Source: Candidatus Forterrea multitransposorum CG_2015-17_Forterrea_25_41
Lineage (GTDB): Archaea; Iainarchaeota; Iainarchaeia; Iainarchaeales; CSSED10-239
Assembly (NCBI GenBank): GCA_009392915.1
Contig: CP045477.1
Location: 96,001-160,000 of the forward strand
Length of the DNA: 64,000 nucleotides
Direction of reading: 5' to 3'
Shown here: piece after piece, positions 1 through 64,000 of the stretch
How positions within the stretch are numbered: the first letter of the stretch is position 1
Layout: every line of letters starts with the position of its first letter
Notes under the pieces: generated by a model
Databases searched by the model: none
Seen by the model: the letters and a program-made list of their open reading frames with translations, nothing else
Told to the model about the DNA's origin: nothing
Program-made: the position numbers and the translations under genes

Positions 1-61
1 TATGAAATATTTAACTTTAGAAGAAATTTCAAAAAGATTAGGTGCAAAATATTCAAATTAA
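1..61 (+). CDS. rpl13: ribosomal protein uL13, C-terminal end (partial, runs off window start)
   Basis: Frame-2 reading frame open from the window edge, stop TAA at 59-61. Tail is ..LTLEEISKRLGAKYSN. Position directly upstream of uS9 fits the conserved archaeal L13-S9-RpoN order. Confidence 0.4.
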   Translation, partial: MKYLTLEEISKRLGAKYSN

Positions 62-78
62 GAGTAATGTGATAGATT

Positions 79-486
79 ATGGTAAAAAATTATATGGTTA
101 AAGCAACTAGAAAAAATGCAGTTGCAAGAGCTTCAATTAAACCTGGGAAAGGAGAAATAAGAGTTAATAAAATGTCTCTTGATGCTATTTATCCTACAGG
201 TTATAAAAAAGCAATTGTTTTAGAACCTACAAAAATTGCTTCTGAAGAATTTTCTAAATTTAATTATAATGTTAATGTTATTGGTGGAGGATCTTCTTCA
301 CAAGTCCAAGCAGTTAGAAGTTGTATTGCTAAGGGAATTGTACTTGCTAATGGTAATAAAAAAGCATTAAAAGATAAATTCTTAGAATATGATAGACATC
401 TTTTAATTGATGATGCTAGAAATAAAGAACCAAAGAAAGAACTTGGTGTTGGTGCTAGAAAGAAGAAACAAAAATCTAAGAGGTGA
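79..486 (+). CDS. rps9: 30S ribosomal protein uS9 (S16e)
   Basis: 135-aa ORF with basic C-terminus ..GARKKKQKSKR typical of uS9. Sits in an L13-S9-RpoN-S2 neighbourhood. Alternative start Met at 94. Confidence 0.9.
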   Translation: MVKNYMVKATRKNAVARASIKPGKGEIRVNKMSLDAIYPTGYKKAIVLEPTKIASEEFSKFNYNVNVIGGGSSSQVQAVRSCIAKGIVLANGNKKALKDKFLEYDRHLLIDDARNKEPKKELGVGARKKKQKSKR

Positions 487-493
487 ATAATTA

Positions 494-688
494 ATGATTA
501 TTCCAGTTCGTTGTTTTTCTTGTGGGCAAGTAGTTGCTCACAACTATGAAGAATTTTTAAAAGAAATTAAAGATAAAAAATTAAAACCTACAGATGTTTT
601 AGATAACTTAGGTGTAAAAAAATATTGTTGTAGAAGAATGTATATTTCAAATGTTGAAGTAATTGATGAAATTATGAAATATAATTAA
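494..688 (+). CDS. rpoN: DNA-directed RNA polymerase subunit N (Rpo10/Rpb10)
   Basis: 64 aa, MIIPVRCFSCGQ...YCCRRM zinc-bundle signature of Rpb10/RpoN. SD GAGGTGA lies 7 nt upstream. Confidence 0.95.
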   Translation: MIIPVRCFSCGQVVAHNYEEFLKEIKDKKLKPTDVLDNLGVKKYCCRRMYISNVEVIDEIMKYN

Positions 689-714
689 ATATTGAAAAAA
701 AAGTGTGAAAAAAA

Positions 715-1452
715 ATGAATAAAAGTACAGAAAATAAAGCTATTGAAAATAATCCTTCTGAGAAAAGAACTCCAAATAATAGATTTCAAAAAACATTAGT
801 AAATATTGATCTTTATTTAAAAAATGGTATCCATATTGGAACTAAATATAAAAATGGAGCTATGAGAAGATTTATCTTTAAATCAAGAAGTGATAAATTA
901 AATGTAATGGATGTTCAGATAATTGATCAAAGAATAAAAACTTCAATTGAATTTTTATCAAAATTTAATCCTGAAGATGTTGTTTTTGTTTCAAGAAAAA
1001 AATATGCTTTATTTGGTTTAACTTTACTTGAAAAAACTTTTGGTTATAAAATAAAGGTTGGAAGATTTATTCCTGGTACTTTTACAAATCCAGATTCAGA
1101 ACACTTTATGGAACCAAAACTTGTTTTTGTAGTTGATCCTAATATAGATAGACAAGCTATTTTAGAAGCAACTAAAATTAGAGTACCTATAGTTGCTCTT
1201 GCAACAACTTCTAGTAATGTGAGAAATATTGATCTTTTAGTTCCTTTTAACAATAAAGGACGTAAATCTATTGCTCTTTATTTTTGGCTTTTAAACAGAG
1301 AGCTTCAATTAAAGAATGGTTTTATCAAGTCTGAAAAAGAATATAATTACAAAGTAGATGATTTTGTAATAACTAATGATGATAAAAAAGATGATGAAAC
1401 TAGAGATAGAAAACCAAGACCTAGATTTGTTAAGAAACCTTTTAGAAAATAA
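715..1452 (+). CDS. rps2: 30S ribosomal protein uS2, with N- and C-terminal extensions
   Basis: YLKNGIHIGTKYKNGAMRRFIF core and ..PIVALATTSSN.. motif of uS2. K/R/D-rich C-terminal tail. Follows rpoN as in other archaea, but rpoK and eno are absent. Confidence 0.9.
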   Translation: MNKSTENKAIENNPSEKRTPNNRFQKTLVNIDLYLKNGIHIGTKYKNGAMRRFIFKSRSDKLNVMDVQIIDQRIKTSIEFLSKFNPEDVVFVSRKKYALFGLTLLEKTFGYKIKVGRFIPGTFTNPDSEHFMEPKLVFVVDPNIDRQAILEATKIRVPIVALATTSSNVRNIDLLVPFNNKGRKSIALYFWLLNRELQLKNGFIKSEKEYNYKVDDFVITNDDKKDDETRDRKPRPRFVKKPFRK

Positions 1453-1579
1453 AAGGTTTTTAAATTTTTAAATAAGCTTTTAAATGTTACTATACATCTT
1501 ATATATAGTAATTAATTAATCTAAAAAGGTTAATATTGTTAACAATTATAAAAAAACGTAAAAAAGAGTGTGAAAAATC

Positions 1580-2305
1580 ATGAAAGATAATTATTTAGTT
1601 TCACTTTTAAAAGAACTTAATTTAACTGAATATGAAGCAAAAGCTCTTGTTACGTTATTTAAATTTTCAGAATCTGATGCTCCAACTATTAGTAGAAATT
1701 CTGAAATTCCAAAAACTAGAATTTATGATGTTTTAGATAGACTTAAAGATAAAGGTTTTGTTTTAGAAGTTTATAAAAGTCCTAAAACCTATAAAATAGT
1801 TAATCCTGAAGAAATTTTTAAAGGACTTTTAGATTTAAAACAAAATGAACTTTTAAATCTTTCAAAAAAAGTAGATGATGTTATTTTAAACTCAACATGG
1901 TCTTCTTATGCAAATAGTAATCCTGAAAAAGTATTACAAGTAAACAATATTAAAGATTATAATAAATTTTTATCACAAGAATTTGAAACTGCAGAAAAAG
2001 AAATACATGGTTTTACAAATCTTGATGAAAGAATTGATTCTTTAAAATCTGTTTTTACAAATAAAAATTTATCAATTAATATTTTAACAAATCCAGTTAC
2101 AAAAATACATGAAATTCCAAAACATGTAACTATTCAAGAAACTAACCATTCAATGGATGCTTTTGTTTTAGATAAAAAGAAAGTTATTATGGCTTTAAAT
2201 GATTTATCTTCTCCTAAAAAAGCATATAATTTAACTGTTCTTGAAAATAATCCTACCCTTGCAAATGCACTCTTATCTCATTTTAAGGATTACTGGAAAA
2301 AATAG
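1580..2305 (+). CDS. TrmB-family transcriptional regulator
   Basis: N-terminal wHTH LKELNLTEYEAKALVTLFKF..APTISRNSEIPKTRIYDVLDRLKDKGFV is the TrmB (PF01978) signature. Confidence 0.85.
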   Translation: MKDNYLVSLLKELNLTEYEAKALVTLFKFSESDAPTISRNSEIPKTRIYDVLDRLKDKGFVLEVYKSPKTYKIVNPEEIFKGLLDLKQNELLNLSKKVDDVILNSTWSSYANSNPEKVLQVNNIKDYNKFLSQEFETAEKEIHGFTNLDERIDSLKSVFTNKNLSINILTNPVTKIHEIPKHVTIQETNHSMDAFVLDKKKVIMALNDLSSPKKAYNLTVLENNPTLANALLSHFKDYWKK

Positions 2306-2347
2306 TTTTTTTTAATATATTGAATACTTTTTTAAAGTTAACTATCT

Positions 2348-2357
2348 TTATAAATAT
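2348..2357 (+). promoter_or_regulatory. TATA box (TTTATAAATA) upstream of the metalloprotease gene
   Basis: Exact TTTATAAATA about 40 nt upstream of ATG 2397, with SD AGAGGT at 2382-2387. The same motif recurs upstream of other genes and a tRNA in this window. Confidence 0.45.
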
Positions 2358-2396
2358 ATATAAGGGTATATTAACTTTTAAGAGGTAATAAATTAT

Positions 2397-4484
2397 ATGC
2401 AGTTAAAGAAACTAACTTTAGTTTTATTATTTTTATTTATTTTTTCCATACCAGTTTTTTCTTCTTCTATAACTCTTTATGTTTCCTCTCCTTTTTCCTC
2501 TTCATCTTCAAATTTTAGTATTTCTCCTTCACTTTCTTTTGACAAGTTATCTTTAGTTTCAGAAGATAATTTATCTTTATTAAGAGAGCAAAATATTATT
2601 GTTAAAGAAGAAATTATTAAAGAAAAAGAATCTTCTTTAGAAGATAATTCTCTGTTAGAAGAAATAAATTCTCCAAATCATATTTATGAAACTTATTTTC
2701 AAGATTCTGTAATGATTGGAGATGTTTATTTTCCAGAAGGTATAATTGATTCTTCTCAAGTAAGAGAAAGAAGAAATATTAACTCTCAGTCTACAGTTGA
2801 TAATATTTGGGGTACCACTCCATTAACTGGAGAATATCATATTCCTGTTTTTTTAGTTGATTTTTCAGATGTTCCACATACTCTTTCTAAAGAAGTTTTT
2901 GAAGAACAATTTAATTCTCCTCTTTACTTGGACGGTAATGGTACAAGTGTAAGTCAGTATTACAAGAAACAATCCTATGGTGAACTTGATATTACTTTTG
3001 ATGTTTATGATTGGAGAGAAATGCCTGAAACTTATGAATATTATAGTACAAGATTAGGTGTTTTTGGAGCTCAAACAATAGATCTTTTTGGAACTGGTCC
3101 AAATGCAATTGATTTAACTCAATATGATTCTGATAATGATGGTAGGATAGATGGTTTTGTAATTGTTCACGCTGGTTTTTCTTTACAGAACGCTGGTACT
3201 GGTCATATTAAGACATCTACTTTATTAATGTATTCTGATGAAATTTTAACCATTCAAGGTTTGCATTATGGTAATATAGCTGTTACTTCTGAGAGATATC
3301 CTAGTTGTTCTTCTGGTTTTAATGAAAATTTAATTCCATATCCAGATGATTGTAGAATTGGTGTTTTAGATCAAACACATGAGTTTGGTCATATTTTAGG
3401 TCTTCCAGACTTTTATGGTATTGATCCAAATACTGGTGGTCAATCTCCTGGTCTTCAAAACCTAACTATGATGATGATGTATGATGACATTCCTCAAAAA
3501 CCAATTAATTTAGATGCTTGGGCAAGATATTTTTTAGGTTGGATACAACCAACTGTAATTGAAGAGGGCATGGAAGGTGTTTATCCAGTTTATTCAATTG
3601 ACACCAATCCAGATGGTGCTTTTATTTTACAAGATCTAACTGAGATGGATGAACGTGAATTTTTTATAATTGAAAATAGATTTATGCAAAACTCCCCTTA
3701 TAATCAAGATACTTTTCTTTTAAACACTTCTCAACTAAATTGGGATTATTTAAATGGTCATTTTGGTGGAATTGCAGTTTATCATGTTGATGAGCAATAC
3801 ATTGAAGATAATTATCCAACTAACAGTATCATGTGGGATCCTGATGGAGATTTTTATGATGATACTATAGGGCATCCTGGAATCGTTTTTGAAGAAAATA
3901 TAAAATTTTCAGAAAATAATTGGGATTATTCATTAGGAGATTTATATTCTAGTGAACGTAATGCTGGTTTTGGAGATAATACTTTTGGTAATTTTGATAG
4001 ATACCAAAGATTTTATCCAGAATATAATATGTTATGGGATTATCACAATAAAGCCTATAATGGTAATTTAACTGGTGTTACTGTTGGCACTTTAAGTGGT
4101 AGTGGATCTATAGTTTATGCTTATCTTCAAAGTTATCAAGAAACTTTTAATGCTTTAATCTCTTCTCCAAAAAATAACAGATGGTATAAGTATACTAATA
4201 ATTTAAATTTCATTTCAAGTTATTATAATAATTTAGGAGATGTAAGTTGTGTTTGGGAAGATTCCAGTAATAATATTCTATCTCAAGATTGTGAATTTTC
4301 TGCAACTCCAGAAGATTTAGGTTTACCAATCAGTGAATGTTCTGAGAAAATCACTCTAACTTTAGAAATAACAGATCAAGAAACTGGTGATACAATTATT
4401 GATACTGTTGATATAAAGATTTATGAAACCATAAGAGATATTTGTGAGACTGCTCATAACAACACCCAAGCAGCCACAAAATAA
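2397..4484 (+). CDS. secreted M6-family (immune inhibitor A-like) zinc metalloprotease
   Basis: N-terminal signal peptide (LTLVLLFLFIFSIPVFSSS). HEFGHILGLPDFYG matches the HExxHxLGLPDxY motif of the M6 metalloprotease domain (TIGR03296/PF05547 type). Large C-terminal non-catalytic region. Confidence 0.7.
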   Translation: MQLKKLTLVLLFLFIFSIPVFSSSITLYVSSPFSSSSSNFSISPSLSFDKLSLVSEDNLSLLREQNIIVKEEIIKEKESSLEDNSLLEEINSPNHIYETYFQDSVMIGDVYFPEGIIDSSQVRERRNINSQSTVDNIWGTTPLTGEYHIPVFLVDFSDVPHTLSKEVFEEQFNSPLYLDGNGTSVSQYYKKQSYGELDITFDVYDWREMPETYEYYSTRLGVFGAQTIDLFGTGPNAIDLTQYDSDNDGRIDGFVIVHAGFSLQNAGTGHIKTSTLLMYSDEILTIQGLHYGNIAVTSERYPSCSSGFNENLIPYPDDCRIGVLDQTHEFGHILGLPDFYGIDPNTGGQSPGLQNLTMMMMYDDIPQKPINLDAWARYFLGWIQPTVIEEGMEGVYPVYSIDTNPDGAFILQDLTEMDEREFFIIENRFMQNSPYNQDTFLLNTSQLNWDYLNGHFGGIAVYHVDEQYIEDNYPTNSIMWDPDGDFYDDTIGHPGIVFEENIKFSENNWDYSLGDLYSSERNAGFGDNTFGNFDRYQRFYPEYNMLWDYHNKAYNGNLTGVTVGTLSGSGSIVYAYLQSYQETFNALISSPKNNRWYKYTNNLNFISSYYNNLGDVSCVWEDSSNNILSQDCEFSATPEDLGLPISECSEKITLTLEITDQETGDTIIDTVDIKIYETIRDICETAHNNTQAATK

Positions 4485-4561
4485 AAAAATAAGTAAACCA
4501 TTTATATACTTTATGTTATATAATTTATAATATAATTATTTAAAATAAAAAATAAATTAAG

Positions 4562-7531
4562 GTGAATATTTTGATAAAAATAAAAAAAGGACAAATTTCT
4601 TTAGAAGCAATTATTATAATTGGTGTTATTGTTTTAGCAAGTATTATATTTGCGACATTCTATATTTCTAATGTTAATAAAAAAATAGATACTGCAAGTA
4701 ATCTAGATCCTAATTTTTCTGGAATGATTGGATCTGATGAAATGGGGTCAACTGATCCTATAACTATTGGTGAAGAACCAGGTCCAGGCCCAGGTCCAGG
4801 AGGAAGTACTTGTGGTGATAATATTATTGAAGGTACAGAAGATTGTGATGGTACTAATTTAGGTGGTGCTACATGTGAGTCTGAAGGTCAAGGTACAGGA
4901 GATTTATCTTGTAATTCAAATTGTACTTTTGATTATTCTGGTTGTTCTAGTCCAACAGCAAGTTATACAATAACTTCAAGTCATGGATCAAATGGAACTA
5001 TTTTTCCTTTAGGAGCTGTAACAGTTTTAGAAGGGGCAAGTAAAAAATTTAATTTGTATCCAAATGCAGGTTATGATGTAGATACTGTTTCAATTGATGG
5101 TGCAGAAGTTTCTCTTAGTGAAAGAAGAAGTTATACTTTTAATAATGTTACTTCCGGTCATACTATTCATGTAACTTTTAAACCTTATGCTTCAAATGAA
5201 CATATTATTTTTGCAAGTAGTGGTTCTCATGGAACCATAGATCCTGCAAGAAATAATACAGTTATAGAAGGAGATGATATTACTTTTACATTTAATCCAG
5301 ATACAGGATATCGTGTAGGTAATGTCTATATTGATGATACTACTGTTGGTTCAGAACAAATAGAGATTATTAATGATTTTTCTTCAAAAGATTCTGAAAA
5401 TAATAATTTATATTTTTCAGAAGAAGATGTTTTATATTTTGCATCTGATACAGGGACAGGTACTTCTTCAAATTTAGTTTATACTTTTGAAGATGTAGAT
5501 GATAGTCATACTATTCATGTAACTTTTATATCAAACACAACTCCTACATATACTTTAGAATATATTGCTGGAGCAAATGGTAGTATTTCTGGTCCAAATC
5601 CTCAAACTGTAAGTCAAGGAGAAGATGGTACAGAAGTATGTGCTGTTGCAGATGAAGGTTATGAATTTTTTAAATGGGATGATGATTATTATTCTGAATG
5701 TAGAACTGAAACAAATGTAACAAGTAATCAAACATATACTGTTATCTTTAATGAAAATGCAGGTCAAACAATGGCTATGAATTTAGAAGGTGTTGAATCA
5801 ACTCCAATAAATCAAAACTTTGATGTTGTTGTTAATACTTCTGAAACTCCAGGAACTGTAAGTTATGGTTTAGTTGCAGGATTATTAATTTATAATGATG
5901 TTGCAGGAGATTATTTGCCAACAAACAATTGTTCTTATAACGGAACTTTTGCTTCAAATCATACACTTGAAACAAATCAATCTCCAGGTATTGAAAATTA
6001 TACTTTTACATGTAATACTTCTGGAAACTATAAATTTACATTTACAGCAACAGATACAACTAACTCAACAAATGATGTTTCAAGAGATAAATTAATTACT
6101 GTTGTAAATAACCAAACAGCAGCACCAACATTTTCAATTGATGGAGGTACTTATTTTAATGATCAAACATTAACTTTAAGTTCAACAACTCCTAGTGCAA
6201 CTATAAAATACACAACTAATGGTACTATCCCAACTTGTACTACAGGAACAACTTATTCTCCTGCAAGTCCAATTCAAATTAATCAAATTTTAACAGTAAA
6301 AGCAATTGCTTGTAAATCTGGATATATTGATAGTCAAGTTGTTACAGAAATTTATAATTTAAAAGTTGGATATCCAGAACCAAGTGTTAATCCTGGTGTA
6401 TATTCTCAAGCACAGACAATTACTCTTTCAACAGAAACAATTGGTGCAACTTTGTATTATTCAACAGATGGTTCTGATGCTTTTGATGGAAGTGTTTACG
6501 TTCCAGGAGAAGAAATTATAATTTCAAAACCATATACTGAATTAAGAGTGGCAGGAGAAAAATCAAATTATAATGATAGTTCAGAATTTGATGAATATTA
6601 TTATATAAATGGTTATGAATCTCCAACTCCAAGTATGGTTTTTACAAATTATTATGGAGATGCATATAATCTTGTAGGTGCTGCAAATTTAACTCACTCA
6701 GATGTTTTCTTTGAAGATGAAGAAAATAATTTAGTAAGATTTGTTAATCCTAAATTAAATGGAGATTATTTTAACGGAAGTAATGCTTCAGGAGCTACAT
6801 TAATAGATTGTGAGGCATTTTGTTCTGAAAAGTATCTTGGAGGAACTTGTGATTCTTTTGATAAAACTAATTATTCTGGAAATGCAAATAATTTGATATA
6901 TTATAGAAATATGATTCCTGGTTCTGGTGGTGCAAATGATGTTTTCCCTTACACAATTGGGGGTGAGTTATCTAATTCTCCTCAATGGGCTTATGCTTCT
7001 GGAGCTATTGGTGGACCAGATAGAGTAGGATACTTCACTTGTGATTTTTCACACACCTCCAGTCCAGAAGATGCAGACTTTGGATTTATTGATTTATATA
7101 CTGAAGATTTATTATTAAATTATGGTGATCCATTTGATGGTACAGAATTCTATTATGATTCTTCAAGAGTAACTTTTGATAATGTTACAAAGTCTGGTTC
7201 AGAATATACTTATTCAGGTTTAAATGTTGTAGGTAATTTTGACACACCAGGCGCAACTGCTCCAACAGGAACAGTTTATATACTTTCAGATGATTTTTCA
7301 CAAGCTTGTGATGCTGTATGTGATGCTTTATATCAAGAAAGTTCTTGTGAAAATTATGATACAACAGATGTATATACTGCTAAAGGAGTTTCATATAATT
7401 ATTATCCTCCTGAATATGCAACAATATTTAATCCTAATTTAAGTACAGGTTATTATTGGACATCTGGAAGTCAACTTTTCTATGATGTTTGGTCAGAAGC
7501 TGTTCTTTCAGAAGTTACTTGTTCAAAGTAA
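4562..7531 (+). CDS. giant surface adhesin-like protein with archaeal class III (type IV pilin-like) signal peptide
   Basis: N-terminus ..IKIKKG|QISLEAIIIIGVIVLASIIF: short basic leader, G|Q, S+3, E+5, hydrophobic helix (QxSxE, DUF361-type). SD AAGGTGA 4559-4565 favours TTG 4571 as the real start. Also has a PGPGPGPGG linker and a Cys-rich CGDN..EDCDG..C..C repeat. Contains repeated ~80-aa beta modules (YTITSSHGSNGTI / HIIFASSGSHGTI / YTLEYIAGANGSI) and two TIKYTTNGT / TLYYSTDGS modules. Confidence 0.75.
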   Translation: MNILIKIKKGQISLEAIIIIGVIVLASIIFATFYISNVNKKIDTASNLDPNFSGMIGSDEMGSTDPITIGEEPGPGPGPGGSTCGDNIIEGTEDCDGTNLGGATCESEGQGTGDLSCNSNCTFDYSGCSSPTASYTITSSHGSNGTIFPLGAVTVLEGASKKFNLYPNAGYDVDTVSIDGAEVSLSERRSYTFNNVTSGHTIHVTFKPYASNEHIIFASSGSHGTIDPARNNTVIEGDDITFTFNPDTGYRVGNVYIDDTTVGSEQIEIINDFSSKDSENNNLYFSEEDVLYFASDTGTGTSSNLVYTFEDVDDSHTIHVTFISNTTPTYTLEYIAGANGSISGPNPQTVSQGEDGTEVCAVADEGYEFFKWDDDYYSECRTETNVTSNQTYTVIFNENAGQTMAMNLEGVESTPINQNFDVVVNTSETPGTVSYGLVAGLLIYNDVAGDYLPTNNCSYNGTFASNHTLETNQSPGIENYTFTCNTSGNYKFTFTATDTTNSTNDVSRDKLITVVNNQTAAPTFSIDGGTYFNDQTLTLSSTTPSATIKYTTNGTIPTCTTGTTYSPASPIQINQILTVKAIACKSGYIDSQVVTEIYNLKVGYPEPSVNPGVYSQAQTITLSTETIGATLYYSTDGSDAFDGSVYVPGEEIIISKPYTELRVAGEKSNYNDSSEFDEYYYINGYESPTPSMVFTNYYGDAYNLVGAANLTHSDVFFEDEENNLVRFVNPKLNGDYFNGSNASGATLIDCEAFCSEKYLGGTCDSFDKTNYSGNANNLIYYRNMIPGSGGANDVFPYTIGGELSNSPQWAYASGAIGGPDRVGYFTCDFSHTSSPEDADFGFIDLYTEDLLLNYGDPFDGTEFYYDSSRVTFDNVTKSGSEYTYSGLNVVGNFDTPGATAPTGTVYILSDDFSQACDAVCDALYQESSCENYDTTDVYTAKGVSYNYYPPEYATIFNPNLSTGYYWTSGSQLFYDVWSEAVLSEVTCSK

Positions 7532-7552
7532 TTTTAAAACAATTACTTTTAA

Positions 7553-7595
7553 AAAAGCTTAATTTCTTTTAAGCTTTTCTTTTTTTTTTCTTTTT
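7553..7595 (+). terminator. hairpin plus T-run terminator after the adhesin gene
   Basis: Perfect 10-bp stem AAAAGCTTAA (7553-7562) / TTAAGCTTTT (7569-7578) with a 6-nt loop, followed by CTTTTTTTTTTC. Confidence 0.6.
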
Positions 7596-7715
7596 ATATA
7601 GCTTTTTTTAAATAATTATATTTAAAAACATTCCTCCATATATAATATTTATATATATAGTTCTTTTTTTTAAAAAAACTAAAAAACCAATGACACTATA
7701 AGGAGGTTGTTTGTC

Positions 7716-8255
7716 ATGTCTGAATTTATAAAATTCTCTGTACCTGAAGATTTAAGAGTTTTACAAGATGAAACTATTAAAAAATTATCAAAATCAGGTA
7801 AAATAAAAATAGGTATAAACGAAGTTACAAAAACAATTGAAAGAGGAAATGCAAAATTTGTTATTATTGCTGAAGATGTATCTCCTGCTGAAATTGTAAT
7901 GCATATACCAATAATCTCAAAAGAGAAAAAAATCCCTTTTTCTTATGCAAAAACTAAAGAAGATTTAGGTAAAATGGTTGGTATCTCTGCAAAAGCAAGT
8001 TGTGTTGCTATAACAGATGCTGGTTCAATGCAAAAAGAATTAACAACATTAATTGATAAGATTGAAGAAGTTTCTGGTGGTAAAAAAGCAGCTGTAAAAA
8101 CAGAAGATGTTAAAAAAGAAAAACCTTCTCCTAAAAAAGAAGAAGTAAAAAAAGAAGCTCCTTCTCCTAAAAAAGAAGAAGAAGTAAAAAAAGAAACACC
8201 TAAAGAAGAAAAACCAGAAAATAAAGAAGAAGTTAAAAAAGAAAACAAAGAATGA
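7716..8255 (+). CDS. rpl7ae: 50S ribosomal protein L7Ae (eL8) with K/E/P-rich C-terminal extension
   Basis: ..KIKIGINEVTKTIERGNAKFVIIAEDVSP.EIV.HIP core of L7Ae. SD AGGAGG at 7702-7707 fits ATG 7716 (track start TTG 7707). About 60 extra residues of KKE/PSPKKEE repeats. Confidence 0.9.
   Translation: MSEFIKFSVPEDLRVLQDETIKKLSKSGKIKIGINEVTKTIERGNAKFVIIAEDVSPAEIVMHIPIISKEKKIPFSYAKTKEDLGKMVGISAKASCVAITDAGSMQKELTTLIDKIEEVSGGKKAAVKTEDVKKEKPSPKKEEVKKEAPSPKKEEEVKKETPKEEKPENKEEVKKENKE
8124..8195 (+). repeat. in-frame tandem repeat (33 and 36 nt) encoding PSPKKEE(E)VKKE in the L7Ae tail
   Basis: CCTTCTCCTAAAAAAGAAGAAGTAAAAAAAGAA at 8124-8156 recurs at 8160-8195 with one extra GAA. Confidence 0.7.
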
Positions 8256-8267
8256 GGTGAATAATTT

Positions 8268-8480
8268 ATGGCTGATGAAGGAATACCTGCAGAAGTAGTA
8301 GAAGTTGTAGGTAGAACTGGTTCTCGTGGAGAAGCTACCCAAGTTCTTTGTAGAGTTATTGATGGTTATGAGAAAGGTAGAATTAAAAAAAGAAATGTCA
8401 AAGGTAATGTTAAGAAAGGAGACATTCTATTATTAATGAATCCAGAAACAGAAGCAAAGGACATTAAGGCACGTAGGTGA
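8268..8480 (+). CDS. rps28e: 30S ribosomal protein S28e
   Basis: PAEVVEVVGRTGSRGEATQVLCRV is the S28e signature. SD GAGGTGA upstream. Confidence 0.9.
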   Translation: MADEGIPAEVVEVVGRTGSRGEATQVLCRVIDGYEKGRIKKRNVKGNVKKGDILLLMNPETEAKDIKARR

Positions 8481-8486
8481 TTTTTA

Positions 8487-8681
8487 ATGCAATGTACATT
8501 TTGCGGAAAAGAAGTTCCAAAAGGGACTGGTGTTTTATATGCAAAGAAAGATGGAACTACTTTTATATTTTGTTCAAGCAAATGTAAAATTAATGTTCTT
8601 GAAAAAAAATTCAAAGCACATAAAACCAAATGGACAAATAAATATCATGTAGAAAAAGAAAGACATTTAAAGAAAAAATAA
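8487..8681 (+). CDS. rpl24e: 50S ribosomal protein L24e
   Basis: CTFCGKEVPKGTGVLYAKKDG..FIFCSSKC zinc-ribbon signature of L24e. Completes the conserved L7Ae-S28e-L24e trio. Confidence 0.9.
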   Translation: MQCTFCGKEVPKGTGVLYAKKDGTTFIFCSSKCKINVLEKKFKAHKTKWTNKYHVEKERHLKKK

Positions 8682-8781
8682 TTTTTTTTTCTTTTTCTTT
8701 TTTCTTCAAATATTTCTAAATATAAATATTTTTTTTAATATAAATTAAATATTTAAAATAAAAATAAATAAAAGGTGGTTT

Positions 8782-10524
8782 TTGTTGTTTAGACAACCAA
8801 TAATTACAATAATGGGACACATTGATTCTGGAAAAACAACTTTTCTAGATAAGATCAAGGGTACCGGTATTGCAAAACTAGAAGCTGGTAAAATAACACA
8901 GCATATTGGTGCAACAGAGATATCTTTAGATGTTATTTTAAAAATTTGTTCTCATCTTTTAGAAAAATATAAATTTGAAGTAACTATTCCAGGTTTATTA
9001 TTTATTGATACTCCAGGACATAATGCTTTTGATAATTTAAGAGAGAGAGGTGGATCTTTAGCAGATTTAGTTGTTTTAGTTGTTGATATTAATAAAGGTC
9101 TTCAAGCACAAGATATTGAAACTTTAGAAATATTAAAAATGTATAAAGTTCCATTTATTATTGCTGCAAATAAAATAGATTTAGTTTCAGGATATTTTCA
9201 AGAAGGAAAAGATATCTCTCAAGCTTTAGAAAAACAATCAAAATCAACTGAAGATAAAATAGATGAATTAATCTACAAAATTGTTGGACAGCTTTATGAC
9301 AAAGGTTTTCAAGCTGAAAGGTTTGATAGAATCTCTGACTTTAAAAAACAAATTGCAATTATTCCAACCTCTTGTGAAAAAGAATATGGTTTAACAGAAG
9401 CAATTTTATTTTTATCAGTTCTTTCTCAAAAGTTTTTAGGTCCAAGAATAACACTTGATTCTTCTCAAAAACCACAAGCAACAATCTTAGAGGTTGGAGA
9501 AATAACTGGTATTGGAAAAACAGTTGATGCAATTGTTTATCAAGGAGTTTTAAAAGTAAAAGATAAAGTTTCTTTTCTTTCAAGAGAAGGAGTTATTGAA
9601 ACAAAAATAAAATCTCTTCTTAAATTAAATGTAATGAGTGCAATTAATAAAAAAAGAGATTATAAAAACGTAGATTTTGTATCAGCTGCAAGTGGAGTTA
9701 AAATAGTTGGTCCTGATCTTGATAAATGTATTCCAGGAAGTATTATTGTTTCTTCTGAAGATTTAGATGCTGTTGAAAGATTAAAAGAAAAAACATTAAA
9801 TAGTTTTGTATCATCAGATATTGATGGTGCTTTTCTAAAAACAGATACTTTAGGATCTTTAGAAGCATTAATTAAACTTCTTACAAAAAATAAAATTCCA
9901 ATTGCAAAAGCAGATATTGGTCCTATTACACAAAAAGATATTTTAGAGATAAAAGTTTTAAATCAAAGAGATAAGAAAAAAGGAGTTTTGTTTTTATTTA
10001 ATGCAAATATTTCAAAAGATTTTTTAGAAGATTTAAATAAAGAAAAAATTCCAGTTTTTAAAAATAATATAATCTATAAACTTATAGAAGAACATGCCGA
10101 TTGGCTTTTAAAAGAAAACAAAATTGAAAAAGATAGTTTACTTAAGGAAATTATTTTTCCTTGTGAAATTAAAGTTTTAAAAAACCATATATTCAGAACT
10201 AGTAAACCTGCAATTGTTGGAGTTAAAGTTGTTGCAGGAAAATTAACTCCTGGTTCAAGAGTATTATTAAATGATAAAGAAATTGGAGTTGTTGAAGGAA
10301 TTCAAGCTGAAGGAAAATCTTTAGATATTTTAGAAAGAGGTTCTGAAGCTGCAATTTCAATTAAACATGCAGTATATTTAAAAGATTTTAAAGAGGAAGA
10401 TGTTTTTTCAGTATATGTTCCTGATTCCTCTATTAAAAAACTTGAACAAATGATAGATGATCTTACAAATGAAGAACAAGAAATGTTATATAAAATTAAA
10501 TCAAAAAGAATTAATGTAAATTAA
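8782..10524 (+). CDS. infB: translation initiation factor aIF5B (IF2-type GTPase)
   Basis: RQPIITIMGHIDSGKTT (G1), DTPGH (G3), NKID (G4). 580 aa, TTG start preceded by AGGTGG. Confidence 0.9.
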   Translation: MLFRQPIITIMGHIDSGKTTFLDKIKGTGIAKLEAGKITQHIGATEISLDVILKICSHLLEKYKFEVTIPGLLFIDTPGHNAFDNLRERGGSLADLVVLVVDINKGLQAQDIETLEILKMYKVPFIIAANKIDLVSGYFQEGKDISQALEKQSKSTEDKIDELIYKIVGQLYDKGFQAERFDRISDFKKQIAIIPTSCEKEYGLTEAILFLSVLSQKFLGPRITLDSSQKPQATILEVGEITGIGKTVDAIVYQGVLKVKDKVSFLSREGVIETKIKSLLKLNVMSAINKKRDYKNVDFVSAASGVKIVGPDLDKCIPGSIIVSSEDLDAVERLKEKTLNSFVSSDIDGAFLKTDTLGSLEALIKLLTKNKIPIAKADIGPITQKDILEIKVLNQRDKKKGVLFLFNANISKDFLEDLNKEKIPVFKNNIIYKLIEEHADWLLKENKIEKDSLLKEIIFPCEIKVLKNHIFRTSKPAIVGVKVVAGKLTPGSRVLLNDKEIGVVEGIQAEGKSLDILERGSEAAISIKHAVYLKDFKEEDVFSVYVPDSSIKKLEQMIDDLTNEEQEMLYKIKSKRINVN

Positions 10525-10546
10525 AATAAACTGAGGTGTTTTGAAA

Positions 10547-10930
10547 ATGAAATTAAATATTGCAGACCCAAAAAAAGCAAAAACATATTCCATAGAAGCA
10601 GATGAAAAAAATAGTCTTTACTTTGTTGGAAAAAAATTAAAAGATGAAGTTGATTTATCTTTCATTGCAGCAGGACTTAAAGGAGTAATTACTGGTGGTT
10701 CTGATAAAGATGGTTTTCCAATGCACGGAGCACTCGATTCAGAAAATAGAAAAAAATTATTATTATCTGGTGGAGTTGGATTTAAACCTACAAGAAAAGG
10801 TGAAAGAAGAAGAAAAAGAGTTGCTGGAAGAATAATTACAACACACATTCAACAAATAAATATTAAAGTAACTGCAGGAGATTCAGCAGTTTTAGAAGAA
10901 AAACATACAAAAAAAGATGAAAAAAAATAA
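10547..10930 (+). CDS. rps6e: 30S ribosomal protein S6e
   Basis: MKLNIADPKK..GGSDKDGFPM..GERRRK.V.G pattern of S6e. SD GAGGTG at 10533-10538 favours ATG 10547 over the track start TTG 10541. Confidence 0.85.
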   Translation: MKLNIADPKKAKTYSIEADEKNSLYFVGKKLKDEVDLSFIAAGLKGVITGGSDKDGFPMHGALDSENRKKLLLSGGVGFKPTRKGERRRKRVAGRIITTHIQQINIKVTAGDSAVLEEKHTKKDEKK

Positions 10931-10957
10931 AAGGATAAAATAAGTAGGTATTAATAT

Positions 10958-12163
10958 ATGAATAATGAAATTCAAGCAGAACTAAATATAGGGATTGTAG
11001 GACACGTTGATCACGGAAAAACAACATTAACTTCAAAGCTAACCGGTAAATGGACAGATAGACATTCTGAAGAAATAAAACAAGGAATTTCTATTAAATT
11101 AGGTTATGCAGACGCAGAGTTCTATATTGATCCATCAGTTTCTGGAATTTCAAGCTATACCTCTCAAAAAACACATCCTTTGACAGGAAATAAAACAGAG
11201 TTGGTTAGAAAAGTGTCATTTGTTGATGCTCCTGGCCACGAAACCTTAATGGCAGTTATGCTCTCTGGAGCTGCATTATTAAATGGTGCAATTTTAGTTG
11301 TTGCTGCAAATGAAGAATGTCCTCAACCAAGAACTATTGAACATCTTTTAGCACTTAAGATGCATGGTATTAAAAATTTAGTTGTTGCTCAAAATAAAAT
11401 AGATTTAGTTTCAAAAGAAGAAGCTCTTTTAAATTATAAAAAACTAAGAGAGTTTTTAGATTCTGAAGGTTATAAGGATTCTCCAATTATTCCAACTTCT
11501 GCTCATTTTGATACAAATATCGATGCTTTAATTTATGCAATTGTAAACACTATTGAAAAACCTTCAATTGAAAAATTATCCTCTAAACCTTTAAAGATGC
11601 AGATTGTAAGATCTTTTGATATTAATAAACCTTCAACAAAATTAAAAGAACTTAAAGGTGGAGTTTTAGGTGGAGCTATTTTAGAAGGTAAAATCTCAGT
11701 TAATGAAAAATGTTTTATTTATCCTGGTTTTGAAAATGGTCCAATTGAGTTTAAAGTTAAATCTTTAAATTCTGAAAAGATTTCTCTTAAAGAAGCACAT
11801 TTAGGTGGACTTATAGCAATTGGAACTGATTTAGATCCTTTCTTTTGTTTTTCAGATAAAATGGTTGGTCAGATTGTTTGTGAAGAAAAATCAAAACCTA
11901 CTCTTTCAAATATTATTAAGATTGATTATAATAAAATAGAAAGATTAATTGAGCCAAATCAATCAGAATTTAAGATTGGAGAAAGAGTTGTTTTAGTTAT
12001 AGGATCTTCTGCTCAAGTAGGAGTTATTAAAAAAATAAATAAAAATAATGAATTTGAAATAATGCTTGCAAGAAATGCAGCTTTTTATCCAAAAAATAAA
12101 GTTGCAGTAAGCAGAAATGTTAATAGTAGATGGAGACTTGCAGGATATGGGGAGATTAAATAA
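10958..12163 (+). CDS. eif2g: translation initiation factor aIF2 gamma subunit (zinc knuckle cysteines absent)
   Basis: NIGIVGHVDHGKTTL, DAPGHE, QNKIDL GTPase motifs. Collinear by eye with remembered aIF2gamma sequences. The segment between G1 and G3 has no Cys. Confidence 0.9.
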   Translation: MNNEIQAELNIGIVGHVDHGKTTLTSKLTGKWTDRHSEEIKQGISIKLGYADAEFYIDPSVSGISSYTSQKTHPLTGNKTELVRKVSFVDAPGHETLMAVMLSGAALLNGAILVVAANEECPQPRTIEHLLALKMHGIKNLVVAQNKIDLVSKEEALLNYKKLREFLDSEGYKDSPIIPTSAHFDTNIDALIYAIVNTIEKPSIEKLSSKPLKMQIVRSFDINKPSTKLKELKGGVLGGAILEGKISVNEKCFIYPGFENGPIEFKVKSLNSEKISLKEAHLGGLIAIGTDLDPFFCFSDKMVGQIVCEEKSKPTLSNIIKIDYNKIERLIEPNQSEFKIGERVVLVIGSSAQVGVIKKINKNNEFEIMLARNAAFYPKNKVAVSRNVNSRWRLAGYGEIK

Positions 12164-12554
12164 TGTTTTGATTGATACTAATGTATTAATCTATATGTAT
12201 GAAAACAAAAAAGATATCTTTGATTATGTTACAGTTTTAATCCCTGATCCTAAGTTTTTTATTTTAGATAAAGTTTTTGATGAACTTTCAAAAGTTTATA
12301 AAGCTAAACCAAATAAATTTTTAGGTATTAAAAGATATTTAGAAAAATTAAAAGAAATAAATAAGTTTGAAATTATTGAAGTTGGAGAAGATGTTTTAAG
12401 TCTTAGTGTTAAATTTACAAAAATAGATAACTTATTAATATATTACAGTAATAAATATTTAGTATATACAAATGATAAAATATTAAAAGATAAAATTAAA
12501 AAAAAAGGAAATAGAGTTTTAACTTTAAAAAATAATGGTGTTTTATTAATTTAA
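12147..12554 (+). CDS. PIN-domain nuclease (Fcf1/Utp24-like, COG1412-type) of the aIF2gamma-PIN-Rpo7 cluster
   Basis: VLIDTNVLIY start of a PIN fold and later ..YTNDK.L acidic site. Sits in the conserved position between aIF2gamma and rpoE. Likely start ATG 12147, overlapping the aIF2gamma stop (track start 12117). Confidence 0.7.
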   Translation: MGRLNNVLIDTNVLIYMYENKKDIFDYVTVLIPDPKFFILDKVFDELSKVYKAKPNKFLGIKRYLEKLKEINKFEIIEVGEDVLSLSVKFTKIDNLLIYYSNKYLVYTNDKILKDKIKKKGNRVLTLKNNGVLLI

Positions 12555-12583
12555 AAAAAAATATAAAAAGAGGAAGATTTTAT

Positions 12584-13213
12584 ATGGGTTATAAAAAATT
12601 TGATGTAGAAGGAATCGTTTCAGTATCTCCTTTAAATTTATCTGGAGAATTAAAAGATATTTTAAAAGAACAATTATCAATTAACTATGATGGTGTTATT
12701 GATAAAGACATAGGTCTTATAATTGCAATAACAGATGTTTTAGATCATAGTGAAGGAGAAATTATTCCTGGAGATTCAGATGTTTTCTTTAAAGTTAAAT
12801 TTAGAGTAATAAGTTTTCTTCCTAAATTACATGAAGTTATTAGAGGTAGAGTTACACAAGCAACTGATTTTGGTGCTTTCATAAATATTGGCCCTTTTGA
12901 AGGTTTATGTCACGTATCTCAAGTAATGCCAGATTTTAATTCTTATAACCCTGAACTTCCTGGTTTCTTTGCAAAAGAAAGTAAAAAAACATTAGTGGTT
13001 GAAGATAAAGTTTTAACTAGAATTTCAAACATTAGTTTTAAGAAAACAATTGCTGAAACAAAAATTGGTCTTACAATGAGACAAACAGGTCTTGGTAAAG
13101 AAGAATGGATTGCAATTGATGCAAAGGCTGAGAAGAAAACTACTAAAAAAACATCTAAAAAAGATGATACTAAAGAAAAAAAGACCACAACTAAAAAAGG
13201 TGGTAAAAAATGA
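12584..13213 (+). CDS. rpoE: RNA polymerase subunit E prime (Rpo7) with S1 domain and K/T-rich tail
   Basis: N-terminal Rpb7-like fold followed by the S1 motif GRVTQATDFGAFINIGPFEGLCHVSQV. Tail is KKTTKKTSKKDDTKEKKTTTKKGGKK. Confidence 0.9.
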   Translation: MGYKKFDVEGIVSVSPLNLSGELKDILKEQLSINYDGVIDKDIGLIIAITDVLDHSEGEIIPGDSDVFFKVKFRVISFLPKLHEVIRGRVTQATDFGAFINIGPFEGLCHVSQVMPDFNSYNPELPGFFAKESKKTLVVEDKVLTRISNISFKKTIAETKIGLTMRQTGLGKEEWIAIDAKAEKKTTKKTSKKDDTKEKKTTTKKGGKK

Positions 13214-13434
13214 ATAAAAAAGCATGTAGAAAGTGTAGAAAAATTATAGAAGAAGTTGAAGTTAATGAAAAAGGAAAAGAAGAATCTGTAAAGGTTTGTC
13301 CTGTATGTGAAAGTACAAATTTCACAACTTTTTGGAAAGGTTCTGCACTTGTTGTAAATCCTGAAAAATCAGAAATTGGTAAGGCAATGGATGTAACAGT
13401 TCCTGGAAAATATGCCTTAAGATTAAGTAGGTGA
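13210..13434 (+). CDS. spt4: transcription elongation factor Spt4 (RpoE double-prime)
   Basis: 74 aa, CRKCRK...CPVCES zinc ribbon. 4-nt overlap (ATGA) with rpoE, the conserved gene order. Confidence 0.85.
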   Translation: MNKKACRKCRKIIEEVEVNEKGKEESVKVCPVCESTNFTTFWKGSALVVNPEKSEIGKAMDVTVPGKYALRLSR

Positions 13435-13437
13435 TTT

Positions 13438-13462
13438 ATAAGTATTATTATACTTATTTTTT
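13438..13462 (+). terminator. hairpin plus T6 after spt4
   Basis: ATAAGTAT (13438-13445) / ATACTTAT (13450-13457) perfect 8-bp stem with 4-nt loop, followed by a T-run. Confidence 0.4.
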
Positions 13463-13570
13463 AAGAATGGATTTTACGAAAGTAAAGTCTTAAATTTTTC
13501 TTGAAAATTAGTTTTTTTAAGGAAAATAAAAATCTCTCTCAAAGATTTTAGAAATATAAGGTGAAAATTA

Positions 13571-13981
13571 ATGGAAATAGAATTTGAAAAATCAAGAAAT
13601 GAACTTTTAAATAGAACAAATGTTTTTGTAAAAATAAGAAGTGTTAAAACACCAAGTAAAAAAGAACTTCAAACAAAAGTTGCTTCTGTTCTTGCGTGTG
13701 ATCAAGCATTAGTTGTTGTTGATAAAATTTCTCAAGAATTTGGATCTAAAATTTCAAATGCATATGTTAAGGTTTATGATTCTTTAGAAGTTTTAAAAAA
13801 AATAGAACTTGAACATAATATTAGAGATCTTTTAAAAGAAGAAAAAGAAAAAGAAGATGCTCTTAAGGCTGAAAGAAAAGCAAAAAAAGAAGCTGCAAAA
13901 AAACCAGCTGAACCTGAAAAAGAAGAAGCTGAAAAAGAAGAAGCTGAAGAAAAGTCTCAGGAAGAAGTTAAAGAAGAGTAG
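13571..13981 (+). CDS. rps24e: 30S ribosomal protein S24e with K/E-rich C-terminal extension
   Basis: NELLNR..V.V....KTPSKKEL..KVA pattern of S24e. Sits upstream of S27ae as in other archaea. SD AGGTGA. Roughly 50-aa EKEE/KKEA tail. Confidence 0.8.
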   Translation: MEIEFEKSRNELLNRTNVFVKIRSVKTPSKKELQTKVASVLACDQALVVVDKISQEFGSKISNAYVKVYDSLEVLKKIELEHNIRDLLKEEKEKEDALKAERKAKKEAAKKPAEPEKEEAEKEEAEEKSQEEVKEE

Positions 13982-14033
13982 TTTTTAAACAAAAACTAAT
14001 TTTTAAAAAATTGGAAAATTAAGGTGAAAAATT

Positions 14034-14261
14034 ATGGCTAAAAAGAAAGGAGCTAATTCAGTTAAGAAAGGTAAGAAAGCTCATAAGAAAACTGTAAGAG
14101 TTAAAGTGAATAAATTTTATGAAGTTTCTGGCGCAAGTGTTACAAGAAAAGGAAAAGATTGTCCTAAATGTGGTACTGGTGTAAAGATGGGTTCTCACAA
14201 AACAAAAGATGGTCAAGTAAGATATGCTTGCGGTAAATGTGGGACAACAGTTTGGGAATAG
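14034..14261 (+). CDS. rps27ae: 30S ribosomal protein S27ae
   Basis: CPKCGTGVKMGSH....YACGKCG zinc ribbon, basic N-terminus. SD AGGTGA. Confidence 0.85.
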   Translation: MAKKKGANSVKKGKKAHKKTVRVKVNKFYEVSGASVTRKGKDCPKCGTGVKMGSHKTKDGQVRYACGKCGTTVWE

Positions 14262-14375
14262 TTTTATTTTAAATAAATGTGATTTAATATTTTCTATATA
14301 TTAGATCTCTTTTTATTTTTATTTCCTATTTATTTTTTATTTTTTGAAAATAGAAAAATTAAATTTAAAGAGATT

Positions 14376-14816
14376 TTGTCTAATTTTGGTGTTAAAAAAA
14401 TCTCTTTTAAATATTTTATAAAACATACTTTTATTGTTTTTTTTATTTTGTTATTTATAAGTATGTTTATTAATCTAGTATTTATTTTATTTGGTTTTAC
14501 AGATTTAGGTCTTGTTACTGAAAAAATAAAAACTCTTTCTCCATTTTTTATAGTTTATTTATTAGTTATTAGAGTTTTTTTAGAAGAATGGTTTTTTAGA
14601 GGTTTTTTAGTTTATAAAACAGGTATTTTATTTTCTGCATTTCTATTTGCTGCAGGACATTATGGGTATGGGTCTATTGTTGAAGTAGTGGGTGCTTTTA
14701 TATTAGGTTTAGTTTTAGCTTTCTATTATAAAAAAATAAATAATATTTATCCTCTTTATGCTGCGCATTTTCTATATAACTTAATGGTTATTTTAGTTAC
14801 TTTTTTTACAATTTAA
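14376..14816 (+). CDS. CPBP-family intramembrane glutamic endopeptidase (CAAX protease-like)
   Basis: Polytopic membrane protein with EEWFFRGFL, ..AAGHYGYG and HFLYN motifs (PF02517 pattern EExxxR / H / HxxxN). TTG start. Confidence 0.8.
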   Translation: MSNFGVKKISFKYFIKHTFIVFFILLFISMFINLVFILFGFTDLGLVTEKIKTLSPFFIVYLLVIRVFLEEWFFRGFLVYKTGILFSAFLFAAGHYGYGSIVEVVGAFILGLVLAFYYKKINNIYPLYAAHFLYNLMVILVTFFTI

Positions 14817-15180
14817 TTTTAATTAACAATAGTTAATTAATTATATTTTTTAAAAATTAATTTAAAGAAAAGAATAGTGGTATAGTTTAATTTATTAATG
14901 TGTAATATTTTGTATATCTATTTTAGTATTATATATATATAGTTTATGTTCTATTCTTATATTGGATTGAAAAAGCTATTCTTTATAGAGATGATAGAAG
15001 AGCTTTTGTGAGTATTATGAGTATGACAATACAACACAAATCCGATAGTTAGGAGGAGCTAAACTCAACGTGTTTAAACGGAAAAAAAATTAAGGTGTGC
15101 TCCCCTATCTTTAACATTTACTATTTTTATTATTTTCTAATATTATTTTTTCAAATTCTATTTTTTTAAGTAAATCGTAA

Positions 15181-15231
15181 TTTATAAATAATTTTTTAAT
15201 AAGTAACCTAAGTAACAATGTTACATAGGTT
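15181..15231 (+). promoter_or_regulatory. TATA box plus 27-bp near-perfect palindrome (putative PadR operator)
   Basis: TTTATAAATA at 15181-15190. AACCTAAGTAACA-A-TGTTACATAGGTT at 15205-15231 (12/13 arm match) lies where transcription would start, 31 nt before the padR ATG. The centre contains ATGT/ACAT. Confidence 0.55.
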
Positions 15232-15261
15232 TATATTCTTTTTGTTATATGTATTCTTATA

Positions 15262-15624
15262 ATGGTTACAATAAAAAATATGGCTGATAATCCTGAAAAG
15301 ATATGGTTGCAATTTCTTATATTGAGATTGATTTATGAAAATCCAACTTATGGTTATAAGTTAATTAAAGATATTAATAAAATAAGTAATGGAAAATATA
15401 TTGTTAAATCAGGTACTATGTATACTACACTTAGACGAATGGAAAAAAATAAATTACTAAATTCTATTTGGGAAAAAAATGAGTCTGGTCCTAGTAGTAG
15501 AATTTATAATCTAACTATAAAAGGTAAAATGAAACTTAAAAATTTACTTAAAATGGTTGTTGAAAGAAAAAAAATAATAGATCAGTTAATTAAATTTTAT
15601 GAAAAAGAATTTAAAGAACAATAA
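15262..15624 (+). CDS. PadR-family transcriptional regulator
   Basis: ..LRLIYENPTYGYKLIKDINK...VKSGTMYTTLRRMEKNKLL matches the PadR wHTH (PF03551). Confidence 0.8.
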   Translation: MVTIKNMADNPEKIWLQFLILRLIYENPTYGYKLIKDINKISNGKYIVKSGTMYTTLRRMEKNKLLNSIWEKNESGPSSRIYNLTIKGKMKLKNLLKMVVERKKIIDQLIKFYEKEFKEQ

Positions 15625-15648
15625 ATATAATGTAAATTAAGATTATTT

Positions 15649-15873
15649 ATGAAAATAAAATTACATCAAATATTACTTTGGATTACAATAATTTCTTTAA
15701 TAGTTTTAGTTATATCTACTGTGCCTTTATTAGTTAGTTATTTAAAAAATCTAGATGTTAAATTTCCAATGTTTGTAACTATTCATGTTTGGTCTGGTAT
15801 TATACTATTAGTGGTTGTATTATTAAGAGTTTTTATTAATCGTAAAAAATTAAAGATAATGCTTACTAATTAG
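15649..15873 (+). CDS. small two-TM membrane protein
   Basis: 74 aa with two hydrophobic helices (..HVWSGIILLVVVLL..). Tightly spaced in the PadR operon. No family recognised. Confidence 0.4.
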   Translation: MKIKLHQILLWITIISLIVLVISTVPLLVSYLKNLDVKFPMFVTIHVWSGIILLVVVLLRVFINRKKLKIMLTN

Positions 15874-15897
15874 TTATTTTAAAAATTAAGGAGTTAA

Positions 15898-17103
15898 TTG
15901 ATTAATATGTTTTCAAAAAAAATTATTTTAGTATCTGTTTTATTTTTACTTACATCTTTATTTTCGGGGTTGATTTTCTCTGAAAGATATATAGATAGTT
16001 CTTATGTTCAAGTTATTGCTCAAGAAGTAAGTCCTGAACCAGTAGAGCCTGGTCAAGATTTTTTACTAAAAGTTAGAGTTCATAATTTTGGAACAGTGGA
16101 TGCTAAAAATGTAAAAATTAATCTTGATTTAAATTATCCTTTTTATTTAAAAAATACAAGTGAGTCTTATATTGACTTTAATTCGATTTGTTCTAATTGT
16201 TCTGCAGAAAATACATATTATTTTACAGTTTCAAGTTCTGCAGTTTCAGGGATATATCCAATACATTTTAATATATCTGAAATAAATAATGAAACTGTTT
16301 CTTTTAAACCTCAAATAATAGATATTTCCATATTAGGTAAACCTGATTTAGTTTTAGAAACCATAAAAGTAGATCAAAATATTTCTGCCGGAGATATATT
16401 TAATATTAAATTTTTATTAAGGAATATAGGTACTGGGAATTCTAGAAATATAAAAATAATTCCTAATTCTGATGATTTTATGCTTATTGGGACAAATACT
16501 AAATGGTTTGAAGAATTAGGTCCCAATAAAGAAATTATTTTTGATTTAAATTTTATTTCAAACAAAGATTTAATTTCAAATAGTTATATTTTTCCTATAG
16601 ATCTTGAATTTTTAGGAGAAAAACAAAATTTTTATACCTCTTCATATAATATTGGAATTAATCTTTTAGGAAAAGCAGATTTATCTTTACAAAATTTAAA
16701 AATTACTCCTTTAAACCCTTCTTTAAAAGATTTAATTAATTTTGAAGGAATTATTGAAAATATAGGAAATGGAAAAGCAAATAATGTTTCTTTAGAATTA
16801 TTTGTTTCAAATGATGAGAATTATAAATATTATATTGGTCAATTAAATAAAGATGATGATGCTCCTTTTTATTTTAATGAAATTAAATTTAATTCTGTTG
16901 GAAATAATAAAGTAAATTTGATTGTAAATTATGATGATGATTACGGTAATTATAAAATAGAAATTCCTTTAAATCAAAATATAAATAAATCTAATAATTT
17001 ATCTTTATTTTTTATAGTTTTATTTTTATTTTTGGTTTTATTTTTTAGTTTGTATTTATTAAAAAATAATAAACACAATAAAAATAAAAAAATAAAGAAT
17101 TGA
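15898..17103 (+). CDS. surface protein with repeated CARDB/COG1361-like domains, C-terminal TM anchor
   Basis: Signal peptide. Repeated ~100-aa modules with V.P..PG..F.L.V...N.G...A.NV (e.g. EPVEPGQDFLLKVRVHNFGTVDAKNVKINL; NISAGDIFNIKFLLRNIGTGNSRNIKI; LINFEGIIENIGNGKANNVSLEL). C-terminal TM plus KNNKHNKNKKIKN tail. Confidence 0.6.
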   Translation: MINMFSKKIILVSVLFLLTSLFSGLIFSERYIDSSYVQVIAQEVSPEPVEPGQDFLLKVRVHNFGTVDAKNVKINLDLNYPFYLKNTSESYIDFNSICSNCSAENTYYFTVSSSAVSGIYPIHFNISEINNETVSFKPQIIDISILGKPDLVLETIKVDQNISAGDIFNIKFLLRNIGTGNSRNIKIIPNSDDFMLIGTNTKWFEELGPNKEIIFDLNFISNKDLISNSYIFPIDLEFLGEKQNFYTSSYNIGINLLGKADLSLQNLKITPLNPSLKDLINFEGIIENIGNGKANNVSLELFVSNDENYKYYIGQLNKDDDAPFYFNEIKFNSVGNNKVNLIVNYDDDYGNYKIEIPLNQNINKSNNLSLFFIVLFLFLVLFFSLYLLKNNKHNKNKKIKN

Positions 17104-17114
17104 TTTAGATTTAT

Positions 17115-18314
17115 ATGAATAAAAAAGATATTAAGCTAATGTTTTTTTTAGCTTATAAAAATATAATTAAAAGTAAATCTACTTTTATTGTAATTGTAGC
17201 TGTAATGGCTATGAGTTTTTTGTCAATAACTTTTTTTTCTGCAATTATTGATGGGTTAAGTTATGAATTTGAAGAGTCGATGATTGATGGTCAAACAGGG
17301 CATTTAATGATCGAACCATCTAATGAAGAAAGTTTTATATTTAATTCTGATAGATTAGAAAAAAATATTTCTAAAATTCCAGGAGTAATTGGTGTTTCTT
17401 CAAGATTAGAATCAAATATTTTAATTACTTATAAAAATGAAGAGCTAGGGGCACCTGTTTTCTTTATTGATCCTATTGATGAACAAAAAGTATCTAATTT
17501 TCATGAAAGTTTAATAGAAGGTAGTTTTCTTTCATATAAAGATACATCTGAAATTATTATTGGTTCTGATTTACTAGAACAGTATGCGCCTATAGATGAT
17601 ACTAAGAAAAGGTTTAATCTTAGAATAGGGGATAATATTATTTTAACTTTTAATAATGGTTATAAAAAAGAATATAAAATCAAAGGTATTTTTAAAACAG
17701 GTTCTAAGTTTAATGATGATAAAATTTTAATTAATAAAGAAGAATATTTTTCAATATTTAATAAAGAAGATATTTCTCATAAAATACTTGTTAAACTTCC
17801 TTCAAGAGGTCTTGAAAAAGAATATATTCAAAAGATAGAAGCTTTAGGAATAATTGAACAGATTAACCCTTGGGAAACTAAGATTGGTATGATTAAACAA
17901 TTTGTAGGAAGTCTTCAAATTACAAATCAGATAACTGGTTTTATAGGTTTATTAACTGCATTTGCAACAATTTACATAATTATTTTTATAAATGTAACTA
18001 ATAAAAGAAAGCAGATAGGTATATTAAAAGCTATAGGTATAAAAAAAAAAATTATTCTTGGATCATATATTATTCAATCTTTTATTTATGGTTTTGTAGG
18101 TGTTATTTTTGGAAATATTATTATGCAAATTTTGTTGGCTTTACTTGCAAGTTATCCATTATCTATGCCTATTGGGGATGTAGTTCCATTACTAACAATA
18201 GGTAAATTATTAACTACCTCTTTTATTTTAATTTTAGCCTCTATTGTTGCAGGTTTTTTCCCTTCTAGAAAAGCTTCTAATGATAATATCTTAGATGCTA
18301 TATTTGGAGGATAG
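17115..18314 (+). CDS. ABC transporter permease, FtsX/MacB-type with large extracytoplasmic domain
   Basis: TM1, ~230-aa loop, then a 3-TM FtsX domain (..KRKQIGILKAIGIKK..). Immediately followed by a MacB/LolD-type ATPase. Confidence 0.85.
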   Translation: MNKKDIKLMFFLAYKNIIKSKSTFIVIVAVMAMSFLSITFFSAIIDGLSYEFEESMIDGQTGHLMIEPSNEESFIFNSDRLEKNISKIPGVIGVSSRLESNILITYKNEELGAPVFFIDPIDEQKVSNFHESLIEGSFLSYKDTSEIIIGSDLLEQYAPIDDTKKRFNLRIGDNIILTFNNGYKKEYKIKGIFKTGSKFNDDKILINKEEYFSIFNKEDISHKILVKLPSRGLEKEYIQKIEALGIIEQINPWETKIGMIKQFVGSLQITNQITGFIGLLTAFATIYIIIFINVTNKRKQIGILKAIGIKKKIILGSYIIQSFIYGFVGVIFGNIIMQILLALLASYPLSMPIGDVVPLLTIGKLLTTSFILILASIVAGFFPSRKASNDNILDAIFGG

Positions 18315-18317
18315 ATT

Positions 18318-19007
18318 ATGATTAAAAATATTATTGAAGTAAATAAACTTGAAAGAATATATTCTAATGGAATTGTTAAAACTTATGCCTTAAAAGACGT
18401 TTCTTTAAGTATAAAACCTGGTGAATTTGTTGCAATTATGGGGCCTAGTGGTTCTGGAAAAAGCACTTTACTTCATCAGTTAGGACTGTTAGATACTCCA
18501 ACTAATGGAAGTATTATTATTGATAATGAAGATGTATCGAAATTAACTGATAAACAAAAAACTACCTTTAGATTAGAAAAATTAGGTTATGTTTTTCAGT
18601 CATATAATTTATTACCAGAACTTAATGTTATTGAAAATGTTTTTTTAACCTCTATGGCTAAAGGTTTAGATCCTAAAGAATATAATTTGAGAGCAAAAGA
18701 TATTCTTGAAAAAGTAGGTTTAAAAGATAGATTGTATTATTATCCTTCTGAACTTTCTGGAGGTCAACAACAAAGAGTTTCTATTGCAAGAGCATTAGTT
18801 AATAAACCTAAAATTTTATTTGCAGATGAACCAACTGCAAATCTTGATTCTGATTCTTCTCAAGATATAATTGATTTATTTAAAAAATTAAATAAAGAAA
18901 TTAATCAAACTATTGTTATGGTAACACATGAATTAGAAGAAGGTAAAAAAGCAGATAGGATAATTTGGATTAAAGATGGTATTCTAGATAAGTCTGTAAA
19001 AGTTTAA
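18318..19007 (+). CDS. ABC transporter ATP-binding protein (MacB/LolD-type)
   Basis: Walker A GPSGSGKST, signature LSGGQQQRVSIARAL, Walker B ILFADEPT, H-loop VTHE. Confidence 0.95.
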   Translation: MIKNIIEVNKLERIYSNGIVKTYALKDVSLSIKPGEFVAIMGPSGSGKSTLLHQLGLLDTPTNGSIIIDNEDVSKLTDKQKTTFRLEKLGYVFQSYNLLPELNVIENVFLTSMAKGLDPKEYNLRAKDILEKVGLKDRLYYYPSELSGGQQQRVSIARALVNKPKILFADEPTANLDSDSSQDIIDLFKKLNKEINQTIVMVTHELEEGKKADRIIWIKDGILDKSVKV

Positions 19008-19108
19008 CTATTTATAAATAAAATATTTAATATTTTTATTATAACTATATTTTAAATAAAATTTAGATCTATAGATATTTTTATATATTTTATTAATATA
19101 GTTTATTT

Positions 19109-19618
19109 ATGAAGTCAAGATATATTTTATTAGTTTTAATATTGTTAATTATAATTATAGGTTTTATTATATTTTATAATAAATCAAATTCTAATTATTT
19201 TTTAAAAAATAATATTTTGGATAATAATTTATCTGTAGAAGAAATAAATGCTTTAAACGCAACTTTAAATGATGAATATAAAGCAGAAGCTATCTATCAA
19301 AAAGTTATTAATAAATTTGGAAATGTTCCACCTTTTGTAAATATTATGTCTGCTGAACAAAAACATAGTTCTTCTTTAATTATGTTATATAATAAATATA
19401 ATTTAACTATTCCAGAAAATGATTGGTATAATGAAGTTCCAGAATATGAAAGTGTTCAAGAAGCTTGTAAAGCAGGAGTTAATGCTGAAATTGAGAATGC
19501 TGCTTTATATGATGAAATGATGAAAAATATAACTCATGAAGATATAATTCAAGTTTTTAATTCCTTAAAAAATGCTTCTTTAGAAAAACATCTTCCTGCT
19601 TTTGAAAGATGTTCTTAA
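19109..19618 (+). CDS. DUF2202-type ferritin-like protein, N-terminally membrane-anchored
   Basis: N-terminal TM. LNDEYKAEAIYQKVI.KFG.V.PF.NI..AEQKH...L..L pattern remembered from DUF2202 (ferritin-like four-helix) proteins. Confidence 0.6.
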   Translation: MKSRYILLVLILLIIIIGFIIFYNKSNSNYFLKNNILDNNLSVEEINALNATLNDEYKAEAIYQKVINKFGNVPPFVNIMSAEQKHSSSLIMLYNKYNLTIPENDWYNEVPEYESVQEACKAGVNAEIENAALYDEMMKNITHEDIIQVFNSLKNASLEKHLPAFERCS

Positions 19619-19799
19619 TTAGTTGTATTAAATTTCATTTTTCTTTGAGGTTCAATTTCCGCCAGAAGCTTTGCTTTTTAATTTATGTTATTTTAATTTA
19701 TTTTTTATTACTTTTAGAAATAAATCTATTTAAATAGTTTATTTTTATATATATGTATTATTCGCGAATAATGTTGGACAAAAATTTTGAGGTGGTTGT

Positions 19800-20474
19800 G
19801 TGTTTGATATCGCAGATTTTCCAAAATTAGAATCTCCCTTTATAAGAAAAACTATTAATGAAAAATATATAGTAACTTTTGAGATTAATCCTAAATATAA
19901 ATGGATTTTTAATAGAAACATTGTTTTAGCTTCAGAAAAGATAGATGGAACTAATGTTTCAATAATTATAAATAAAGGAAAAATAATTGATATATACAAT
20001 AGAAAAAATAAAATTGAAATATTAGCAAATAAAAAATATTTTAGATTTATAGATGGTATCAACTATGCCTTATATAAAGAATTATTTAGAACAAATAAAT
20101 CTATGCAAATATTTGGAGAATTAATTGGGCCAACAGTTAATGGAAATCCCTATAATGAAGTAAGAAACATATGGGTGCCTTTTTCTTACTTAAAAGAAAA
20201 ATGTGAATTTAAATTTTGGAATAAATTTTTAGAAGAAGAAATTGACGGTAAAGATTTAAGCGAAAAAGAAATATTTGAAAAAACATCAAATATTTTTAAA
20301 AATCTTTGGAGTCTTTATTATAGAAGAAAAACAGGCGAAAAGATATTTGCTGAAGGAATTGTATTTTATAATAAAGAAACTGGAGAGATGTGTAAACTAA
20401 GAAGAGATATGTTTGATTGGTATGAAGGAATTAGTCATGATTTTTTTAAAGCTAAAGCAAAAAAAGATCTATAA
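19800..20474 (+). CDS. minimal ATP-dependent RNA ligase (Rnl2/PF09414-like adenylyltransferase domain only)
   Basis: Nucleotidyltransferase motifs in order: I EKIDGTN, III FGELIG, IV AEGIVFY, V CKLRR. 224 aa, no extra C-terminal domain. GTG start with GAGGTGG SD. Confidence 0.6.
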   Translation: MFDIADFPKLESPFIRKTINEKYIVTFEINPKYKWIFNRNIVLASEKIDGTNVSIIINKGKIIDIYNRKNKIEILANKKYFRFIDGINYALYKELFRTNKSMQIFGELIGPTVNGNPYNEVRNIWVPFSYLKEKCEFKFWNKFLEEEIDGKDLSEKEIFEKTSNIFKNLWSLYYRRKTGEKIFAEGIVFYNKETGEMCKLRRDMFDWYEGISHDFFKAKAKKDL

Positions 20475-20500
20475 AATGTAATTTTTATAAACATATTTTA

Positions 20501-20555
20501 TATTACTCACATCTGTGTATTACTCACAATCTTTTTAAATGTTTTGAGTAATACA
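20501..20555 (+). promoter_or_regulatory. direct and inverted repeats immediately upstream of the Fic gene
   Basis: TATTACTCACA at 20501-20511 and 20518-20528. TGTATTACTCA (20516-20526) is perfectly complementary to TGAGTAATACA (20545-20555), ending 5 nt before ATG 20561. TATA-like TTTTTATAAA at 20483-20492. Confidence 0.55.
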
Positions 20556-20560
20556 TATTT

Positions 20561-21496
20561 ATGAGTTATTTATCTAAACTTAAAAGAAATAATAAAACAT
20601 ATTATTATCTTGTAGAAAATATTCCTATATCTAAAGGTAGGCGAAAACAAATTAGAAAATATATAGGGACAATTAAACCTACAGATCAAAAATTATCTTT
20701 AGAACTATTAAAGTTTGAAAAAGAAATTACTTCTAAAAAAAAACAAATGCAAGGATTTACCTATTTAACTAAAGAAGAAATAAAAGAAGTAGATGAAATT
20801 AATTCAAATTTTTGGAAAAAATATAATAAATTATCAAAAACTGAGAGAGAAGAATTTTGGAATAATTTTATTGGAATTTTTGTTTTTAACACAAACTCAA
20901 TAGAAGGTTCAACTTTAACATTAAAGGAAGTTGAACTACTATTATCTGAAAATATATCTCCAAATAGACCTTTAGAAGATGTTTTAGAAGCAAAATCTGC
21001 AAAAAAAGCAATTAATTTTATTTTAAATTATAAATCTGATTTGTCAATAGATTTAATTACTAAAATTCATAAAATATATTTTAAAGAAAGCTTTCCAGAT
21101 ATAGCTGGTAAATTTAAAAGATTAAATAATAGAATAAAAGGATCAAAATTTGATACTACTCCAAAAGAACTAGTTTTAACTGATTTAAAAATACTTATAG
21201 ATAATTATAAAAAATTTAAAAAAGAATTACATCCAATAGAATTATCTGCTTGGTTGCATTGGTCTTTTGTAAAAATTCATCCTTTTCAAGATGGAAATGG
21301 AAGAATTTCAAGATTACTTATGAATTTTATACTTTTTAAAAATAAATATGCTTTAATAGATATTAAAACAAAAGAAAAACAAACATATTTTAATTCTCTT
21401 GAAAAATGTAATTATTTGAATAATGGAAAACCATTAGCTCAAAGATTAGTTAGAAGATTTAAAAAACAGTATAAAAATATATTTTCAAATTTATAG
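20561..21496 (+). CDS. Fic/DOC-family protein (AMPylase-type motif)
   Basis: Canonical Fic motif HPFQDGNGRISRLLMNF (HxFx[DE]GNGRxxR). Confidence 0.9.
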   Translation: MSYLSKLKRNNKTYYYLVENIPISKGRRKQIRKYIGTIKPTDQKLSLELLKFEKEITSKKKQMQGFTYLTKEEIKEVDEINSNFWKKYNKLSKTEREEFWNNFIGIFVFNTNSIEGSTLTLKEVELLLSENISPNRPLEDVLEAKSAKKAINFILNYKSDLSIDLITKIHKIYFKESFPDIAGKFKRLNNRIKGSKFDTTPKELVLTDLKILIDNYKKFKKELHPIELSAWLHWSFVKIHPFQDGNGRISRLLMNFILFKNKYALIDIKTKEKQTYFNSLEKCNYLNNGKPLAQRLVRRFKKQYKNIFSNL

Positions 21497-21525
21497 TTTT
21501 ATTAATTTTTTTTTAAAAGAAAAAA

Positions 21526-22272
21526 CTATTTATAACTTAAAAGCTTTTTAACATTTATATTCTCATTAAAAATCTCTTTTGACATTCCTTCAACATGTCC
21601 AGCACCAACAACAACCACAATGCTGTTAACATCTTCTTGTTGTAAGATCTGTCTAATACCATAAGCCATAAACTGATCTCTCTCATCAATCATTATTCTC
21701 TTTAAGGTCTTATGTCTTTTCATGAAAATTTCAAGAAGTTTATTTAGTTTGTCACCACTCTCTTCATCATCAACGCTTTTTAAAAGAACATTTACATCAA
21801 AGTCTTTACCAAGTTCTTTTCTTGTGTTAAATCCTCCAAAGAAAAGTCTAAATTTATCTCTAAAGGTTAAATTTTTTAAAAGTTTACTTAAAGTAAACTC
21901 TGCATCTCTATCCAGAAGTAAAAGCTTTGATTTATTCTCTTGAGCAGAAATAACTCCTTGCATCATTTCTTCTCCAGGAGTTGTATCAAATTTACTTGCA
22001 ATTTTTTTTTGAAATTTTTGTAAAACATAATATACTAAAAAAAGTCCAGGTTTTTTAGCTCTAAAAATATCTTTTAATCTAATCTCTCTTTTATTTTCTT
22101 TTGTCATCATGCTTTGAAATCTTTTTCTATCAAGCTCAATTCCAACAACATCAGGTTTTTCTAAATCAATAGTTTCTTTTACTTTTTCCTTGCTTTTTTT
22201 AGAAATATGTGCTGTTCCAACAATAATTATTTTTTTATTATTATAAAAAATAGTTTTAATCATAATTTTCAC
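21526..22272 (-). CDS. TraB/PrgY-family protein
   Basis: IIIVGTAHISKKS near the N-terminus and VVVVGAGHVEGM near the C-terminus are the two TraB-family (PF01963) signatures. Confidence 0.8.
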   Translation of the reverse strand: MKIMIKTIFYNNKKIIIVGTAHISKKSKEKVKETIDLEKPDVVGIELDRKRFQSMMTKENKREIRLKDIFRAKKPGLFLVYYVLQKFQKKIASKFDTTPGEEMMQGVISAQENKSKLLLLDRDAEFTLSKLLKNLTFRDKFRLFFGGFNTRKELGKDFDVNVLLKSVDDEESGDKLNKLLEIFMKRHKTLKRIMIDERDQFMAYGIRQILQQEDVNSIVVVVGAGHVEGMSKEIFNENINVKKLLSYK

Positions 22273-22380
22273 TTAAAATAAACATTTAAATAGGTTTTTA
22301 ATATATTATATATTATAAATAATAGGAAACATTTTTAATATGTTTTTAAAATATTTAAATTAAGGAAAATCAAGATATAT

Positions 22381-25300
22381 ATGAAAAATAAGATACTAAT
22401 AATTTTTTTATTTACAATTTTACTTTCAACTTTTATTTTTTCAGATCCTGTTGTAAAGATAAATGATAATTTAACAACATATACAAACAGTGATTCTGAA
22501 AACTTCTATGTTGAAGTAAGTAATACTGGAGATAATTGTGAAGTTGAATCTGATTTTATAAGTATTAATTTAAGTTCAGATGCAGCAAGTTCTTTTCCAT
22601 ATTTAATATACTGTAATCTTGAAAGAAATTATAGTGGTTATTTTTCAGTAGATTTTTCAACAAACACACCAACACCTCCAATACCAAATGTTTTAGTTAA
22701 TAATGAAGATACTGTTATTGCAGACTATAATGGGTTTACTGCTAATTTAGTAGTTGACACAATAAATACTATAACAGGAACTTTTGATTTAAATTCTGTT
22801 GATTCAGTTGTAAATAATTACTATAAAGGAGATGTTGAAGTTACTTCTTTAAGTTCTTTTTCAGATGCACATTCTGGTTTAAAAGAATATTACATTTATA
22901 TTGTTGAAGTTGATTCAGTAAATGACTATAGAGATGATTATTATAAGAGATTAATTGTAGATGTTAATGAAACTTCTATTGATTTAGGTACATCTACAAC
23001 TGTTTCTGATGGAAATTATTTTGTTTTAGTTGAAGCTTTAGATTATGCTGAAAATCTTGCAATACCTTCTCAAGTAATTTTAAATAAAAAAAATATGTAT
23101 GTTGATAATACAGCACCTCAAGTAACTTCTTTTAGTTTAGGAAGTTTTTCAGAAGGTACAACTTATTATGTTCCTTCAACAACTACTACTTTGACTTTAT
23201 TAATTGAAGATGATGGTGTAGGGGTAAGGAATGAACCTCTATATACACAAATAGATAGAGATAGTGTAAAGTTAGCAGATTATAATTCTATATTAGGCGG
23301 TTTCTTTTTTGATTTTACAACAGTTGATTATGATATTGATGGTTCATATGAGCTTGCAGCAACAGATCTTTTAGGTAATTTAAATGAAAAAACATTTTCA
23401 ATAATGATAGATGAAACTTCTCCAACAACTCCAACAATTTCAACAGTTACAAGAGCTGTAGATAATAATGTTACAATTTCAAATTGGGGTACTTCAACTG
23501 ATTCTGGAAGTGGTTTAAAAGAATACAAAGTCTATAGGTCAACTTCTTCTTTTACAGAAGTTTCAAATCAAGATTTAATTTGTACAGTTTCTGCAGCTGC
23601 TTCAAAAACTTGTCTTGATTCAACTTCAAAATCAGATGATACAAGATATTATTATGGTGTTACTGCAGTTGATAATGCAGGAAATAATAGTCCAGTTGTA
23701 ACTGCAAGCATAAAAACAGGTCCTGAACTTGATATTTATATTGATTTAGAAGATTCTGATTTTGTAAATACTGTTACTCCAGAGATAACTTTAGAGTATG
23801 GTTCTGATGTTAATGCTGTTAGATTTAGTTGTAATGCTTCAACTTTTACATCATGGGTTGAAGTTTCGGGAACTTCTGAGGTTTATGAAAGTTTTAATGT
23901 AACTTCTGGAAATGGATGTAATACAGATCAAGGAGATAAAATAATTTATGTTGAAGCAAGAAGTGAAGACGATCCTTATCTTATTACTAGAGAATCTTTT
24001 GAGTTTGAACTTGATTCAAAAGCACCAACAATACCTAGTAACATAGAAGTTTTAGAACAAGCAAATGGTTCTTTAAATATTTCTTGGACAAGCTCAACAG
24101 ATGTAAATGGTAGTGGTCTTGAAGAATACAGGATTTATTATTCAGAATCTGAGTCAGTTTCTAAATCCTCACAATATATGACTTCTTCAGATGAAGAGTA
24201 TATTTTTAATCCTAATGAAGATAAAACATTTTATTTTAAAATATCTGCAATTGATGAAGCATTAAATGAATCTGATCTTTCATCTATTGCTTCTGGAACT
24301 GCAAAAAGATTTGGACCTTCTTTTACTTTTAATGCAAGCCCAAAAAATTTAATTGATGATGTTTATTATTTAAAAAAAGGAAATGTTTTATTTACTATTA
24401 CAAGTAGTGAAGAATTAAAACAAACACCTATTATTAGACTTAAAATTGGTAATTCACCTTATAAATCAATTTCTGCAATTTATAGTAATTTAATTACAAC
24501 TTTTAATTATTCTTTAGAAGAAAGTGGAGATTCAATTTTAGAAATTACAGGTACAAATAATAATAATGAAACAACAACTGATACTTTTAATTTTATAGTA
24601 GATGCAGAAGTTCCAACTTTTACTGCTGACTATAATTTCTTTGAAGATACTAAATTATATGAATTTAAAATAAGTGATTTTTCAGATGATGTTTTCAGAG
24701 TTCAATATTTATTTAATAATGTTGAAGAAGTTTGTTTTATTGAAGATTCAAATAACAATTATCTTTGTTCACTTGATTCTACTCTTTATAAAGATGGTAA
24801 TCATAAAATGTATGTTTTAGTTTATGATAGAGCATTAAATTATGAAACTGAAATTATTTCTTTTGAAATAGATAATGTTGATGAAGCTTTAATTTTAAAA
24901 GAAAATTTAGTTGCTGAAATTAATACAAATATTTTTACAATTGAAGATAGAATTTCTTTCCTTCAAGCAATCTCTTTAGAAGTTTCTCAAGATGTTTTAG
25001 ATAAATTTTCTGAAGCTAAAGAAAAAGTTGTTCTTGCAAAATCTCTAGAAGATTCAAATAATTTTTCAGAAGCTGTAAATACTTATACTTCTGTAAATAA
25101 TTCTTTACTTGAGATATTAGAAGTTTTACCTACAGAAAATGTTTTAAAAACAAAAACTATTGAAATTGATCTTTTAGATAATTCTTTTGATCTTAATACA
25201 GTTATTTTGGATCAAAATATATTAACTGATAATTTGTCTTTTTATGATGTTAATAATCAAGACCTAAATTTTATATCAGTTTCAAGAGAATTTAGTGTTT

Positions 25301-25959
25301 TTGAAGTATCTGGTCAAAACTTTTATTCTAGTAATTTAATTTTTGTAAATGACTCTAATGTAGATAAAGTAATTTCTTTTATTGAAGTAATACCTAAAGA
25401 ATTTGAAAAATCTTCAGATAATATTTATTTTGATAGAAATATTGTTGTAATTGATAAAGATCCAATAATTCTTTATAATTTAGTAATTCCTAAAAATTCT
25501 TCTCTTACAACAAAATATATTAGTCAAACAGCAATTACAAGTTTTGATATTTTAACTAAATTTGATGCAATTGTTTACAAGTCTCCTCTTCTTTTAACTG
25601 GATCTGTAAATTTAGAAGATTTAAATTTTGAAAAACCTTTAATTGATAGTAAATCTTTATTTATGATAGCAGTTGTTCTTTTAATAATAATTATCTTACT
25701 TTTAGTAATCTGGATGGTGGCTTCTGGTCGTAAGAAAAAAGAAGATGTCTTTAAAGAAATGGAACCTAAGGATGCTATGAATAAATATCTTGGAAATAAA
25801 CTAAATAGTAATTCTCAAGAAAAATCTTCAACTGATTCTTCTTCATCTAAAACTTTAGAAGAAAAAGAAGAAGAGCATAAAAGTGATCTTGAAAAGAAAA
25901 AGAAGTATGATAGTAATTATGAGTTTATTTTAGATGCTGTTAAAAGAAGTAATAAATAA
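22381..25959 (+). CDS. large type-I membrane surface protein with Fn3-like repeats
   Basis: Signal peptide. Repeated modules containing [HG]SGL[KE]EY.[IV]Y ... A.D.A.N.S (three copies). C-terminal TM LFMIAVVLLIIIILLLVIWMV plus K/E/S-rich cytoplasmic tail. Confidence 0.6.
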   Translation: MKNKILIIFLFTILLSTFIFSDPVVKINDNLTTYTNSDSENFYVEVSNTGDNCEVESDFISINLSSDAASSFPYLIYCNLERNYSGYFSVDFSTNTPTPPIPNVLVNNEDTVIADYNGFTANLVVDTINTITGTFDLNSVDSVVNNYYKGDVEVTSLSSFSDAHSGLKEYYIYIVEVDSVNDYRDDYYKRLIVDVNETSIDLGTSTTVSDGNYFVLVEALDYAENLAIPSQVILNKKNMYVDNTAPQVTSFSLGSFSEGTTYYVPSTTTTLTLLIEDDGVGVRNEPLYTQIDRDSVKLADYNSILGGFFFDFTTVDYDIDGSYELAATDLLGNLNEKTFSIMIDETSPTTPTISTVTRAVDNNVTISNWGTSTDSGSGLKEYKVYRSTSSFTEVSNQDLICTVSAAASKTCLDSTSKSDDTRYYYGVTAVDNAGNNSPVVTASIKTGPELDIYIDLEDSDFVNTVTPEITLEYGSDVNAVRFSCNASTFTSWVEVSGTSEVYESFNVTSGNGCNTDQGDKIIYVEARSEDDPYLITRESFEFELDSKAPTIPSNIEVLEQANGSLNISWTSSTDVNGSGLEEYRIYYSESESVSKSSQYMTSSDEEYIFNPNEDKTFYFKISAIDEALNESDLSSIASGTAKRFGPSFTFNASPKNLIDDVYYLKKGNVLFTITSSEELKQTPIIRLKIGNSPYKSISAIYSNLITTFNYSLEESGDSILEITGTNNNNETTTDTFNFIVDAEVPTFTADYNFFEDTKLYEFKISDFSDDVFRVQYLFNNVEEVCFIEDSNNNYLCSLDSTLYKDGNHKMYVLVYDRALNYETEIISFEIDNVDEALILKENLVAEINTNIFTIEDRISFLQAISLEVSQDVLDKFSEAKEKVVLAKSLEDSNNFSEAVNTYTSVNNSLLEILEVLPTENVLKTKTIEIDLLDNSFDLNTVILDQNILTDNLSFYDVNNQDLNFISVSREFSVFEVSGQNFYSSNLIFVNDSNVDKVISFIEVIPKEFEKSSDNIYFDRNIVVIDKDPIILYNLVIPKNSSLTTKYISQTAITSFDILTKFDAIVYKSPLLLTGSVNLEDLNFEKPLIDSKSLFMIAVVLLIIIILLLVIWMVASGRKKKEDVFKEMEPKDAMNKYLGNKLNSNSQEKSSTDSSSSKTLEEKEEEHKSDLEKKKKYDSNYEFILDAVKRSNK

Positions 25960-25971
25960 TTTTGAAAAAAT

Positions 25972-27156
25972 ATGATTGAAGGTATAGATAAAAGAATAAT
26001 TATTGTTGGTGGTGGACCAACAGGACTTTATTGTGCTTATCTTTTAAAAAAATTAAATCCAAATATAATTATTACAGTCATAGAAGAACATAAAACTTGT
26101 GGTTCTCCAATGTGTTGTAGTGGTTTAATTGATGTTTCTGGTTATAATAGATTAAAGCTTAAAAATTTTTTAGTTTTAAAAGACTTTTTAATAAATAAAA
26201 TATATGGATCTCACATCTATGGTCCTTTAGAAGCAAAAATAGATGTTCTTTCAAAAGATGTTAAAGCATATGTTATTGATAGAGAAAAATTTGATAATAG
26301 TATAAAAGAATTAGCCTTAAGTTTTGATGTTGAACTTTTATCTGGAAAAAGAGTTGTTTCTATTGAAAATAATTTTGTAACTTTTAAAGATTTAGAAACT
26401 GATTCTGAAGAACAATTAAGATACGATTATTTAGTTGGAGCAGATGGTCCTAATTCTTTGGTGAGAAAAACTTTTTTCCCTGAAATTAAAAACTCAGAGT
26501 TTGTGCATACTTATCAAGTAACAGTTGAAGGAAATTTTGATAATAGAAATGTTTCTGTTTATTTAGGTGATTTTGCAAAAGGTTTATTTGCATGGATTGT
26601 TCCTGAATCATCAAGTGTTGCAAAAATTGGTTTAGGTGTTTCTTTAGGTAAAAATCCTAAAGATGCTTTTTTAAAATTTAAAGAAAAATATAAATTGACT
26701 TATCAAAGAGAGATTTATGAATGTTCAGGTATATTGCCTATCTCTAAACCATTAAAAAATTTAGTGCATGACAATGTTTTACTTGTTGGAGATGCTGCTT
26801 GTTTTGTAAAGTCTACAACTGGAGGAGGAGTGAATTTTGGACTTCTTTCTTCTGAAATGGCATCAAAAGCAATTAATGAAAGAATTAAAGAGTATAAGTC
26901 TCTTAAAAACTATAATACTTTATTAAAAAAATACCGTAAAGAATTAAATACTCATTATAAGATTAGGAATTATTTATTGTCTAAAAATTTTGTAGAACAA
27001 GATAAATTGCTTTTAAAGATTAAAGATTCAAATATTCATAAAATTTTAGAAGAATATGGCAACATGGATTATCCTAGTGAATTTTTATCAAAGATTTTTA
27101 CAAATAAAAATAGTTTTTTATTAATTCCTGAATTTTTTAAATTTATTATTAAATAG
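25972..27156 (+). CDS. geranylgeranyl reductase-family FAD-dependent oxidoreductase
   Basis: Dinucleotide-binding IIIVGGGPTGLYCAYLL, ..LVGADGPNS.. and LLVGDAACFV motifs typical of archaeal GGR. Confidence 0.8.
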   Translation: MIEGIDKRIIIVGGGPTGLYCAYLLKKLNPNIIITVIEEHKTCGSPMCCSGLIDVSGYNRLKLKNFLVLKDFLINKIYGSHIYGPLEAKIDVLSKDVKAYVIDREKFDNSIKELALSFDVELLSGKRVVSIENNFVTFKDLETDSEEQLRYDYLVGADGPNSLVRKTFFPEIKNSEFVHTYQVTVEGNFDNRNVSVYLGDFAKGLFAWIVPESSSVAKIGLGVSLGKNPKDAFLKFKEKYKLTYQREIYECSGILPISKPLKNLVHDNVLLVGDAACFVKSTTGGGVNFGLLSSEMASKAINERIKEYKSLKNYNTLLKKYRKELNTHYKIRNYLLSKNFVEQDKLLLKIKDSNIHKILEEYGNMDYPSEFLSKIFTNKNSFLLIPEFFKFIIK

Positions 27157-27769
27157 ATTTATTTTCTAATTTTTCAATTTCTCTTTCAAAATCTTTCCAA
27201 CTTTCAATTTTTTTAGTATTTTTAGGAAGTGGTCTTTTTTTATTCCATTTATATTGATTATTTTTATCAAATAAAAAAAGTTTTGTTTTTGAATTTTTTG
27301 AAGCTATGTCTTTTATTTCATCTAAATTATCTTCAATTACAACATCTATTTTAAATTTATTTACTAAATCTCCTTTAGTAAATATAGGTTCATTTTTATC
27401 TGTATTTTTATAATCAATAAATAATATTTCTTCAAATTTATTTTTATAATGTTTATCAATCCAAAGAATTGTTTGAAATTTAACTTTACTATTTCTTGCT
27501 GTAATTATATATATTTGATGTTTTAAACTTAATTTCTTAATAACTCTTGTAGAGCCTTTAATAGGTTTCATTGATAAATGTTTTTCTGTATTAAGAAATT
27601 CTTCCCAGTCATTATAAAAACTATTAAAATCAGAATGGAATAAATCATAGCCTGATGGTTTTTTTGAATGCACTTCTTTTTTTTTAAGAGAATATTTTTT
27701 ATTTAAATAGTTAATAATTGTTTTGAAAGTAGGTGCAATGGTATTATCAATATCTATTCCAATTTTCAT
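27149..27769 (-). CDS. HAD-superfamily 5'(3')-deoxyribonucleotidase-like protein (NT5C family)
   Basis: HAD motif I at the N-terminus (MKIGIDIDNTIA). Size and ..IITAR.. / ..VIEDN.. motifs resemble PF06941. Confidence 0.55.
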   Translation of the reverse strand: MKIGIDIDNTIAPTFKTIINYLNKKYSLKKKEVHSKKPSGYDLFHSDFNSFYNDWEEFLNTEKHLSMKPIKGSTRVIKKLSLKHQIYIITARNSKVKFQTILWIDKHYKNKFEEILFIDYKNTDKNEPIFTKGDLVNKFKIDVVIEDNLDEIKDIASKNSKTKLFLFDKNNQYKWNKKRPLPKNTKKIESWKDFEREIEKLENKSI

Positions 27770-27802
27770 AATTAATCATATTTTATTATATATATTAAAT
27801 AT

Positions 27803-27874
27803 AGCTCGGAGGAGATTCGAACTCCTGTCGTAAGATCCAGGGTCTTACATGCTTGGCCTCTACACTACCGAGCT
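27803..27874 (-). tRNA. tRNA-Gln (anticodon CUG) with unusual C at position 33
   Basis: Manual cloverleaf on the reverse complement. Acceptor AGCTCGG/CCGAGCT, D stem GTGT/GCAT, anticodon stem TAAGA/TCTTA with loop CCCTGGA, T arm AGGAG-TTCGAAT-CTCCT. No encoded CCA. TATA-like box about 25 nt upstream. Confidence 0.8.
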
Positions 27875-27957
27875 TTTTTTGTTTTTAAATCTTTCTTTAT
27901 ATATAATATATTTATCATATAAAAATCTATTTAAAACAATTGTATTAATATATAATT

Positions 27958-29172
27958 ATGGATATTTTAAAAATTAGAGAAGATTTTAAAGTTTTAAAAG
28001 AAAATAAAATAATATATTTTGATAATGCAGCATCTTCTTTAAAACCAAAACAAGTTTTAGAAGGAATTAGTGAGTATTATTTAGACTTTCCTGTAAACAT
28101 TCATAGAGGTATACACAAATTATCAATGAGAGCATCTATAATCTATCAAGAAACAAGAGAAAAGCTTGCAAAGTTTATAGGATCTAAAGAAAATGAAGTT
28201 GTTTTTACAAACAATAGTACAGATGCAATCAATTTAGTGATGTATTCTCTTTATAATTCTGAATATTTAAAAAAAGATGATGAAATAATTCTTTCAATTC
28301 TAGAACATCATGCAAATTTAGTTCCTTGGCTTTTTTTATCTAAAAAAATAGGTGTTAAACTTAAGTTTGTTGAAATAAAAGATGATTTTACACTTGATAT
28401 GGAAGATTTTAAAAATAAACTTTCTTCTAAAACAAAGTTAGTTGCAATTACACATATTTCAAATACTACAGGAACTATTGTTCCAATTAAAGAAATTATT
28501 TCTTTATCTAAGAAATATGATTGTTTAACATTAATTGATGCTTCTCAATCAGCACCACATTTTAAAATAAACTTTAAAGAACTTGATTGTGATTTTCTTG
28601 TATTTACAGCTCATAAAATGTTAGGTCCTACAGGTTTAGGATTTTTAATTTCAAAAGAAAATAATTTAGAAAAGTTTATGCCATTTAAGTTTGGTGGGGA
28701 CATGATTAAAAATGTTTCAACAACTGATTTTAGTACTAATAGTGTTCCTTTTAAATTTGAAGCAGGAACTCCAAATATATCAGCAGTTTTTGGTTTTTCA
28801 AAAGCTATTGATTATTTATCTGATATTGGACTTGAAAATATTGAAAAACAAGATAAACTTTTATTAGAGTATGGTATTGAAAAATTAAAAGCTATTAAAA
28901 ATTTAGAATTTTTTAATCCTTTAGATAAAAATTTACAAAGTCCTATCTTTTTATTTAGACTTAAAGGTATTGATTGTAATGATCTTTCTGCAATTTTAGA
29001 TGATATGTCAAATATTGCAACTAGAGCGGGAGTTCATTGTGCAGAACCAATTGTTACAAGATTTGATAAAAATGGACTTTCAAGAGCTTCTCTTTATTTT
29101 TATAATACTTTTGAAGAAATTGATAAGTTTGTAGAGTCAATAAAGACAGTTGATGGTAAAATAAATGGATAG
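27958..29172 (+). CDS. cysteine desulfurase (class V aminotransferase, SufS/CsdA-like)
   Basis: ..FDNAASS.., ..ITHISNTTG.., PLP-lysine context FTAHKMLGPTGLGFL, and C-terminal ..RAGVHCAEP with the active-site Cys. Confidence 0.85.
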   Translation: MDILKIREDFKVLKENKIIYFDNAASSLKPKQVLEGISEYYLDFPVNIHRGIHKLSMRASIIYQETREKLAKFIGSKENEVVFTNNSTDAINLVMYSLYNSEYLKKDDEIILSILEHHANLVPWLFLSKKIGVKLKFVEIKDDFTLDMEDFKNKLSSKTKLVAITHISNTTGTIVPIKEIISLSKKYDCLTLIDASQSAPHFKINFKELDCDFLVFTAHKMLGPTGLGFLISKENNLEKFMPFKFGGDMIKNVSTTDFSTNSVPFKFEAGTPNISAVFGFSKAIDYLSDIGLENIEKQDKLLLEYGIEKLKAIKNLEFFNPLDKNLQSPIFLFRLKGIDCNDLSAILDDMSNIATRAGVHCAEPIVTRFDKNGLSRASLYFYNTFEEIDKFVESIKTVDGKING

Positions 29173-29271
29173 TTTTGTTTTTTGTATAATAATTAATATT
29201 TTAAATACTTTCTATTCATAATATTAATATAAAATGTACATATACAATTCCGATATAAAAGGGGGAAAAAT

Positions 29272-29562
29272 ATGACTAGCGAAAATGGATCTGTTGAAAC
29301 AAATATAATATATATTGGTAAAAAAGTAACAATGTCTTATGTTTTAGCAGTAATAACTCAATTTAACCAAGGTGCAGAAAGTGTTGTTATTAAAGCAAGA
29401 GGTAAAACAATATCAAAAGCAGTTGATGTTTCTGAGATTGTGAAAAATAAATTTGTAAATACTTTAAGAGTTGAAAAAATAAATATTTCTACAGAAGAGA
29501 TAACAACTGAAAACAATACCCCTATGAAAGTTTCTGCAATTGAAATTATACTTGCAAAGTAA
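29272..29562 (+). CDS. albA: DNA/RNA-binding protein Alba
   Basis: NIIYIGKK..MSYVLAVITQFNQGAESVVIKARGKTISKAVDVSEIVKNKF matches the Alba (PF01918) core. Confidence 0.85.
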   Translation: MTSENGSVETNIIYIGKKVTMSYVLAVITQFNQGAESVVIKARGKTISKAVDVSEIVKNKFVNTLRVEKINISTEEITTENNTPMKVSAIEIILAK

Positions 29563-29566
29563 ATTT

Positions 29567-31015
29567 CTAATTAACTATTAGTTTTGGTATTGGTAAGTTT
29601 AATTGAGGAAAATAATTATTTATTTTCTCAATAATTTTTTTTTCTTTTACAATTACTTTTTCTTTGTCTATTAAATATTTATTTTCATTTACATCTATTT
29701 TCTTAATGGTTTCAAGCTTCAAATATTTTATTGATTGAGCAAGTAAAGAATCATAAAACTTAGTATTTTTATGTTCTATAAACTTAGGTATCTCTTCAAT
29801 AAGGTCATTTATAAGTTTGTATTCTGTTAGATATTGTATAAACATAGGATTTTGTTCTAAATTGTTCTTGAAAGAATAATTATAGTTAAAAGAATTACTT
29901 AAATTTATAGAAGTTTCTAAATATTTTAATCTCTTTAAATATTCTTTTATTTTAATAGATAAGAAAGATTCTTTCTTTAAACAATACCATTTGATTTCAT
30001 CTAAGTTATCAATTATTTCAATTTCTTCTTCTGAAACTAAATTTACTGCATCTATTAAAGGAATACTTGCAAAATCTCCTTTGTAAAAAGGTCCTGTTGG
30101 CATTTCTTTTAAACCATTATTTTTTTTGAAATTAATTCTATTTTCTTTATTTATATTCTCTTGATGGAATTGTTCATATGCCCATTTTTGATCTTTTGAA
30201 ATAAAATAGAATCCTTGTTTTTTAAATCTTACTTTAACAATTGAATTTGATAAAACATTTATATCTAAATAGTTTTTTGGTTTACAACAATCACAATTTA
30301 AAGTATCATGCCCTATATTGTAAAAATCTTTTGTTAAAAGATATGGCCAGATATTTGAAAAATCCATTTTAATTCCTTGTCTTATGTTTTTTTCTTTTTC
30401 TAAGTATTCTATACTAATTTTATTGTTTAGCATCATTTTATTTTCAAAATATAAGTTTTCAAAGAAATTATTTAAAATTTCTTGATTATTAATATTTTTA
30501 ATTTTTATTTTTAATATGTTACTTAAAAGTAGTTTTTTAGTTAAGTTTTCAATTAACTTTAATTGCTCTTCTTTTAAGAAAGGATTTATATATTTTTTAA
30601 CAATTGAACTTATATTGTTATTTTCTATTTTTTTAATTCTTGTTTTTGAAACAATTATAAATAAATCATAATAACTCCATTCTTTCTCAATTAAATACTC
30701 TCTTTCAATATCTAAGATTAATATGTTTTTAGAAGTAGATATAGATAATATTTTATAAATCTTATTTAATGTTTCTTTATTTTTTGCAATTACTTTAATT
30801 TTATTTTTTTCAATTTTTTCTATATTTACTTCTCTTTTAAAATCAGATAATAGCTTTTGTACTACTTCTTTTGGAAGGTCAATATAAAAATAAGGGTTAA
30901 ATTTTTCCTTATAAACAAAATCATACTTATTGCTATAAGGATCTTTTGAAAAATAGCTTATAATTCTTTGTTTTTCTTCTTCATACACGCATTCTGTTAA
31001 ATATAGTTGTTCCAT
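29567..31015 (-). CDS. family-B DNA polymerase-like protein, truncated and probably catalytically inactive
   Basis: By-eye collinearity with remembered archaeal PolB. FNPYFYIDL (cf. F[RK]PY[IF]YAL), LDIEREYLIEKEW, MDFSNIWPYLL..HDTLNC (cf. motif A DFxSLYPSII..SPDTL), INLSNSFNYNYSF (cf. motif B KxLANSFYGYYGY). No DTD motif C (only FYDSLL). 482 aa versus about 775 aa, with the exonuclease region largely missing. Confidence 0.4.
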   Translation of the reverse strand: MEQLYLTECVYEEEKQRIISYFSKDPYSNKYDFVYKEKFNPYFYIDLPKEVVQKLLSDFKREVNIEKIEKNKIKVIAKNKETLNKIYKILSISTSKNILILDIEREYLIEKEWSYYDLFIIVSKTRIKKIENNNISSIVKKYINPFLKEEQLKLIENLTKKLLLSNILKIKIKNINNQEILNNFFENLYFENKMMLNNKISIEYLEKEKNIRQGIKMDFSNIWPYLLTKDFYNIGHDTLNCDCCKPKNYLDINVLSNSIVKVRFKKQGFYFISKDQKWAYEQFHQENINKENRINFKKNNGLKEMPTGPFYKGDFASIPLIDAVNLVSEEEIEIIDNLDEIKWYCLKKESFLSIKIKEYLKRLKYLETSINLSNSFNYNYSFKNNLEQNPMFIQYLTEYKLINDLIEEIPKFIEHKNTKFYDSLLAQSIKYLKLETIKKIDVNENKYLIDKEKVIVKEKKIIEKINNYFPQLNLPIPKLIVN

Positions 31016-31196
31016 AATCTATTCACTTAATTTTCACAAATATTATAAATAATCTAAAAAGTTGGCAGTTCTTTTTAGGTTATCTTTAAAGGCAATATAT
31101 AATTAGATTGTATAAAATATATCTCTTTTCAAGGGGGGTACTTGGCCGAGAAAGATAATCTTTTAGTTTAAAAATAGTTCTCTCCATTATTTCTAT

Positions 31197-32831
31197 ATGG
31201 CAATTAAAAAAAATATTTTAACTTTAGAGCTCAAATTATTAATATTTTCTCTAATTTCTTTATTTGTCCTTAAAATATTTTATATTAAACAATTAGATAT
31301 AATCTTAATTACAACTTTTTTTGATATTTTAATTTTTACATTTATTTTTTCAATTTTTATTTTATTTAAAAATATTTTTTCAAAAGTTTTATTTCATATT
31401 ATTTATGTTTTAAATTTTATTCTTTTTTCTTTTTTCTACATTTTCTATTATGATGTATCTCAAAGAGGGCTTTTCATTTCTAAAATAAAATTAGATGCAA
31501 TTACTTTTGTTTTAAAAAATATTATTTCTTTTAAATTAATATTAATTGTATTTCTTGCTTTATTTTTTATCTATTTTTTATCTTTTTTTATTTTAAAATA
31601 TAAAAAGTTTTTATTAAATTCATTTACTTTAAAATTAGTTTCTGTGATTTCTCTTTTAATATTTTTATTTCTAGTATTATTATTTAATCTAAATTATAAT
31701 CCTTATGCTGATGTTGTTTTAAATTTTAAAAATAGTTTTAGTTATATTCCTTTAGAAGATAATTCTAAAGATTTATCTATTTTTCCAGTAAACAATACAT
31801 TATATCCTGAAAATGAATTAGATATTAAATATAAAAAAATAATTCTGCTTATTGGTGAAGAATGGATGTTTTCTAGCTTTTTGAAAGATAGTAATTCTTT
31901 AGATAATAGTTTTTTTAAAAAAACTGAAAATAATACTCATTTTTATTCAAATTATTACACCACAAATCAAGATAGTAGAACTGCTATTTACACTTTACTT
32001 ACAAGTCAATTTATTCCTTTTGAAGCATATTTAGATTCTACTTATTCAATATATCTTGAAAAGATTAAAACAGTTCCAAGTCTTGTAGATTATTTTAATG
32101 ATAATAATTATTCTTCTTTCTTTGTAGTTTCTTCAATTGAACAACCAGATATTGCAACTCCTTTTAATTGGACTGAAATTGTAACTTTAAAAGAAGATGT
32201 TTATAATAGTAATAATTATTATTGTTCTTCACTTTTTACATATGAAACTTCTTGTGAAGATCTTTCTATTTTAGATGATGTGAAAAAAAAATTAATTTCT
32301 GATGAAAATATATTTTTAGTTCAAGAGTTTATTTATGGTCATAGCTACAAACATATTATAGATACTAAAAAATCAAGAACTCAATATTATAATAATTATT
32401 TTAATTCATTATATGATTTTTTAGAAAAAGAATCCTTGTTAAAAGATACTTTAATAATCATTACTTCAGATCATGGTTCTAGAGCTTACAATGAAATGGT
32501 TTCTCCTGAAGGATATCATATTCCTTTTTTAGTAATTTCAAACAATTTAGATTATAAAGATGATGATTCTCTTTTATCTCATTTAAATTTTAAAGATATT
32601 CTTTATAAATATATCTTAGGTATAGATTATATACCAAACAATAAATCTATAATGTTTACTGGTGGAACAAACAGTGATCTTTTAGGTTTTATTACAAATA
32701 AAAATGATTTTGGAATAATTAATTCTTCTAAATCATTATTAATAAATTATAATAAAGAAGATTTATCTATTAAAGAGAAATCTCAAAATCATTATAGTTA
32801 TTATAATTTTTTAAAAAATAATTTTAAATAA
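31197..32831 (+). CDS. membrane-bound sulfatase-superfamily protein, LtaS/phosphoglycerol-transferase-like
   Basis: About five N-terminal TM helices followed by an extracytoplasmic domain. That domain has IILLIGEEWMFSSF, TNQDSRTAIYTLLTS and IIITSDHGS, which resemble alkaline-phosphatase/sulfatase fold motifs as in LtaS/OpgB/EptA. Confidence 0.55.
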   Translation: MAIKKNILTLELKLLIFSLISLFVLKIFYIKQLDIILITTFFDILIFTFIFSIFILFKNIFSKVLFHIIYVLNFILFSFFYIFYYDVSQRGLFISKIKLDAITFVLKNIISFKLILIVFLALFFIYFLSFFILKYKKFLLNSFTLKLVSVISLLIFLFLVLLFNLNYNPYADVVLNFKNSFSYIPLEDNSKDLSIFPVNNTLYPENELDIKYKKIILLIGEEWMFSSFLKDSNSLDNSFFKKTENNTHFYSNYYTTNQDSRTAIYTLLTSQFIPFEAYLDSTYSIYLEKIKTVPSLVDYFNDNNYSSFFVVSSIEQPDIATPFNWTEIVTLKEDVYNSNNYYCSSLFTYETSCEDLSILDDVKKKLISDENIFLVQEFIYGHSYKHIIDTKKSRTQYYNNYFNSLYDFLEKESLLKDTLIIITSDHGSRAYNEMVSPEGYHIPFLVISNNLDYKDDDSLLSHLNFKDILYKYILGIDYIPNNKSIMFTGGTNSDLLGFITNKNDFGIINSSKSLLINYNKEDLSIKEKSQNHYSYYNFLKNNFK

Positions 32832-32838
32832 ATTTATC

Positions 32839-34143
32839 ATGGCCTTTAAATTATCAAAAAGAATGTTTTTTTTTATAATCTTTCTATTTATCTTTATTTT
32901 TTATTATATTTCTATTAAAGGAAGTTTTGTAGTTTTTTTAATAATGTCTTTTATTTTTTTATATTTAATAGTTTTAATAATTATTTTATATGTTCTTTAT
33001 CCAAATATTGCAAAAGAGAGGGCTTTTCCTAAAAAAGCACCAACTGTTGCAGTAGTAACTTATGCTTTTAATAATTTTCAACCTGTAAAAAGAACTATTG
33101 AAGCTTTATTAAAATTAGAGTATCCTATCCCTTTTAAGGTTTATGTAATAACTGACGGAACTTGTATTTTTTTAAAAAACTTAAAAGGTGTAAAACAAAT
33201 TGTAATTGATAAAAAATATTTTAAAAAATCAAAAAATACTAAATCTATTGTGATGAATGAAGGTTTAAAATATATTAAAGATGAAAATATTTTTTGTGTT
33301 GATGGAGATACTATAGTTGATAGTAAGGCTTTAAAAAGAATGACTGGTTTTTTAGATGAAAAACAAGTAGTTGCTGTAAATGGAATTTTAGTTCCTGAAA
33401 ATAGAAGTAGTTTTTGGGAAAAAGTTCAAGTTATAGAATATAGTCTTAATTGGGGTATTTATCAAAGAATTTTATCTGCAATGGATTCTATTAATATTCC
33501 TATTGGTGCAATGTTTCTAATGAAAAAGAAAGTATTTGATCAATTAGGAGGCTATTCTACAAACAATTTTGTTGAAGATAAAGAATTAGGTTATAGAATT
33601 ATTAAAGCTGGTTATAAGATAAGATGTTGTGAAGTTGCATATGGTTTTACAGAAACTCCTAAAACATTAAATGGCTGGTATAAACAAAGGAAAAGATGGT
33701 CTAGAGGAGAGCTTGCAACTATATATGAGCATAGAGATGTTTTATTTAATTTTAAATATAGTGTATTTGGAATGTTTGTTTTACCTTTTACTTTTTTTGT
33801 TCAAACTGTAGGTGTTGCTTTTATTTTTACATATATTTTTATTTATTTAAGAAGATTTATTATTTTTATTTATTTTTTAATTTCTGAATTTTTAAAAAAC
33901 TCTATTTTATTATATCCTAATTTTAGTAGTATTGTGCTTCCATCTACAATTTATGTTATTTTCTTATCTTTAATAATTTTCTTGATATATGCTTTATTTG
34001 CATTTAAAATAACAAAATTTAACTTAAATTACAAATATATTCTTCCTTTTGCATTTTTTATATTTATATATACCTATTTATTAATTTCTGTATATTTAAT
34101 ATCTATAATACAAGAGTTTTTAGGTTTTGAAAACAAATGGTAG
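32839..34143 (+). CDS. processive family-2 glycosyltransferase (QxxRW synthase type)
   Basis: N-terminal TMs, GT2 core (VAVVTYAFNN.., DGDT, VEDKELGYR), QRKRWSRGE (QxxRW) motif and C-terminal TM bundle. Architecture of PgaC/IcaA/NodC/cellulose-synthase-like enzymes. Confidence 0.8.
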   Translation: MAFKLSKRMFFFIIFLFIFIFYYISIKGSFVVFLIMSFIFLYLIVLIIILYVLYPNIAKERAFPKKAPTVAVVTYAFNNFQPVKRTIEALLKLEYPIPFKVYVITDGTCIFLKNLKGVKQIVIDKKYFKKSKNTKSIVMNEGLKYIKDENIFCVDGDTIVDSKALKRMTGFLDEKQVVAVNGILVPENRSSFWEKVQVIEYSLNWGIYQRILSAMDSINIPIGAMFLMKKKVFDQLGGYSTNNFVEDKELGYRIIKAGYKIRCCEVAYGFTETPKTLNGWYKQRKRWSRGELATIYEHRDVLFNFKYSVFGMFVLPFTFFVQTVGVAFIFTYIFIYLRRFIIFIYFLISEFLKNSILLYPNFSSIVLPSTIYVIFLSLIIFLIYALFAFKITKFNLNYKYILPFAFFIFIYTYLLISVYLISIIQEFLGFENKW

Positions 34144-34153
34144 TTGAAATGAT

Positions 34154-34852
34154 ATGAATAAAAAAGATAAAAAATTTATTAAAAATAAAACTTTTAACAA
34201 TAATGTATTATTATTTGCATTCTTAATAATTGTGGTGTTATTTATTATTGTCTTTTCTGCAATTAATTTTTATGATAGTCATAAAAGAAAAGTAATTGAA
34301 GACGATTATAATATTTTACAACAACAGATTATTTTAAATGATCTTTATAAAAAATATTTAGATGAAACTAATTCTGAAAAATGTACTGTTTTAAAAAATC
34401 AATTAGATTCTTATCTTAATATTAATAGTGAACTTTACTTAAGACTTAAAAAAATAAATAGAAATGCAATTGTTGAATCAGATGATAGAACTAAACTTTT
34501 ATTTGTTTTAACAAATATTAATCTTTGGCTTCATTATAACTCTATTGAAAAAGAGTGTGGATATAATAAAGAAAGAGCAATTTTATATTTTTATCCTGAG
34601 TTTCAAGATTTTAGTGTCGAAAAAGCAGAATCTGATGCTAGAACTTTATTTTTTGCAGAAAAATTAGAAAGATTAACTAAAGAGTGTAATTTAAATTCAA
34701 TTGCTCTTCCTTATGTTGATTATATTCCTATTTTAAATCAAATAATTTCTGATTATAATATTAATTCATCTCCATCAGTATATATTAATGGAAAAGTATA
34801 TTATGATGTAAATTTAGATGAATCTTTCTTAAAAGAGATTGGATGTAGATAA
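34154..34852 (+). CDS. N-terminally anchored extracytoplasmic protein, unknown function
   Basis: Single N-terminal TM (VLLFAFLIIVVLFIIVFSAINF). C-terminal ..SSPSVYINGKVYY resembles the end of DsbA-like folds, but no CxxC is present. Confidence 0.35.
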   Translation: MNKKDKKFIKNKTFNNNVLLFAFLIIVVLFIIVFSAINFYDSHKRKVIEDDYNILQQQIILNDLYKKYLDETNSEKCTVLKNQLDSYLNINSELYLRLKKINRNAIVESDDRTKLLFVLTNINLWLHYNSIEKECGYNKERAILYFYPEFQDFSVEKAESDARTLFFAEKLERLTKECNLNSIALPYVDYIPILNQIISDYNINSSPSVYINGKVYYDVNLDESFLKEIGCR

Positions 34853-34864
34853 AAGGGATAACTT

Positions 34865-35605
34865 TTGGCTTTACAGCAAACACATGTTATTTTTTTAAAA
34901 GAAATTATAGAGCTACATCCTAATCTTTTAAAAAACTATAATAAAAAATCGCTTTATTATGGAGCTGTTTATCCAGATATTTTTTATATTAGGCTACTTA
35001 AAACTAGACCTAATTTTTCACTTTATCTTCATGAAAATAAAAATATTATAAAAATAGGTGAAGAACTTTATAATAATTCATCTAATATTTCTGAAAGATC
35101 TTTTTCAATTGGTTTTTTATCTCATTTTTTTCTAGATAAAAGAATACATGGTTATTTAGAGAAAATTGGATTTATAGATGGCCCTGAACATTTATCTCTT
35201 GAGTTTTATTTATATATGTTTTTAGATAAAAAAACAAAAGTTAGTGTTTCTAAAAATCCAAACAAATTATTAAAAAAAATATTTAAATTTTATTTTAATA
35301 AACAAAATTATTTTTTTATTCCAAACATATTAATTAAAAGATTATTTTTGTTTGTTTGTAATTATATAATTAAAGAGACTATTGATATTAAGTATAAAAA
35401 AATAAAAAAAGGTAATTTTTTTAAAAATAATTTACTTAAAATCTCTTATTATTTTGCTTTTAATTCTTATGGTTACAGTGTATCTAAATTATTTAATCCA
35501 GATTTTAAATTTTTAGAAAAACATTTGCCTTTTCTTTTAAAAGAATATAATCTGGCAAAAAAAGATTTTATTGATTTTTTAAATAATGGTAATTTTTATG
35601 GTTAA
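34865..35605 (+). CDS. zinc-dependent phospholipase C-like family protein (tentative)
   Basis: ..THVIFL.. near the N-terminus, YYGAVYPDIFY and GFLSHFFLDKRIHGYL resemble the H / G.xxPD / HxxxDxxxH pattern of PF00882-like proteins. TTG start. Confidence 0.4.
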   Translation: MALQQTHVIFLKEIIELHPNLLKNYNKKSLYYGAVYPDIFYIRLLKTRPNFSLYLHENKNIIKIGEELYNNSSNISERSFSIGFLSHFFLDKRIHGYLEKIGFIDGPEHLSLEFYLYMFLDKKTKVSVSKNPNKLLKKIFKFYFNKQNYFFIPNILIKRLFLFVCNYIIKETIDIKYKKIKKGNFFKNNLLKISYYFAFNSYGYSVSKLFNPDFKFLEKHLPFLLKEYNLAKKDFIDFLNNGNFYG

Positions 35606-36077
35606 AATATTATTTGTTTGTAGTGGGAATGTTTTTAGAAGTATGTGTGCTAAATATTGTTTAGAATATTTTTTAGCTAAAAATAATATTAAAAATATTT
35701 CTGTAGATTCTGCAGGTATTTCTGTAACTTCTAAAAAACCACAAAATATTGCTTTAGAAGTTAAAGAGTTACTTTTTAAAAAAGGAATAGATGTTTCAAA
35801 GCATTTATCTAAGAATGTTTCAAAAGTTGATTTAAAATCTTTTGATTTAGTAATCTCTATGGGTTATAATCATAAAAAATATTTAAAAGAAAAATATGGT
35901 ATTTCTTCTGTTTTATTTAATAAAGTGTGTTACGGTGTTAATTATCCTGTTTATGATAATAATGAAATTTTAAAAGAATATAAAGGTTTTAGAGGTAAGA
36001 TTTATAATATAGAAGTTGTTAAAAAAATTTATTCAGATATTAAATTTTTTCACAAAAATTATAAAAAATTCATTTAA
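35598..36077 (+). CDS. low-molecular-weight protein-tyrosine phosphatase / ArsC-like
   Basis: P-loop MVKILFVCSGNVFRS (CX5R[ST]). ATG 35598 overlaps the upstream stop (ATGGTTAA); track start is 35586. Confidence 0.8.
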   Translation: MVKILFVCSGNVFRSMCAKYCLEYFLAKNNIKNISVDSAGISVTSKKPQNIALEVKELLFKKGIDVSKHLSKNVSKVDLKSFDLVISMGYNHKKYLKEKYGISSVLFNKVCYGVNYPVYDNNEILKEYKGFRGKIYNIEVVKKIYSDIKFFHKNYKKFI

Positions 36078-36705
36078 TTTTTTTTAAACAAATTTTGTTT
36101 ATTGGGCATTTTTCACAATTAGGATTTCTTGGAAAACAAATGTTTTGTCCTAAGATAACAAATAAATAGTTTGTATCTATCCAAAATTTTTTAGGAAGTT
36201 TATTTCTTAAAACCATTTCTGTTTCTAAAGGGTTTTTTGTTTCAATATAGCCTATTCTATTAAATATTCTGTGTACATGTGTATCTACACAAATAGCTGG
36301 TATTTTATATGATACTGCAATTACTAGATTTGCAGTTTTTCTTCCTACACCTGGAAGAGTAATTAATTCTTCTATGGTTCTTGGTACTTTATTATTAAAA
36401 TCTTCTTTTAATTTTTTTGCAAGTAACTTTAAGTTTTTAGCTTTAGTTTTATAAAATCCAACAGGATATAATAATTGTTCTAATTTTTCAATTTTAATTT
36501 TTATTAAGTCATCTGTATTCTTTATTTCTTTAAATAAATTATCACAAACTTTTGCAGTAATTTGATCTTTTGTTCTTGCTGAAAGCATTGTTCCAATTAA
36601 TACATAAAAAGAATTTTTACTTTTAATATCTATTTGTTCTGCAAGAGGAATTGTGTACTCTTTTAACTCTTTTTCAAGAATTTTATATATTTTTTCAATA
36701 TCCAT
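36070..36705 (-). CDS. nth: endonuclease III (DNA glycosylase/AP lyase)
   Basis: HhH-GPD LPGVGRKTANLV, catalytic-Lys region, VDTHVHRI, and C-terminal 4Fe-4S cluster CFPRNPNCEKCPINKIC. Confidence 0.9.
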   Translation of the reverse strand: MDIEKIYKILEKELKEYTIPLAEQIDIKSKNSFYVLIGTMLSARTKDQITAKVCDNLFKEIKNTDDLIKIKIEKLEQLLYPVGFYKTKAKNLKLLAKKLKEDFNNKVPRTIEELITLPGVGRKTANLVIAVSYKIPAICVDTHVHRIFNRIGYIETKNPLETEMVLRNKLPKKFWIDTNYLFVILGQNICFPRNPNCEKCPINKICLKKIK

Positions 36706-36791
36706 ATTAATTATTTTTGTTAAGAAAACATTTAAAAAGACATCTATAATATATATTAATATTTTAAATATATTTTAAAGAGATTATTAAT

Positions 36792-38186
36792 ATGAACAAA
36801 AATTTAACAAAATTATTTTTCTGGATATTTGGTATAATATTCAGTGGAATTTTTTATTTTTTCTCAAAAACATCTACTTCTTTATCATATATTAATGAAA
36901 TTAAGTTTCTTCCATACGTAATAATGTTAATAATTATTTTGTTATTTTTCTTAATTGGTATTTTATTTTCGAAAATACCTTTTTTTTGGTATTCAAAATT
37001 TAGAAAATCCAATCTTAATGAAGTTTTATCTGAAGTTGATGTAAAAAAAACTGAAGAAAATATTGATCAATTAATTGATAAATTAAAAGATGCTATAAAA
37101 AATATTAGTAAAAGTAATTATTCTCAAATATCTATAAATTATTTAATAAAGAATGTAGGTATTTCAAAAGAAAGTGCAGATGGAATTATTAAAAATATAA
37201 AGAGATTAAAAAGATTAAAAACTTTATCAATAGCTTTAGGAATTATAATTTCTTTAGGTTTATATTTTTTTGTAAGTAGTTTACCAGTATTTAATATTAT
37301 TCCAAATTATGTGTTTATAATATCTGCAGTAATTATTTTTCTTTTATTTGTTTTAGAAGGTTATTTAATTACAAGAATGCCTGATTCATTTTATTTAAAT
37401 TTAATTAATATAAATAAAGAAAAAATATTAGAAGTTAAAAGAGAATCTTTAGAAAAAGAAGAAAAGTTAAATAATTATAATCAAAAACAAAAAGGTTTGT
37501 TAGATAATATTCAAAAAGCAACTAAATTTCTTTTATCTCAAGATGTAAGTAAAGAAGCAATTTCTAATTTCTTTAGTAAATATGATGTTGATCAGTCTAC
37601 AATTTCAAAATTTATTGAACTTTCAGAAAAAGAATTAAATATTGAAAAGAATAATTCTGGAAAAGTTTTATTTAATGCAAAATCAGATTCTGCAATAAGA
37701 TTAACTCTTTCTAAAATACACGATAGTTTTGAACAAATTAATCAAATATATAATGAAGTTTCAAAACTTCAAAAAGAAGTAAGTGATATTTCTCAAAGAC
37801 AAGAAAAACTTGAAAAAATGTCAACTATTAGTGTTTCAAAAGAAGTTAAAAAACTTAAAAAAGAACCAATAATGTCAAACAAGTATAAGGATTTAAAAAA
37901 AGCAGATCCTAAAGAAATTAAAGAATTGTTAGATAAAAGAAATGAAGAATATGATAAACTTATAAGTTATTTATATCACTTGTTCTTACCATCTGTTGAA
38001 ACTTCTTCTCAAAATGATGTTTTTTCTACATTAGTTTATTATGGTTATCCTTATGAGATTGTAGAAGATGTTTTACAAAAGTTTAAAGATAAAAAAATTA
38101 ATTTCGGGAAAGATAAAAAAGTATCTTTCTCTGAAAAATTAGTAAATAAAATTAATGGTTTTTATGAATTATTTGCCTCTAAATAA
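36792..38186 (+). CDS. uncharacterised 4-TM / coiled-coil protein, paralog A (see 49583-50956)
   Basis: Two TM hairpins separated by a helical loop, a long K/E-rich helical region, and a small C-terminal domain. Clear by-eye paralogy with the 457-aa ORF at 49583. Confidence 0.6.
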   Translation: MNKNLTKLFFWIFGIIFSGIFYFFSKTSTSLSYINEIKFLPYVIMLIIILLFFLIGILFSKIPFFWYSKFRKSNLNEVLSEVDVKKTEENIDQLIDKLKDAIKNISKSNYSQISINYLIKNVGISKESADGIIKNIKRLKRLKTLSIALGIIISLGLYFFVSSLPVFNIIPNYVFIISAVIIFLLFVLEGYLITRMPDSFYLNLININKEKILEVKRESLEKEEKLNNYNQKQKGLLDNIQKATKFLLSQDVSKEAISNFFSKYDVDQSTISKFIELSEKELNIEKNNSGKVLFNAKSDSAIRLTLSKIHDSFEQINQIYNEVSKLQKEVSDISQRQEKLEKMSTISVSKEVKKLKKEPIMSNKYKDLKKADPKEIKELLDKRNEEYDKLISYLYHLFLPSVETSSQNDVFSTLVYYGYPYEIVEDVLQKFKDKKINFGKDKKVSFSEKLVNKINGFYELFASK

Positions 38187-38189
38187 AAA

Positions 38190-39479
38190 CTATATTAATT
38201 TTACTTTTTGTATTTTTGAAAAACTATAAAGTGAGCTTCCAAAGAACTTTTGTTCTTTTGAAAATTCTATTTCTTTAAATAGTTCTTTTAAATTACCTGT
38301 TAAATTTAAGTTTGTAATAGTTTCCTTAAAATTACCATCTTTAATAACCTTTCCAGAAGATATTGTTAATGAAAAGTCACCAGTTGTTATTTTGTTTGTG
38401 TGAAACCCTAAAATCTCATAAACTAAGATTCCTTTTTTAGTTTTTGATATCATATCTTCTATTTTTTTAGTACCTGCTTCTTGTATTAAGTTTGTATATT
38501 CTGGATTAAATCCATTTTCAAGGAATGCATTTCCAGTTGGTTTTTTATTATATTTTATACTTTCATAAAGATTATAGATTGGTTTTCTAAAAATACCTTT
38601 ATTAATTATATTTTTCTTAGAAGTCTTAAATCCTTCATCATCTATTCTTGAAGAATTTAAAAAATAATCAATAGTTGGATCTTCTTTTAGATTTATGTTT
38701 TCAGAAAATATTTTTTTTCCTAAAGAATCGTGTAAAAAACTATTTTTCTTTTCAATAGCTTCTCCTTTTGTTCCTGAAAGAATAAATTCAAAAAATTCTC
38801 TTGTAATTTCTGGAGTAAATATTAAAGTGTATTCTCCTTTTTCACCATTTACAGGATCCATTAAAGTATATGCATTATGTTTTGCTTGCATAAATGTTTG
38901 ATTAATGTCAATATCTTCTTTTTTTGTAAATATTGAAGAAAAATCACCAGATGATTTTTTTTTATTTTTTGTAATTACTAGAGATGATAGTGAAATAAAA
39001 TCAATTTTATTTTCTTTACTAAGATAAGGATTTATAAAAAAACTTTCTATATGGTTTTTTGAAACACCTCCAAGATATCCTTGAATATATTTATCTTTAG
39101 TTAAGTTTTCTTTAATTTTTTCTAAAGTTTTTGAAAAATCTATTTTTTCTATTTCTGAATCATATTTTATTTTCTTATTATTAATATCTTTTCCAAAATT
39201 TTCAAACTTAACTTCTGATTTTTTATTTCTGGCAATATCTTTTGCTTTCTTAACACCTTTTTCAATTTTTTCTTTTGTAATTCCTTGTATGCTGTAGGAA
39301 CCTATTTTTCCTTTATCTATAACTCTTATAAATAATCTATCTATGTTATTCATTCTATAATTTTCAATTGAGAAATTTCTAAATTCTCCTTTTTCACTTT
39401 CATTTTTTATATATTTAAAAGTAACTTCTTCTTTTTTACTTATTTTTTCACAATAATTAAATATTTCTTCTTTATTCAT
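38190..39479 (-). CDS. pmbA: TldD/PmbA-family protein (PmbA-like subunit)
   Basis: Size, 8-nt overlap with the upstream tldD-like gene, and C-terminal ..GILVYEILGFHT.N..TGDFS..SGK.I.DG pattern of PF19289/PF01523 proteins. Lacks HExxxH. Confidence 0.75.
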   Translation of the reverse strand: MNKEEIFNYCEKISKKEEVTFKYIKNESEKGEFRNFSIENYRMNNIDRLFIRVIDKGKIGSYSIQGITKEKIEKGVKKAKDIARNKKSEVKFENFGKDINNKKIKYDSEIEKIDFSKTLEKIKENLTKDKYIQGYLGGVSKNHIESFFINPYLSKENKIDFISLSSLVITKNKKKSSGDFSSIFTKKEDIDINQTFMQAKHNAYTLMDPVNGEKGEYTLIFTPEITREFFEFILSGTKGEAIEKKNSFLHDSLGKKIFSENINLKEDPTIDYFLNSSRIDDEGFKTSKKNIINKGIFRKPIYNLYESIKYNKKPTGNAFLENGFNPEYTNLIQEAGTKKIEDMISKTKKGILVYEILGFHTNKITTGDFSLTISSGKVIKDGNFKETITNLNLTGNLKELFKEIEFSKEQKFFGSSLYSFSKIQKVKLI

Positions 39480-40860
39480 GTTTTGTACCCCCTACAATAA
39501 CATTTTCTATTTTAATTAAGGGGCTACTTCCACTTACAAAAGCTGTTTGCCCATTTTTTCCACAATACCCAAATTCAAAATTTCCAACCTTGTTTGAAAT
39601 TTCTGTTATTTTATTTAAATATTTTAAAATATCTCCAGATATTGATGCTTGTTTATATTTATTTATAATTTCTCCATGTTTATATTCATAAGCTTGTCTA
39701 ATTCCAAACATAAATGTTCCAATATTTGTATCTACTTCTCCACCTGAAAATCCTTTAAGTAAAAATCCAGTGTAATCTGATAACATATCTTTTACTTTAG
39801 TTGTTCCTTCTTTAAAATATGTGTTGCTCATTCTAACTATAGGAAGATAATTATAGTTTTCACTTCTTGCAGAACCATTTGAAACTTCATTTAATTTTGT
39901 TGCAGTTGTAATATCTGTCATAAACTCATTTACAACTCCATTTTTAATAAGATCTACTTTTTTTGATTTAATTCCTTCATCATCATATTTAAAATATCCA
40001 AAATCTTTTTTCTCTGGATTATCTATAATATTTACTTCTTTGTTATTTGAAACTTTTAATCCTTTTTTAAGAACTGTTGTTTTATCTATTAAAAAATCTC
40101 CTTCACAAGCATGACCTATTGCTTCATGTGCTAAAAGTTCACCAACATCTGGACTTAAAATAATATCTGTTGTAATTGCAGGACATGGTTTTGATTCTAA
40201 TAATTCTTGAAGTGTTCTTCTATTTTCAAGAACCGTTTTCATTTTATCTTCTTTGTTAAATATTTCAAGACCACCTAGATTTCCAAGTCTATCTACATTA
40301 GTTTCTATTTGGTTATTTCTTTTTCCTGTTATTTTTGAATAAAACACAGTATATGGTCTTTTTTGATGTATTTCTGAATCGTTTGTTAAAAAGTATTTTT
40401 CAATTTCTGTTTCTTTATAAATTATTTCTGAATTTAGTATGTTTATATCTCTATTACTTGTTTTTAATATTTCTTTATTAATTTCATTAAATTCTTTTAT
40501 TTTTTGAGAATTTGAAATACTTTCAAAATCTTTATATTTTAAAATATCTTTTCCTTTATTTGTGGAATAATTCTTAAATTCTGTTTTTTTATTTATTTTT
40601 TTTGTATTTTCAATAACTCTATCTATTTTTTCTTTATATTTTGAAAATTCATTTAATGCTAAGAAACCTACTTTTTTATCTACAATTATTCTAATTCCAA
40701 TTCCTTCAGTTTCTTTTTCAATAAGTTCTTTTGTAGAAGTATTTTCAACATCTATTATTCTATTTTTATGTTTTTCAAACCTTACTTCAAAATAATCAAG
40801 GTTTTTTGTATTTAGATATTTTTTAATATCATAAAGCATAGGTATTATTTTTTTATCCAT
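39472..40860 (-). CDS. tldD: TldD-family metalloprotease
   Basis: HEAIGHACEGD (HExxxH of TldD) and C-terminal GxC ..GYCGKNGQ..VSGSSP.. motif. Confidence 0.85.
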   Translation of the reverse strand: MDKKIIPMLYDIKKYLNTKNLDYFEVRFEKHKNRIIDVENTSTKELIEKETEGIGIRIIVDKKVGFLALNEFSKYKEKIDRVIENTKKINKKTEFKNYSTNKGKDILKYKDFESISNSQKIKEFNEINKEILKTSNRDINILNSEIIYKETEIEKYFLTNDSEIHQKRPYTVFYSKITGKRNNQIETNVDRLGNLGGLEIFNKEDKMKTVLENRRTLQELLESKPCPAITTDIILSPDVGELLAHEAIGHACEGDFLIDKTTVLKKGLKVSNNKEVNIIDNPEKKDFGYFKYDDEGIKSKKVDLIKNGVVNEFMTDITTATKLNEVSNGSARSENYNYLPIVRMSNTYFKEGTTKVKDMLSDYTGFLLKGFSGGEVDTNIGTFMFGIRQAYEYKHGEIINKYKQASISGDILKYLNKITEISNKVGNFEFGYCGKNGQTAFVSGSSPLIKIENVIVGGTKHE

Positions 40861-40952
40861 GTAATATTAGTGTATAGTTACTTTTTTAAAACAATATTTA
40901 GTATAATTATTTATATACAGTAATTTAAATTATAGTGTTATATGATACAAAC

Positions 40953-41489
40953 ATGAAACAAACAAAGCTATCTGACTTTAAGCTTAAAAAACCTAGTTTT
41001 TTTAATAGTTTAATAGTTTATAAGAAAACTTCTTTTATCTATAAAATCTATTATTGGTTAATGGACTTTAAGTTGTTCTATAAAAATAAAAAAACTCTTA
41101 AATATCTAGTCATAGGTCTTTCAGGAGAAATTATTGATTTTTCATTTTTACTTTTATTTACAGAAGTTTTTAATATTTTTTATCTATTATCAGCTGTTAT
41201 TGCATATTTTTTTGCTATAATAAATAATTTCTTTTTAAATGTGATATTTACTTTTAAATATAAACCTTTAAATAAATCTGAATTAATTGGTGCTTTATTT
41301 AATTATTTTCTAGTCTCTTTATTTGGTTTTATATTAAGTGTTTTATTGATATTTGTTTTTGTTGAAGTCTTAAATATTTATTATTTAATTGGTAAAGTCT
41401 TTTCTTCAATAATTGTTTTTATTATGATATATACTGGTCATAATTTTGTGTTTTCAAGAAAAAAATTATCAATTTGTAAATTCAATTAA
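40953..41489 (+). CDS. GtrA-like membrane protein
   Basis: Four TM helices with YLVIGLSGEIIDFSFL..F and ..NNFFLN..FTFK typical of GtrA (PF04138). ATG 40953 (track GTG 40935). Confidence 0.65.
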   Translation: MKQTKLSDFKLKKPSFFNSLIVYKKTSFIYKIYYWLMDFKLFYKNKKTLKYLVIGLSGEIIDFSFLLLFTEVFNIFYLLSAVIAYFFAIINNFFLNVIFTFKYKPLNKSELIGALFNYFLVSLFGFILSVLLIFVFVEVLNIYYLIGKVFSSIIVFIMIYTGHNFVFSRKKLSICKFN

Positions 41490-41538
41490 AAAGAACAATT
41501 ATATTTGTTTTGTTATAATATAATATATGTGATATATA

Positions 41539-42879
41539 ATGAAAAACTTAACAACTGACGATATTGGTAAAATCATAGAAATCAAAAGAAAAGTAAATAA
41601 TCAAGAGATAACTCATAAAGGTTATTTAGTTGAAATCTTAAATGATTCTTTAAAAGTTAAGCTTTTAGATAATGGTTATAATATAAGTATTTTTTCAAAA
41701 GAAATTTCTTCTTTTTCTTTAGATGAGTCTAAAGTTTCTTTAGGAAAAGTTAATTCTAAAGACTTTAAAGAAAATTCTTCTCTTCCAAATATTGTATATA
41801 TTGGAACAGGTGGAACTATTGGAACACATGTTGATTATGTTACTGGTGGAGTTACAATGTCAAGAACTCCTCAAGAAATAATTTCTACAACACCTGAACT
41901 TGAAAATATAATTAATATTAAAAAAATAGAATCTCCTTTTAGAAAAGCATCAGAAGACATTTATTATAAAGATTGGCTTGTTTTATCTGAAGTTGTTTTT
42001 AAATATTTAAATGATCCTTCAATTGACGGAATAATTATAACTCATGGAACAGATACTTTATCTTTTACAGGGAGTGCACTTTCTTTTTTAATTGAAAACA
42101 TAAATAAACCTGTTCTTTTAGTTGGTGCTCAAAGATCTCCTGATAGAGCAAGTTTTGATGGATCTTTAAATCTTATTTGTGCAGCTCGTTTTGTAAAGGA
42201 AAAAATACCTGGTGTTTTTACTGTTATGCATGGTTCTATTAATGATGATTTTTGTTCAGTTATTAAAGCTGTTAAATCTAGAAAAATGCATACTTCTAGA
42301 AGAGATGCTTTTATTCCAGTAAATGATATTGTTTATGCAAAAGTTTTTTCTGATGGTAAAATAGATTTTTTAAAAAAAGAAATTTTTTCAAAAGATAAAA
42401 TTCCTTTATTAAATAAAGAATATGAAGAAAAAGTAGCACTTATAAAAATACATCCAAATATTGATCCTTCAATAATTGATTGGTATATTGAAAAAGGTTA
42501 TAAAGGAATTATTTTTGAAGGAACTGGTTTAGGTCATGTTCCAACTGCAGAAAATAATGATTCTATTCTTCCTTTAAAATATCAGTTTATACCTTATATT
42601 AAAAAAGCAATTGAATCTAAATTAATTGTAGTTATGTCTTCCCAATGTCTTTTTGGAAGAGTAAATAATAAAGTTTATTCTAACCTTAGATATCTTTCTC
42701 AAGCAGGTGTTGAATATTTAGATTCTCATGACATTTTACCAGAAGTTTTACAAATAAAACTTTCAGTTGCTTTAAAAAAATTTAAACCAAAAGAAGAAAT
42801 AATTAAATATCTTAAGACCAATATTTCTGGCGAAATAACTTCTAAAGAAGTTCCTTCTTTTTATGATGAAGTTTTATAA
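41539..42879 (+). CDS. gatD: Glu-tRNA(Gln) amidotransferase subunit D
   Basis: Asparaginase-type motifs GTGGTIG and ITHGTDTL after an N-terminal AD1-like domain. Directly upstream of gatE. Confidence 0.9.
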   Translation: MKNLTTDDIGKIIEIKRKVNNQEITHKGYLVEILNDSLKVKLLDNGYNISIFSKEISSFSLDESKVSLGKVNSKDFKENSSLPNIVYIGTGGTIGTHVDYVTGGVTMSRTPQEIISTTPELENIINIKKIESPFRKASEDIYYKDWLVLSEVVFKYLNDPSIDGIIITHGTDTLSFTGSALSFLIENINKPVLLVGAQRSPDRASFDGSLNLICAARFVKEKIPGVFTVMHGSINDDFCSVIKAVKSRKMHTSRRDAFIPVNDIVYAKVFSDGKIDFLKKEIFSKDKIPLLNKEYEEKVALIKIHPNIDPSIIDWYIEKGYKGIIFEGTGLGHVPTAENNDSILPLKYQFIPYIKKAIESKLIVVMSSQCLFGRVNNKVYSNLRYLSQAGVEYLDSHDILPEVLQIKLSVALKKFKPKEEIIKYLKTNISGEITSKEVPSFYDEVL

Positions 42880-42900
42880 TGTTTATTAATATGATTTATT

Positions 42901-44823
42901 ATGATTAAAATTGATATAAATAATTTAGATTATGAAAAACTAGGCCTTATGTGTGGTCTTGAATTACATCAACAGTTAAACACAAATAAACTTTTTTGTA
43001 ATTGTCCTTCAAAATTAATTAATGATGATTTAAAGCCAGATAAAGTAATCCATAGACAATTAAGAGCAGTTTCTTCAGAGACTGGAGATTTAGATGTTAC
43101 TGCAAAAGAAGAACAAGATAAAAATAAAATTTTTAAATATCTTTTTTATAATTCTTGTAATTGTTTAGTTGAAACAGATTCACAACCTCCTTTAAATATT
43201 AATAAAGATGCTTTAAATATTGCTTTAGTTGTTTCTTTTTTAACAAATTCAGTTGTTGTAAATACTTCTCATGTTATGAGAAAACAAGTAATTAATGGTT
43301 CTAATGTTTCTGGTTTTCAGAGAACTACAATGATTTCAACTGATGGTTATCTTGATTTTAGTTTTGGAAAAGTAAGAATTGATAAAATTCTTTTAGAAGA
43401 AGATGCTGCTAGAACAATTGAAAAAACTGATTCTATTGTAACTTATTCTTTAGATAGGCTTGGTATTCCTTTAATAGAATTAGTTGCATGGCATGATATG
43501 CACACTCCTGAACAAGTTAAAGAAGTTGCATTATATCTTGGACAAATGTTTCGAAGTACTGGTAAAACTAAAAGAGGTTTAGGTTCAATCAGACAAGACA
43601 TTAATATTTCTATTAAAGATGGTTCTAGAGTAGAGATTAAAGGTTGTCAAGATCTTGATTTAATTCCAGAGATTGTTAATAGAGAGATTGTTCGTCAATT
43701 AAATTTAATAGATATTAAAAAAGAAGTTATTGAAAAAAATCTTACTTCATTTTCTTTAAAACCTATTATGATTAATGATTATTTTAAGCAAACTGATTCT
43801 AAAGTTGTTTTAAAATCTTTTTCAGAAAATAAAAATGCTTATTTATTTTTACTTCCTGGATTTAAGGGTTTTTTAGGTAGAGAAATTCAACCAAACAGAA
43901 GACTTGGAACTGAAATTGCAAGTGTTTTAAAAATGAGAACTACTCTAAAAGGTCTTTTCCATTTAGATGAACTTCCAAATTATGGTATTACAGAAAAAGA
44001 AGTTAATTTAATTAAAAAAGATTTTTCTGTTAAAGAAAATGATTCCTTTATAATTATTTTTTCTTCTGAAAATGAAATTTCTTCAGTTAAAAATGTAATT
44101 GAAGATAGACTTAATAAACTTAAAGACGGGGTTTTAAAAGAAACTAGAGCTTCAACTGTTGAAGGAAATACAGAATATCAAAGACCTCTTTCAACTTCTT
44201 CAAGAATGTATCCTGAAACTGATCTTTCACCAATTGTTTTTAATGAAGAATTATTAGCTTTAGCTAAAAAAGAAGTTCCTTTATCTTTAGAAGATAGAAA
44301 AAAATTATATGTTGATACTTTTAAACTAAGTTCACAACTTGCAGATAAAATGAAACTTAATAATTTTGCACCAATTTTTGAAAAAATAGTTTCTGAATAT
44401 AAAATTAATCCTACAACTCTTTCAGTATTTTTACTTGAAGATTTAATTAAAGCTTCAAGAGAAGGAGTTTTAGATCTTGATGATGTTAATGATTCTTTAT
44501 TAATTAATTTTTTTAAAACAAAAGATTTGTTTAACAGAATTAATAAAAATAAACTTTTAGATGTCTTTATTGAATTTTTAAAAAATCCTCTTGATTTAGA
44601 AAGAATTATTCAAGAAAATAAAAAAGAGGATTTATCTTTTGATGTATTAACTAATATTATTGATCAAGTAATAGATGAAAATAAAGATTTTATTTTAAAA
44701 CAAAAAGAAAGATCTTTAGGTTTATTGATGGGAAGAGTAATGTCTAAAACTGAAAATAAATATGATGGGAAAATTATTTCTCAAACAATTAAAGAAAGAT
44801 TAAATCTTTTTTTAAAAAATTAA
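42901..44823 (+). CDS. gatE: Glu-tRNA(Gln) amidotransferase subunit E
   Basis: MCGLELHQQL...KLFC.CP..., ..NVSGFQRT.., ..GSIRQDINISI.. GatB/GatE core with the archaeal insertion domain. 640 aa. Confidence 0.9.
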   Translation: MIKIDINNLDYEKLGLMCGLELHQQLNTNKLFCNCPSKLINDDLKPDKVIHRQLRAVSSETGDLDVTAKEEQDKNKIFKYLFYNSCNCLVETDSQPPLNINKDALNIALVVSFLTNSVVVNTSHVMRKQVINGSNVSGFQRTTMISTDGYLDFSFGKVRIDKILLEEDAARTIEKTDSIVTYSLDRLGIPLIELVAWHDMHTPEQVKEVALYLGQMFRSTGKTKRGLGSIRQDINISIKDGSRVEIKGCQDLDLIPEIVNREIVRQLNLIDIKKEVIEKNLTSFSLKPIMINDYFKQTDSKVVLKSFSENKNAYLFLLPGFKGFLGREIQPNRRLGTEIASVLKMRTTLKGLFHLDELPNYGITEKEVNLIKKDFSVKENDSFIIIFSSENEISSVKNVIEDRLNKLKDGVLKETRASTVEGNTEYQRPLSTSSRMYPETDLSPIVFNEELLALAKKEVPLSLEDRKKLYVDTFKLSSQLADKMKLNNFAPIFEKIVSEYKINPTTLSVFLLEDLIKASREGVLDLDDVNDSLLINFFKTKDLFNRINKNKLLDVFIEFLKNPLDLERIIQENKKEDLSFDVLTNIIDQVIDENKDFILKQKERSLGLLMGRVMSKTENKYDGKIISQTIKERLNLFLKN

Positions 44824-44838
44824 AAATGTGAATTATTT

Positions 44839-45348
44839 ATGGCTAAACATGATATTCTTTATGCTCCTTGGAGAAAAAAATATGTAACTTCAAATACTAA
44901 AAAAGAAAGTAAAAATCCTAAAACTTGTATTTTTTGTAAAGCTCCAAAAGAAGAGGTAATATTTTCAAGTAAAAAAATATTTCTTCAAGCAAATAAATAT
45001 CCTTATGGGGAAGGTCATCTTTTAGTAATTCCAAAAAGACATGTAAATCAAGTTATAGATCTAACTTCTAAAGAAAGAGAAGAATTATTTAATATGATTG
45101 ATCTTTCAGTTTATGCTTTAAATATTTTTATGAAACCTGAAGGTTATAATATTGGTTGTAGTATAGGTGATGTTGCTGGAGAAAGTATTAAACATTTGCA
45201 TTTTCATATCTTACCAAGATATAAAGGAGATGTTGCATGGTCAAGACTTTGTGATTTTGAAGTTGTTTCATTATCTCCAAATGAATTAGCTATTAGTCTT
45301 AAAGAAATTATTGAAAAAAATAAACTTGCAAAAAAATTTAATCTTTAA
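44839..45348 (+). CDS. HIT-family nucleotide hydrolase/transferase
   Basis: Histidine triad IKHLHFHILPR. N-terminal LYAPWRKKYV. Confidence 0.85.
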   Translation: MAKHDILYAPWRKKYVTSNTKKESKNPKTCIFCKAPKEEVIFSSKKIFLQANKYPYGEGHLLVIPKRHVNQVIDLTSKEREELFNMIDLSVYALNIFMKPEGYNIGCSIGDVAGESIKHLHFHILPRYKGDVAWSRLCDFEVVSLSPNELAISLKEIIEKNKLAKKFNL

Positions 45349-45475
45349 GTAAAATAGTTTGTTTTTTTATCTTTTTTTAAGTTTTTCTAAGGTTTATATG
45401 TAACCATTAGTTTTTAAATATATTTATACATTATATATATAAATTTTATATTTATGCTTTTTTGGTGATTAAGAT

Positions 45476-45961
45476 ATGTTTAAACTATTTAAGAAGACAA
45501 GAGTTACAGAAGTTGTTGAAATTGATGAGTCTACTATTTCTGAAATTAAAAGACCTAAAGTTGTTCAAGTAGAACAAAAGAACTATAGAGTTAAATCTAT
45601 TGATTGGTTAGAACAACATTATATAGTTGTTTCAGAAGTTGCATCTGGTAAAAAAACTGGTGCAAGACAACAAGGAAAATTTACTTTTGAAGGAAGACAG
45701 ATCTATAAGGATGATGTTACAAGAAAACTTTATAGTGATCTTTTAGATAATTATAGTTATTATGCTATGACTGTTAAAAGATATATTGTTGTTAGAAAAG
45801 AACTTGAGATTATTGATAAACAAAAAGATGAAGAATACTTAATTGCAGGTAGAGCGAAAGAATTTAATTTAGAAGCTTCAAGACTTGAGAATGCATTAAA
45901 TGTTTATCTAACAAATATTAATGTTATTAAAAATAAGATTAAGGATTATTTATATTCTTAA
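45476..45961 (+). CDS. hypothetical protein
   Basis: 161-aa ORF with GGTGA SD. Ordinary K/E-rich composition. No motif recognised. Confidence 0.5.
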   Translation: MFKLFKKTRVTEVVEIDESTISEIKRPKVVQVEQKNYRVKSIDWLEQHYIVVSEVASGKKTGARQQGKFTFEGRQIYKDDVTRKLYSDLLDNYSYYAMTVKRYIVVRKELEIIDKQKDEEYLIAGRAKEFNLEASRLENALNVYLTNINVIKNKIKDYLYS

Positions 45962-46008
45962 ATCTTTTTTCTATTTTCTTATAAAATTAGTTTTTTTTAA
46001 AAAATATT

Positions 46009-46203
46009 TTAAATCATTCCTTTTGCCATACCTTTGGTTGATCTTAAACATTTTTTATGCCAATACTGTCCACCCCATTTTTTATCACAACCTTTTTGGT
46101 TGCAAAGGGCGCATGTTTCATCAGGATATTTAGATTTTGAGAAATCTATTCTTTTTTCATTATCTTCTTTATTTTCTTTTTTTTTAAATAATCCAAATAC
46201 CAT
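46009..46203 (-). CDS. small Cys/His-rich protein (putative zinc-binding)
   Basis: 64 aa, CALCNQKGCDKKWGGQYWHKKC. Composition is protein-like, whereas the two overlapping + strand ORFs are F/L/I-rich shadows. Co-oriented downstream of tRNA-Gln(UUG). Confidence 0.45.
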   Translation of the reverse strand: MVFGLFKKKENKEDNEKRIDFSKSKYPDETCALCNQKGCDKKWGGQYWHKKCLRSTKGMAKGMI

Positions 46204-46238
46204 TTTTTTTCACAATTAGTTTTTTTTTAAAAAATTAT

Positions 46239-46310
46239 AGTCCGGAGGAGATTCGAACTCCTGTCGCCAGGTTCAAAGCCTGACATGCTTGGCCACTACA
46301 CTACCGGACT
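46239..46310 (-). tRNA. tRNA-Gln (anticodon UUG)
   Basis: Manual cloverleaf on the reverse complement. Acceptor AGTCCGG/CCGGACT, anticodon stem TCAGG/CCTGG, loop CTTTGAA, T arm AGGAG-TTCGAAT-CTCCT. Near-identical D and T arms to the tRNA at 27803. Confidence 0.9.
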
Positions 46311-46443
46311 ATTTTATTTAGCAAAGAAATATTTTCTTTTCTATTAATATCTAAAAAAGGAAGGGTTTTTATTTCTTTATTAAGTTAAATATTTAATAAT
46401 AGAAATATTTTTATATACTATTCTTTATAAATTAATATATAAA

Positions 46444-46518
46444 GGGAGTGTAGCTTAGTCTGGTTGGAGCACTCGACTGATAATCGAGAGGCCGCAGGTT
46501 CGAATCCTGCCATTCCCA
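46444..46518 (+). tRNA. tRNA-Ile (anticodon GAU)
   Basis: Acceptor GGGAGTG/CATTCCC, anticodon stem CTCGA/TCGAG, loop CTGATAA, T arm GCAGG-TTCGAAT-CCTGC, discriminator A. TTTATAAATT box about 20 nt upstream. Confidence 0.9.
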
Positions 46519-46559
46519 CTTTCTATTTTTATATAGATTTTAAAAAAAGAGGATAATTT

Positions 46560-46733
46560 ATGAGAAATATACAAGATGTATTAAAATCAGATTCCGATTA
46601 TGATTTTTCTGAATTTGATTATGATGAAGATCCTAAAAAGAAAAAACAAGACCAATTAGATTCACAAGAAGAAGAAATTCGTGTTGATGATGAATGGGAT
46701 GATGAGTCAGATGATAGTGATTCTGACTATTAA
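46560..46733 (+). CDS. 57-aa extremely acidic small protein (below the ORF-track cutoff)
   Basis: ATG 46560 preceded by GAGGA 7 nt upstream, stop TAA 46731-46733. Translation is MRNIQDVLKSDSDYDFSEFDYDEDPKKKKQDQLDSQEEEIRVDDEWDDESDDSDSDY. Confidence 0.4.
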   Translation: MRNIQDVLKSDSDYDFSEFDYDEDPKKKKQDQLDSQEEEIRVDDEWDDESDDSDSDY

Positions 46734-46853
46734 TTTTTTTTATTTTTTTACTTAATTTTAGTGCTATTTTTTAGTTAATAATAATCTATTTAAATACTTT
46801 GTACCATATATTATTATAGTGTTTTTAATAATTAATGAAAGGGGTATTTAAAT

Positions 46854-47267
46854 ATGAGTGAAGTTGAAAAACAAATAAATGATCAAGAAGTTTTAGAAAA
46901 AAAAGAAGAAGCTTTAGTTGATGATGAAGATGAAGCTTTAGAAGAAGATGATGAAAAACTTCCTTTCCCTAATGCTAGAGTTGTAAGACTTATGAGAGAA
47001 AGTTTAGATCAAAATAAACAAATCAAATCTGTTGTTAAAAAAGAAATGAATATTTTCTTAGGAAGAATAGTTGAAACTATTTGTAAGAAAATGAACGAAT
47101 TTGATTATAGTTATGTTGATTATGGTATGTTTAAGCAAGCAATAGAAACTTTTGAAAATATTCAAACAATTGAACTTGAAAAAATAAGAATCATAAAAGC
47201 TTTAGAAAAAATAAAAGCAGATTGTGATGTCTTAGTAAATGATGTTGAAAGAAAATTCCATGAATAG
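46854..47267 (+). CDS. histone-fold protein with acidic N-terminal tail and long C-terminal helix
   Basis: LPFPNARVVRLMRE (alpha1) - SLDQNKQIKS (L1) - VVKKEMNIFLGRIVETICKKMNEF (alpha2) - DYSYVDY (L2) - GMFKQAIE (alpha3) resembles archaeal histone / NF-Y-like folds. About 35 acidic residues lie before the fold and about 40 helical residues after it. Confidence 0.6.
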   Translation: MSEVEKQINDQEVLEKKEEALVDDEDEALEEDDEKLPFPNARVVRLMRESLDQNKQIKSVVKKEMNIFLGRIVETICKKMNEFDYSYVDYGMFKQAIETFENIQTIELEKIRIIKALEKIKADCDVLVNDVERKFHE

Positions 47268-47357
47268 ATGGAATTTTTTATTTTTATTTTTTTTAAAATA
47301 TTTTTTTTTTAACTTTAAAAAAAAACAAAAAACCTATTTAAAAAGAAGGTGATTTTT

Positions 47358-48980
47358 ATGACTGATTCTCAAACACAAAATAACGCCATGTTTGGTGAAG
47401 GAACTAGACGTGAGAGGGGCAAAGATGCTCAAAAAATAAACATACTTGTTGCAAAAGCAGTTGCTAATGCGGTAAAGTCTACTTTAGGTCCAAGAGGGAT
47501 GGACAAGATGCTTGTTGATGAACTTGGAGATGTAACTATTAGTAATGATGGTGCTACAATTTTAAAAGAAATGTCAATAGAACACCCTATAGGTAAGATG
47601 TTTGTTGAACTTGCAAAAACACAAGATGATGAAGTTGGAGATGGTACTACTTCAAGTGTTATTATTGCAGGTGAGTTAGTTTCTAAAGCTGAAAACTTAC
47701 TTGATGAAAATATACATTCTTCAATAATTATTAGAGGATATAAAATGGCTTCTGAGAAAGCAATTTCTTTTTATCAAGAAATTTCAGAAGATATTTCTTT
47801 AAGTGATAAAGATCTTTTATTAAATATTGCAAAAACTTCAATGACAGGAAAAGCTTCAGACTATAGTGATTATCTTTCAAAAGCTGTTGTTGATTCTATA
47901 TTGATGATTTTAAATGAAACAAATTATAAAGAAATTGATAGAGATAAAATAAGACTTGAAAAAAAGATTGGATCTTCAATTTCTGAAACAAAAATAATTG
48001 ATGGTATTGTTCTTGATAAAGAGATTGTGCATCCTGAAATGCCAAAATCTTTAGAAAATTGTAAAGTTGCAATTTTAAATACTGCTCTTGAGATTAGAGA
48101 ACCTGAAAATGATACTAAAATACAAATCAATTCTCCTGAACAACTTCAAATGTTTATTGAACAAGAAGAAAGTCAATTAAGAAAAATGGTTGATAAATTA
48201 ATTGAAACTAAAACAAATATTGTTTTTTGTCAAAAAGGAATTGATGATCTTGCAGAACATTATCTTTCAAAAGCTGGTATTTCTGCAATTAAAAGAGTTA
48301 AACAATCAGATATTGAAATTTTAGCAAAATCTTCAGGCGCAAAGATTATTACAAGAATAAATGATATGTCACAAGAAGATTTAGGTTTCTTTGGAAAAGT
48401 TTATGAAAAGAGAATTTCTGGAGAAAATATGTTGTTTATTGAAAATCCTAAACAAAAAGGAATTGTTACAATTCTTTTAAGAGGTTCTTCAGAACAAGTT
48501 TTATCTGAAACAGAAAGAACAATTACAGATGCTATTGGTGCTGTACTTTCTTCACTTAGATCAGGAAAATATGTTTCTGGTGGGGGTTCTTGTGAAATTG
48601 AAGTTTCTTTAAGACTTAAAAACTATGCTAAAACAATTGGAGGAAGAGAACAACTTGCAATTGAAGCATTTGCAGATGTTTTAGAATCTATTCCTAAAAT
48701 TTTAGCTGAAAGTTCTGGACTTGATGCAATTGATACTTTAGTTTCTTTAAGAAGTATACATCAAGATATAAATAATAAAAGTTATGGGGTAGATGTAATT
48801 AATAGTAAAATAGAAGATATGAAAAAATTACATGTTATTGAACCATTAAACCTTAAAACCCAAATTATTAATTCTTCTTTTGAAGTAGTTGAAATGATTC
48901 TTAGAATAGATGATATTATTGCAGCTTCTTCAAAGAATAAAGGGCAAGGTTTTCAAGGAATGCCAAATAATTTAATGTAG
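47358..48980 (+). CDS. ths: thermosome subunit (group II chaperonin)
   Basis: [30 protein letters not shown] and the rest collinear with the CCT/thermosome family. SD GAAGGTGA favours ATG 47358 (track GTG 47349). Confidence 0.95.
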
Positions 48981-49076
48981 ATTTTAAAAAAGAAAAATAT
49001 ATAAACTCTTACCTTCTATAAATATTTATAACTTGTAAATTTTAACAAGTTATTATTTTATAAATTTGATAAATAT

Positions 49077-49415
49077 ATGAAAGTAAAAGATATAAAACCT
49101 TTCCAAAAAAAAATAAGTCTTTTATGTAAAGTAATTTCAAAGACTGAAATAAGAAAAGTAGTTTCAAGATTAGATGAAATTGAACATAAAGTTTGTGAAG
49201 CTTTAATTGGTGATGATACTGGTGTTGTTTATCTTACTTTATGGGATTTATCTATAGAAAATTTACAAGAAGGTAAGGTTTATTCTTTTGAAAATCTTTA
49301 TTCTTCAGAGTTTAAAAAATCTTTAAGACTTAATCTTGGAAGATTTGGAGAATTTAAAGAAGTTTCTCAAGAAATTGAAGTAAACAAAGAAAATAATCTT
49401 TCAAAAGAAGTTTAA
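49077..49415 (+). CDS. single OB-fold ssDNA-binding protein (RPA/SSB-like)
   Basis: 112 aa. IKPFQKKISLLCKVISK..., ..EALIGDDTGVVYLTLWD.., ..GKVYSFENLY...F.....L.LG pattern of short archaeal OB-fold SSBs. Confidence 0.55.
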   Translation: MKVKDIKPFQKKISLLCKVISKTEIRKVVSRLDEIEHKVCEALIGDDTGVVYLTLWDLSIENLQEGKVYSFENLYSSEFKKSLRLNLGRFGEFKEVSQEIEVNKENNLSKEV

Positions 49416-49450
49416 TTTTTTTCTTTTTAAAAAAGTATTATTATTATTTT

Positions 49451-49525
49451 GGAAGTGTAGCTTAGTCTGGTTAGAGCATTGGTCTTATACACCAAAGGTC
49501 GCAGGTTCGAATCCTGCCATTTCCA
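49451..49525 (+). tRNA. tRNA-Ile (anticodon UAU)
   Basis: Acceptor GGAAGTG/CATTTCC, anticodon stem TTGGT/ACCAA, loop CTTATAC (UAU), T arm GCAGG-TTCGAAT-CCTGC. D and T arms almost identical to tRNA-Ile(GAU) at 46444. Confidence 0.85.
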
Positions 49526-49582
49526 CTTTTTTTTAAAAATAAAGCTTTATAAATCTAATTAACTACTATATATTAGATAATT

Positions 49583-50956
49583 ATGGGTTATTCTTTTAAA
49601 AAAGAAAGTAGATTATTTTTTTGGATATTAAGTATTTTACTTTCTTCATTAATATTTTCTATATTATATTTCTTCCAAGTGTTTGGAAGTTCTCAAAATA
49701 ATTCTCTTTCATTTATCTTTTCATTAATTATTTTAATTGTTTTATTTATTGTTGGTATGTTTAATTATAAACTTACAACAAAGCTATATGGTTTTATTTC
49801 TTCACAAAGAGATTTATCTAAACTTATAAGTAGAATTAATCTAGATGATTCTGAAGAAAATATTCAAAAAATGATTAGTAGATTTAAAGAAGTTTTTTAT
49901 AATCTTGATCTTTCAGATAAAGAAGGTTCAATTTTAATTATTAGAAAAACTGTTGGCTTAGATTCTGATGCTGCTTTCAAAGTATATAAGATTCTAAAAA
50001 ATATTAGTTTTACAAAAAATGTTTTAACTATTTCTGGTTTTTTAATATCTGTAATTGTTTATTTTATAATTACAAAAATTAATTTTTTTAATATTATTAC
50101 TGAAACTAAGTTTTTCCCACTTGCAATTTCTTTATTATTATTTTTTATATTTTTATTTGAAAGTAGATTGTCTTCTAAAATACCTTCTAGTTTTTATATT
50201 AACCTTGTAATTATTAATAAAAAAGCATTAACAAATAGTAAAAAGGATGTAATTGATAGTGAAAATCAATTAAATAATATTTTTAAAAAAAGAGATGAAA
50301 TTAGAGAAAAAATAAAAGATATTGTTTTTAATTTAACAAAACAAGGTTTTAAAAAAAAAGATGTTGTTGAAATAATTAATTCTAGAAAAAAAGATTCTTA
50401 TGGTCTAAAAGATTTAATTATGCAATCAAATGAAGATTTTAATTCAGAAGCAAAAAAAGCTTCTTTTAAAGATGTTTCTTTAGATATTGAGAATATTTTA
50501 AAATTTTATGAAGATGTTAAAAATAAAGAAAAAGAAGTGCTTTCTTTAAAAGAGAAAATAAACCAAATTAGAGAAATTCAAGAAACTGTTGAAAAAATAA
50601 ATTCTAATGATTGGGATTATTATAAAAATATTAAATTTAATTTAAATAAATCTAAAGAATTTGAAAGAAACATAACTGATGAAATTTCAAGTAAATTACA
50701 TCATAGATCTGAACTTAAGGAAGATAAAGAAGTTATAATTAAAAATTTATATAATTTATTCATAAATTATAAAGACTCAATTACAAAAGATCAAGTTTAT
50801 TCTTTTTTAATTTCTAAAGGTTATTGTTATGAAACTATTATGGATCTTTTTGATGAATTTAAGAAAAATAATATTGATTTAACTAAAAATAAAAAAACTT
50901 TTCAAGACAAAATTATTTCAAAGATTAATAATGTTTATGAAAGTTTTAAAGATTAG
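49583..50956 (+). CDS. uncharacterised 4-TM / coiled-coil protein, paralog B (see 36792-38186)
   Basis: Same architecture and shared strings as paralog A: LFFWI, SEENIQ/TEENID, [KR][IM]P[SD]SFY[IL]NL[VI][IN]INK, C-terminal ..GY.YE.[IV].D...[EK]FK...I......K..F..K[IL][IV][SN]KIN..YE.F. Confidence 0.6.
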   Translation: MGYSFKKESRLFFWILSILLSSLIFSILYFFQVFGSSQNNSLSFIFSLIILIVLFIVGMFNYKLTTKLYGFISSQRDLSKLISRINLDDSEENIQKMISRFKEVFYNLDLSDKEGSILIIRKTVGLDSDAAFKVYKILKNISFTKNVLTISGFLISVIVYFIITKINFFNIITETKFFPLAISLLLFFIFLFESRLSSKIPSSFYINLVIINKKALTNSKKDVIDSENQLNNIFKKRDEIREKIKDIVFNLTKQGFKKKDVVEIINSRKKDSYGLKDLIMQSNEDFNSEAKKASFKDVSLDIENILKFYEDVKNKEKEVLSLKEKINQIREIQETVEKINSNDWDYYKNIKFNLNKSKEFERNITDEISSKLHHRSELKEDKEVIIKNLYNLFINYKDSITKDQVYSFLISKGYCYETIMDLFDEFKKNNIDLTKNKKTFQDKIISKINNVYESFKD

Positions 50957-51061
50957 TTTTTAGATAAATTTAAAAATCTGTTTATAAATATAATAAATAA
51001 AAGAGATATATTTAAATTTAAAAGAGATAATAAAAATAGATAATAAAAGAGATAATAAAAC

Positions 51062-52408
51062 ATGATTGAACCAAACACATTTTTTTTAATATTTTCAGCA
51101 ATTTTTTTAATTGCTTTTTTTGGAAATCTTTTTTTTAAAAAGACAAGATTTTCAGATATTTCTATTCTTTTAATCATCGGTTTTTTAATTGGTTCTGTGT
51201 TTAACATTATTACCAATTCTCAACTTGAAATTTTAAAAAGTATGTCTTCTTTATTTGGTTCTTTAGCTTTAATTATTATTCTTTTTGAAGGTGGACTTCA
51301 TCTTAATTTTTATAAAGTTTTAAGAGAGATTGGAAAAGCTACAATGTTTACAATTGCAGTTTTCTTTTTTACAGTTCTTTTCTCTGGAGTTTTACTTCAT
51401 TATATTTTTTCAATACCTGCAATTTATGCACTTTTAATTGGTTCTGCAATTGGAGGTGTAAGTTCTGCTGTGGTAATTCCTTTAGTTATGAACTCTAAAT
51501 CTAAAGAAGAAACTAAAACTTTAATTACTTTAGAGTCTGCAATTACTGATGTTTTGTGTATTATTGTCTTTATAACTCTTTTTGAAATAATTGTGACTCA
51601 AAAATCAAGTATTCAGTTTGTTACTCAAAATATAATTTCTGCATTTGCAATTGCAACTGTTATAGGTGCAGTTTCAGGAATTGTTTGGACAAAGGTTTTA
51701 AGAGATTTTAATGTTATTAGAAAATTTAATTATCTTTTAACTCTTTCTTTTTTATTTTTAATTTATGTTTTAATTGAATATGCAAAAGGAAATGGAGCTT
51801 TTGGAGTTTTAATCTTTGGTTTAGTTTTAGGTAATTCTAATGAAATTTTAAAAATATTTAAAATGAAAACTTTAAGTCTTGATAATGTTGTTAGTTTAAA
51901 TGAAGTTTATAAGTTTCAAGCAGAAATTAGTTTATTTATTAAAGCATTTTTCTTTATTTATTTAGGACTTATAATTGATCTTTCTTCTGTAACTTTAAAT
52001 ATTATTTTAATTTCTGCAGTTTTAATTTTTGTATCAATTGCTTCTAGGTATTTATCCATTTATATATTTTCTGGAGATAAGACAATTAAGCAAGATACAA
52101 GATATATTTTATCTCTTCATGCAAGAGGACTTGCTGCTGCTGTTTTAGGTACTTATCCAATTGCTATGGGTCTTGTAAACAATTATACTTTAATCCTTTT
52201 ACCAATAACTTTCCTTGTAATCTTTTTAACAAATATTACAACTACTTTTATGTTTTTCTTTACAGAAAGAAATAAACTTAAGGAAGAGTCTTTAAATGAA
52301 GAATCTTCAGAAAAAGATTCTTCTCAGGAAGAAGAAACTAATCCTTATAGTTTAATTAAAAAATCTAATAAAAATAAAGATTCTAAAGAAAAAATAGATG
52401 ATAATTAA
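51062..52408 (+). CDS. cation:proton antiporter (Na+/H+ exchanger family, CPA1/NhaP-like)
   Basis: About 12 TM helices, LFEGGLHL.. and ..ESAITDVLCI.. motifs typical of PF00999. Hydrophilic K/E/S tail. Confidence 0.7.
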   Translation: MIEPNTFFLIFSAIFLIAFFGNLFFKKTRFSDISILLIIGFLIGSVFNIITNSQLEILKSMSSLFGSLALIIILFEGGLHLNFYKVLREIGKATMFTIAVFFFTVLFSGVLLHYIFSIPAIYALLIGSAIGGVSSAVVIPLVMNSKSKEETKTLITLESAITDVLCIIVFITLFEIIVTQKSSIQFVTQNIISAFAIATVIGAVSGIVWTKVLRDFNVIRKFNYLLTLSFLFLIYVLIEYAKGNGAFGVLIFGLVLGNSNEILKIFKMKTLSLDNVVSLNEVYKFQAEISLFIKAFFFIYLGLIIDLSSVTLNIILISAVLIFVSIASRYLSIYIFSGDKTIKQDTRYILSLHARGLAAAVLGTYPIAMGLVNNYTLILLPITFLVIFLTNITTTFMFFFTERNKLKEESLNEESSEKDSSQEEETNPYSLIKKSNKNKDSKEKIDDN

Positions 52409-52414
52409 AAATCT

Positions 52415-52474
52415 ATTCCTTTATAAATATTTTGTATCTATAAAATATTTATGACTTACAATAATACTTTAAGT
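52415..52474 (+). promoter_or_regulatory. shared ~58-nt promoter/leader element, copy A (upstream of ileS)
   Basis: ATTCCTTTATAAATATTTTG (52415-52434) is identical to 55743-55762. Downstream blocks AATATTTATG and CAA(T)AATACTTT are also shared. Contains TATA box TTTATAAATA at 52420-52429, about 175 nt before the ATG. Confidence 0.5.
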
Positions 52475-52527
52475 TTTTATAAAGATAACTTAATTTCTAT
52501 AATTATAAGTATTATTATATATTGATA

Positions 52528-52603
52528 GGCAAAGATTAACCTTCATTCTAATTTTAATCTTTTGCCAAAATTTTAAGCTTTAAAGGTAGGTGGGCAAAAA
52601 TTA
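52528..52603 (+). promoter_or_regulatory. ileS leader hairpin with alternative pairing onto the SD/start region
   Basis: GGCAAAGATTAA (52528-52539) pairs with TTAATCTTTTGCC (52554-52566), 12 bp with one bulge. The nearly identical GGCAAAAATTA (52593-52603) overlaps the spacer and start codon and could pair with the same 3' arm. Confidence 0.35.
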
Positions 52604-55443
52604 TGTTTTCAAATCAAAATGAAAAAGAAATAAAAGAGTTTTGGGAAAAAAATAATATTCCTAAAAAAGTAAGAGAAAAAGAGTCTGATAAACATTATTA
52701 TTTTATAGACGGACCTCCATATGCAACAGGTTCTATTCATTTAGGAACTGCAATGAACAGGATCTTAAAAGATATTCTTTATAGGTTTAAAAGACAAGAA
52801 GGTTTTAAGGTTTTAGACATTCCTGGTTTTGATACTCATGGTGTGCCAATAGAACGTAAGGTGCAAAAAAAATATGATTTAAAATCAAAAGAAGATATTG
52901 AAGCTTTTGGTATTGAAAAATTTTCAAAAGAATGTCATGCATTTGCAACTAAACACATCTCTGAAATGTCAAAAGATATTTATGATTTAGGACAATGGAT
53001 GGATTGGGAAAATCCATATAGAACTTTAGATCAAACCTATATGCAATCTGCTTGGTGGACTTTTAAAAAAGCTTTTGATAAAGGTCTTTTATTTCATGAC
53101 AAATATCCTATCCATGTCTGTCCTGATTGTGAAACTTCAGTTTCTTTTAATGAAATTGAATATCAAGATTTAACTGATCTTTCAATTTTTGTTTCCTTAC
53201 AATCAAAAGAAGATTCTTCTCTTTTCTTTGTTATTTGGACAACAACTCCATGGACTCTACCTGCAAACATGGCAATCATGGTTCACCCTAAATATACATA
53301 TGTTGAGCTTATCTCAAACAATAAAAAATATATTGTTGCAAAAGATTTATCTGAAAAATTAATAAAAGAATTTAATTTTGAAAACTATACTTTAGGTAAA
53401 GAATATTTAGGAGAAGAACTTGTAGGTAAAGAATATCTTCCTGTTCTAGGAGAATGGTTAAATCTTCCTGAAGATTATACAAAAAATGCATATAAAATAA
53501 TCTCTTCAGCAAGACATGTAAACCTAGAAGACGGTTCTGGTTTAGTTCATTGTGCTCCAGGACATGGTAAAGAAGATTATCAAGTTGGAAGAGAATTTAA
53601 TATTCCTATATTTTCTCCGGTTACAATGTCAGGTGAGTATGATGATTCTGTTTCTTTTGGAAAAGGAAAAAAAGTTAAAGAACTTGATTTAGATATAATG
53701 AAATATTTACATGAAAAAGAATGTATCTTAGCTAAAAGAAAAGTAAAACATAGTTACCCTACATGTTGGAGATGTCATAATCCTTTAATAATGGTATCTT
53801 TACCTCAGTGGTTTTTAAGAATTGAAGATTTAAAACCAAGACTTGTAGAACTTAATGAAAGTGAAGTTTCTTGGCATCCTTCTTGGGGAAAAGATAGATT
53901 TTCAAACTGGCTTAAAAATTTATCTGATTGGCCAATTTCAAGAGCAAGATATTGGGGAACTCCTGTTCCTATTTGGAAATGTGATAACTGTGAAAAAATA
54001 CATGTCTTTGAGTCTTTAGAAGATTTAAAGAAAAAAGCTCCTGAAGTAGATTTAAATATGGATATTCATAAACCATTTATTGACAAAATAGAAATTACTT
54101 GTGATTGTGGAACAAAGGTGAAAAGAATTCCAGAAGTATTTGATGTTTGGTTTGATTCTGGTGTTGCATCATGGGCATCTTTAGGTTATCCTTTCAAAAA
54201 AGAATTATTTGATAAATATTGGCCAGCAGATGCTAATTTAGAAGGTCCTGATCAAATAAGAGGTTGGTGGAATTCTCAAATAATTGCTTCTGTAATTGCT
54301 TTTGATAAAGTTCCATTTAAACAAATTTCTATGCATGGTATGGTTCTTGCTGGAGATAAAAGAAAGCTTTCTAAATCTGAAGGAAATGATATTCCTTTAA
54401 TTGAAAGATTTTCACAAACTTCAATTGATTACTATAGATATTATTTTGCAAAAGAATTTTCAGGAGAAGACATTGTTTTAGATTCTAAAAAATTTGATGA
54501 AGTTAGAAGAACTTTAAATCTTTTAGAAAATCTTTATAATTTCATTTCTCTTTATGATGAAAAACAAACATTTGTAACTTCTTTAGATGTTTCAAAAGAA
54601 ACTTTACTTGTTGAAGATAAATGGATTCTTTCAAGATTTAATAATCTTTTAAAAAATAGTTATGCAAACTTTTCAACAACTAACTATTCAAAAGTTATAA
54701 ATGATTTTGAAAAATTTTTGCTTGAAGATTTTAGTAGAATATATGTTAAACTTTTAAGAAAAAGAAAAGATGAAAATCATGTTCTTTCATATGTCTTTTC
54801 CTCAAGTTTAATATTGATCTCACCAATAGTTCCTCATTTTACAGAATTCATGTATCAAAAGTTTTCTGTAAAAGAAAAAGAATCTGTGCATTTCTACCAT
54901 AATCCTTTAATCAATGAAAGTTTAATTGATTTAGATCTTGAAAAGAACTTTGACCTTTCTCAAGAAGTTGTAAAAACAGCTCTTTCTTTAAGAGAGGACT
55001 TAAAGAAAAGATTAAGATGGATCTTACCTGAAATGCATGTTGTTTTAAAAGACTTTGAAAAAATATCTATCTTTAAGGAAATTATAGAAGATATGGCAAA
55101 TATTGAAAATGTAAGTTTTTCAAATAATGCTCCTGATAACATGCCTTCAAAAGAAGTTTTAAAAGATGTTTTTGTATACATTAATGAAAACATTGATTCT
55201 TCTTATAAAGAAGTTTGGGAAGTATCAGAGCTTACAAGGCTTATACAGTCTGAGAGAAAGAAACAAAAGTTAAATCCAAATGATAAAGTTTCTTTGAAGA
55301 TATCTTGTAGTGAAAAAGATTTCCTTGTAAAAAATAAACCTAAAATTGAAGATGCAACAAACACTATTCTTGATATCTTGGACGATTTAAGTGAAGACAA
55401 TAAACAAAAGTTAATAGAGAGAGAAGTTTCTTTCTCTTTTTAA
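52603..55443 (+). CDS. ileS: isoleucyl-tRNA synthetase
   Basis: HIGH (PPYATGSIHLGTAMN) and KMSKS (KLSKS) motifs, editing domain, Cys clusters CPDC/CWRCHNP/CDNC/CDCG. 946 aa. Confidence 0.95.
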   Translation: MFSNQNEKEIKEFWEKNNIPKKVREKESDKHYYFIDGPPYATGSIHLGTAMNRILKDILYRFKRQEGFKVLDIPGFDTHGVPIERKVQKKYDLKSKEDIEAFGIEKFSKECHAFATKHISEMSKDIYDLGQWMDWENPYRTLDQTYMQSAWWTFKKAFDKGLLFHDKYPIHVCPDCETSVSFNEIEYQDLTDLSIFVSLQSKEDSSLFFVIWTTTPWTLPANMAIMVHPKYTYVELISNNKKYIVAKDLSEKLIKEFNFENYTLGKEYLGEELVGKEYLPVLGEWLNLPEDYTKNAYKIISSARHVNLEDGSGLVHCAPGHGKEDYQVGREFNIPIFSPVTMSGEYDDSVSFGKGKKVKELDLDIMKYLHEKECILAKRKVKHSYPTCWRCHNPLIMVSLPQWFLRIEDLKPRLVELNESEVSWHPSWGKDRFSNWLKNLSDWPISRARYWGTPVPIWKCDNCEKIHVFESLEDLKKKAPEVDLNMDIHKPFIDKIEITCDCGTKVKRIPEVFDVWFDSGVASWASLGYPFKKELFDKYWPADANLEGPDQIRGWWNSQIIASVIAFDKVPFKQISMHGMVLAGDKRKLSKSEGNDIPLIERFSQTSIDYYRYYFAKEFSGEDIVLDSKKFDEVRRTLNLLENLYNFISLYDEKQTFVTSLDVSKETLLVEDKWILSRFNNLLKNSYANFSTTNYSKVINDFEKFLLEDFSRIYVKLLRKRKDENHVLSYVFSSSLILISPIVPHFTEFMYQKFSVKEKESVHFYHNPLINESLIDLDLEKNFDLSQEVVKTALSLREDLKKRLRWILPEMHVVLKDFEKISIFKEIIEDMANIENVSFSNNAPDNMPSKEVLKDVFVYINENIDSSYKEVWEVSELTRLIQSERKKQKLNPNDKVSLKISCSEKDFLVKNKPKIEDATNTILDILDDLSEDNKQKLIEREVSFSF

Positions 55444-55461
55444 TTTTTTAAGTGATATTTT

Positions 55462-55647
55462 ATGAAATTAATTATAGATTCTAAATTAGATATATCTTTA
55501 AAAGAATGGTCTGAAGGAAAAAAATCTTTAGGAGATGTTTCTAAAGAAAATAATTTATCTATATGTCAAACAATGGAAGAAGCTAAAAAAAGAGGTCTTT
55601 CTTCAAGCATATCTTTAGAAGATATAAAAGATGATTTCAACTTATAA
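55462..55647 (+). CDS. UPF0175-like small protein (orphan antitoxin-like)
   Basis: 61 aa. SLKEWSEGKKSLGDVSKENNLSICQTMEEAKKRGL resembles the UPF0175 core (..Y..G.[IL]SLG.AA.LAG.S...F...L...G[IL]), as does the gene at 58120. Confidence 0.45.
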   Translation: MKLIIDSKLDISLKEWSEGKKSLGDVSKENNLSICQTMEEAKKRGLSSSISLEDIKDDFNL

Positions 55648-55742
55648 AGGTTATTTATAGTTTTTTCTTATATTTTATTTTTAATAATCTTTTTTTAAAT
55701 TAATTTTTATAATTAATAAATATCTTTAAAAGGTTATTTTCA

Positions 55743-55801
55743 ATTCCTTTATAAATATTTTGCTTCTTATTAATATTTATGTATTTCAAAATACTTTTAT
55801 C
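55743..55801 (+). promoter_or_regulatory. shared ~58-nt promoter/leader element, copy B (upstream of the AsnRS-like gene)
   Basis: See copy A. The 20-mer at 55743-55762 is identical, TATA box at 55748-55757, about 235 nt before ATG 55983. Confidence 0.5.
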
Positions 55802-55982
55802 AAAAACAAGATTTTTACAAATCTACTTATTTTCTGTAGTTAACTTTAATCTCCTTTAGAGGGAGAGAATTTAATATTTATCGGTTTATATAATATTTAT
55901 AGTACTTTATTAAAATAAAGTCTAAACATATTTATAGTAATTTTTAAAAAAAATATATTTATAAAAAAGGAGTTAATAATTT

Positions 55983-57287
55983 ATGGAAAAAAAATATTTA
56001 TCAATAAAAGAAGTTTTAGAAAAGAAAGAAGGAGAGGTATCTTTAAGAGGATGGGTACACAGGTTTAGAGACCAAAAGACAACAATCTTTATAACCTTAA
56101 GAGATGTTACAGGGGTAATACAACTTGTGTGTGATCAAGATAAAGTATCTCCAGAGCTTTTTGAAAAAATAAAACAAACAACTATAGAATCATCAATAGT
56201 TGTTTCTGGAACTGTAAGAAAAGAAGAAAGATCTCCTCAAGGTTATGAAATTGATATAAAAGATTATGAGATTGCAGGTCTTGCAGAAACTTATCCAATA
56301 TCAAAAGATTTTTCTGAAGAATTTCTTTTAGATGTAAGACACTTATGGTTAAGATCAAGAAAAATGCAAGCAATCTTAAAAATAAGATCAACTGTCTTTA
56401 GAGCTATTCATGATTATTTTAGAAGTCAAGATTATTATGAATATCAATCTCCAGTTCTTCAGTCAGTTCAATGTGAAGGAGGATCAAGTTTATTTAAGGT
56501 TGATTACTTTGAAAAGAAAGGTGTCTTTTTAGCACAGACATGGCAATTGTATGCAGAGCCAGCTATCTTTTCTTTAGAAAGAATATATACAATCTCTCCA
56601 TCTTTTAGAGCGGAAAAGTCAAAGACAACAAGACATTTAGCTGAATATTGGCATGCAGAGATGGAAGGAGCTTGGGTTTCTTTTGAAGAGTTACAAGAGC
56701 ATGCAGAAGGTTTAATAAAAAAAGTAATCTCTGATGTTTTAAAACACCATAGAGATGATCTTGAAACTTTAAAGAGAGATGTTAAAGTTTTAGAAACTGC
56801 AATTTCAAAACCTTTTGTAAAAATGACATACACCGAAGCTTTAGAGATTTTAAAAAAAGAGCATGACATGCATGTTGAATGGGGAAAAGACCTAAGAACT
56901 GTTGAAGAGGATCTTTTATCTAAAATGTATGATACTTTTATTATTATTACAAGATATCCAAAAGAAGTAAAAGCTTTTTATATGAAAGAAGATCCACAAG
57001 ACCCTAGAGTAGTTTTAGGTTTTGATTGTATCGGTCCTGAAGGTTATGGTGAGATTATAGGTGCAAGTGAAAGAGAGGATGATATTAAAAAAATAGTTGA
57101 AAGACTTGAAAAAGACGGAGAAGATGTCTCACAATATGATTTCTATCTTGACACTAGAAAATATGGTTCTGTCCCTCATTCTGGTTTTGGAATGGGTGTT
57201 GAAAGAATAATCTCTTATATCATAAAAGCTGATACAATAAAGGATGCTATTGCTTTCCCTAGAACAATGGTAAGGTATAGACCTTAA
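55983..57287 (+). CDS. asnS: class IIb aminoacyl-tRNA synthetase, AsnRS-like (Asn/Asp not fully resolved)
   Basis: N-terminal OB anticodon-binding domain. Motif 2 FRAEKSKTTRHLAEYWHAEME is closer to AsnRS FRAENSNTSRHLAEFW than to archaeal AspRS. Motif 3 GFGMGVERII...AFPR. 434 aa. Confidence 0.7.
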   Translation: MEKKYLSIKEVLEKKEGEVSLRGWVHRFRDQKTTIFITLRDVTGVIQLVCDQDKVSPELFEKIKQTTIESSIVVSGTVRKEERSPQGYEIDIKDYEIAGLAETYPISKDFSEEFLLDVRHLWLRSRKMQAILKIRSTVFRAIHDYFRSQDYYEYQSPVLQSVQCEGGSSLFKVDYFEKKGVFLAQTWQLYAEPAIFSLERIYTISPSFRAEKSKTTRHLAEYWHAEMEGAWVSFEELQEHAEGLIKKVISDVLKHHRDDLETLKRDVKVLETAISKPFVKMTYTEALEILKKEHDMHVEWGKDLRTVEEDLLSKMYDTFIIITRYPKEVKAFYMKEDPQDPRVVLGFDCIGPEGYGEIIGASEREDDIKKIVERLEKDGEDVSQYDFYLDTRKYGSVPHSGFGMGVERIISYIIKADTIKDAIAFPRTMVRYRP

Positions 57288-57595
57288 TTTTTTAAAAGAT
57301 AAAAGTATTATACTTTTTATAATACTTTTTCTTATATTATTTTAGATAATTTTATTTTGGGAATATATGATTAAAAATAAATCTAAGATTGTTTTAGAAG
57401 TAATTAAAGAAGTTGAAAAATTAAAAAAACAAAAGATTAAACCAATGTCAAAGAATGATTTAAATGATTTCTTTGAAAATGCTAAAAATTAATTTTTTAT
57501 ATTTAAATATTTTTTATATTCAATTTATTTGTCTAATTTTGTTTTTGTAATACAAATAGATTGTTTTTTAAACTTTTTGTATTACATAAATATAT

Positions 57596-58099
57596 ATGTT
57601 AAATAATAAAGTTAATGCTGTAATTGACTCTTCATTTTGGATAAACTTGAGTAGAGTTGATCTTACAAAATATTTATTAGATTATTTTACTATTTATTCT
57701 ACCATAAAAGTAAAAGAAGAACTTTTTGATTTTTACGAAAGAAGAGGTTATTTTTCAAAAGATTCTTATCTTTTTAAGTTATATTTAGAAGCAGATTTTA
57801 TTATTTTAAAAGACCTTAAAGAAATTACTTTAAAAATAAAGCAAGAATTGTCAAAAGATTCTGGAGAGTTATATTCTGCTGCTCTTTTAAAGGAAATTGG
57901 AGGTGTTTTTTTAACAGATGATAAGGGGGCACTTAATTTTTGCAAAAATAATAATCTTTTTGCAATTACTTCTGTTTATTTAATAGTTAGACTTTATAAG
58001 GATAATTTAATATCAAAAGAAAAAGCTAAATTTTCAATTATGCGATTAAAAGGAAAAATAAGTAATATACATATACAATCTGCTTTAAAGGATTTATAG
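57596..58099 (+). CDS. PIN-like nuclease, DUF3368-type toxin
   Basis: N-terminal VIDSSFWINL (acidic PIN site), later ..GELYSAALLKEIG..FLTDDKGA... Directly followed by a UPF0175 gene, the usual partner of DUF3368. Confidence 0.6.
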   Translation: MLNNKVNAVIDSSFWINLSRVDLTKYLLDYFTIYSTIKVKEELFDFYERRGYFSKDSYLFKLYLEADFIILKDLKEITLKIKQELSKDSGELYSAALLKEIGGVFLTDDKGALNFCKNNNLFAITSVYLIVRLYKDNLISKEKAKFSIMRLKGKISNIHIQSALKDL

Positions 58100-58119
58100 T
58101 ATAAAAGGAGGTTTTTAAC

Positions 58120-58476
58120 ATGGTTAAAAAAGATTATAAATTGAAATCTTATAGATTATCTGATAGTTCCTTAAAATTAATATATAATGTTTCTAAAGAA
58201 AAAGATTTGAGTGAATCTGAAGCTTTAAGAATGTTAGTTGACAAAGGGCTTTATGAATATAAGTTAGAGTCAGCAATAAAAACATATTATGATAAAAATT
58301 TAGATTTAACTGCTGGAGCAAAACTTGCTGGTATTTCCAAAAGAGAGTTTATGGAAGAACTTTCAAGAAAAGGGGAAGGTATTAATCTTTCAAAAGAAGA
58401 TTATGATTATTCTAAAAAATCTTTTGAAAAATTATTTGGAAAAACAAAAAAGAAAACTACTCAAAAGCCCAAGTAG
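58120..58476 (+). CDS. UPF0175-family antitoxin-like protein
   Basis: ..AIKTYYDKNLDLTAGAKLAGISKREFMEELSRKGEGI matches the UPF0175 core. The N-terminal part looks RHH-like (KSYRLSDSSLKLI). Confidence 0.6.
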   Translation: MVKKDYKLKSYRLSDSSLKLIYNVSKEKDLSESEALRMLVDKGLYEYKLESAIKTYYDKNLDLTAGAKLAGISKREFMEELSRKGEGINLSKEDYDYSKKSFEKLFGKTKKKTTQKPK

Positions 58477-59905
58477 TTTTTTCTTTAGAATCAAAAAGAA
58501 TAACTCCTTTTTTCTTAAGGTTTATTCTTATGATGTCTGCTTCTTCCCATTTCTTAGAATCTCTTAATTCTTGTCTTTTTAAAATTAATTTTTCAATTTC
58601 TTCAACAGGCATTTTATTTTTTGCTTTATTTTCACTATTACTTTCAAAATTTAAAACTTTAAAAACAAGATTTACTTTTTTCAAAAATTCTAAAATCTGT
58701 GATGCTTCTTCTCTGGTTAATTTTTCTTGATCCATTAGTTTGTTTGTTTCTTTTACAAGGAAAAAGATTTGCGCCCATGCATTTGGTGTGTTAAGATCAT
58801 CATCCATGGCTTTTTCAAAATTAAAGATTGATGTTTCAATAATTTCTTTTGCATAAAACATTTCTTTTTCTTGTTTAACTTCTTGAAGTCTTCTTATATA
58901 GTTGTTTAGGTTTTGTAAAGTTTTTTTAGCATCTAAAATAGATTGTTCTGTATAGTTTTGTGGTTTTCTATAATGTCCTGTTGAGAAAACATATCTAAGT
59001 TCTTCAGCTGTATTTTTCTTTAAAAAGTCTTCAATGGTTATAAAGTTTCCTAAGGATTTTCCCATTTTCTTTCCATCAATTGAAAGCATTGCTGTATGTA
59101 CCCAGTAGTTTACCATCTTATGATTTAAACAACCAAAGTTTTGTGCAATTTCATTTTCATGATGAGGGAAAACATGTTCTATTCCTCCGCCATGAATATC
59201 AAAATTATCTCCAAGATATTTATTACCCATAACTGAACATTCCATGTGCCAACCAGGATAGCCAAGACCCCATGGAGAATTCCATTTCAAGATATGCTCT
59301 GATTTTGCTTTTATCCAAACTGCAAAGTCTGCTGGGTTTTTCTTTTCTTCATCATTTTTAAATCTTGTATCTTTTAAAAGATCTTCAATCTTTCTGTTTG
59401 AAAAAGAACCATATTCTGAATATTTTGAAACATCAAAATAAATTCCATTTTTAGTTTCATATGCAAAACCATTTTCAAGAAGTTTTTTAACCCATTCTAT
59501 TATTTCTGGAACATGTGCTGAGGCTTGTGGTTCTATGTTTGGTCTTGATATTTTTAAATCATCAAAAGCTTTCCACATTCTATGTGAATATTTATAAGCA
59601 AGTTCCATTGGGTGTACTTTTCTTTCTTTTGCTCTTTTTGTCATTTTGTCTTCTCCAGAATCTCCTAAGCCATCATCTGTTAGATGACCAACATCTGTAA
59701 TGTTTCTAACATAGAAAATCTGGTAGTTATGAAAAATTTTAAAATAATTGATTAAAAGATCATAGTAGATATATGACATTGCATGCCCTAAATGAACATC
59801 ATCATAAACAGTTACTCCACACACATATATTTTAAGTAAACCTTTTTCAACAGGTTTAAAGGCTTCTTTTTTTCTTGTAAGTGTGTTGTAGAGTTTTATT
59901 GTCAT
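58457..59905 (-). CDS. cysS: cysteinyl-tRNA synthetase
   Basis: CGVTVYDDVHLGHA (HIGH), KMGKSLGN (KMSKS), ..GGIEHVFPHHENE.. 482 aa. Confidence 0.95.
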   Translation of the reverse strand: MTIKLYNTLTRKKEAFKPVEKGLLKIYVCGVTVYDDVHLGHAMSYIYYDLLINYFKIFHNYQIFYVRNITDVGHLTDDGLGDSGEDKMTKRAKERKVHPMELAYKYSHRMWKAFDDLKISRPNIEPQASAHVPEIIEWVKKLLENGFAYETKNGIYFDVSKYSEYGSFSNRKIEDLLKDTRFKNDEEKKNPADFAVWIKAKSEHILKWNSPWGLGYPGWHMECSVMGNKYLGDNFDIHGGGIEHVFPHHENEIAQNFGCLNHKMVNYWVHTAMLSIDGKKMGKSLGNFITIEDFLKKNTAEELRYVFSTGHYRKPQNYTEQSILDAKKTLQNLNNYIRRLQEVKQEKEMFYAKEIIETSIFNFEKAMDDDLNTPNAWAQIFFLVKETNKLMDQEKLTREEASQILEFLKKVNLVFKVLNFESNSENKAKNKMPVEEIEKLILKRQELRDSKKWEEADIIRINLKKKGVILFDSKEKTTWAFE

Positions 59906-60141
59906 ATATTTTTCACCTTTTTATAATATATTTATAATTAATATTATAGTATAAAAAGTTTATAAAATGCTTCTTTTGTTTTATTTTTGTAATTTTTAAT
60001 ATTTTAAGAATATATATAAATATATTGTTTCTTATATAATATATAGTTTAGATAGTTATTGTTAACTTAAAAACTATATTTAATTAATTTAAATTTATGA
60101 AATAATAATTATGGAACATTTATAAAAGAGGTTTTATTAAT

Positions 60142-62544
60142 ATGCAAAAGAGATTAGGTATTTTAGGTATTTTTTTAATAGTTTTAATGTTTGTTTTTTC
60201 ATCAGGCTTTGTTTTTGCTGAAAATTCATTTGTAAGTTATAGTTCTACTTCAAAAGTAGGTTGGGAAATAACTTCTGCTGAAATTACAAATGATAATATT
60301 GAAATTAATTACATGAATAATCTTGAAGCAAGAGATTCTTGTAAAACAAATGAAAGAACTTTTATGTGGGTTCCTTTTGCAACAGAATATAGAGGTTTGT
60401 TTTTAGTAACTCTTTTTGTTCCTAATAATTTTAATAATGAATCTGGATTTGATTCATTTTTGTATGATAATTTGTCTGACAGAGGAAAAAGTGAAAATGA
60501 AACAGAAGATACTCTTAAAAAATATGAACGATATTTAAAAAGTAATGATCCTACTTTTATGAATTATTTAAATAGTTATGTTAGTGAAGATAAATATTTT
60601 TATATAGTTAAAATTGAAGATGATTTTAAACAAAATAAAAATTATACTCATAATATTGATTTAAGTATGATTAATGAATTAGATAAATTTGGAAAAGTTT
60701 ATATTTATTTATATGATCATTGTGGAAGTTTATCTTCATTTTATCATAATGACTATAAAATTTCTAAAAATCTTGCGAAAGCAGTTTATAATTTTAGTGA
60801 TGGTCAAGAAGAAACTTCTAAAAAAGAAAATGCTACTTCAATAAAATTATCTTCTTCTATTGAAGATAATAAAATAAAATTAGATTCAAATGTTACTGAT
60901 AATGTTAATATTTATTATACATTAGATGATTTTAATTTAGAAAACCATTTTAAATCAAAATTTGTTGAATTTAATTATAATAAAGAAAAAATAAATACTT
61001 ATCTTAAAAGTAATTCTTGGAATATTAATCAATTTGGGGTAAATTTTAAAGTGACTAAATATACTGCACCTGTATCTTTATCTTCTGGACAAAAACTAAA
61101 TGCAATTGCAGTTAATTATGATAATTTTACTTTAAGTAATTATCTTGAAGGAATTACTCTTTCATCTTCTGAAAATTATTCTTCATCTTCTCAAAGCAAT
61201 AATTTTTCAATTAACTTTAAAGAAGATAAAAAAACAGATAATGTGATTTGTGAAAAGGAAACAAAAATTTGTTATGTTAAATTTAATCAAAACATTGATT
61301 TAGATTTAATTGCAAATAAAGTAAATGATGGAAATGTTTATTTTTATATTAATGATATAGAAGGAGATATTGAAAATATTGTAAAAAGCTTATCTTCTCC
61401 TCTTTTAAATATTACACCACCTGCTAAATTAAATGATAATAAACTAAGTTTAGGAAGTAATTTATTCAAATATTCAGATTTAGAAAATTATACTCTAAAT
61501 CTTAATCAAAATGAATCAAAGTTTTTTACTATTAGTGCTTTCCAATTAAATACAAATGTTGATAAGTTATATTTTGTATTTTTACCTGACGAAAACTTTG
61601 AAGATTTAGTAAAATATAAAACTTTACAAAAAATAATAAATTCTGTATATTGTGATGGTTGTAAAATTCCAGATTGGATGCCAAATGGATTAATAATTGA
61701 TAATCAAAATTTATCTACTAGTGATCCTGATCCTTCTACTAGTGATCCTGATCCTTCTACTAGTGATCCAAATTGTAAATATACTGGTGATTTTGAAATT
61801 TTATGTGATTTTCATATCTTTAATTTAGATAAAGATATTGGAAGTAGTTCTATTGATAGTTCAGCAGGAACATTTAGCCCTAAAGAAACATATTATTTAG
61901 AAATTGAATATTTTTATAATGATAAAAAAAATAATTTTAATAAAAATTTAGAAGCTTATAAATTATTTGAATCTGAAAAAAATAATTTTAATCTTACTGA
62001 AAATGAAATTACAATATTTTTTTCAATAATTGGAGGAGAATCCTCTTTTTTAAATGATCAAGCTGGTGATCAAGGAGAATCTATAGGTTTAACTCAAATA
62101 AATAAACCTATATGGAGAACAGAAAGTGGTTTTAATGATCTAAAAGTATATCTTCCAAGTGAAGTTAATACAGTTGAAAAATATTATAAATATTTTGATG
62201 ATTCTAAAAATGATTTAAATAAATCTTTATATTTAGGTCTTGCAGTTTTTAAATATAATTTAAATTATGCTAAAAATAATATTTCTAACTTTAATTCAAA
62301 GTATTCAGATATTGATAGAGCATTTATAATGTTTTACGCACACCAGTTTAATATAAGAGATACAAAAACATTCTTTAATACTGTAAATATTCCTACAGAT
62401 AAAGAAAATGTAATTATTAATTGTGCAGGAACTGGTAATGATTTATTCCAAAATTCTTCTTTAAAGAAACTTGGTTGTGTTGCGACTGTAGGTTCTGTAA
62501 GAAAAATTGGATGGTATCTTAATTACATAAATAATTTAAATTAA
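60142..62544 (+). CDS. secreted 800-aa protein with C-terminal lytic-transglycosylase-like (SLT, PF01464-like) domain
   Basis: Signal peptide LGIFLIVLMFVFSSGFVFA. C-terminal ..IIGGESSFLNDQAGDQGESIGLTQI.. matches the SLT pattern ES.F...A.S..GA.GLMQ. Downstream ..LYLGLAVFKYNL.. and ..FIMFYAHQ.. resemble later SLT helices. An STSDPDP linker precedes it. Confidence 0.55.
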   Translation: MQKRLGILGIFLIVLMFVFSSGFVFAENSFVSYSSTSKVGWEITSAEITNDNIEINYMNNLEARDSCKTNERTFMWVPFATEYRGLFLVTLFVPNNFNNESGFDSFLYDNLSDRGKSENETEDTLKKYERYLKSNDPTFMNYLNSYVSEDKYFYIVKIEDDFKQNKNYTHNIDLSMINELDKFGKVYIYLYDHCGSLSSFYHNDYKISKNLAKAVYNFSDGQEETSKKENATSIKLSSSIEDNKIKLDSNVTDNVNIYYTLDDFNLENHFKSKFVEFNYNKEKINTYLKSNSWNINQFGVNFKVTKYTAPVSLSSGQKLNAIAVNYDNFTLSNYLEGITLSSSENYSSSSQSNNFSINFKEDKKTDNVICEKETKICYVKFNQNIDLDLIANKVNDGNVYFYINDIEGDIENIVKSLSSPLLNITPPAKLNDNKLSLGSNLFKYSDLENYTLNLNQNESKFFTISAFQLNTNVDKLYFVFLPDENFEDLVKYKTLQKIINSVYCDGCKIPDWMPNGLIIDNQNLSTSDPDPSTSDPDPSTSDPNCKYTGDFEILCDFHIFNLDKDIGSSSIDSSAGTFSPKETYYLEIEYFYNDKKNNFNKNLEAYKLFESEKNNFNLTENEITIFFSIIGGESSFLNDQAGDQGESIGLTQINKPIWRTESGFNDLKVYLPSEVNTVEKYYKYFDDSKNDLNKSLYLGLAVFKYNLNYAKNNISNFNSKYSDIDRAFIMFYAHQFNIRDTKTFFNTVNIPTDKENVIINCAGTGNDLFQNSSLKKLGCVATVGSVRKIGWYLNYINNLN
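61714..61770 (+). repeat. perfect 21-nt in-frame tandem repeat (2.7 copies) encoding STSDPDP
   Basis: TCTACTAGTGATCCTGATCCT at 61714-61734 and 61735-61755, then TCTACTAGTGATCCA at 61756-61770. Confidence 0.95.
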
Positions 62545-62610
62545 ATATTTTTACTTTAATTAAAAGAGAAACAATTCTCTTTTTATTTCTTTATTTACTA
62601 TATATTATAT

Positions 62611-64000
62611 ATGAGTAAAAGATATTTTACAATAATTTTCTTTATATTTCTAATAATAGGTTTATCTGTTCCTATTTTTTCTGCAGAAATAAACCTAAAT
62701 CCTTCTAAAACTTATTACTACAACCAAGAAATTAATCTAGGAACAACTTCTCTTCCAGAAGAAACTTTCTATGTAAACCTAAAAATAACTTCTGAAAACA
62801 GAACTTTATTTGAAAGAGATTTTTTAAAAGAAGAAGCTTTTAACATCCCTTTTATCTTTCAAGACTTCTACCCTTCTTCTTTAACTTTAACTTATAATTA
62901 TTTTTCAGTTTCTAAAGATTTACTTGAAACAAAAGAAGCTAATTTACTTTTAACAAAACTAAACCAAGAGATTGAATATTTTTTCTGTAATGAAATTGAA
63001 TGTGAAAAAGAACTTTTTGATGTTATTGAAGAAAATAAAGATTTCTATCTTTCCTCTTCTCTAAAAAACATGTCTTTTACAGTAAAGATAACTTCACAAG
63101 ATTATTTAAAAGACTACAAAGAAGTATCTTTACCTTTAAAACTTAATTTAAAAGAAGGAGTTTATTCTTTAGAGATTTCAACACTTCTTGATGATTCAAT
63201 ATTTTCAAAGACTTTAGATATTATTGTAGTCTCACAAGATCAGATTTCTTCTCCTGAAAACAATCCTTCAGGTCTTGAAGGTTTAGGTTCTGGTGTTCAA
63301 GGTGTTCCTTCTCAAAATATTTTTCAAAAAATAAAAAGTAACAGCTTACAAGATAATTTAAGAAGCTATTGGTATATTCTTTTAATAATTATTATTTTAT
63401 TATTTTTAATATTTAAAAAAAGAAAAAAAGAACCTATGCAAGAAAATATTAAAAAAGAAAGTTCTCTTTCAAGAAGAGAAGCAAGAAAAATACATTTATT
63501 TATATTATTAATAATTATTTCTTTATTTTCACAAATTACTTTTGCAAACTTTGTTGATAAAGAATACGAGTTTAGTTACTTTACAGATGATTATAAACTT
63601 TTAGAAAAAAACTTTCCTCAAGAAAACGAAATTTCTTTATATCTTACAAATTTAAAGCAAACTAATTCTTATTTTTTACCTTTAATAAACCATACAAACC
63701 AATCTTTAGTTTATTCTCAGAAAAAAGAACTTTATCAAGGAACACTAGAATACATTCCAATATATTCTTTATTTGCAATTGATATAAATAAATCACAAGG
63801 AAATTATGCTCCTTTCTTGCCAAATGAACAATATTCTCAATATTGTAAACCAGTTTTAGATTATTTTAAAAATCATCCTGTTAGTACAAAAGTAGATTTA
63901 ATAAACAGAAATAAATTTTATTTAACAAATTATATTGGTTTTTCAAAAGAATGTATAGATGAGCTTATCTCTAAAAGATGGCTTCAAGAAAAATATGTTT
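62611..64000 (+). CDS. secreted/membrane protein, partial (open to window end), two signal-peptide-bearing modules in one frame
   Basis: Hand translation from ATG 62611 shows no stop to 64000, so it is absent from the ORF track. MSKRYFTIIFFIFLIIGLSVPIFSA signal, TM YWYILLIIIILLFLIF plus KKRKKE at about 63370-63432. Then Met (63436) QENIKKESSLSRREARKIHLFILLIIISLFSQITFA|N looks like a second signal peptide. Confidence 0.6.
   Translation, partial: MSKRYFTIIFFIFLIIGLSVPIFSAEINLNPSKTYYYNQEINLGTTSLPEETFYVNLKITSENRTLFERDFLKEEAFNIPFIFQDFYPSSLTLTYNYFSVSKDLLETKEANLLLTKLNQEIEYFFCNEIECEKELFDVIEENKDFYLSSSLKNMSFTVKITSQDYLKDYKEVSLPLKLNLKEGVYSLEISTLLDDSIFSKTLDIIVVSQDQISSPENNPSGLEGLGSGVQGVPSQNIFQKIKSNSLQDNLRSYWYILLIIIILLFLIFKKRKKEPMQENIKKESSLSRREARKIHLFILLIIISLFSQITFANFVDKEYEFSYFTDDYKLLEKNFPQENEISLYLTNLKQTNSYFLPLINHTNQSLVYSQKKELYQGTLEYIPIYSLFAIDINKSQGNYAPFLPNEQYSQYCKPVLDYFKNHPVSTKVDLINRNKFYLTNYIGFSKECIDELISKRWLQEKYV

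Follow-up and report, generated by a model that had tools for sequence, protein, structure and literature searches.

Candidate leader-peptide attenuators upstream of ileS and asnS in Candidatus Forterrea multitransposorum

Described attenuators and the two archaeal leaders

In bacteria, the aminoacyl-tRNA synthetase (aaRS) genes pheST, trpS and leuS are preceded by classical attenuators, as described for pheST of E. coli and for trpS and leuS of Streptomyces (PMC1262725). The leaders of ileS and asnS analysed here lie in a 64,000-nt stretch of DNA from Candidatus Forterrea multitransposorum, the whole of which is referred to as the window. They share with the classical aaRS attenuators a short leader ORF that is located upstream of the gene on the same strand, is rich in cognate codons and is followed by RNA structure, and the presumed signal would also be the same, namely the speed of the ribosome, which depends on how much charged tRNA is available. 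However, the classical systems are bacterial and their sensor ORF is led by a Shine-Dalgarno (SD) sequence, whereas the leaders here are archaeal and their sensor ORFs are predicted to be leaderless. Further, one conserved hairpin is found here in contrast to the 1:2 / 2:3 / 3:4 hairpin set, the hairpin and U-tract terminator of the classical attenuators has no counterpart, and the ORF carries its cognate codons at the 3' terminus. Termination by archaeal RNA polymerase also differs from that by the bacterial enzyme.

Another described system is the mycobacterial 'Cys ribulon', in which leaderless poly-Cys sORF attenuators unmask a ribosome-binding site (RBS) (bioRxiv 10.1101/834739). As in that system, the first cistron here is a sORF (predicted to be leaderless) with a codon tract for a single amino acid, several loci would share one type of signal, and the unmasking of the RBS matches the folding prediction for the window asnS leader. 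However, the mycobacterial attenuators are bacterial and belong to cysteine metabolism genes, whereas ours precede archaeal aaRS genes; the RBS-sequestering duplex here is supported in one lineage only, and the Asn sensor is small, with one to three Asn codons per ORF. In the translational attenuation of ermC and cat, stalling of a ribosome within the short leader ORF changes the hairpin pairing, so that the SD downstream becomes accessible or is hidden. The three segments of the window ileS leader (5' arm, 3' arm and a third copy) resemble this geometry, but the stall of ermC and cat is caused by an antibiotic together with a specific nascent peptide, whereas tRNA supply is proposed here and the third segment is not conserved. 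T-boxes, which are bacterial elements, have the same purpose as the one proposed here, the coupling of aaRS expression to cognate tRNA charging. However, they bind tRNA directly, whereas sensing in our leaders would run through the translating ribosome, and the leaders have no sequence or structure match to T-boxes and lack both the specifier loop and the T-box motif. Translational ileS T-boxes in Actinobacteria exert control by SD sequestration (PMC1262725). Among the readings considered, the best for both loci is ribosome-mediated attenuation by leader peptides that sense the charging of the cognate tRNA, and we regard it as probable from the sequence comparisons given below.

Promoter element, short reading frames and hairpins

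The leader of ileS contains the following features.

52415-52434, + strand: ileS copy of the shared 20-mer, ATTCCTTTATAAATATTTTG, an exact duplicate of 55743-55762
52420-52427, + strand: TATA box TTTATAAA of the ileS copy, flanked by ATTCC and ATTTTG inside the 20-mer
52451-52525, + strand: uORF-Ile, an upstream ORF of 24 codons encoding MTYNNTLSFYKDNLISIIISIIIY before the stop, putatively leaderless from the TATA spacing and conserved in related loci
52493-52519, + strand: Ile-rich stretch of uORF-Ile
52523-52525, + strand: stop codon TGA of uORF-Ile
52528-52566, + strand: ileS hairpin, with the 5' arm GGCAAAGATTAA (52528-39), a 14-nt loop and the 3' arm TTAATCTTTTGCC (52554-66)
52585-52592, + strand: candidate SD of ileS, GGTAGGTG
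52593-52603, + strand: near-copy of the hairpin 5' arm, GGCAAAAATTA, overlapping the A of the ileS ATG
52603-55443, + strand: ileS, isoleucyl-tRNA synthetase, 946 aa (TIGR00392, 763.7 bits; Pfam tRNA-synt_1 and Anticodon_1)

The leader of asnS is arranged in parallel.

55743-55762, + strand: asnS copy of the shared 20-mer, an exact duplicate of the ileS copy
55748-55755, + strand: TATA box TTTATAAA of the asnS copy
55779-55859, + strand: uORF-Asn, 26 codons encoding MYFKILLSKTRFLQIYLFSVVNFNLL before the stop, putatively leaderless from the TATA spacing and conserved in related loci
55830-55859, + strand: 3' end of uORF-Asn, TTTTCTGTAGTTAACTTTAATCTCCTTTAG, complementary to the asnS SD/start region at 55961-55994
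55842-55844 and 55848-55850, + strand: Asn codons of uORF-Asn, at positions -5 and -3 from the stop
55850-55866, + strand: G+C-rich asnS hairpin TCTCCTT-TAG-AGGGAGA, -7.3 kcal/mol
55857-55859, + strand: stop codon TAG of uORF-Asn
55969-55972, + strand: candidate SD core GGAG of asnS
55983-57287, + strand: asnS, asparaginyl-tRNA synthetase, 434 aa (NF003037, 476.6 bits; TIGR00457, 430.3 bits)

An earlier note on this DNA had reported an exact 20-nt repeat, and the copies of ATTCCTTTATAAATATTTTG at 52415 and 55743 are indeed identical. The similarity that it described beyond the 20-mer is also present, ungapped through AATATTTATG and then through CAA(T)AATACTTT with a 1-nt indel, and its proposal that both elements are a shared promoter and the 5' end of long leaders, with two aaRS genes downstream, agrees with our analysis. 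At up to 3 mismatches, the only third match to the 20-mer in the window is at 44042, with 2 mismatches and within the gatE ORF, and 3 hits were reached in 0 of 100 dinucleotide shuffles. In relatives, the TATA-ATTTTG core was found again at the orthologous position. In each copy, an ATG follows 31 nt past the first T of the TATA box, so that a short ORF with a leaderless start is implied; this spacing agrees with archaeal leaderless genes, the start site being a prediction from sequence, and no SD sequence was seen before the uORF ATG in either copy. The two short ORFs 31 nt after the TATA box were not part of the first reading. A dispersed repeat or mobile element was ruled out as the origin of the similarity, because the 20-mer and the ileS hairpin core are confined to these sites, with no second copy of the hairpin core elsewhere in the window. 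TATA-like sequences are found throughout the leaders of this 24% G+C genome, among them the run of Ile codons and TTTATAGT at 55933.

The uORFs were compared in 14 related Iainarchaeota-like IleRS loci with 48-81% identity, 11 of which include asnS. The ileS uORF is kept in 10 of the 14 (11 carriers counting the window), all of them at IleRS identities of at least 61%, and is absent in L004, L209, L210 and the 48%-identity clade (L211). It ends with III(x) before the stop codon in every carrier, and conservation is restricted to the C-terminal codons; the N-terminal part diverges freely yet in frame, with indels that are multiples of 3. The asnS uORF is kept in 9 of the 11 related loci with asnS (10 counting the window) and is absent in L003. 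Its F/I-N-x-x-stop motif is invariant, with Asn always at -3 from the stop, and its nucleotide identity (89-95%) is above the 79-87% of the asnS coding sequence and the 66-75% of the remaining leader, with the differences mainly at third codon positions. The probability of each uORF frame remaining open in shuffles was 0.03-0.10. Both uORFs stay with ileS and asnS despite changes of the upstream neighbour, which can be a Na/H exchanger, tRNA-Ile, PCNA or a Na/Ca exchanger. In a scan of 78 IleRS loci, of which three came from close relatives and 75 from more distant ones, Ile-terminated uORFs beyond those of the clade members L002 and L003 were scored only in L048 (Woesearchaeota) and L056 (Bacilli), which is about the chance level. 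No Cys uORF was found before the neighbouring cysS.

The codons at the end of each uORF match the enzyme encoded downstream. In uORF-Ile, 7 Ile codons are among the last ten, and at least 4 Ile in the last 6 codons are found in 2 of the 527 sORFs of the window. Across the loci, Ile occupies 47/66 of the last six codons in the ileS uORFs versus 2/60 in the asnS uORFs (p = 1e-16), and Asn occupies 20/60 in the asnS uORFs versus 1/66 in the ileS uORFs (p = 9e-7), while the reference proteins of the window contain 9.6% Ile and 5.0% Asn. The enrichment persists when one representative per deep lineage is used (p = 1e-10 for Ile and 3e-4 for Asn). Asn is avoided in the remainder of the asnS uORFs (3/184, versus 35/206 in the ileS uORFs), and the Ile codons of the ileS uORFs vary synonymously, with 24 ATT and 23 ATA.

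A hairpin accompanies the end of each uORF. The pairing of GGCAAAGATTAA with TTAATCTTTTGCC, which had been noticed before, is the dominant predicted structure of the ileS leader (-10.3 kcal/mol, z = -2.9); its stability was equalled by 2% of shuffles, and the folding energy of the whole leader is unexceptional for both ileS (z = -0.75) and asnS (z = -0.58). In the window, it starts 2 nt after the stop of uORF-Ile, which is 77 nt from ileS, and in all 11 uORF-bearing loci it is located 0-6 nt past the stop. Its core shows no change in either arm across 7 lineages that have diverged in the N-terminal part of the uORF, whereas the stems are of unrelated sequence in L003, L207 and L208 and partly different in L212. 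In RNAalifold analysis, the core was invariant and the outer pairs were misaligned by bulges, so that formal covariation support is weak within the close group, and the case for the ileS hairpin rests on the diverged stems of these four loci. The asnS hairpin consists of the last uORF codons and the next 7 nt, with the stop codon in the loop; all 10 loci have it, and 4 of its stem positions show compensatory changes. These comparisons show conservation beyond chance for the uORFs, for the cognate codons in them and for the hairpins. As for the start regions, (A)AAGGTAGGTG or a near variant is kept 7-11 nt before the ileS ATG in closer relatives, and most orthologous asnS leaders have AAGGAG, GGAG or AAGGTG, and L209 TGGATGTG only.

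Proposed path from ribosome stalling to synthetase expression

In the proposed attenuation, the TATA-type promoter in the shared 20-mer would start transcription at or beside the AUG, and the mRNA would open with a leaderless short ORF. The final sense codons, which the comparison identifies as those of the amino acid charged by the downstream enzyme, would serve as the sensor, and the hairpin, from its position in the compared loci, would be placed at the front of the ribosome during reading of the cognate codons. At a low level of charged tRNA-Ile or tRNA-Asn, the ribosome would stall on these codons, and the site and duration of the stall would determine the refolding of the leader and alter the expression of the synthetase. 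We infer here the translation of the uORFs, their co-transcription with the aaRS genes, the stalling, and both the direction and the mechanism of the output.

For asnS, the output in this genome is predicted to be the switching on of translation, when a stalled ribosome covers the uORF segment that is otherwise paired with the SD and AUG. In the window, the 3' end of uORF-Asn, which is 123 nt from asnS, is predicted to form a duplex with the SD/start region (TIR) of -16.2 kcal/mol (p = 0.014 versus dinucleotide shuffles) and is the best anti-TIR segment of the entire asnS leader, and the predicted unpaired probability of the SD is 0.29 in the free leader and 0.70 with a ribosome footprint blocked at Asn(-3). 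The uORF end ranks first as the anti-TIR segment in 6 of 10 asnS leaders. For its pairing with the TIR, p is 0.012-0.017 in three loci (the window, L002 and L085); the pairing is marginal in L206 and L084, and that with the asnS SD is not significant in L083, L212, L207, L208 and L209. For ileS, the prediction is weaker than for asnS: an upstream stall would keep the hairpin closed and the SD free, and a ribosome reaching the stop would open the hairpin, the freed 3' arm of which can pair with the SD-AUG spacer. When ribosome footprints were blocked on the ileS leaders, the change in SD accessibility was inconsistent across lineages, and no consistent RBS-sequestering duplex was found in them. 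Pairing of the Ile run with either hairpin arm, as in the classical 1:2 / 2:3 scheme, is absent, and pairing of the 5' part of the uORF with the Ile run is significant in some lineages only (the window, L083 and L206). By these folding models, no link between stall and output is conserved across the lineages, and masking of the RBS by the uORF end finds support only for asnS in the window lineage.

A version of the attenuation that acts by transcription termination is unsupported, because there is no consistent U-tract after the hairpins. The position of T-runs of at least 5 varies from leader to leader, and chance would produce such runs in DNA of this composition; the window ileS hairpin is followed by AAAAUUUU, with no T-run. 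A terminator scan found no intrinsic terminator in either leader, and a mutually exclusive pair of terminator and antiterminator hairpins was not found, one hairpin being conserved per leader.

Other readings and meaning for archaeal gene regulation

Several other explanations of the two leaders were considered. First, the uORFs could be translated with no sensing of amino acids; they could enhance translation in general or load ribosomes, stabilise the mRNA jointly with the hairpin, or encode small hydrophobic peptides that have a function themselves. We consider this unlikely. The peptides are hydrophobic, and the tail of L003, NYFFVIIVLVSIIFIII, has the length needed to form a membrane helix, but the ileS peptides of L208 (MNKLNLKIKELSLNNKNNIYSSISISIIIQ) and L212 (MQKKLYNKEKSISIIII) are too polar or short for one. 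The asnS peptide is kept over its full length in the closest four loci, which also favours this reading, whereas the ileS uORFs are conserved at their C-terminal codons only. Reinitiation at leader genes, with a proposed enhancer role in bacteria (PMC4833913), and the lack of a conserved link between stall and output are also in line with uORFs that do not sense. However, the enrichment of Ile and Asn is reciprocal, positional and matched to the downstream enzyme, with Asn avoided elsewhere in the asnS uORFs, and this speaks against such a reading.

Second, each uORF and its hairpin could be a separate small transcription unit, with the aaRS genes on their own proximal promoters and the 20-mer as a strong consensus promoter, in which case a long leader and control in cis would both be lacking; we find this improbable. 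The consensus TATA box of the genome is TTTATAAATA, with 9 copies in the window, and among the matches listed, TTTATAAAYATTTTG-N15-17-ATG also precedes ordinary long ORFs on unrelated metagenome contigs, but the extended motif TATAAATATTTTG is found exactly only at these two promoters and at one site inside an ORF. TATA-like motifs between the uORFs and the aaRS starts, such as the one at 55933 before asnS, could serve as proximal promoters, and the T-runs in or after many hairpins could terminate archaeal transcription; however, these runs do not exceed chance, and the ileS hairpin of the window has none. Further, the uORFs have remained linked to ileS and asnS through rearrangements, with matching codons, and an unlinked gene would give no reason for either.

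Third, the leader of ileS could be an RNA switch that senses a ligand, a tRNA or a protein, with the 3' arm opening or occluding the ileS RBS and no uORF being translated. This is close to what the earlier note proposed, and we judge it very unlikely. The third arm copy GGCAAAAATTA is present at 52593-52603 as claimed, and the choice of the 3' arm between two partners is feasible in the window, where the main hairpin has -13.1 kcal/mol and the alternative helix (3' arm with third copy) -9.5 kcal/mol; with the 5' arm blocked, the latter is the predicted minimum-energy fold. However, the third copy is missing in every relative, and most relatives show no more pairing between the 3' arm and the TIR than shuffles do (p = 0.02-0.42). 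The alternative helix is ruled out as a general mechanism, since the third copy is specific to the window and the pairing is near chance. The fold of the whole ileS leader is unexceptional, Rfam gave no match at the gathering threshold in the window and no family, T-box included, at E <= 10 in either leader, and a switch of this kind leaves the conserved reading frames and cognate codons unexplained. What stands of the cis-regulatory claim is that the leaders look linked to the amino acid, or its tRNA, that the downstream enzyme uses, whereas a protein-free riboswitch or T-box-like switch is unsupported.

Finally, it is hardly credible that IleRS autoregulates by binding the conserved hairpin as a tRNA-like operator, in the way that E. 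coli ThrRS acts on thrS, because, although the core AAGAUUAA/UUAAUCUU contains GAU and AUC and the invariance of both core arms in the 7 lineages with diverged uORF N-termini suggests a sequence-specific constraint beyond base pairing, the stems of L003, L207 and L208 are unrelated, L212 keeps part of the core, the loops are not conserved and none that resembles an anticodon loop is shared, and the Ile codon run and the parallel asnS arrangement are left unexplained.

In conclusion, we give about an even chance to the view that the leaders of ileS and asnS represent the first case in Archaea of amino-acid-specific, ribosome-mediated attenuation, in which leaderless peptides read the charging of tRNA-Ile and tRNA-Asn to adjust the matching aaRS in a genome-reduced DPANN lineage. 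To the best of our knowledge, next to nothing has been described on the regulation of archaeal aaRS genes, and no archaeal leader-peptide attenuator was found in a literature search whose coverage left out many subscription-journal papers. The arrangement can be used as a search rule (TATA box, ATG about 31 nt on, short ORF with terminal cognate codons, and hairpin), which is applicable to all aaRS and amino-acid genes in DPANN and other archaeal genomes. It also raises the question of how a stalled ribosome is read out under archaeal transcription termination and leaderless initiation. If attenuation by these leader peptides is true, leader-peptide sensing would not be confined to bacteria, and a genome of about 0.66 Mb would sense amino-acid supply through the ribosome itself, with no dedicated regulator. 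In addition, the two leaders may form a small ribosome-directed regulon which reaches other aaRS genes of the genome.

Two short reading frames behind a shared promoter element

The 20-mer ATTCCTTTATAAATATTTTG, reported in an earlier note as a repeat upstream of two aminoacyl-tRNA synthetase (aaRS) genes, was recovered as exact copies at 52415 and 55743, and the two downstream genes were identified as ileS and asnS. When the window was scanned with up to 3 mismatches, the only further match was at 44042 (2 mismatches, within the gatE ORF), and three matches were reached in 0 of 100 shuffles; neither the 20-mer nor the core of the ileS hairpin is repeated elsewhere. The ungapped similarity of the two elements extends to AATATTTATG and then, with one indel, to CAA(T)AATACTTT. 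Each copy has an ATG 31 nt downstream of its TATA box TTTATAAA (52420 to 52451 and 55748 to 55779), and neither ATG is preceded by a Shine-Dalgarno (SD) sequence. At this distance transcription would start at or beside the ATG, as in a leaderless ORF. The earlier account was incomplete in that it overlooked the upstream ORFs (uORFs) at these ATGs.

Features of the two leaders and their surroundings in the window
52451-52525: ileS uORF, MTYNNTLSFYKDNLISIIISIIIY then stop; the stop ends 2 nt upstream of a hairpin
Downstream of the 52415 copy: ileS (TIGR00392, 763.7 bits)
55416-55437: AGAGAGAGAAGTTTCTTTCTCT then TTTTAATTTT, the sole terminator-like hairpin and T-run of the region, overlapping the final ileS codons just 5' of the stop at 55443
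55462-55647: 61-aa ORF without Pfam match, directly 3' of ileS and 5' of the asnS uORF promoter (a comparable 68-aa ORF follows ileS in related locus L085)
55779-55859: asnS uORF, MYFKILLSKTRFLQIYLFSVVNFNLL then stop; the last two codons, the stop and the next 7 nt make up a G+C-rich hairpin
Downstream of the 55743 copy: asnS (NF003037, 476.6 bits)
55873, 55891, 55929 and 55954: four more ATATTTAT(A/C) repeats in the asnS leader (55873-55965), candidates for internal TATA boxes or for an RNA element; the first, AATATTTATCGGTTTA, is kept in L002, L085 and L206, and L207, L208 and L212 have a block that resembles it
57596-58476: DUF3368 (PIN-like, 167 aa) and UPF0175 (118 aa) pair between asnS and cysS, which looks like a toxin-antitoxin module; also near asnS in L208
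62185-62197: inside an 800-aa ORF (60142-62544), the extended promoter core TATAAATATTTTG occurs exactly for a third time, perhaps as an internal promoter, perhaps by chance
49451-49526 and 46444-46519: tRNA-Ile genes, one UAU and a nearby GAU

Among the other products of the window (G+C ~24%) are aIF5B, aIF2-gamma, ribosomal protein S24e, a thermosome subunit and GatD/GatE. MAGs with the labels 'Candidatus ainarchaeum', Diapherotrites or 'archaeon' contain the nearest IleRS sequences, which points to the Iainarchaeota, a lineage of DPANN archaea. The earlier assumption of an archaeal promoter was reasonable. The genes ileS, asnS and cysS (minus strand) form an aaRS cluster of ~7 kb (52603-59905), whose order is repeated in L206 and L003. 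No uORF of the ileS/asnS type was found at cysS, the third aaRS gene of the window, and cognate uORFs occur at ileS and asnS only.

Conservation and cognate codons of the uORFs

The leaders were compared in 14 related loci retrieved via IleRS homologues at 48-81% identity. The ileS uORF is present in 10 of them (11 including the window), all at or above 61% IleRS identity, and is absent from L004, L209, L210 and L211 (48% identity); the chance of an open frame in shuffles was 0.03-0.10 per locus. The N-termini have almost nothing in common, and their lengths vary in steps of whole codons. Every frame is nevertheless open, and an Ile run stands directly before the stop in every case.

C-termini of the ileS uORFs in related loci, each followed by the stop
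L002: ...LISIIITIIY
L082: ...IIYIIIGIIYL
L085: ...ISIIISIIIK
L206: ...NIFISIIIE
L083: ...LFISIIIQ
L084: ...NINIIII
L212: ...SISIIII
L003: ...SIIFIII
L207: ...SIISIIII
L208: ...SISIIIQ

The asnS uORF was found in 9 of the 11 related loci that include asnS (10 including the window; absent, for example, from L003), and all copies end in F/I-N-x-x-stop (NFNLL, VFNFP, IFNCP, NFNCL, NFNGP, NFNGL or NINGQ). Among the four closest loci, its identity is 89-95%, compared with 79-87% for the asnS coding sequence and 66-75% for the remaining leader, and the differences fall mostly at third codon positions.

The two uORF families are enriched in the codons of their own synthetase. In the last six sense codons, Ile accounts for 47/66 in ileS uORFs vs 2/60 in asnS uORFs (p = 1e-16), and Asn for 1/66 vs 20/60 (p = 9e-7), whereas in the remainder of the uORF Asn is found at 35/206 vs 3/184 (p = 7e-8). 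Since the loci are phylogenetically related, these p-values overstate independence, for which a test with one representative per deep lineage is a partial remedy (p = 1e-10 for Ile and 3e-4 for Asn). Reference proteins of the window contain 9.6% Ile and 5.0% Asn, and only 2 of 527 sORFs (ATG-started, 12-45 codons, both strands of the window), the ileS uORF among them, carry 4 or more Ile among their six final codons. A+T bias alone is not the source of this content, as the enrichment is reciprocal and position-dependent. Moreover, ATT (24) and ATA (23) alternate freely in the ileS uORFs, so that what is constrained is the amino acid or the family of codons and not a fixed DNA word. That the uORFs have a non-specific function, or encode a small membrane peptide, is thus unlikely: neither version explains the reciprocal cognate codons, and a membrane peptide does not account for the short polar ileS variants in L208 and L212. 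A second alternative, in which each aaRS gene has its own proximal promoter and is transcribed separately from the uORF, is easily imagined in such A+T-rich sequence, but we regard it as more doubtful still, because it leaves unexplained both the codon match and the uORF-aaRS linkage, which persists across changes of upstream neighbour.

Parts of the clade have cognate tRNA genes linked to ileS and to asnS. A tRNA-Ile(UAU) gene lies near ileS throughout the clade (L207 3114-3189; L208 3151-3227; L211 2297-2371; L206 370-445; L003 677-753), and in L207 and L208 it directly precedes the promoter of the ileS uORF. Most archaea decode AUA by a modified CAU tRNA, and a UAU anticodon is unusual. With ATA and ATT about equal in the Ile runs, both tRNA-Ile isoacceptors would be probed. 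A tRNA-Asn(GUU) gene is located just 3' of asnS in L207 (9315-9387), L208 (8830-8903) and L212 (8880-8953, 19 nt after asnS); none lies within the window. In L048, a Woesearchaeota MAG locus (IleRS ~31% identical), a TATA-preceded sORF (MKSLSQDITSIII then stop, 3902-3943) ends 58 nt before ileS; it could be an independent instance of the ileS-type device or chance, with ~0.5 or more such matches expected across the scanned loci.

Hairpins and RNA pairing

The proposed ileS leader hairpin (52528-52566) was borne out and dominates the predicted fold (-10.3 kcal/mol, z = -2.9), and a stable hairpin follows every ileS uORF within 0-6 nt (-8.5 to -14.6 kcal/mol, z = -1.3 to -4.4). Its core AAGATTAA/TTAATCTT is invariant in seven lineages, which therefore give no information on pairing; unrelated stems occupy the equivalent position in L003, L207 and L208, and a partly different one in L212. 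The asnS hairpin (TCTCCTT-TAG-AGGGAGA) is present in 10/10 loci; its stem shows three types of base pair at positions -6 and -5, and compensatory changes also at -2 and -1. No consistent U-tract was found after the hairpins, nor pairing of the Ile run with either ileS hairpin arm.

For RNA as rich in A+U as this, predicted folds count as weak evidence. In the window, the last 30 nt of the asnS uORF are the best segment of the asnS leader against the translation initiation region (TIR), being complementary to the SD and AUG region (-16.2 kcal/mol, p = 0.014). A ribosome footprint blocked at the Asn three codons before the stop raises the predicted unpaired probability of the SD from 0.29 to 0.70. 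This pairing holds also in L002 and L085, is marginal in L206 and L084, and fails in five other loci. Within the ileS uORF, AATAATACTT (codons 4-7, 52458-52470), to which the shared block CAA.AATACTTT belongs, exactly complements AAGTATTATT in the Ile run (52507-52518; -9.5 kcal/mol, p = 0.008); the corresponding pairing also reaches significance in L083 and L206, but not in most other loci.

The earlier note had also proposed a riboswitch-like device in which the 3' arm of the ileS hairpin chooses between two partners. The near-copy of the 5' arm exists at 52593-52603, overlapping the A of the ileS ATG, and the three-segment switch is thermodynamically possible in the window and compatible with attenuation logic. 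However, no relative has this third segment, and in the relatives 3' arm-TIR pairing is close to chance level. Neither leader matches Rfam, T-box included, and we regard such a switch as very improbable. Binding of IleRS to the ileS hairpin is the least credible alternative.

Leader-peptide attenuation as the proposed mechanism

As judged from comparative sequence, the conserved set of putatively leaderless uORF, terminal cognate codons, hairpin and, 67-156 nt beyond this module, an SD-led aaRS gene has the logic of leader-peptide attenuation. The ileS and asnS leaders are thus probably cis-regulatory and sense tRNA charging, one of the signals that had been suggested, but sensing by RNA only does not agree with the uORFs and their conserved cognate codons, and we favour a leader peptide that is translated over an RNA that binds tRNA or a ligand. 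The hairpin would be located at the leading edge of the ribosome during decoding of the cognate codons. For asnS in this genome, the predicted unpairing of the SD implies that a stall would leave the uORF end unable to mask the SD/AUG, and asnS would be switched on. For ileS, an upstream stall would keep the hairpin closed and the SD open, and run-through to the stop would open the hairpin, so that the freed 3' arm could pair with 52593-52603. The sensing module is well supported by comparative and computational evidence, whereas the route from stall to output may differ between lineages.

Leader-peptide attenuation is known upstream of the bacterial aaRS genes pheST, trpS and leuS (PMC1262725), and mycobacteria have a leaderless, RBS-unmasking form (bioRxiv 10.1101/834739). 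The attenuation logic is common to the bacterial systems and the leaders described here, which are archaeal. The asnS leader would share its putative leaderless start with the mycobacterial attenuator; its RBS unmasking is a folding prediction. Our literature search found no archaeal precedent.

Follow-up and report, generated by a model that had tools for sequence, protein, structure and literature searches.

The gene for asparagine--tRNA ligase (asnS) in the 64,000-nucleotide stretch of DNA analysed here (the window) is preceded by a short upstream open reading frame (uORF) that carries asparagine codons close to its end and whose stop codon lies in the loop of a predicted RNA hairpin. Conservation of the reading frame, enrichment in cognate codons, covariation in the hairpin and the geometry of the leader are directly supported by the sequences compared. 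The most likely of the explanations considered, and one that we regard as probable, is that the asnS leader acts as a leaderless leader-peptide sensor of the supply of its cognate aminoacyl-tRNA.

The host is a DPANN archaeon of an Iainarchaeum/Diapherotrites-like lineage. The window has a G+C content of ~24% and encodes the archaeal markers aIF5B, aIF2-gamma, a thermosome subunit and GatD/GatE. Among genome records, the best match to its AsnRS was found in a Candidatus Iainarchaeum MAG (89% identity), followed by Diapherotrites-like and other DPANN MAGs. The gene that the original prediction had called asnS-like was identified by NCBIfam models as an asparagine--tRNA ligase gene; its neighbors are listed in Table 1. 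No further aminoacyl-tRNA synthetase (aaRS) genes were found within 10 kb past either end of the window.

Several other features of this neighborhood were recorded. The segment 55462-55740, consisting of the 61-aa ORF and its flank, is missing in L081 (NPID01000025.1), a near-identical strain in which ileS is followed directly by the asnS leader, and other relatives possess different small ORFs of 88-178 aa in its place. The final ileS codons (...EREVSFSF and the stop) make a 9-bp hairpin followed by TTTTTAATTTT (55416-55447), a terminator-like structure that overlaps the stop codon and was the sole such match in 55400-56050 (shuffle mean 0.1); the C-terminal peptide encoded there is similar in relatives. 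On the other side of asnS, the DUF3368 gene is PIN-like and resembles, together with the UPF0175 gene, a toxin-antitoxin pair, and the UPF0175 ORF runs into the 3' end of cysS, which lies on the other strand. An 800-aa ORF (60142-62544) without Pfam or NCBIfam match contains at 61714-61776 an in-frame 21-nt tandem repeat, TCTACTAGTGATCCTGATCCT, in two exact copies and one 81% copy.

Table 1 Features of the asnS and ileS leaders and their surroundings in the window, and Asn-run uORFs in more distant DPANN (positions with locus prefix)
Feature	Position	Strand	Remarks
Na+/H+ exchanger gene	51062-52408		first in the gene order around the asnS leader
ileS-leader sister element	52415-52566	+	20-mer/TATA 52415-52434; uORF 52451-52525; hairpin 52528-52566
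ileS	52603-55443		downstream of the Na+/H+ exchanger gene
61-aa ORF	55462-55647		between ileS and asnS; no Pfam or NCBIfam match
Shared 20-mer, copy B, ATTCCTTTATAAATATTTTG	55743-55762	+	holds TATA box TTTATAAA (55748-55755), the putative distal promoter; exact copy at 52415-52434
Leaderless uORF (predicted leader peptide) MYFKILLSKTRFLQIYLFSVVNFNLL	55779-55859	+	26 codons and TAG stop; kept in 25 leaders
Putative sensor codons AAC TTT AAT (Asn22-Phe23-Asn24)	55842-55850	+	N-[F/I]-N, or at least the last Asn, conserved
Hairpin 1	55850-55866	+	5' arm TCTCCTT corresponds to the last two sense codons; loop is the stop UAG; 3' arm AGGGAGA
U-rich block GAATTTAATATTTATCGGTTTATATAATAT	55867-55896	+	nearly invariant in the window and L001-L003
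Hairpin 2 (ACTTTAT / ATAAAGT)	55904-55921	+	predicted in all folds
Candidate proximal promoter or terminator zone	55928-55945	+	TATA-like CATATTTATAGT, then T5 (55941-55945); putative
asnS Shine-Dalgarno sequence AAGGAG	55967-55972	+	read from sequence; complementary to CTCCTT at 55851-56
asnS (asparagine--tRNA ligase, 434 aa)	55983-57287	+	NCBIfam NF003037 476.6 bits (cut-off 414), TIGR00457 430.3 bits
DUF3368/UPF0175 gene pair	57596-58476		between asnS and cysS
cysS	58457-59905	minus	
L014/L095 asnS uORF MAKISYYLSTASGSRKVFKLLLHNCNNINNLN	L014:5816-5914		ends NNINNLN-stop
L108 asnS uORF ...ISTSSISNNLNNLNNNN	L108:3258-3350		ends NNLNNLNNNN-stop
L049 asnS uORF	L049:5800-5883		ends ...DLVNNN-stop

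The element at 55743 had been described as the second copy of an element shared by aaRS leaders. Indeed, its first 20 nt are an exact copy of a 20-mer in the ileS leader, and the two sites are 80% similar over 50 nt (52412-52461 versus 55740-55789). The 20-mer has exactly two exact matches in the window and a third site with 2 mismatches at 44042; with up to 3 mismatches allowed, 100 dinucleotide shuffles gave a mean of 0.38 matches, and 0/100 reached at least 3. The TATA consensus CTTTATAAATA within the 20-mer is also found at other promoters of the window. The ATG of the asnS uORF follows the TATA box at 23 nt and has no Shine-Dalgarno (SD) sequence ahead of it, and the distance from the 3' end of the TATA box to the uORF ATG was 22-24 nt in the leaders examined. 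Both the spacing and the absent SD match the leaderless geometry at other genes of this genome, several ordinary genes of the window having their ATG 21-23 nt past a TATA-like box. As far as can be read from sequence, the shared element is an archaeal TATA promoter together with the 5' end of a leaderless uORF. The association with aaRS leaders thus stands, whereas the earlier description overlooked the promoter and the 5' end of the uORF, to which the CTCCTT arm and the stop codon also belong. The cysS leader lacks the shared element, as had been noted, and the parallel drawn between the asnS and ileS leaders holds, since both combine the TATA 20-mer with a leaderless uORF containing cognate codons and with a hairpin.

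In the whole window, TATA-preceded intergenic small ORFs occur at 6 start sites (5 distinct ORFs), including the asnS and ileS uORFs. At 19753-19830, a further TATA-preceded small ORF (25 codons, MYYSRIMLDKNFEVVVCLISQIFQN) shares sequence with the SD and GTG start of an RNA-ligase-family gene (19800-20474); we considered it as a related sensor and rejected it as probably incidental, since it lacks cognate-codon logic. In relatives, the TATA-preceded small ORF MWGKQQVSYTITYLGTVAGSESSETFE at L004/L082:12741 has a strong hairpin (-8.1 kcal/mol) immediately past its stop.

To compare the leaders, loci were collected through a scan of genomes, a scan of metagenomes and the look-up of contigs. The ATG-to-stop ORF is kept in 25 distinct asnS leaders of relatives, whose AsnRS are roughly 70-99% identical where measured. 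It is exactly 26 codons long in 17 distinct sequences and 22-25 codons long in the rest of the 25, and the other two frames of the 17 26-codon members carry 1-5 stops each. Examples of the peptides are MIYKIVLEDSDFKSKFCIVINNFNGQ, MIYKTILLKSDVKIIFETSIENFNGP, MIYQTKLEKYYLISRYTVSIKIFNCP, MIYEVKLTISKISTKYSFCIKNFNLR, MIYFTTLQKTESILIFVTSYKNFNR and MCLKNYFDFFKIYLFSNFVFNFP. The uORFs of relatives end in Asn-x-Asn, with a single Asn in some lineages (L010/L089 have one near the end), and the codons at this place vary synonymously (AAC/AAT, TTT/TTC). Only the N-terminal M-[I/Y]-[Y/F]-K and the C-terminal NFN of the peptide are conserved; its centre (residues 8-20) drifts freely, with flat codon-position entropy and no third-position bias. 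Because the Asn and Phe codons change synonymously and the centre is free, this pattern points to a leader peptide and not to a functional protein. The uORF is absent in L013/L094 and L166. In the window's own lineage it contains 2-3 Asn codons only and is far less enriched than the ileS uORF. A hairpin in the middle of the uORF (AGATTT/AAATCT), which seemingly covaries in L001-L003, was discarded, as it is broken in the near-identical strain L081.

The hairpin that had been predicted from TCTCC (55850-54), TTTAGAG (55855-61) and GGAGA (55862-66) is present at this place. RNAfold paired 55850-56 with 55860-66 (7 bp, -7.3 kcal/mol), leaving as the loop the UAG that is the stop codon of the uORF (TAG, 55857-59); the final codons CTC CTT are the arm that had been interpreted as an anti-SD. 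Taken alone, hairpin 1 is not significant (z = -0.7; 47/200 shuffles fold at least as well), and ~9% of 42-nt intergenic windows fold at -7 kcal/mol or below; its significance comes from comparative conservation only. A stop-codon hairpin was predicted in 25/25 distinct asnS leaders and reached -7 kcal/mol or below in 17/20 of the leaders first tabulated. The stems covary: CTCC/GGAG, GGCC/GGCC, GCCC/GGGT, TGCCCT/AGGGTA, TGCC/GGCA, CCCC/GGGG and, in L093, CGCTGA/TCAGCG. In a pair table anchored on the reading frame, position -6 is C-G in 4 leaders, G-C in 13 and U-A in 6, position -5 is U-A in 6, G-C in 14 and G-U in 4, and positions -4 and -3 are C-G in 23/25 and 24/25, respectively. A covariance model of the GGCC group found the GGCC and TGCC variants, missed the CTCC variant of the window and picked up noise. 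The stems tolerate G-U pairs (GGCC/GGTC, TGCCCT/AGGGTA), and the loops vary between 3 and 7 nt (16 nt in L011), which speaks for pairing at the RNA level and against an operator in DNA. Since hairpin 1 is conserved with covariation, we consider it functional.

The ileS leader is the clearer case with respect to codon content. Its leaderless-type uORF has 24 codons (ATG at 52451, stop at 52523) and encodes MTYNNTLSFYKDNLISIIISIIIY, ending ISIIISIIIY before the stop, with 7 Ile in the last 10 codons; a 12-bp hairpin begins 2 nt past the stop. In 11 distinct ileS leaders, a leaderless-type uORF has 5-7 Ile in the last 10 codons (tails ISIIISIIIY, INIFISIIIE, LISIIITIIY, SISIISIIII, IFLNINIIII, IIYIIIGIIYL, CLFISIIIQ, KSISIIII, SIIIGIIII, VSIIFIII and ISISIIIQ), and the hairpins, built on several unrelated stems, start -1 to +6 nt after the stop and fold at -8.5 to -16.4 kcal/mol. 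Two tRNA-Ile genes are present in the window, at 46444-46519 and 49451-49526, with the anticodons GAT and TAT; a tRNA-Ile with the UAU anticodon is unusual in archaea. Both isoacceptors would be sampled by the ileS uORF, whose Ile codons include ATT as well as ATA. The TTTTGCC in the 3' arm of the ileS hairpin can alternatively pair with GGCAAAA (52593-52599), just upstream of the ileS ATG.

The window contains 403 small ORFs; at least 6 Ile among the last 10 codons were counted in none but the ileS uORF, and NFN within the last 5 codons in none but the asnS uORF (1/403). We then counted cognate codons in 18,303 small ORFs of 160 loci and the window. At least 6 Asn in the last 10 codons occurred only directly upstream of asnS (L014/L095 and L108), and most of the ORFs with at least 6 Ile in the last 10 codons were those of ileS leaders. 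More distant DPANN, with AsnRS ~62-63% identical, thus have Asn-run uORFs before asnS that are unrelated in sequence to the 26-codon family; they likewise begin ~22 nt past a TATA box, and a T5-T7 run lies within about 3-20 nt of the stop in L014 and L049 and a T5 at ~17 nt in L108. Because cognate runs recur in unrelated uORFs, it is the codons read by the ribosome that are likely to be the sensor, and we consider this the strongest argument for the proposal. Small ORFs with runs of Leu, Lys, Phe, Arg or Ser were rejected as further candidates: those inspected had no TATA box in the 40 nt upstream and no link to a synthetase, and they look like out-of-frame coding sequence.

In the mechanism that we favor, the TATA box at 55748-55755 would give rise to a leaderless transcript with ATG 55779 as its first codon, opening the 26-codon leader ORF. 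We infer both the start at this ATG and the translation of the ORF. When Asn-tRNA(Asn) is scarce, an Asn codon would occupy the A site of a stalled ribosome. Counted from either Asn codon in the A site, the 5' arm of hairpin 1 lies 3-9 nt downstream, and the footprint of a stalled ribosome would extend ~12-13 nt past that site; since the 5' arm falls inside the ribosome, stalling would hold it single-stranded and keep hairpin 1 open. With ample supply, the ribosome would terminate and depart, and hairpin 1 would re-form. The state of hairpin 1 and the stalled ribosome together would set the level of asnS, at transcription or translation. The most likely route would be control of read-through at the U-rich block and at hairpin 2 with its T-run; freeing of the SD AAGGAG from CTCCTT would be a possible second route in this sub-lineage. 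In the preferred version, a parked ribosome would block hairpin-dependent pausing or termination (SD masking in some lineages), so that more synthetase would be made when charged tRNA is short. This direction, in which a stall raises expression, would follow from the need for negative feedback. As the 5' arm is likewise covered while a ribosome terminates, only the dwell time would distinguish the stalled from the unstalled state. The ileS leader would work in the same way through its run of Ile codons; there, stalls reach the stem only at the last Ile codons.

What follows hairpin 1 bears on the output. The U-rich block has a counterpart in the CUACUUUAUUUAUC block of the GGCC group, and relatives have at the place of hairpin 2 a hairpin of other sequence, followed in most of them by a T-run. 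The T5 of the window lies 20 nt past hairpin 2. In the proximal zone, close relatives conserve an ATATTTnTA block, and TTTTTAATATATTTG is invariant in 6/7 aligned GGCC-group leaders, with a near-identical block in L013, which has no uORF. The caveat attached to the original prediction, that a TATA-like box close to the gene might start a shorter transcript, was thus reasonable: a conserved TATA-like block stands ~45-55 nt before asnS, also in relatives without uORF. We conclude that asnS probably also has its own promoter, and because the block persists in L013, it may be transcribed mainly from there. Folding with ribosome masks (stalled versus at the stop) revealed no consistent antiterminator, hairpin 2 being unchanged in nearly all leaders, and no consistent opening of the SD; with the ileS leaders, 8/11 changed in the expected direction, which is not significant. 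A run of T5 or longer within 30 nt of hairpin 1 was present in 36% of leaders versus 28% of intergenic windows, barely above background, and no such run follows hairpin 1 within 30 nt in the window. Rules for termination in archaea differ from those in bacteria.

The original prediction had proposed a pure RNA switch, in which CTCCTT has two alternative partners, the GGAG decoy close by and the SD AAGGAG, and leader translation has no role. The complementarity on which it was built is real: CTCCTT (55851-56) is the exact complement of AAGGAG (55967-72) ahead of the asnS ATG at 55983, the duplex reaches -9.9 kcal/mol, as good as only 3/39 control ribosome-binding sites (RBSs), and the triad of CTCCTT, GGAG and AAGGAG holds in the immediate relatives L001-L003. 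CCUU-like, SD-complementary 5' arms recur in L010 (-8.1 kcal/mol), L090 (L090/L164; -7.7 kcal/mol) and L163 (-7.8 kcal/mol). However, complementarity to a GGAG-type SD comes trivially with every CTCC/GGAG stem, and the triad fails as a general rule, because neither the largest group of relatives, with GGCC/GGCC stems, nor L093, with CGCTGA/TCAGCG, shows SD complementarity. In the GGCC group, the most populous one (SD GGAAGTGA), the best duplex between the sensor and the RBS has -4.2 kcal/mol, no better than with unrelated RBSs, and the energies of this group and L093 (-4.2 to -4.5 kcal/mol) equal background, so a signal above control RBSs is confined to CCUU-type stems. SD pairing is thus not a conserved principle of these leaders, and SD masking may be a local add-on in some lineages. 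An RNA switch of this kind would also leave unexplained the ATG, the open frame with its fixed length, the Asn codons and the stop in the loop, and no trigger was proposed for it; we consider it quite unlikely. More serious, if still improbable, is the possibility that the 26-codon ORF forms a separate small unit, a micro-protein or dual-function small RNA that ends at hairpin 2 and the T-run, and is linked to asnS by synteny only. Hairpin 2, the T-run and the conserved TATA-like box all lie between the uORF and asnS, and the box in L013 exists without a uORF, as such a unit would have it. The peptide, however, is unconstrained in the middle, and the residues of the uORFs match the downstream synthetase, in the ileS leaders as well as in the distant Asn-run ORFs; moreover, the ileS leaders have only about 25-90 nt from the hairpin to the start codon, with no obvious second promoter between the two.

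The fixed length of 26 codons and the conserved ends of the peptide would also suit a nascent-peptide arrest of the TnaC or SpeFL type, in which the peptide in the exit tunnel senses free asparagine or another ligand and the ribosome stalls at or near the stop; the Pro-stop ending in L005, L010, L163 and L165 fits this as well. Against such an arrest stand the free variation of residues 8-20 and the lack of third-position bias, and the ileS and distant asnS uORFs have no peptide motif in common apart from the cognate runs; we consider it very unlikely. Least credible of all is a DNA element, in which AACTTTAAT would serve as a weak TATA box inside the uORF and the GC-rich palindrome would be a repressor operator between this box and a start near the TATTTATC motif. 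In its favor, a hand count in L004 places TTTAAT ~26-27 nt ahead of the ATC in the conserved TTTATC motif, yet TTTAAT varies (TTCAAT, ATTAAT) while the Asn codon stays, and an operator of fixed spacing would not be expected to have the G-U pairs and variable loops of hairpin 1. We retain the sensing of aminoacyl-tRNA supply by a translating ribosome as the preferred explanation.

Leader peptides that control amino acid and synthetase genes are well known from bacteria. In pheST (pheM) and the trp, his, leu and ilv attenuators, an SD-led leader ORF is followed by four segments, whose mutually exclusive pairings give antiterminator or terminator hairpins, and then by a U-tract. The asnS leader shares with them the short leader ORF and the cognate-codon enrichment, and with the E. 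coli pheST leader in particular the position of a short, cognate-codon-rich ORF before a synthetase gene, with hairpins between the two; in contrast, the mutually exclusive pairing that defines classical attenuators is not detectable in the asnS leaders. In E. coli pyrBI, the ribosome occludes the terminator hairpin, and UTP is sensed via pausing of RNA polymerase, not via aminoacyl-tRNA supply. As in the asnS leader, a single hairpin overlaps the end of the leader ORF and its formation is blocked by a seated ribosome; unlike pyrBI, the window has no clear U-tract after hairpin 1. T-box riboswitches, which are bacterial and the usual control of aaRS genes in Firmicutes, serve the same purpose of matching synthetase expression to tRNA charging, but the asnS leader has no specifier loop and its sensor would be the ribosome instead of direct binding of tRNA. 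A search of the whole window with Rfam gave only four tRNAs at the gathering threshold and no T-box; in 55640-56000, no match appeared even at E up to 1. Synthetases of the E. coli thrS type regulate their own synthesis through a tRNA-mimic operator; the asnS leaders show no such mimicry in their hairpin loops, which are variable and hold the stop codon, not the Asn anticodon GUU.

By analogy, the closest known system appears to be that of mycobacteria, where leaderless poly-Cys small ORFs (sORFs) serve as attenuators (the 'Cys ribulon', Canestrari et al., bioRxiv 10.1101/834739). There, too, a leaderless sORF forms the first cistron and contains codons for the relevant amino acid, and it is proposed that the leader RNA changes its structure when a ribosome stalls; these sORFs are bacterial, belong to operons of Cys metabolism, and were shown to act through unmasking of the SD by the stalled ribosome (bioRxiv 10.1101/834739). 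In contrast, the asnS and ileS leaders are archaeal, their targets are synthetases, SD complementarity is unconserved, and the hairpin lies over or just past the stop. The predicted asnS sensor is an archaeal variant of leader-peptide regulation in which the alternative terminator/antiterminator pairing of the classical family is not detectable and the SD pairing of the mycobacterial family is not conserved.

We found neither an archaeal leader-peptide attenuator nor cis-regulation of archaeal aaRS genes described in the full-text literature available without subscription. If our proposal is true, such leaders would be, as far as we found, the first leader-peptide attenuators described in archaea, and no mechanism of cis-regulation would have been proposed earlier for archaeal aaRS genes; to our knowledge, it is essentially unknown how archaea match synthetase levels to tRNA charging. 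It would also mean that ribosome-stalling sensors operate on leaderless archaeal mRNAs, which has a bearing on transcription-translation coupling and termination in archaea. The wider proposition, to which we give an even chance, is that archaea, or at a minimum several DPANN lineages, use ribosome-mediated leader-peptide attenuation, with leaderless cognate-codon mini-ORFs and stop-codon hairpins forming a small aaRS regulon (ileS, asnS and possibly more). In the loci examined, ORFs of this type, 17-31 codons long, had not been called as genes, so that comparable sensors may often escape notice. Their existence would reveal regulation in host-dependent DPANN cells that have genomes of ~0.66 Mb and few transcription factors.

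Follow-up and report, generated by a model that had tools for sequence, protein, structure and literature searches.

The gene and its product

The gene described here encodes a predicted secreted protein of 800 aa, the layout of which is summarized in Table 1. Positions are those of the window, that is, the whole stretch of 64,000 nucleotides that was analysed. The identical protein in NCBI, P0036, is annotated as 'hypothetical protein [archaeon]'. Residues 1-31 (MQKRLGILGIFLIVLMFVFSSGFVFA, then EN) form its sole hydrophobic segment by the Kyte-Doolittle scale, and the signal end 'F.S..VFA' is retained in the consensus of the 34 full-length family members. The protein contains 12.8% Asn, 10.0% Ser, and 8.5% Lys, compared with 6.3% Asn in ten other ORFs of the window. 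Searches of Pfam, NCBIfam, and PDB gave no significant assignment for the N-terminal ~540 aa, and a profile of the full-length alignment found no credible relative of these residues in PDB.

Table 1. Features of the gene, its product, and the adjacent downstream frame.
Feature	Coordinates	Strand	Basis
Whole gene, 800-aa predicted secreted protein with C-terminal GH23/SLT-like domain	60142..62544	+	ORF list; ATG start
Sec-type signal peptide or signal anchor, residues 1-26, predicted cleavage after VFA	60142..60219	+	Kyte-Doolittle
Variable Asn/Ser/Lys-rich N-terminal region, residues 27-354	60220..61203	+	composition
Weak CHB_HEX_C/Fn3_assoc-like stretch, residues 246-325	60877..61116	+	Pfam below cut-off
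Conserved Cys-containing module ahead of the catalytic domain, residues 355-515	61204..61686	+	alignment A1
Perfect tandem repeat, STSDPDP linker	61714..61769	+	TRF: period 21 bp, 2.7 copies, 100% matches
Pre-domain segment with conserved C545/C555 pair, residues 544-599	61771..61938	+	alignments A1/A2
Predicted lysozyme-like (GH23/SLT family-1-like) catalytic domain, residues 600-800	61939..62541	+	
Active-site segment GGE633S634SF...G649LTQ652IN, predicted catalytic Glu at helix end and beta-hairpin 'GLxQ'	62032..62103	+	
Start of downstream partner, large orphan protein running off the window	62611..64000	+	open frame to window end

The variable region cannot be aligned across distant positional orthologs. 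Within it, residues 246-325 resemble Fn3_assoc (E = 0.003) and CHB_HEX_C_1 (E = 0.13), both below threshold; Fn3_assoc is matched by five family members, the best with E = 1.4e-4. In the Cys-containing module, the invariant positions of alignment A1 include C370, C377, Y378, Y400, F401, Y503, C504, C507, and P510-D-W-M-P514, and the motifs C....CY and Y.IN.KI.N..YC...C..P.W are kept in the 34-member consensus. This is possibly a binding module. The repeat downstream of it translates to STSDPDP-STSDPDP-STSDPN, and in P0001, which is 99% identical to the window protein, its copy number is off by exactly one 7-aa unit. Of the pre-domain segment, C545, K546, and C555 are invariant. The signal peptide, the unassignable N/S/K-rich body, and the perfect repeat linker had all been named in the initial annotation, and each was recovered here.

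The C-terminal domain

An early AF2 model of residues 544-800, built from 8 sequences, had only moderate confidence (pLDDT 63, with residues 544-599 below 50), while a model of residues 600-800 built from 24 sequences reached pLDDT 91.9 and pTM 0.90. In the latter, alpha-helices and a small beta-hairpin make up a predicted lysozyme-like fold. In a Foldseek search with this model the top matches were all GH23 with probabilities of 0.85-1.0, at weak E-values (0.06-1), TM of about 0.5, and 9-14% identity in the structural alignments; the eight best (8/8) are murein lytic transglycosylases. As modelled, the C-terminal 200 residues adopt the goose-lysozyme/soluble-lytic-transglycosylase (GH23) fold.

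The motif GGESSF...GESIGLTQIN occupies residues 631-653 (nt 62032..62100; GGESSFLNDQAGDQGESIGLTQI). SLT motif I, in which Ser comes directly after the catalytic Glu where the catalytic helix ends, is present as E633-S634, and motif II (G-L-M-Q) as G649-L-T-Q652. The region of motif III (A-Y-N-x-G) reads F728-x-x-x-Y732-A-H-Q, where N and G are not kept and the equivalence is drawn from helix order only. Across the 34 full-length members, no column is invariant except E633, S634, and Q652, and G649, A701, F728, and Y732 are nearly invariant. Judged by sequence, the family-1 SLT active-site motifs are kept as Glu-Ser and G-L-x-Q, and by helix order a Tyr may stand at the AYNxG position.

Profile comparison with hhalign aligned the family to MltE (E = 0.0012) and Slt70 (E = 0.0042) on the catalytic Glu and GLMQ of both, placing E633 on Glu64 of MltE and on the Glu of 'QES' in Slt70; these alignments span only 30-35 columns and have low probability. 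The window protein itself has no SLT match in Pfam even at E<=10, and single-sequence searches of Pfam, NCBIfam, and PDB with the full protein and with its C-terminal part returned nothing relevant. However, the clear homolog P0007 exceeds the Pfam SLT gathering score (23.2 vs 21.3 bits, profile positions 10-106 of 117), with P0010 (19.0 bits) and P0009 (14.7 bits) below it. SLT membership of the window protein therefore rests on transitive homology. One insect lysozyme and one Phage_lysozyme2 protein appeared at the weak end of the list from the exhaustive search, and PHROGs held no meaningful match for the lysozyme-like domain itself.

The SLT-like reading of the domain is supported. The initial annotation had proposed a C-terminal family-1 SLT signature, to be abandoned if no lysozyme-type fold matched or if the Glu varied among homologs; the signature and the fold match were both found, and E633 is invariant in 34/34 members. 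The Pfam scan that it had suggested was negative for the window protein and positive for P0007.

Among known enzymes, the domain was compared with the family-1 lytic transglycosylases (Pfam SLT PF01464, CAZy GH23), namely Slt70, MltC, MltE, and MltF of E. coli, Cj0843c of C. jejuni, and gp144 of phage phiKZ. Common to both are the Glu-Ser at the same place, the G-L-x-Q hairpin, and the lack of a conserved second carboxylate; a conserved Tyr may, by helix order, correspond to that of AYNxG. Unlike these enzymes, the window protein is archaeal, escapes Pfam and NCBIfam, has a degenerate AYNxG (FYAHQ) and an extra C-terminal Cys pair (C761/C779), and joins its domain to an N-rich variable region and to a Cys-rich module that is unique. 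The bacterial accessory domains, such as the superhelix of Slt70, LysM, and the ABC-like domain of MltF, are absent from it.

C-type lysozymes (GH22, PF00062) give the best sequence alignment of the family profile, over the catalytic segment ES...G.xQIN (E = 0.0014), with E633 on Glu35 of HEWL. The Glu35/Asp52 pair is nevertheless broken, with Ser in place of Asp52 both in the family profile and in the window protein (S647), and the C-type disulfide pattern is missing; against Pfam Lys, with a gathering threshold of 27 bits, the best family score is 18.7 bits (P0015) and the window protein has none. For the goose-type lysozymes (GH23), we take Glu73 and the assisting Asp86/Asp97 to correspond to window residues by motif comparison. 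On this basis the Glu is present, Asp643 is semi-conserved, and the place of Asp97 is filled by Asn654, following Q-I/V (mostly N, H, Y, or E in the family). The missing second carboxylate would make a reaction of the lytic-transglycosylase type, with 1,6-anhydroMurNAc as product, somewhat more likely than simple hydrolysis.

The family and its locus

An exhaustive profile search of 1.84 billion proteins found 32 cluster representatives of the family, which suggests that the profile does not reach the canonical SLT families. The named members belong to Iainarchaeum or to unclassified archaea. They range from 481 to 1283 aa, and the 34 members aligned are only ~14% identical apart from the invariant catalytic positions. 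Two paralogs, P0015 and P0027, carry an added NlpC/P60-like peptidase domain, which matches LytE (E = 0.001), RipC (0.0097), and phrog_329 (4e-9). In joining lysozyme-like and NlpC/P60-like domains they resemble two-enzyme peptidoglycan hydrolases (Tn916-type cell-wall hydrolases, phage tail lysins, and T6SS effectors such as Tse3/TseP), whereas the window protein has no peptidase domain. Further members append Lcl_C lectin-like or LRR domains. A CHAP-like reading of the C-terminal extension of P0005 was dropped after it gave no peptidase match.

The family gene is held in a conserved housekeeping order, IleRS-AsnRS-CysRS-X-Kae1-PTH2-Hjc, where it diverges far faster than its syntenic neighbors. 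Its protein shows 60% identity in comparisons that give 89-92% for the aaRS neighbors, and ~25% in those that give 65-71%. Such rapid divergence, in a gene that otherwise keeps its synteny and is inherited vertically, is in keeping with a role at the surface or in host interaction. A scan for related loci with the window protein alone found one locus. Recent horizontal transfer was rejected, because the GC content of the gene (about 0.21-0.23) matches that of the window (0.19-0.29), the synteny is conserved, and no close homolog from bacteria came up in the exhaustive search. The label 'bacterial-type' given to the domain at first thus holds for fold and motif, but not for a recent origin in bacteria.

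The downstream partner, about 1287 aa in relatives, combines a signal peptide and an ectodomain with two TM segments and another large domain. Its identity is 64% with L001 12457-16320 and 28-31% with the gene that follows the positional ortholog in L003; only 3 homologs were found, with no Pfam domain and no informative relative. In syntenic relatives it is followed by housekeeping Kae1/TsaD and then by PTH2 and Hjc, so a long island of secreted proteins headed by the gene was rejected. Of the run of secreted proteins seen initially, one further large protein with a signal peptide and two TM segments stands, and the suggested host-interaction locus shrinks to this single conserved orphan partner gene. 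No secretion-system or conjugation context was seen around the gene.

The archaeal character of the window and its lack of murein synthesis genes, both stated in the initial annotation, were borne out, the latter for the ORFs scanned. The proteins aIF-2, aIF-2 gamma, GatE, and the thermosome all score above curated cut-offs, and no Mur ligase, MraY, or MurG is found among the 29 ORFs scanned of the 54 with at least 100 aa. This result covers one part of the genome, and Mur-like genes may lie in the rest of it.

Possible substrate and role

We suggest, with a probability of roughly 0.6, that this Iainarchaeota (DPANN) archaeon exports the protein by the Sec route, as an extracellular or surface-retained enzyme that cleaves glycan strands. 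Most likely, its highly diverged lysozyme/lytic-transglycosylase domain cuts the sugar strands of bacterial cell walls. Glu633 would act as the lone general acid/base on the beta-1,4 MurNAc-GlcNAc bond of peptidoglycan, the Cys-rich module and the variable N-terminal region would probably bind or position the enzyme on the target surface, and the repeat linker could provide reach. An archaeon without murein would require no immunity protein. The enzyme might be used to breach, to attach to, or to feed on bacterial walls, be they of living partners, prey, or necromass. The NlpC/P60-like domain, present in the two paralogs only, is a hint that murein is the substrate. The ecological role would be an interaction with bacteria, and the enzyme may serve as a weapon or entry tool against them. 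We know of no bacterial partner of the Iainarchaeota.

The GH23-like fold could instead have been co-opted for a non-murein glycan, in nutrition or in remodelling of the envelope or EPS rather than in attack on bacteria. Chitin and chito-oligosaccharides (as for the GH23 and GH19 chitinases) would be candidates, as would a GlcNAc exopolysaccharide or envelope glycan, the cell's own or that of an archaeal host. Such a role would agree with the weak chitobiase/hexosaminidase-associated signals (CHB_HEX_C_1/Fn3_assoc) in the N-terminal region. The window also encodes a processive-type GT2 glycosyltransferase adjoining a sulfatase-family protein, so a beta-glycan of the cell's own may be made, but this GT2 gene lies ~26 kb off and is unlinked to the gene studied. 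The best structural matches being without exception murein enzymes, the ES/GLxQ/Tyr set being that of family-1 SLTs, and a peptidoglycan-peptidase-like NlpC/P60 domain making sense for murein only, we consider a non-murein glycan unlikely; if it were the substrate, the family would represent a new specificity within the lysozyme fold. The known cultivated DPANN live with archaeal hosts according to PMC8204110, which would suit a non-murein glycan. It would likewise suit pseudomurein as the target, an option named in the initial annotation, with methanogens (Methanobacteriales or Methanopyrales) as hosts. The NlpC/P60-type fusions, however, look like bacterial and phage murein peptidases. The beta-1,3 bonds between GlcNAc and N-acetyltalosaminuronic acid in pseudomurein are not known to be cleaved by lysozymes, and the known pseudomurein lysins are peptidases. 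Pseudomurein is therefore a very improbable target.

It is also conceivable, though improbable, that the domain has little or no catalytic activity and serves mainly as a glycan-binding adhesin, which would fasten the small cell to the surface of bacteria, or to some other surface, and use the Glu for binding. The architecture is adhesin-like, in that the N-terminal region is large and variable, a repeat linker is present, and relatives carry lectin-like Lcl_C and LRR domains; the protein diverges fast relative to its neighbors, and attachment to bacterial walls was discussed by Castelle et al. (PMC8204110) as one role of the DPANN lytic-transglycosylase proteins. Yet the catalytic Glu-Ser and the hairpin Gln are strictly invariant in 34 otherwise 14%-identical sequences, as purifying selection on catalysis predicts. 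Lysozyme-like proteins that only bind typically lack this Glu, which also counts against an adhesin.

Extracellular murein lytic transglycosylases have precedents in DPANN (PMC8204110, PMC9723730, PMC10936187). Secreted proteins of this kind have been reported since 2013 in Woese-, Pace-, and Nanoarchaeota (PMC8204110, citing Rinke 2013 and Castelle 2015), GH23 was described in Woesearchaeota by Vigneron et al. 2022 (PMC9723730), and the idea of a weapon or entry tool has already been published for other DPANN lineages (PMC8204110, PMC9723730). Compared by architecture, the window protein is like those of fam00969 (Castelle 2021): it too is a predicted secreted protein with several domains, one of them of GH23/SLT type, from a DPANN archaeon with a small genome. 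It invites the same ecological inference of binding or degrading bacterial walls. Those proteins come from Pace-, Woese-, and Nanoarchaeota (fam00969 from Pace-/Woesearchaeota, module 98), reach up to 3000 aa, and were found by standard annotation (Pfam/CAZy GH23). In contrast, the present family is from Iainarchaeota, is smaller, is mostly missed by Pfam, has few representatives and a profile that falls short of canonical SLTs, and sits in a conserved housekeeping locus. The family is a cryptic variant of an already described type rather than a new phenomenon, and adds Iainarchaeota to the lineages with this trait.

Where hosts and ways of life are as poorly known as in most DPANN phyla, a secreted murein-cleaving enzyme would be a rare sequence-level clue to interaction with bacteria rather than archaea. 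Since routine Pfam annotation can miss such enzymes, DPANN surveys of GH23 presence or absence probably undercount them. The fixed syntenic position together with the extreme divergence makes the gene a convenient marker locus for the evolution of host interaction in Iainarchaeota, and the 200-residue domain is tractable for expression and for antibacterial-enzyme screening.

More speculatively, and with considerable doubt, the gene may be an old, vertically inherited member of the Iainarchaeota core genome (IleRS-AsnRS-CysRS-X-Kae1) rather than a recent bacterial import, evolving in the manner of an arms race and swapping NlpC/P60, Lcl_C lectin, and LRR modules. If so, a whole DPANN phylum without a known host would long have lived by attacking bacteria, or by attaching to them, across the domain boundary, and the orphan membrane partner encoded next to the gene would belong to the same apparatus.

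Lysozyme-like domain of the window protein

The window protein, an 800-aa ORF product, had been described as a secreted archaeal protein with an SLT-like (PF01464) C-terminal domain. Searched as a single sequence, it gave nothing relevant in Pfam, where the SLT match thus failed to appear, nor in NCBIfam or PDB, and homologs were therefore gathered. Eight were found by a word-indexed search, and when 1.84 billion cluster representatives were searched exhaustively with an HMMER profile, only 32 proteins reached E<=1e-3; among the weakest of these are P0032, an insect protein of C-type lysozyme repeats, and P0035, a Phage_lysozyme2 protein. Among 34 full-length family members (mean column identity 14%), E633, S634 and Q652 alone are invariant, so the Glu proposed as catalytic is conserved in 34/34; G649, A701, F728, Y732, K788, and Y792 are nearly invariant. 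Such a pattern would be expected for an active site built from Glu-Ser and a G-x-x-Q hairpin.

The top PDB matches of the family profile are C-type lysozymes (E = 0.0014), with the invariant Glu on Glu35 and G-x-x-Q-I-N on G-I-L-Q-I-N. In pairwise hhalign alignments, which span only 30-35 columns, the 24-sequence domain alignment places E633 on Glu64 of E. coli MltE ('IAIES', E-value 0.0012) and on the Glu of 'RQES' in the Slt70 C-domain (E-value 0.0042), and GLTQ of the window protein on GLMQ of both enzymes. A clear family member, P0007 (family-profile E 5e-101), shares 36% identity with the window protein over residues 600-800 and 41% over 544-800. Searched by itself, it exceeds the Pfam SLT gathering score (23.2 vs 21.3 bits, profile positions 10-106 of 117); P0010 (19.0 bits) and P0009 (14.7 bits) are just under this threshold, and the window protein itself is also below it.

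The AlphaFold model of residues 600-800, built from the same 24 sequences, is of high confidence (mean pLDDT 91.9, pTM 0.90), and its top Foldseek matches in PDB are GH23 proteins only (probability 0.85-1.0, TM about 0.5, E 0.06-1), in agreement with the suggested lysozyme fold. Fold, motif, Glu conservation, and transitive homology via P0007 support the SLT-like reading although the window protein does not reach the Pfam threshold, and judging from sequence and model, the C-terminal domain belongs to the SLT/GH23 lineage as a branch that has diverged strongly.

The active site reads as a single-carboxylate one. The position of Asp52 of the C-type lysozyme HEWL is occupied by Ser (S647) in the family profile alignment. 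The assisting Asp of goose lysozyme, which we take to be the residue after Q-I, is replaced by Asn654, a position that varies among family members, and Asp643 is no more than semi-conserved. Family-1 lytic transglycosylases have the same kind of site, so that formation of 1,6-anhydroMurNAc would be somewhat more likely than hydrolysis.

Features of the window discussed in the text
Feature	Position	Strand	Details
Window-protein gene	60142..62544	+	800 aa
Putative active-site motif	residues 631-653 of the window protein		GGESSFLNDQAGDQGESIGLTQI
STSDPDP linker repeat	61714..61769	+	perfect DNA tandem repeat: 21 bp, 2.7 copies, 100% identity
Partner ORF	62611..64000	+	open to window end
PIN-like (DUF3368) and UPF0175 pair	57596..58476	+	toxin-antitoxin type
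Sulfatase-family protein, then processive-type GT2 glycosyltransferase	31197..34143	+	PF00884, 544 aa; PF13641/PF13632, 434 aa
Zn-dependent phospholipase C match	34865..35605	+	246 aa; PF00882, E 1.6e-12
M6-family metalloprotease-domain protein with neighbouring 989-aa surface protein	2397..7531	+	M6-family protein: 695 aa; 108 bits, just below the 110.8 cut-off
tRNA-Ile(TAT)	49451..49526	+	
tRNA-Ile(GAT)	46444..46519		
Fic/DOC-family protein	20561..21496	+	PF02661, E 2e-19

Protein architecture and candidate substrate

The other sequence features named in the initial annotation, that is, the signal segment, the N/S/K-rich body, and the perfect linker repeat, were all seen along with the SLT-like motif. 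Asn makes up 12.8% of the window protein vs 6.3% across ten other window ORFs, the body is rich in Ser (10.0%) and Lys (8.5%), and there are ten Cys residues. The sole hydrophobic segment is formed by N-terminal residues 1-31 (MQKRLGILGIFLIVLMFVFSSGFVFA, followed by EN), no second membrane-like stretch being found in a hydrophobicity scan of the 800 residues, and its 'VFA' end is retained in relatives in the family alignment; on this basis, the protein is predicted to be Sec-exported and either cleaved or N-terminally anchored. The linker repeat is translated as STSDPDP-STSDPDP-STSDPN, and the array is length-polymorphic, since exactly one unit separates the window protein from a 99%-identical database protein. 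A Cys-containing module (residues ~355-515), which had no match in a PDB profile search, is retained throughout the family, and a weak CHB_HEX_C/Fn3_assoc-like signal is the only accessory-domain trace in the window protein.

We suggest, with a probability of about 0.6, that the window protein cleaves murein. This is favoured by the motif set of the family, which is that of family-1 SLTs, and by an additional C-terminal domain in the paralogs P0015 and P0027. The two-sequence profile of this domain matches the Bacillus subtilis peptidoglycan endopeptidase LytE (E 0.001), a mycobacterial RipC-type NlpC/P60 protein (0.0097) and, more weakly, MepS/Spr, with its GG..DC.G and H..G.Y motifs aligned to the NlpC/P60 matches; a phage 'minor tail protein' family is a further match (E 4e-9). 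A glycan-cleaving domain combined with a stem-peptide peptidase is a classic peptidoglycan hydrolase architecture. The substrate cannot be fixed by the fold alone, because chitinases and a cellulase share it, and cleavage of a glycan other than murein is an unlikely alternative reading. Bearing on the latter, a sulfatase-family gene is followed in the window by a glycosyltransferase gene, which could mean that the cell synthesizes a beta-glycan itself. Pseudomurein is hardly to be expected as the substrate.

Six other family members contain Lcl_C (DUF1566) lectin-like domains and two others leucine-rich repeats, so the binding modules with which the catalytic domain is paired vary; NlpC/P60-like, Lcl_C, and leucine-rich-repeat domains are all absent from the window protein. 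A binding-only adhesin is improbable for a domain with this conservation of the putative active site.

For murein cleavage, the role of a weapon or entry tool proposed initially has precedent. Binding or degradation of bacterial walls was proposed for fam00969 of Pacearchaeota and Woesearchaeota (Castelle et al. 2021, PMC8204110), among whose citations are earlier cases (Rinke 2013, Castelle 2015); GH23 and a 'vampiristic' lifestyle were described in Woesearchaeota (Vigneron et al. 2022, PMC9723730), and later surveys repeat this picture of DPANN murein enzymes (PMC10936187, PMC11537232). By analogy, the window protein may plausibly serve to attack, attach to, or feed on bacterial walls. A non-exhaustive literature search returned no comparable report for Iainarchaeota. 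New here are the lineage carrying such a domain, its cryptic nature (missed by Pfam/NCBIfam annotation in most family members), a small self-contained family with a conserved module of its own, and a fixed syntenic position combined with extreme divergence.

Genomic position, partner gene, and inheritance

The archaeal nature of the window is borne out by aIF-2, aIF-2 gamma, GatE, and a thermosome subunit, all above curated cut-offs; GC content is 0.19-0.29 throughout, and the gene is not an outlier. Database entries for the identical protein, from contigs as long as 840 kb, carry the name 'hypothetical protein [archaeon]'; where relatives are named, the name is 'Candidatus [I]ainarchaeum sp.', and a single GTDB species representative, 'Candidatus Iainarchaeum archaeon', has a close copy (81% identity over the domain).

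The conserved housekeeping order is IleRS, AsnRS, (toxin-antitoxin), CysRS on the opposite strand, family member, (large orphan protein), Kae1/TsaD, PTH2, Hjc. The matching part of this order is present in the window and in the relatives' loci L001/L005, L003, L006, and L008, the family member being P0030 (1283 aa, with leucine-rich repeats) in L006 and P0016 (481 aa) in L008. These syntenic proteins are positional orthologs that are enormously diverged: compared with the window, the flanking aminoacyl-tRNA synthetases are 89-92% identical in L001 and the family protein 60%, and in L003 and L006 the values are 65-71% and about 25%, the latter over the C-terminal part only. Rapid divergence is typical of surface or host-interaction proteins. 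Positional orthology with strong divergence speaks for a gene that is inherited vertically and evolves fast. A recent bacterial import is opposed by the conserved synteny, by this divergence, and by the lack of a close bacterial homolog in the exhaustive profile search.

Paralogs occur in some genomes, for instance a tandem pair in L002 (269..5284) and two copies flanking CysRS in L003 (8001..17733), one with the NlpC/P60-like domain; in the window, the family gene is in single copy. Another member, P0022 (505 aa), lies on L007 (1..18297), a 21-kb contig whose small ORFs share one strand and mostly lack annotation, with a weak Peptidase_M23 gene two genes downstream. L007 resembles a virus or mobile element more than the chromosomal syntenic locus, so the lysozyme-like domain may also travel on mobile DNA.

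Of the run of secreted proteins that the gene was thought to head, a conserved two-gene pair stands and an island does not, since housekeeping genes come after the partner in relatives. After the family member, the partner is found in L001/L005, where identity is 64%, and in L003 (28-31%). Its relatives (L001, 12457..16320) are some 1287 aa long and consist of a signal peptide, an ectodomain of ~250 aa, a pair of TM helices around a basic loop that is short, and a C-terminal region of ~950 aa. A domain search with the partner gave no match, and it has three database homologs only.

The toxin-antitoxin-type pair between AsnRS and CysRS is also found in L001 (7411..8288), in L003 there is instead an AbiEii gene on the far side of CysRS, and L006 has no insert. 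Small mobile modules of the defence or toxin-antitoxin kind thus seem to have a hotspot in the housekeeping block.

Other genes of the window

The Zn-dependent phospholipase C is a membrane-attacking enzyme of the bacterial-toxin type, unusual for an archaeon, and could belong to the same repertoire for attacking other cells as the lysozyme-like protein. The M6-family protein adjoins a 989-aa surface protein, whose signal peptide is of the archaeal class III (pilin) type and which also has an InlB B-repeat and strong CHB_HEX_C_1/Fn3_assoc domains; together they form a second cluster of large extracellular proteins. A Fic/DOC-family protein is encoded as well. Finally, the AUA codon is read in most archaea by an agmatidine-modified CAU tRNA, and tRNA-Ile with the UAU anticodon is known from a few reduced lineages, for instance Nanoarchaeum; its presence in the window may reflect very AT-rich codon usage.
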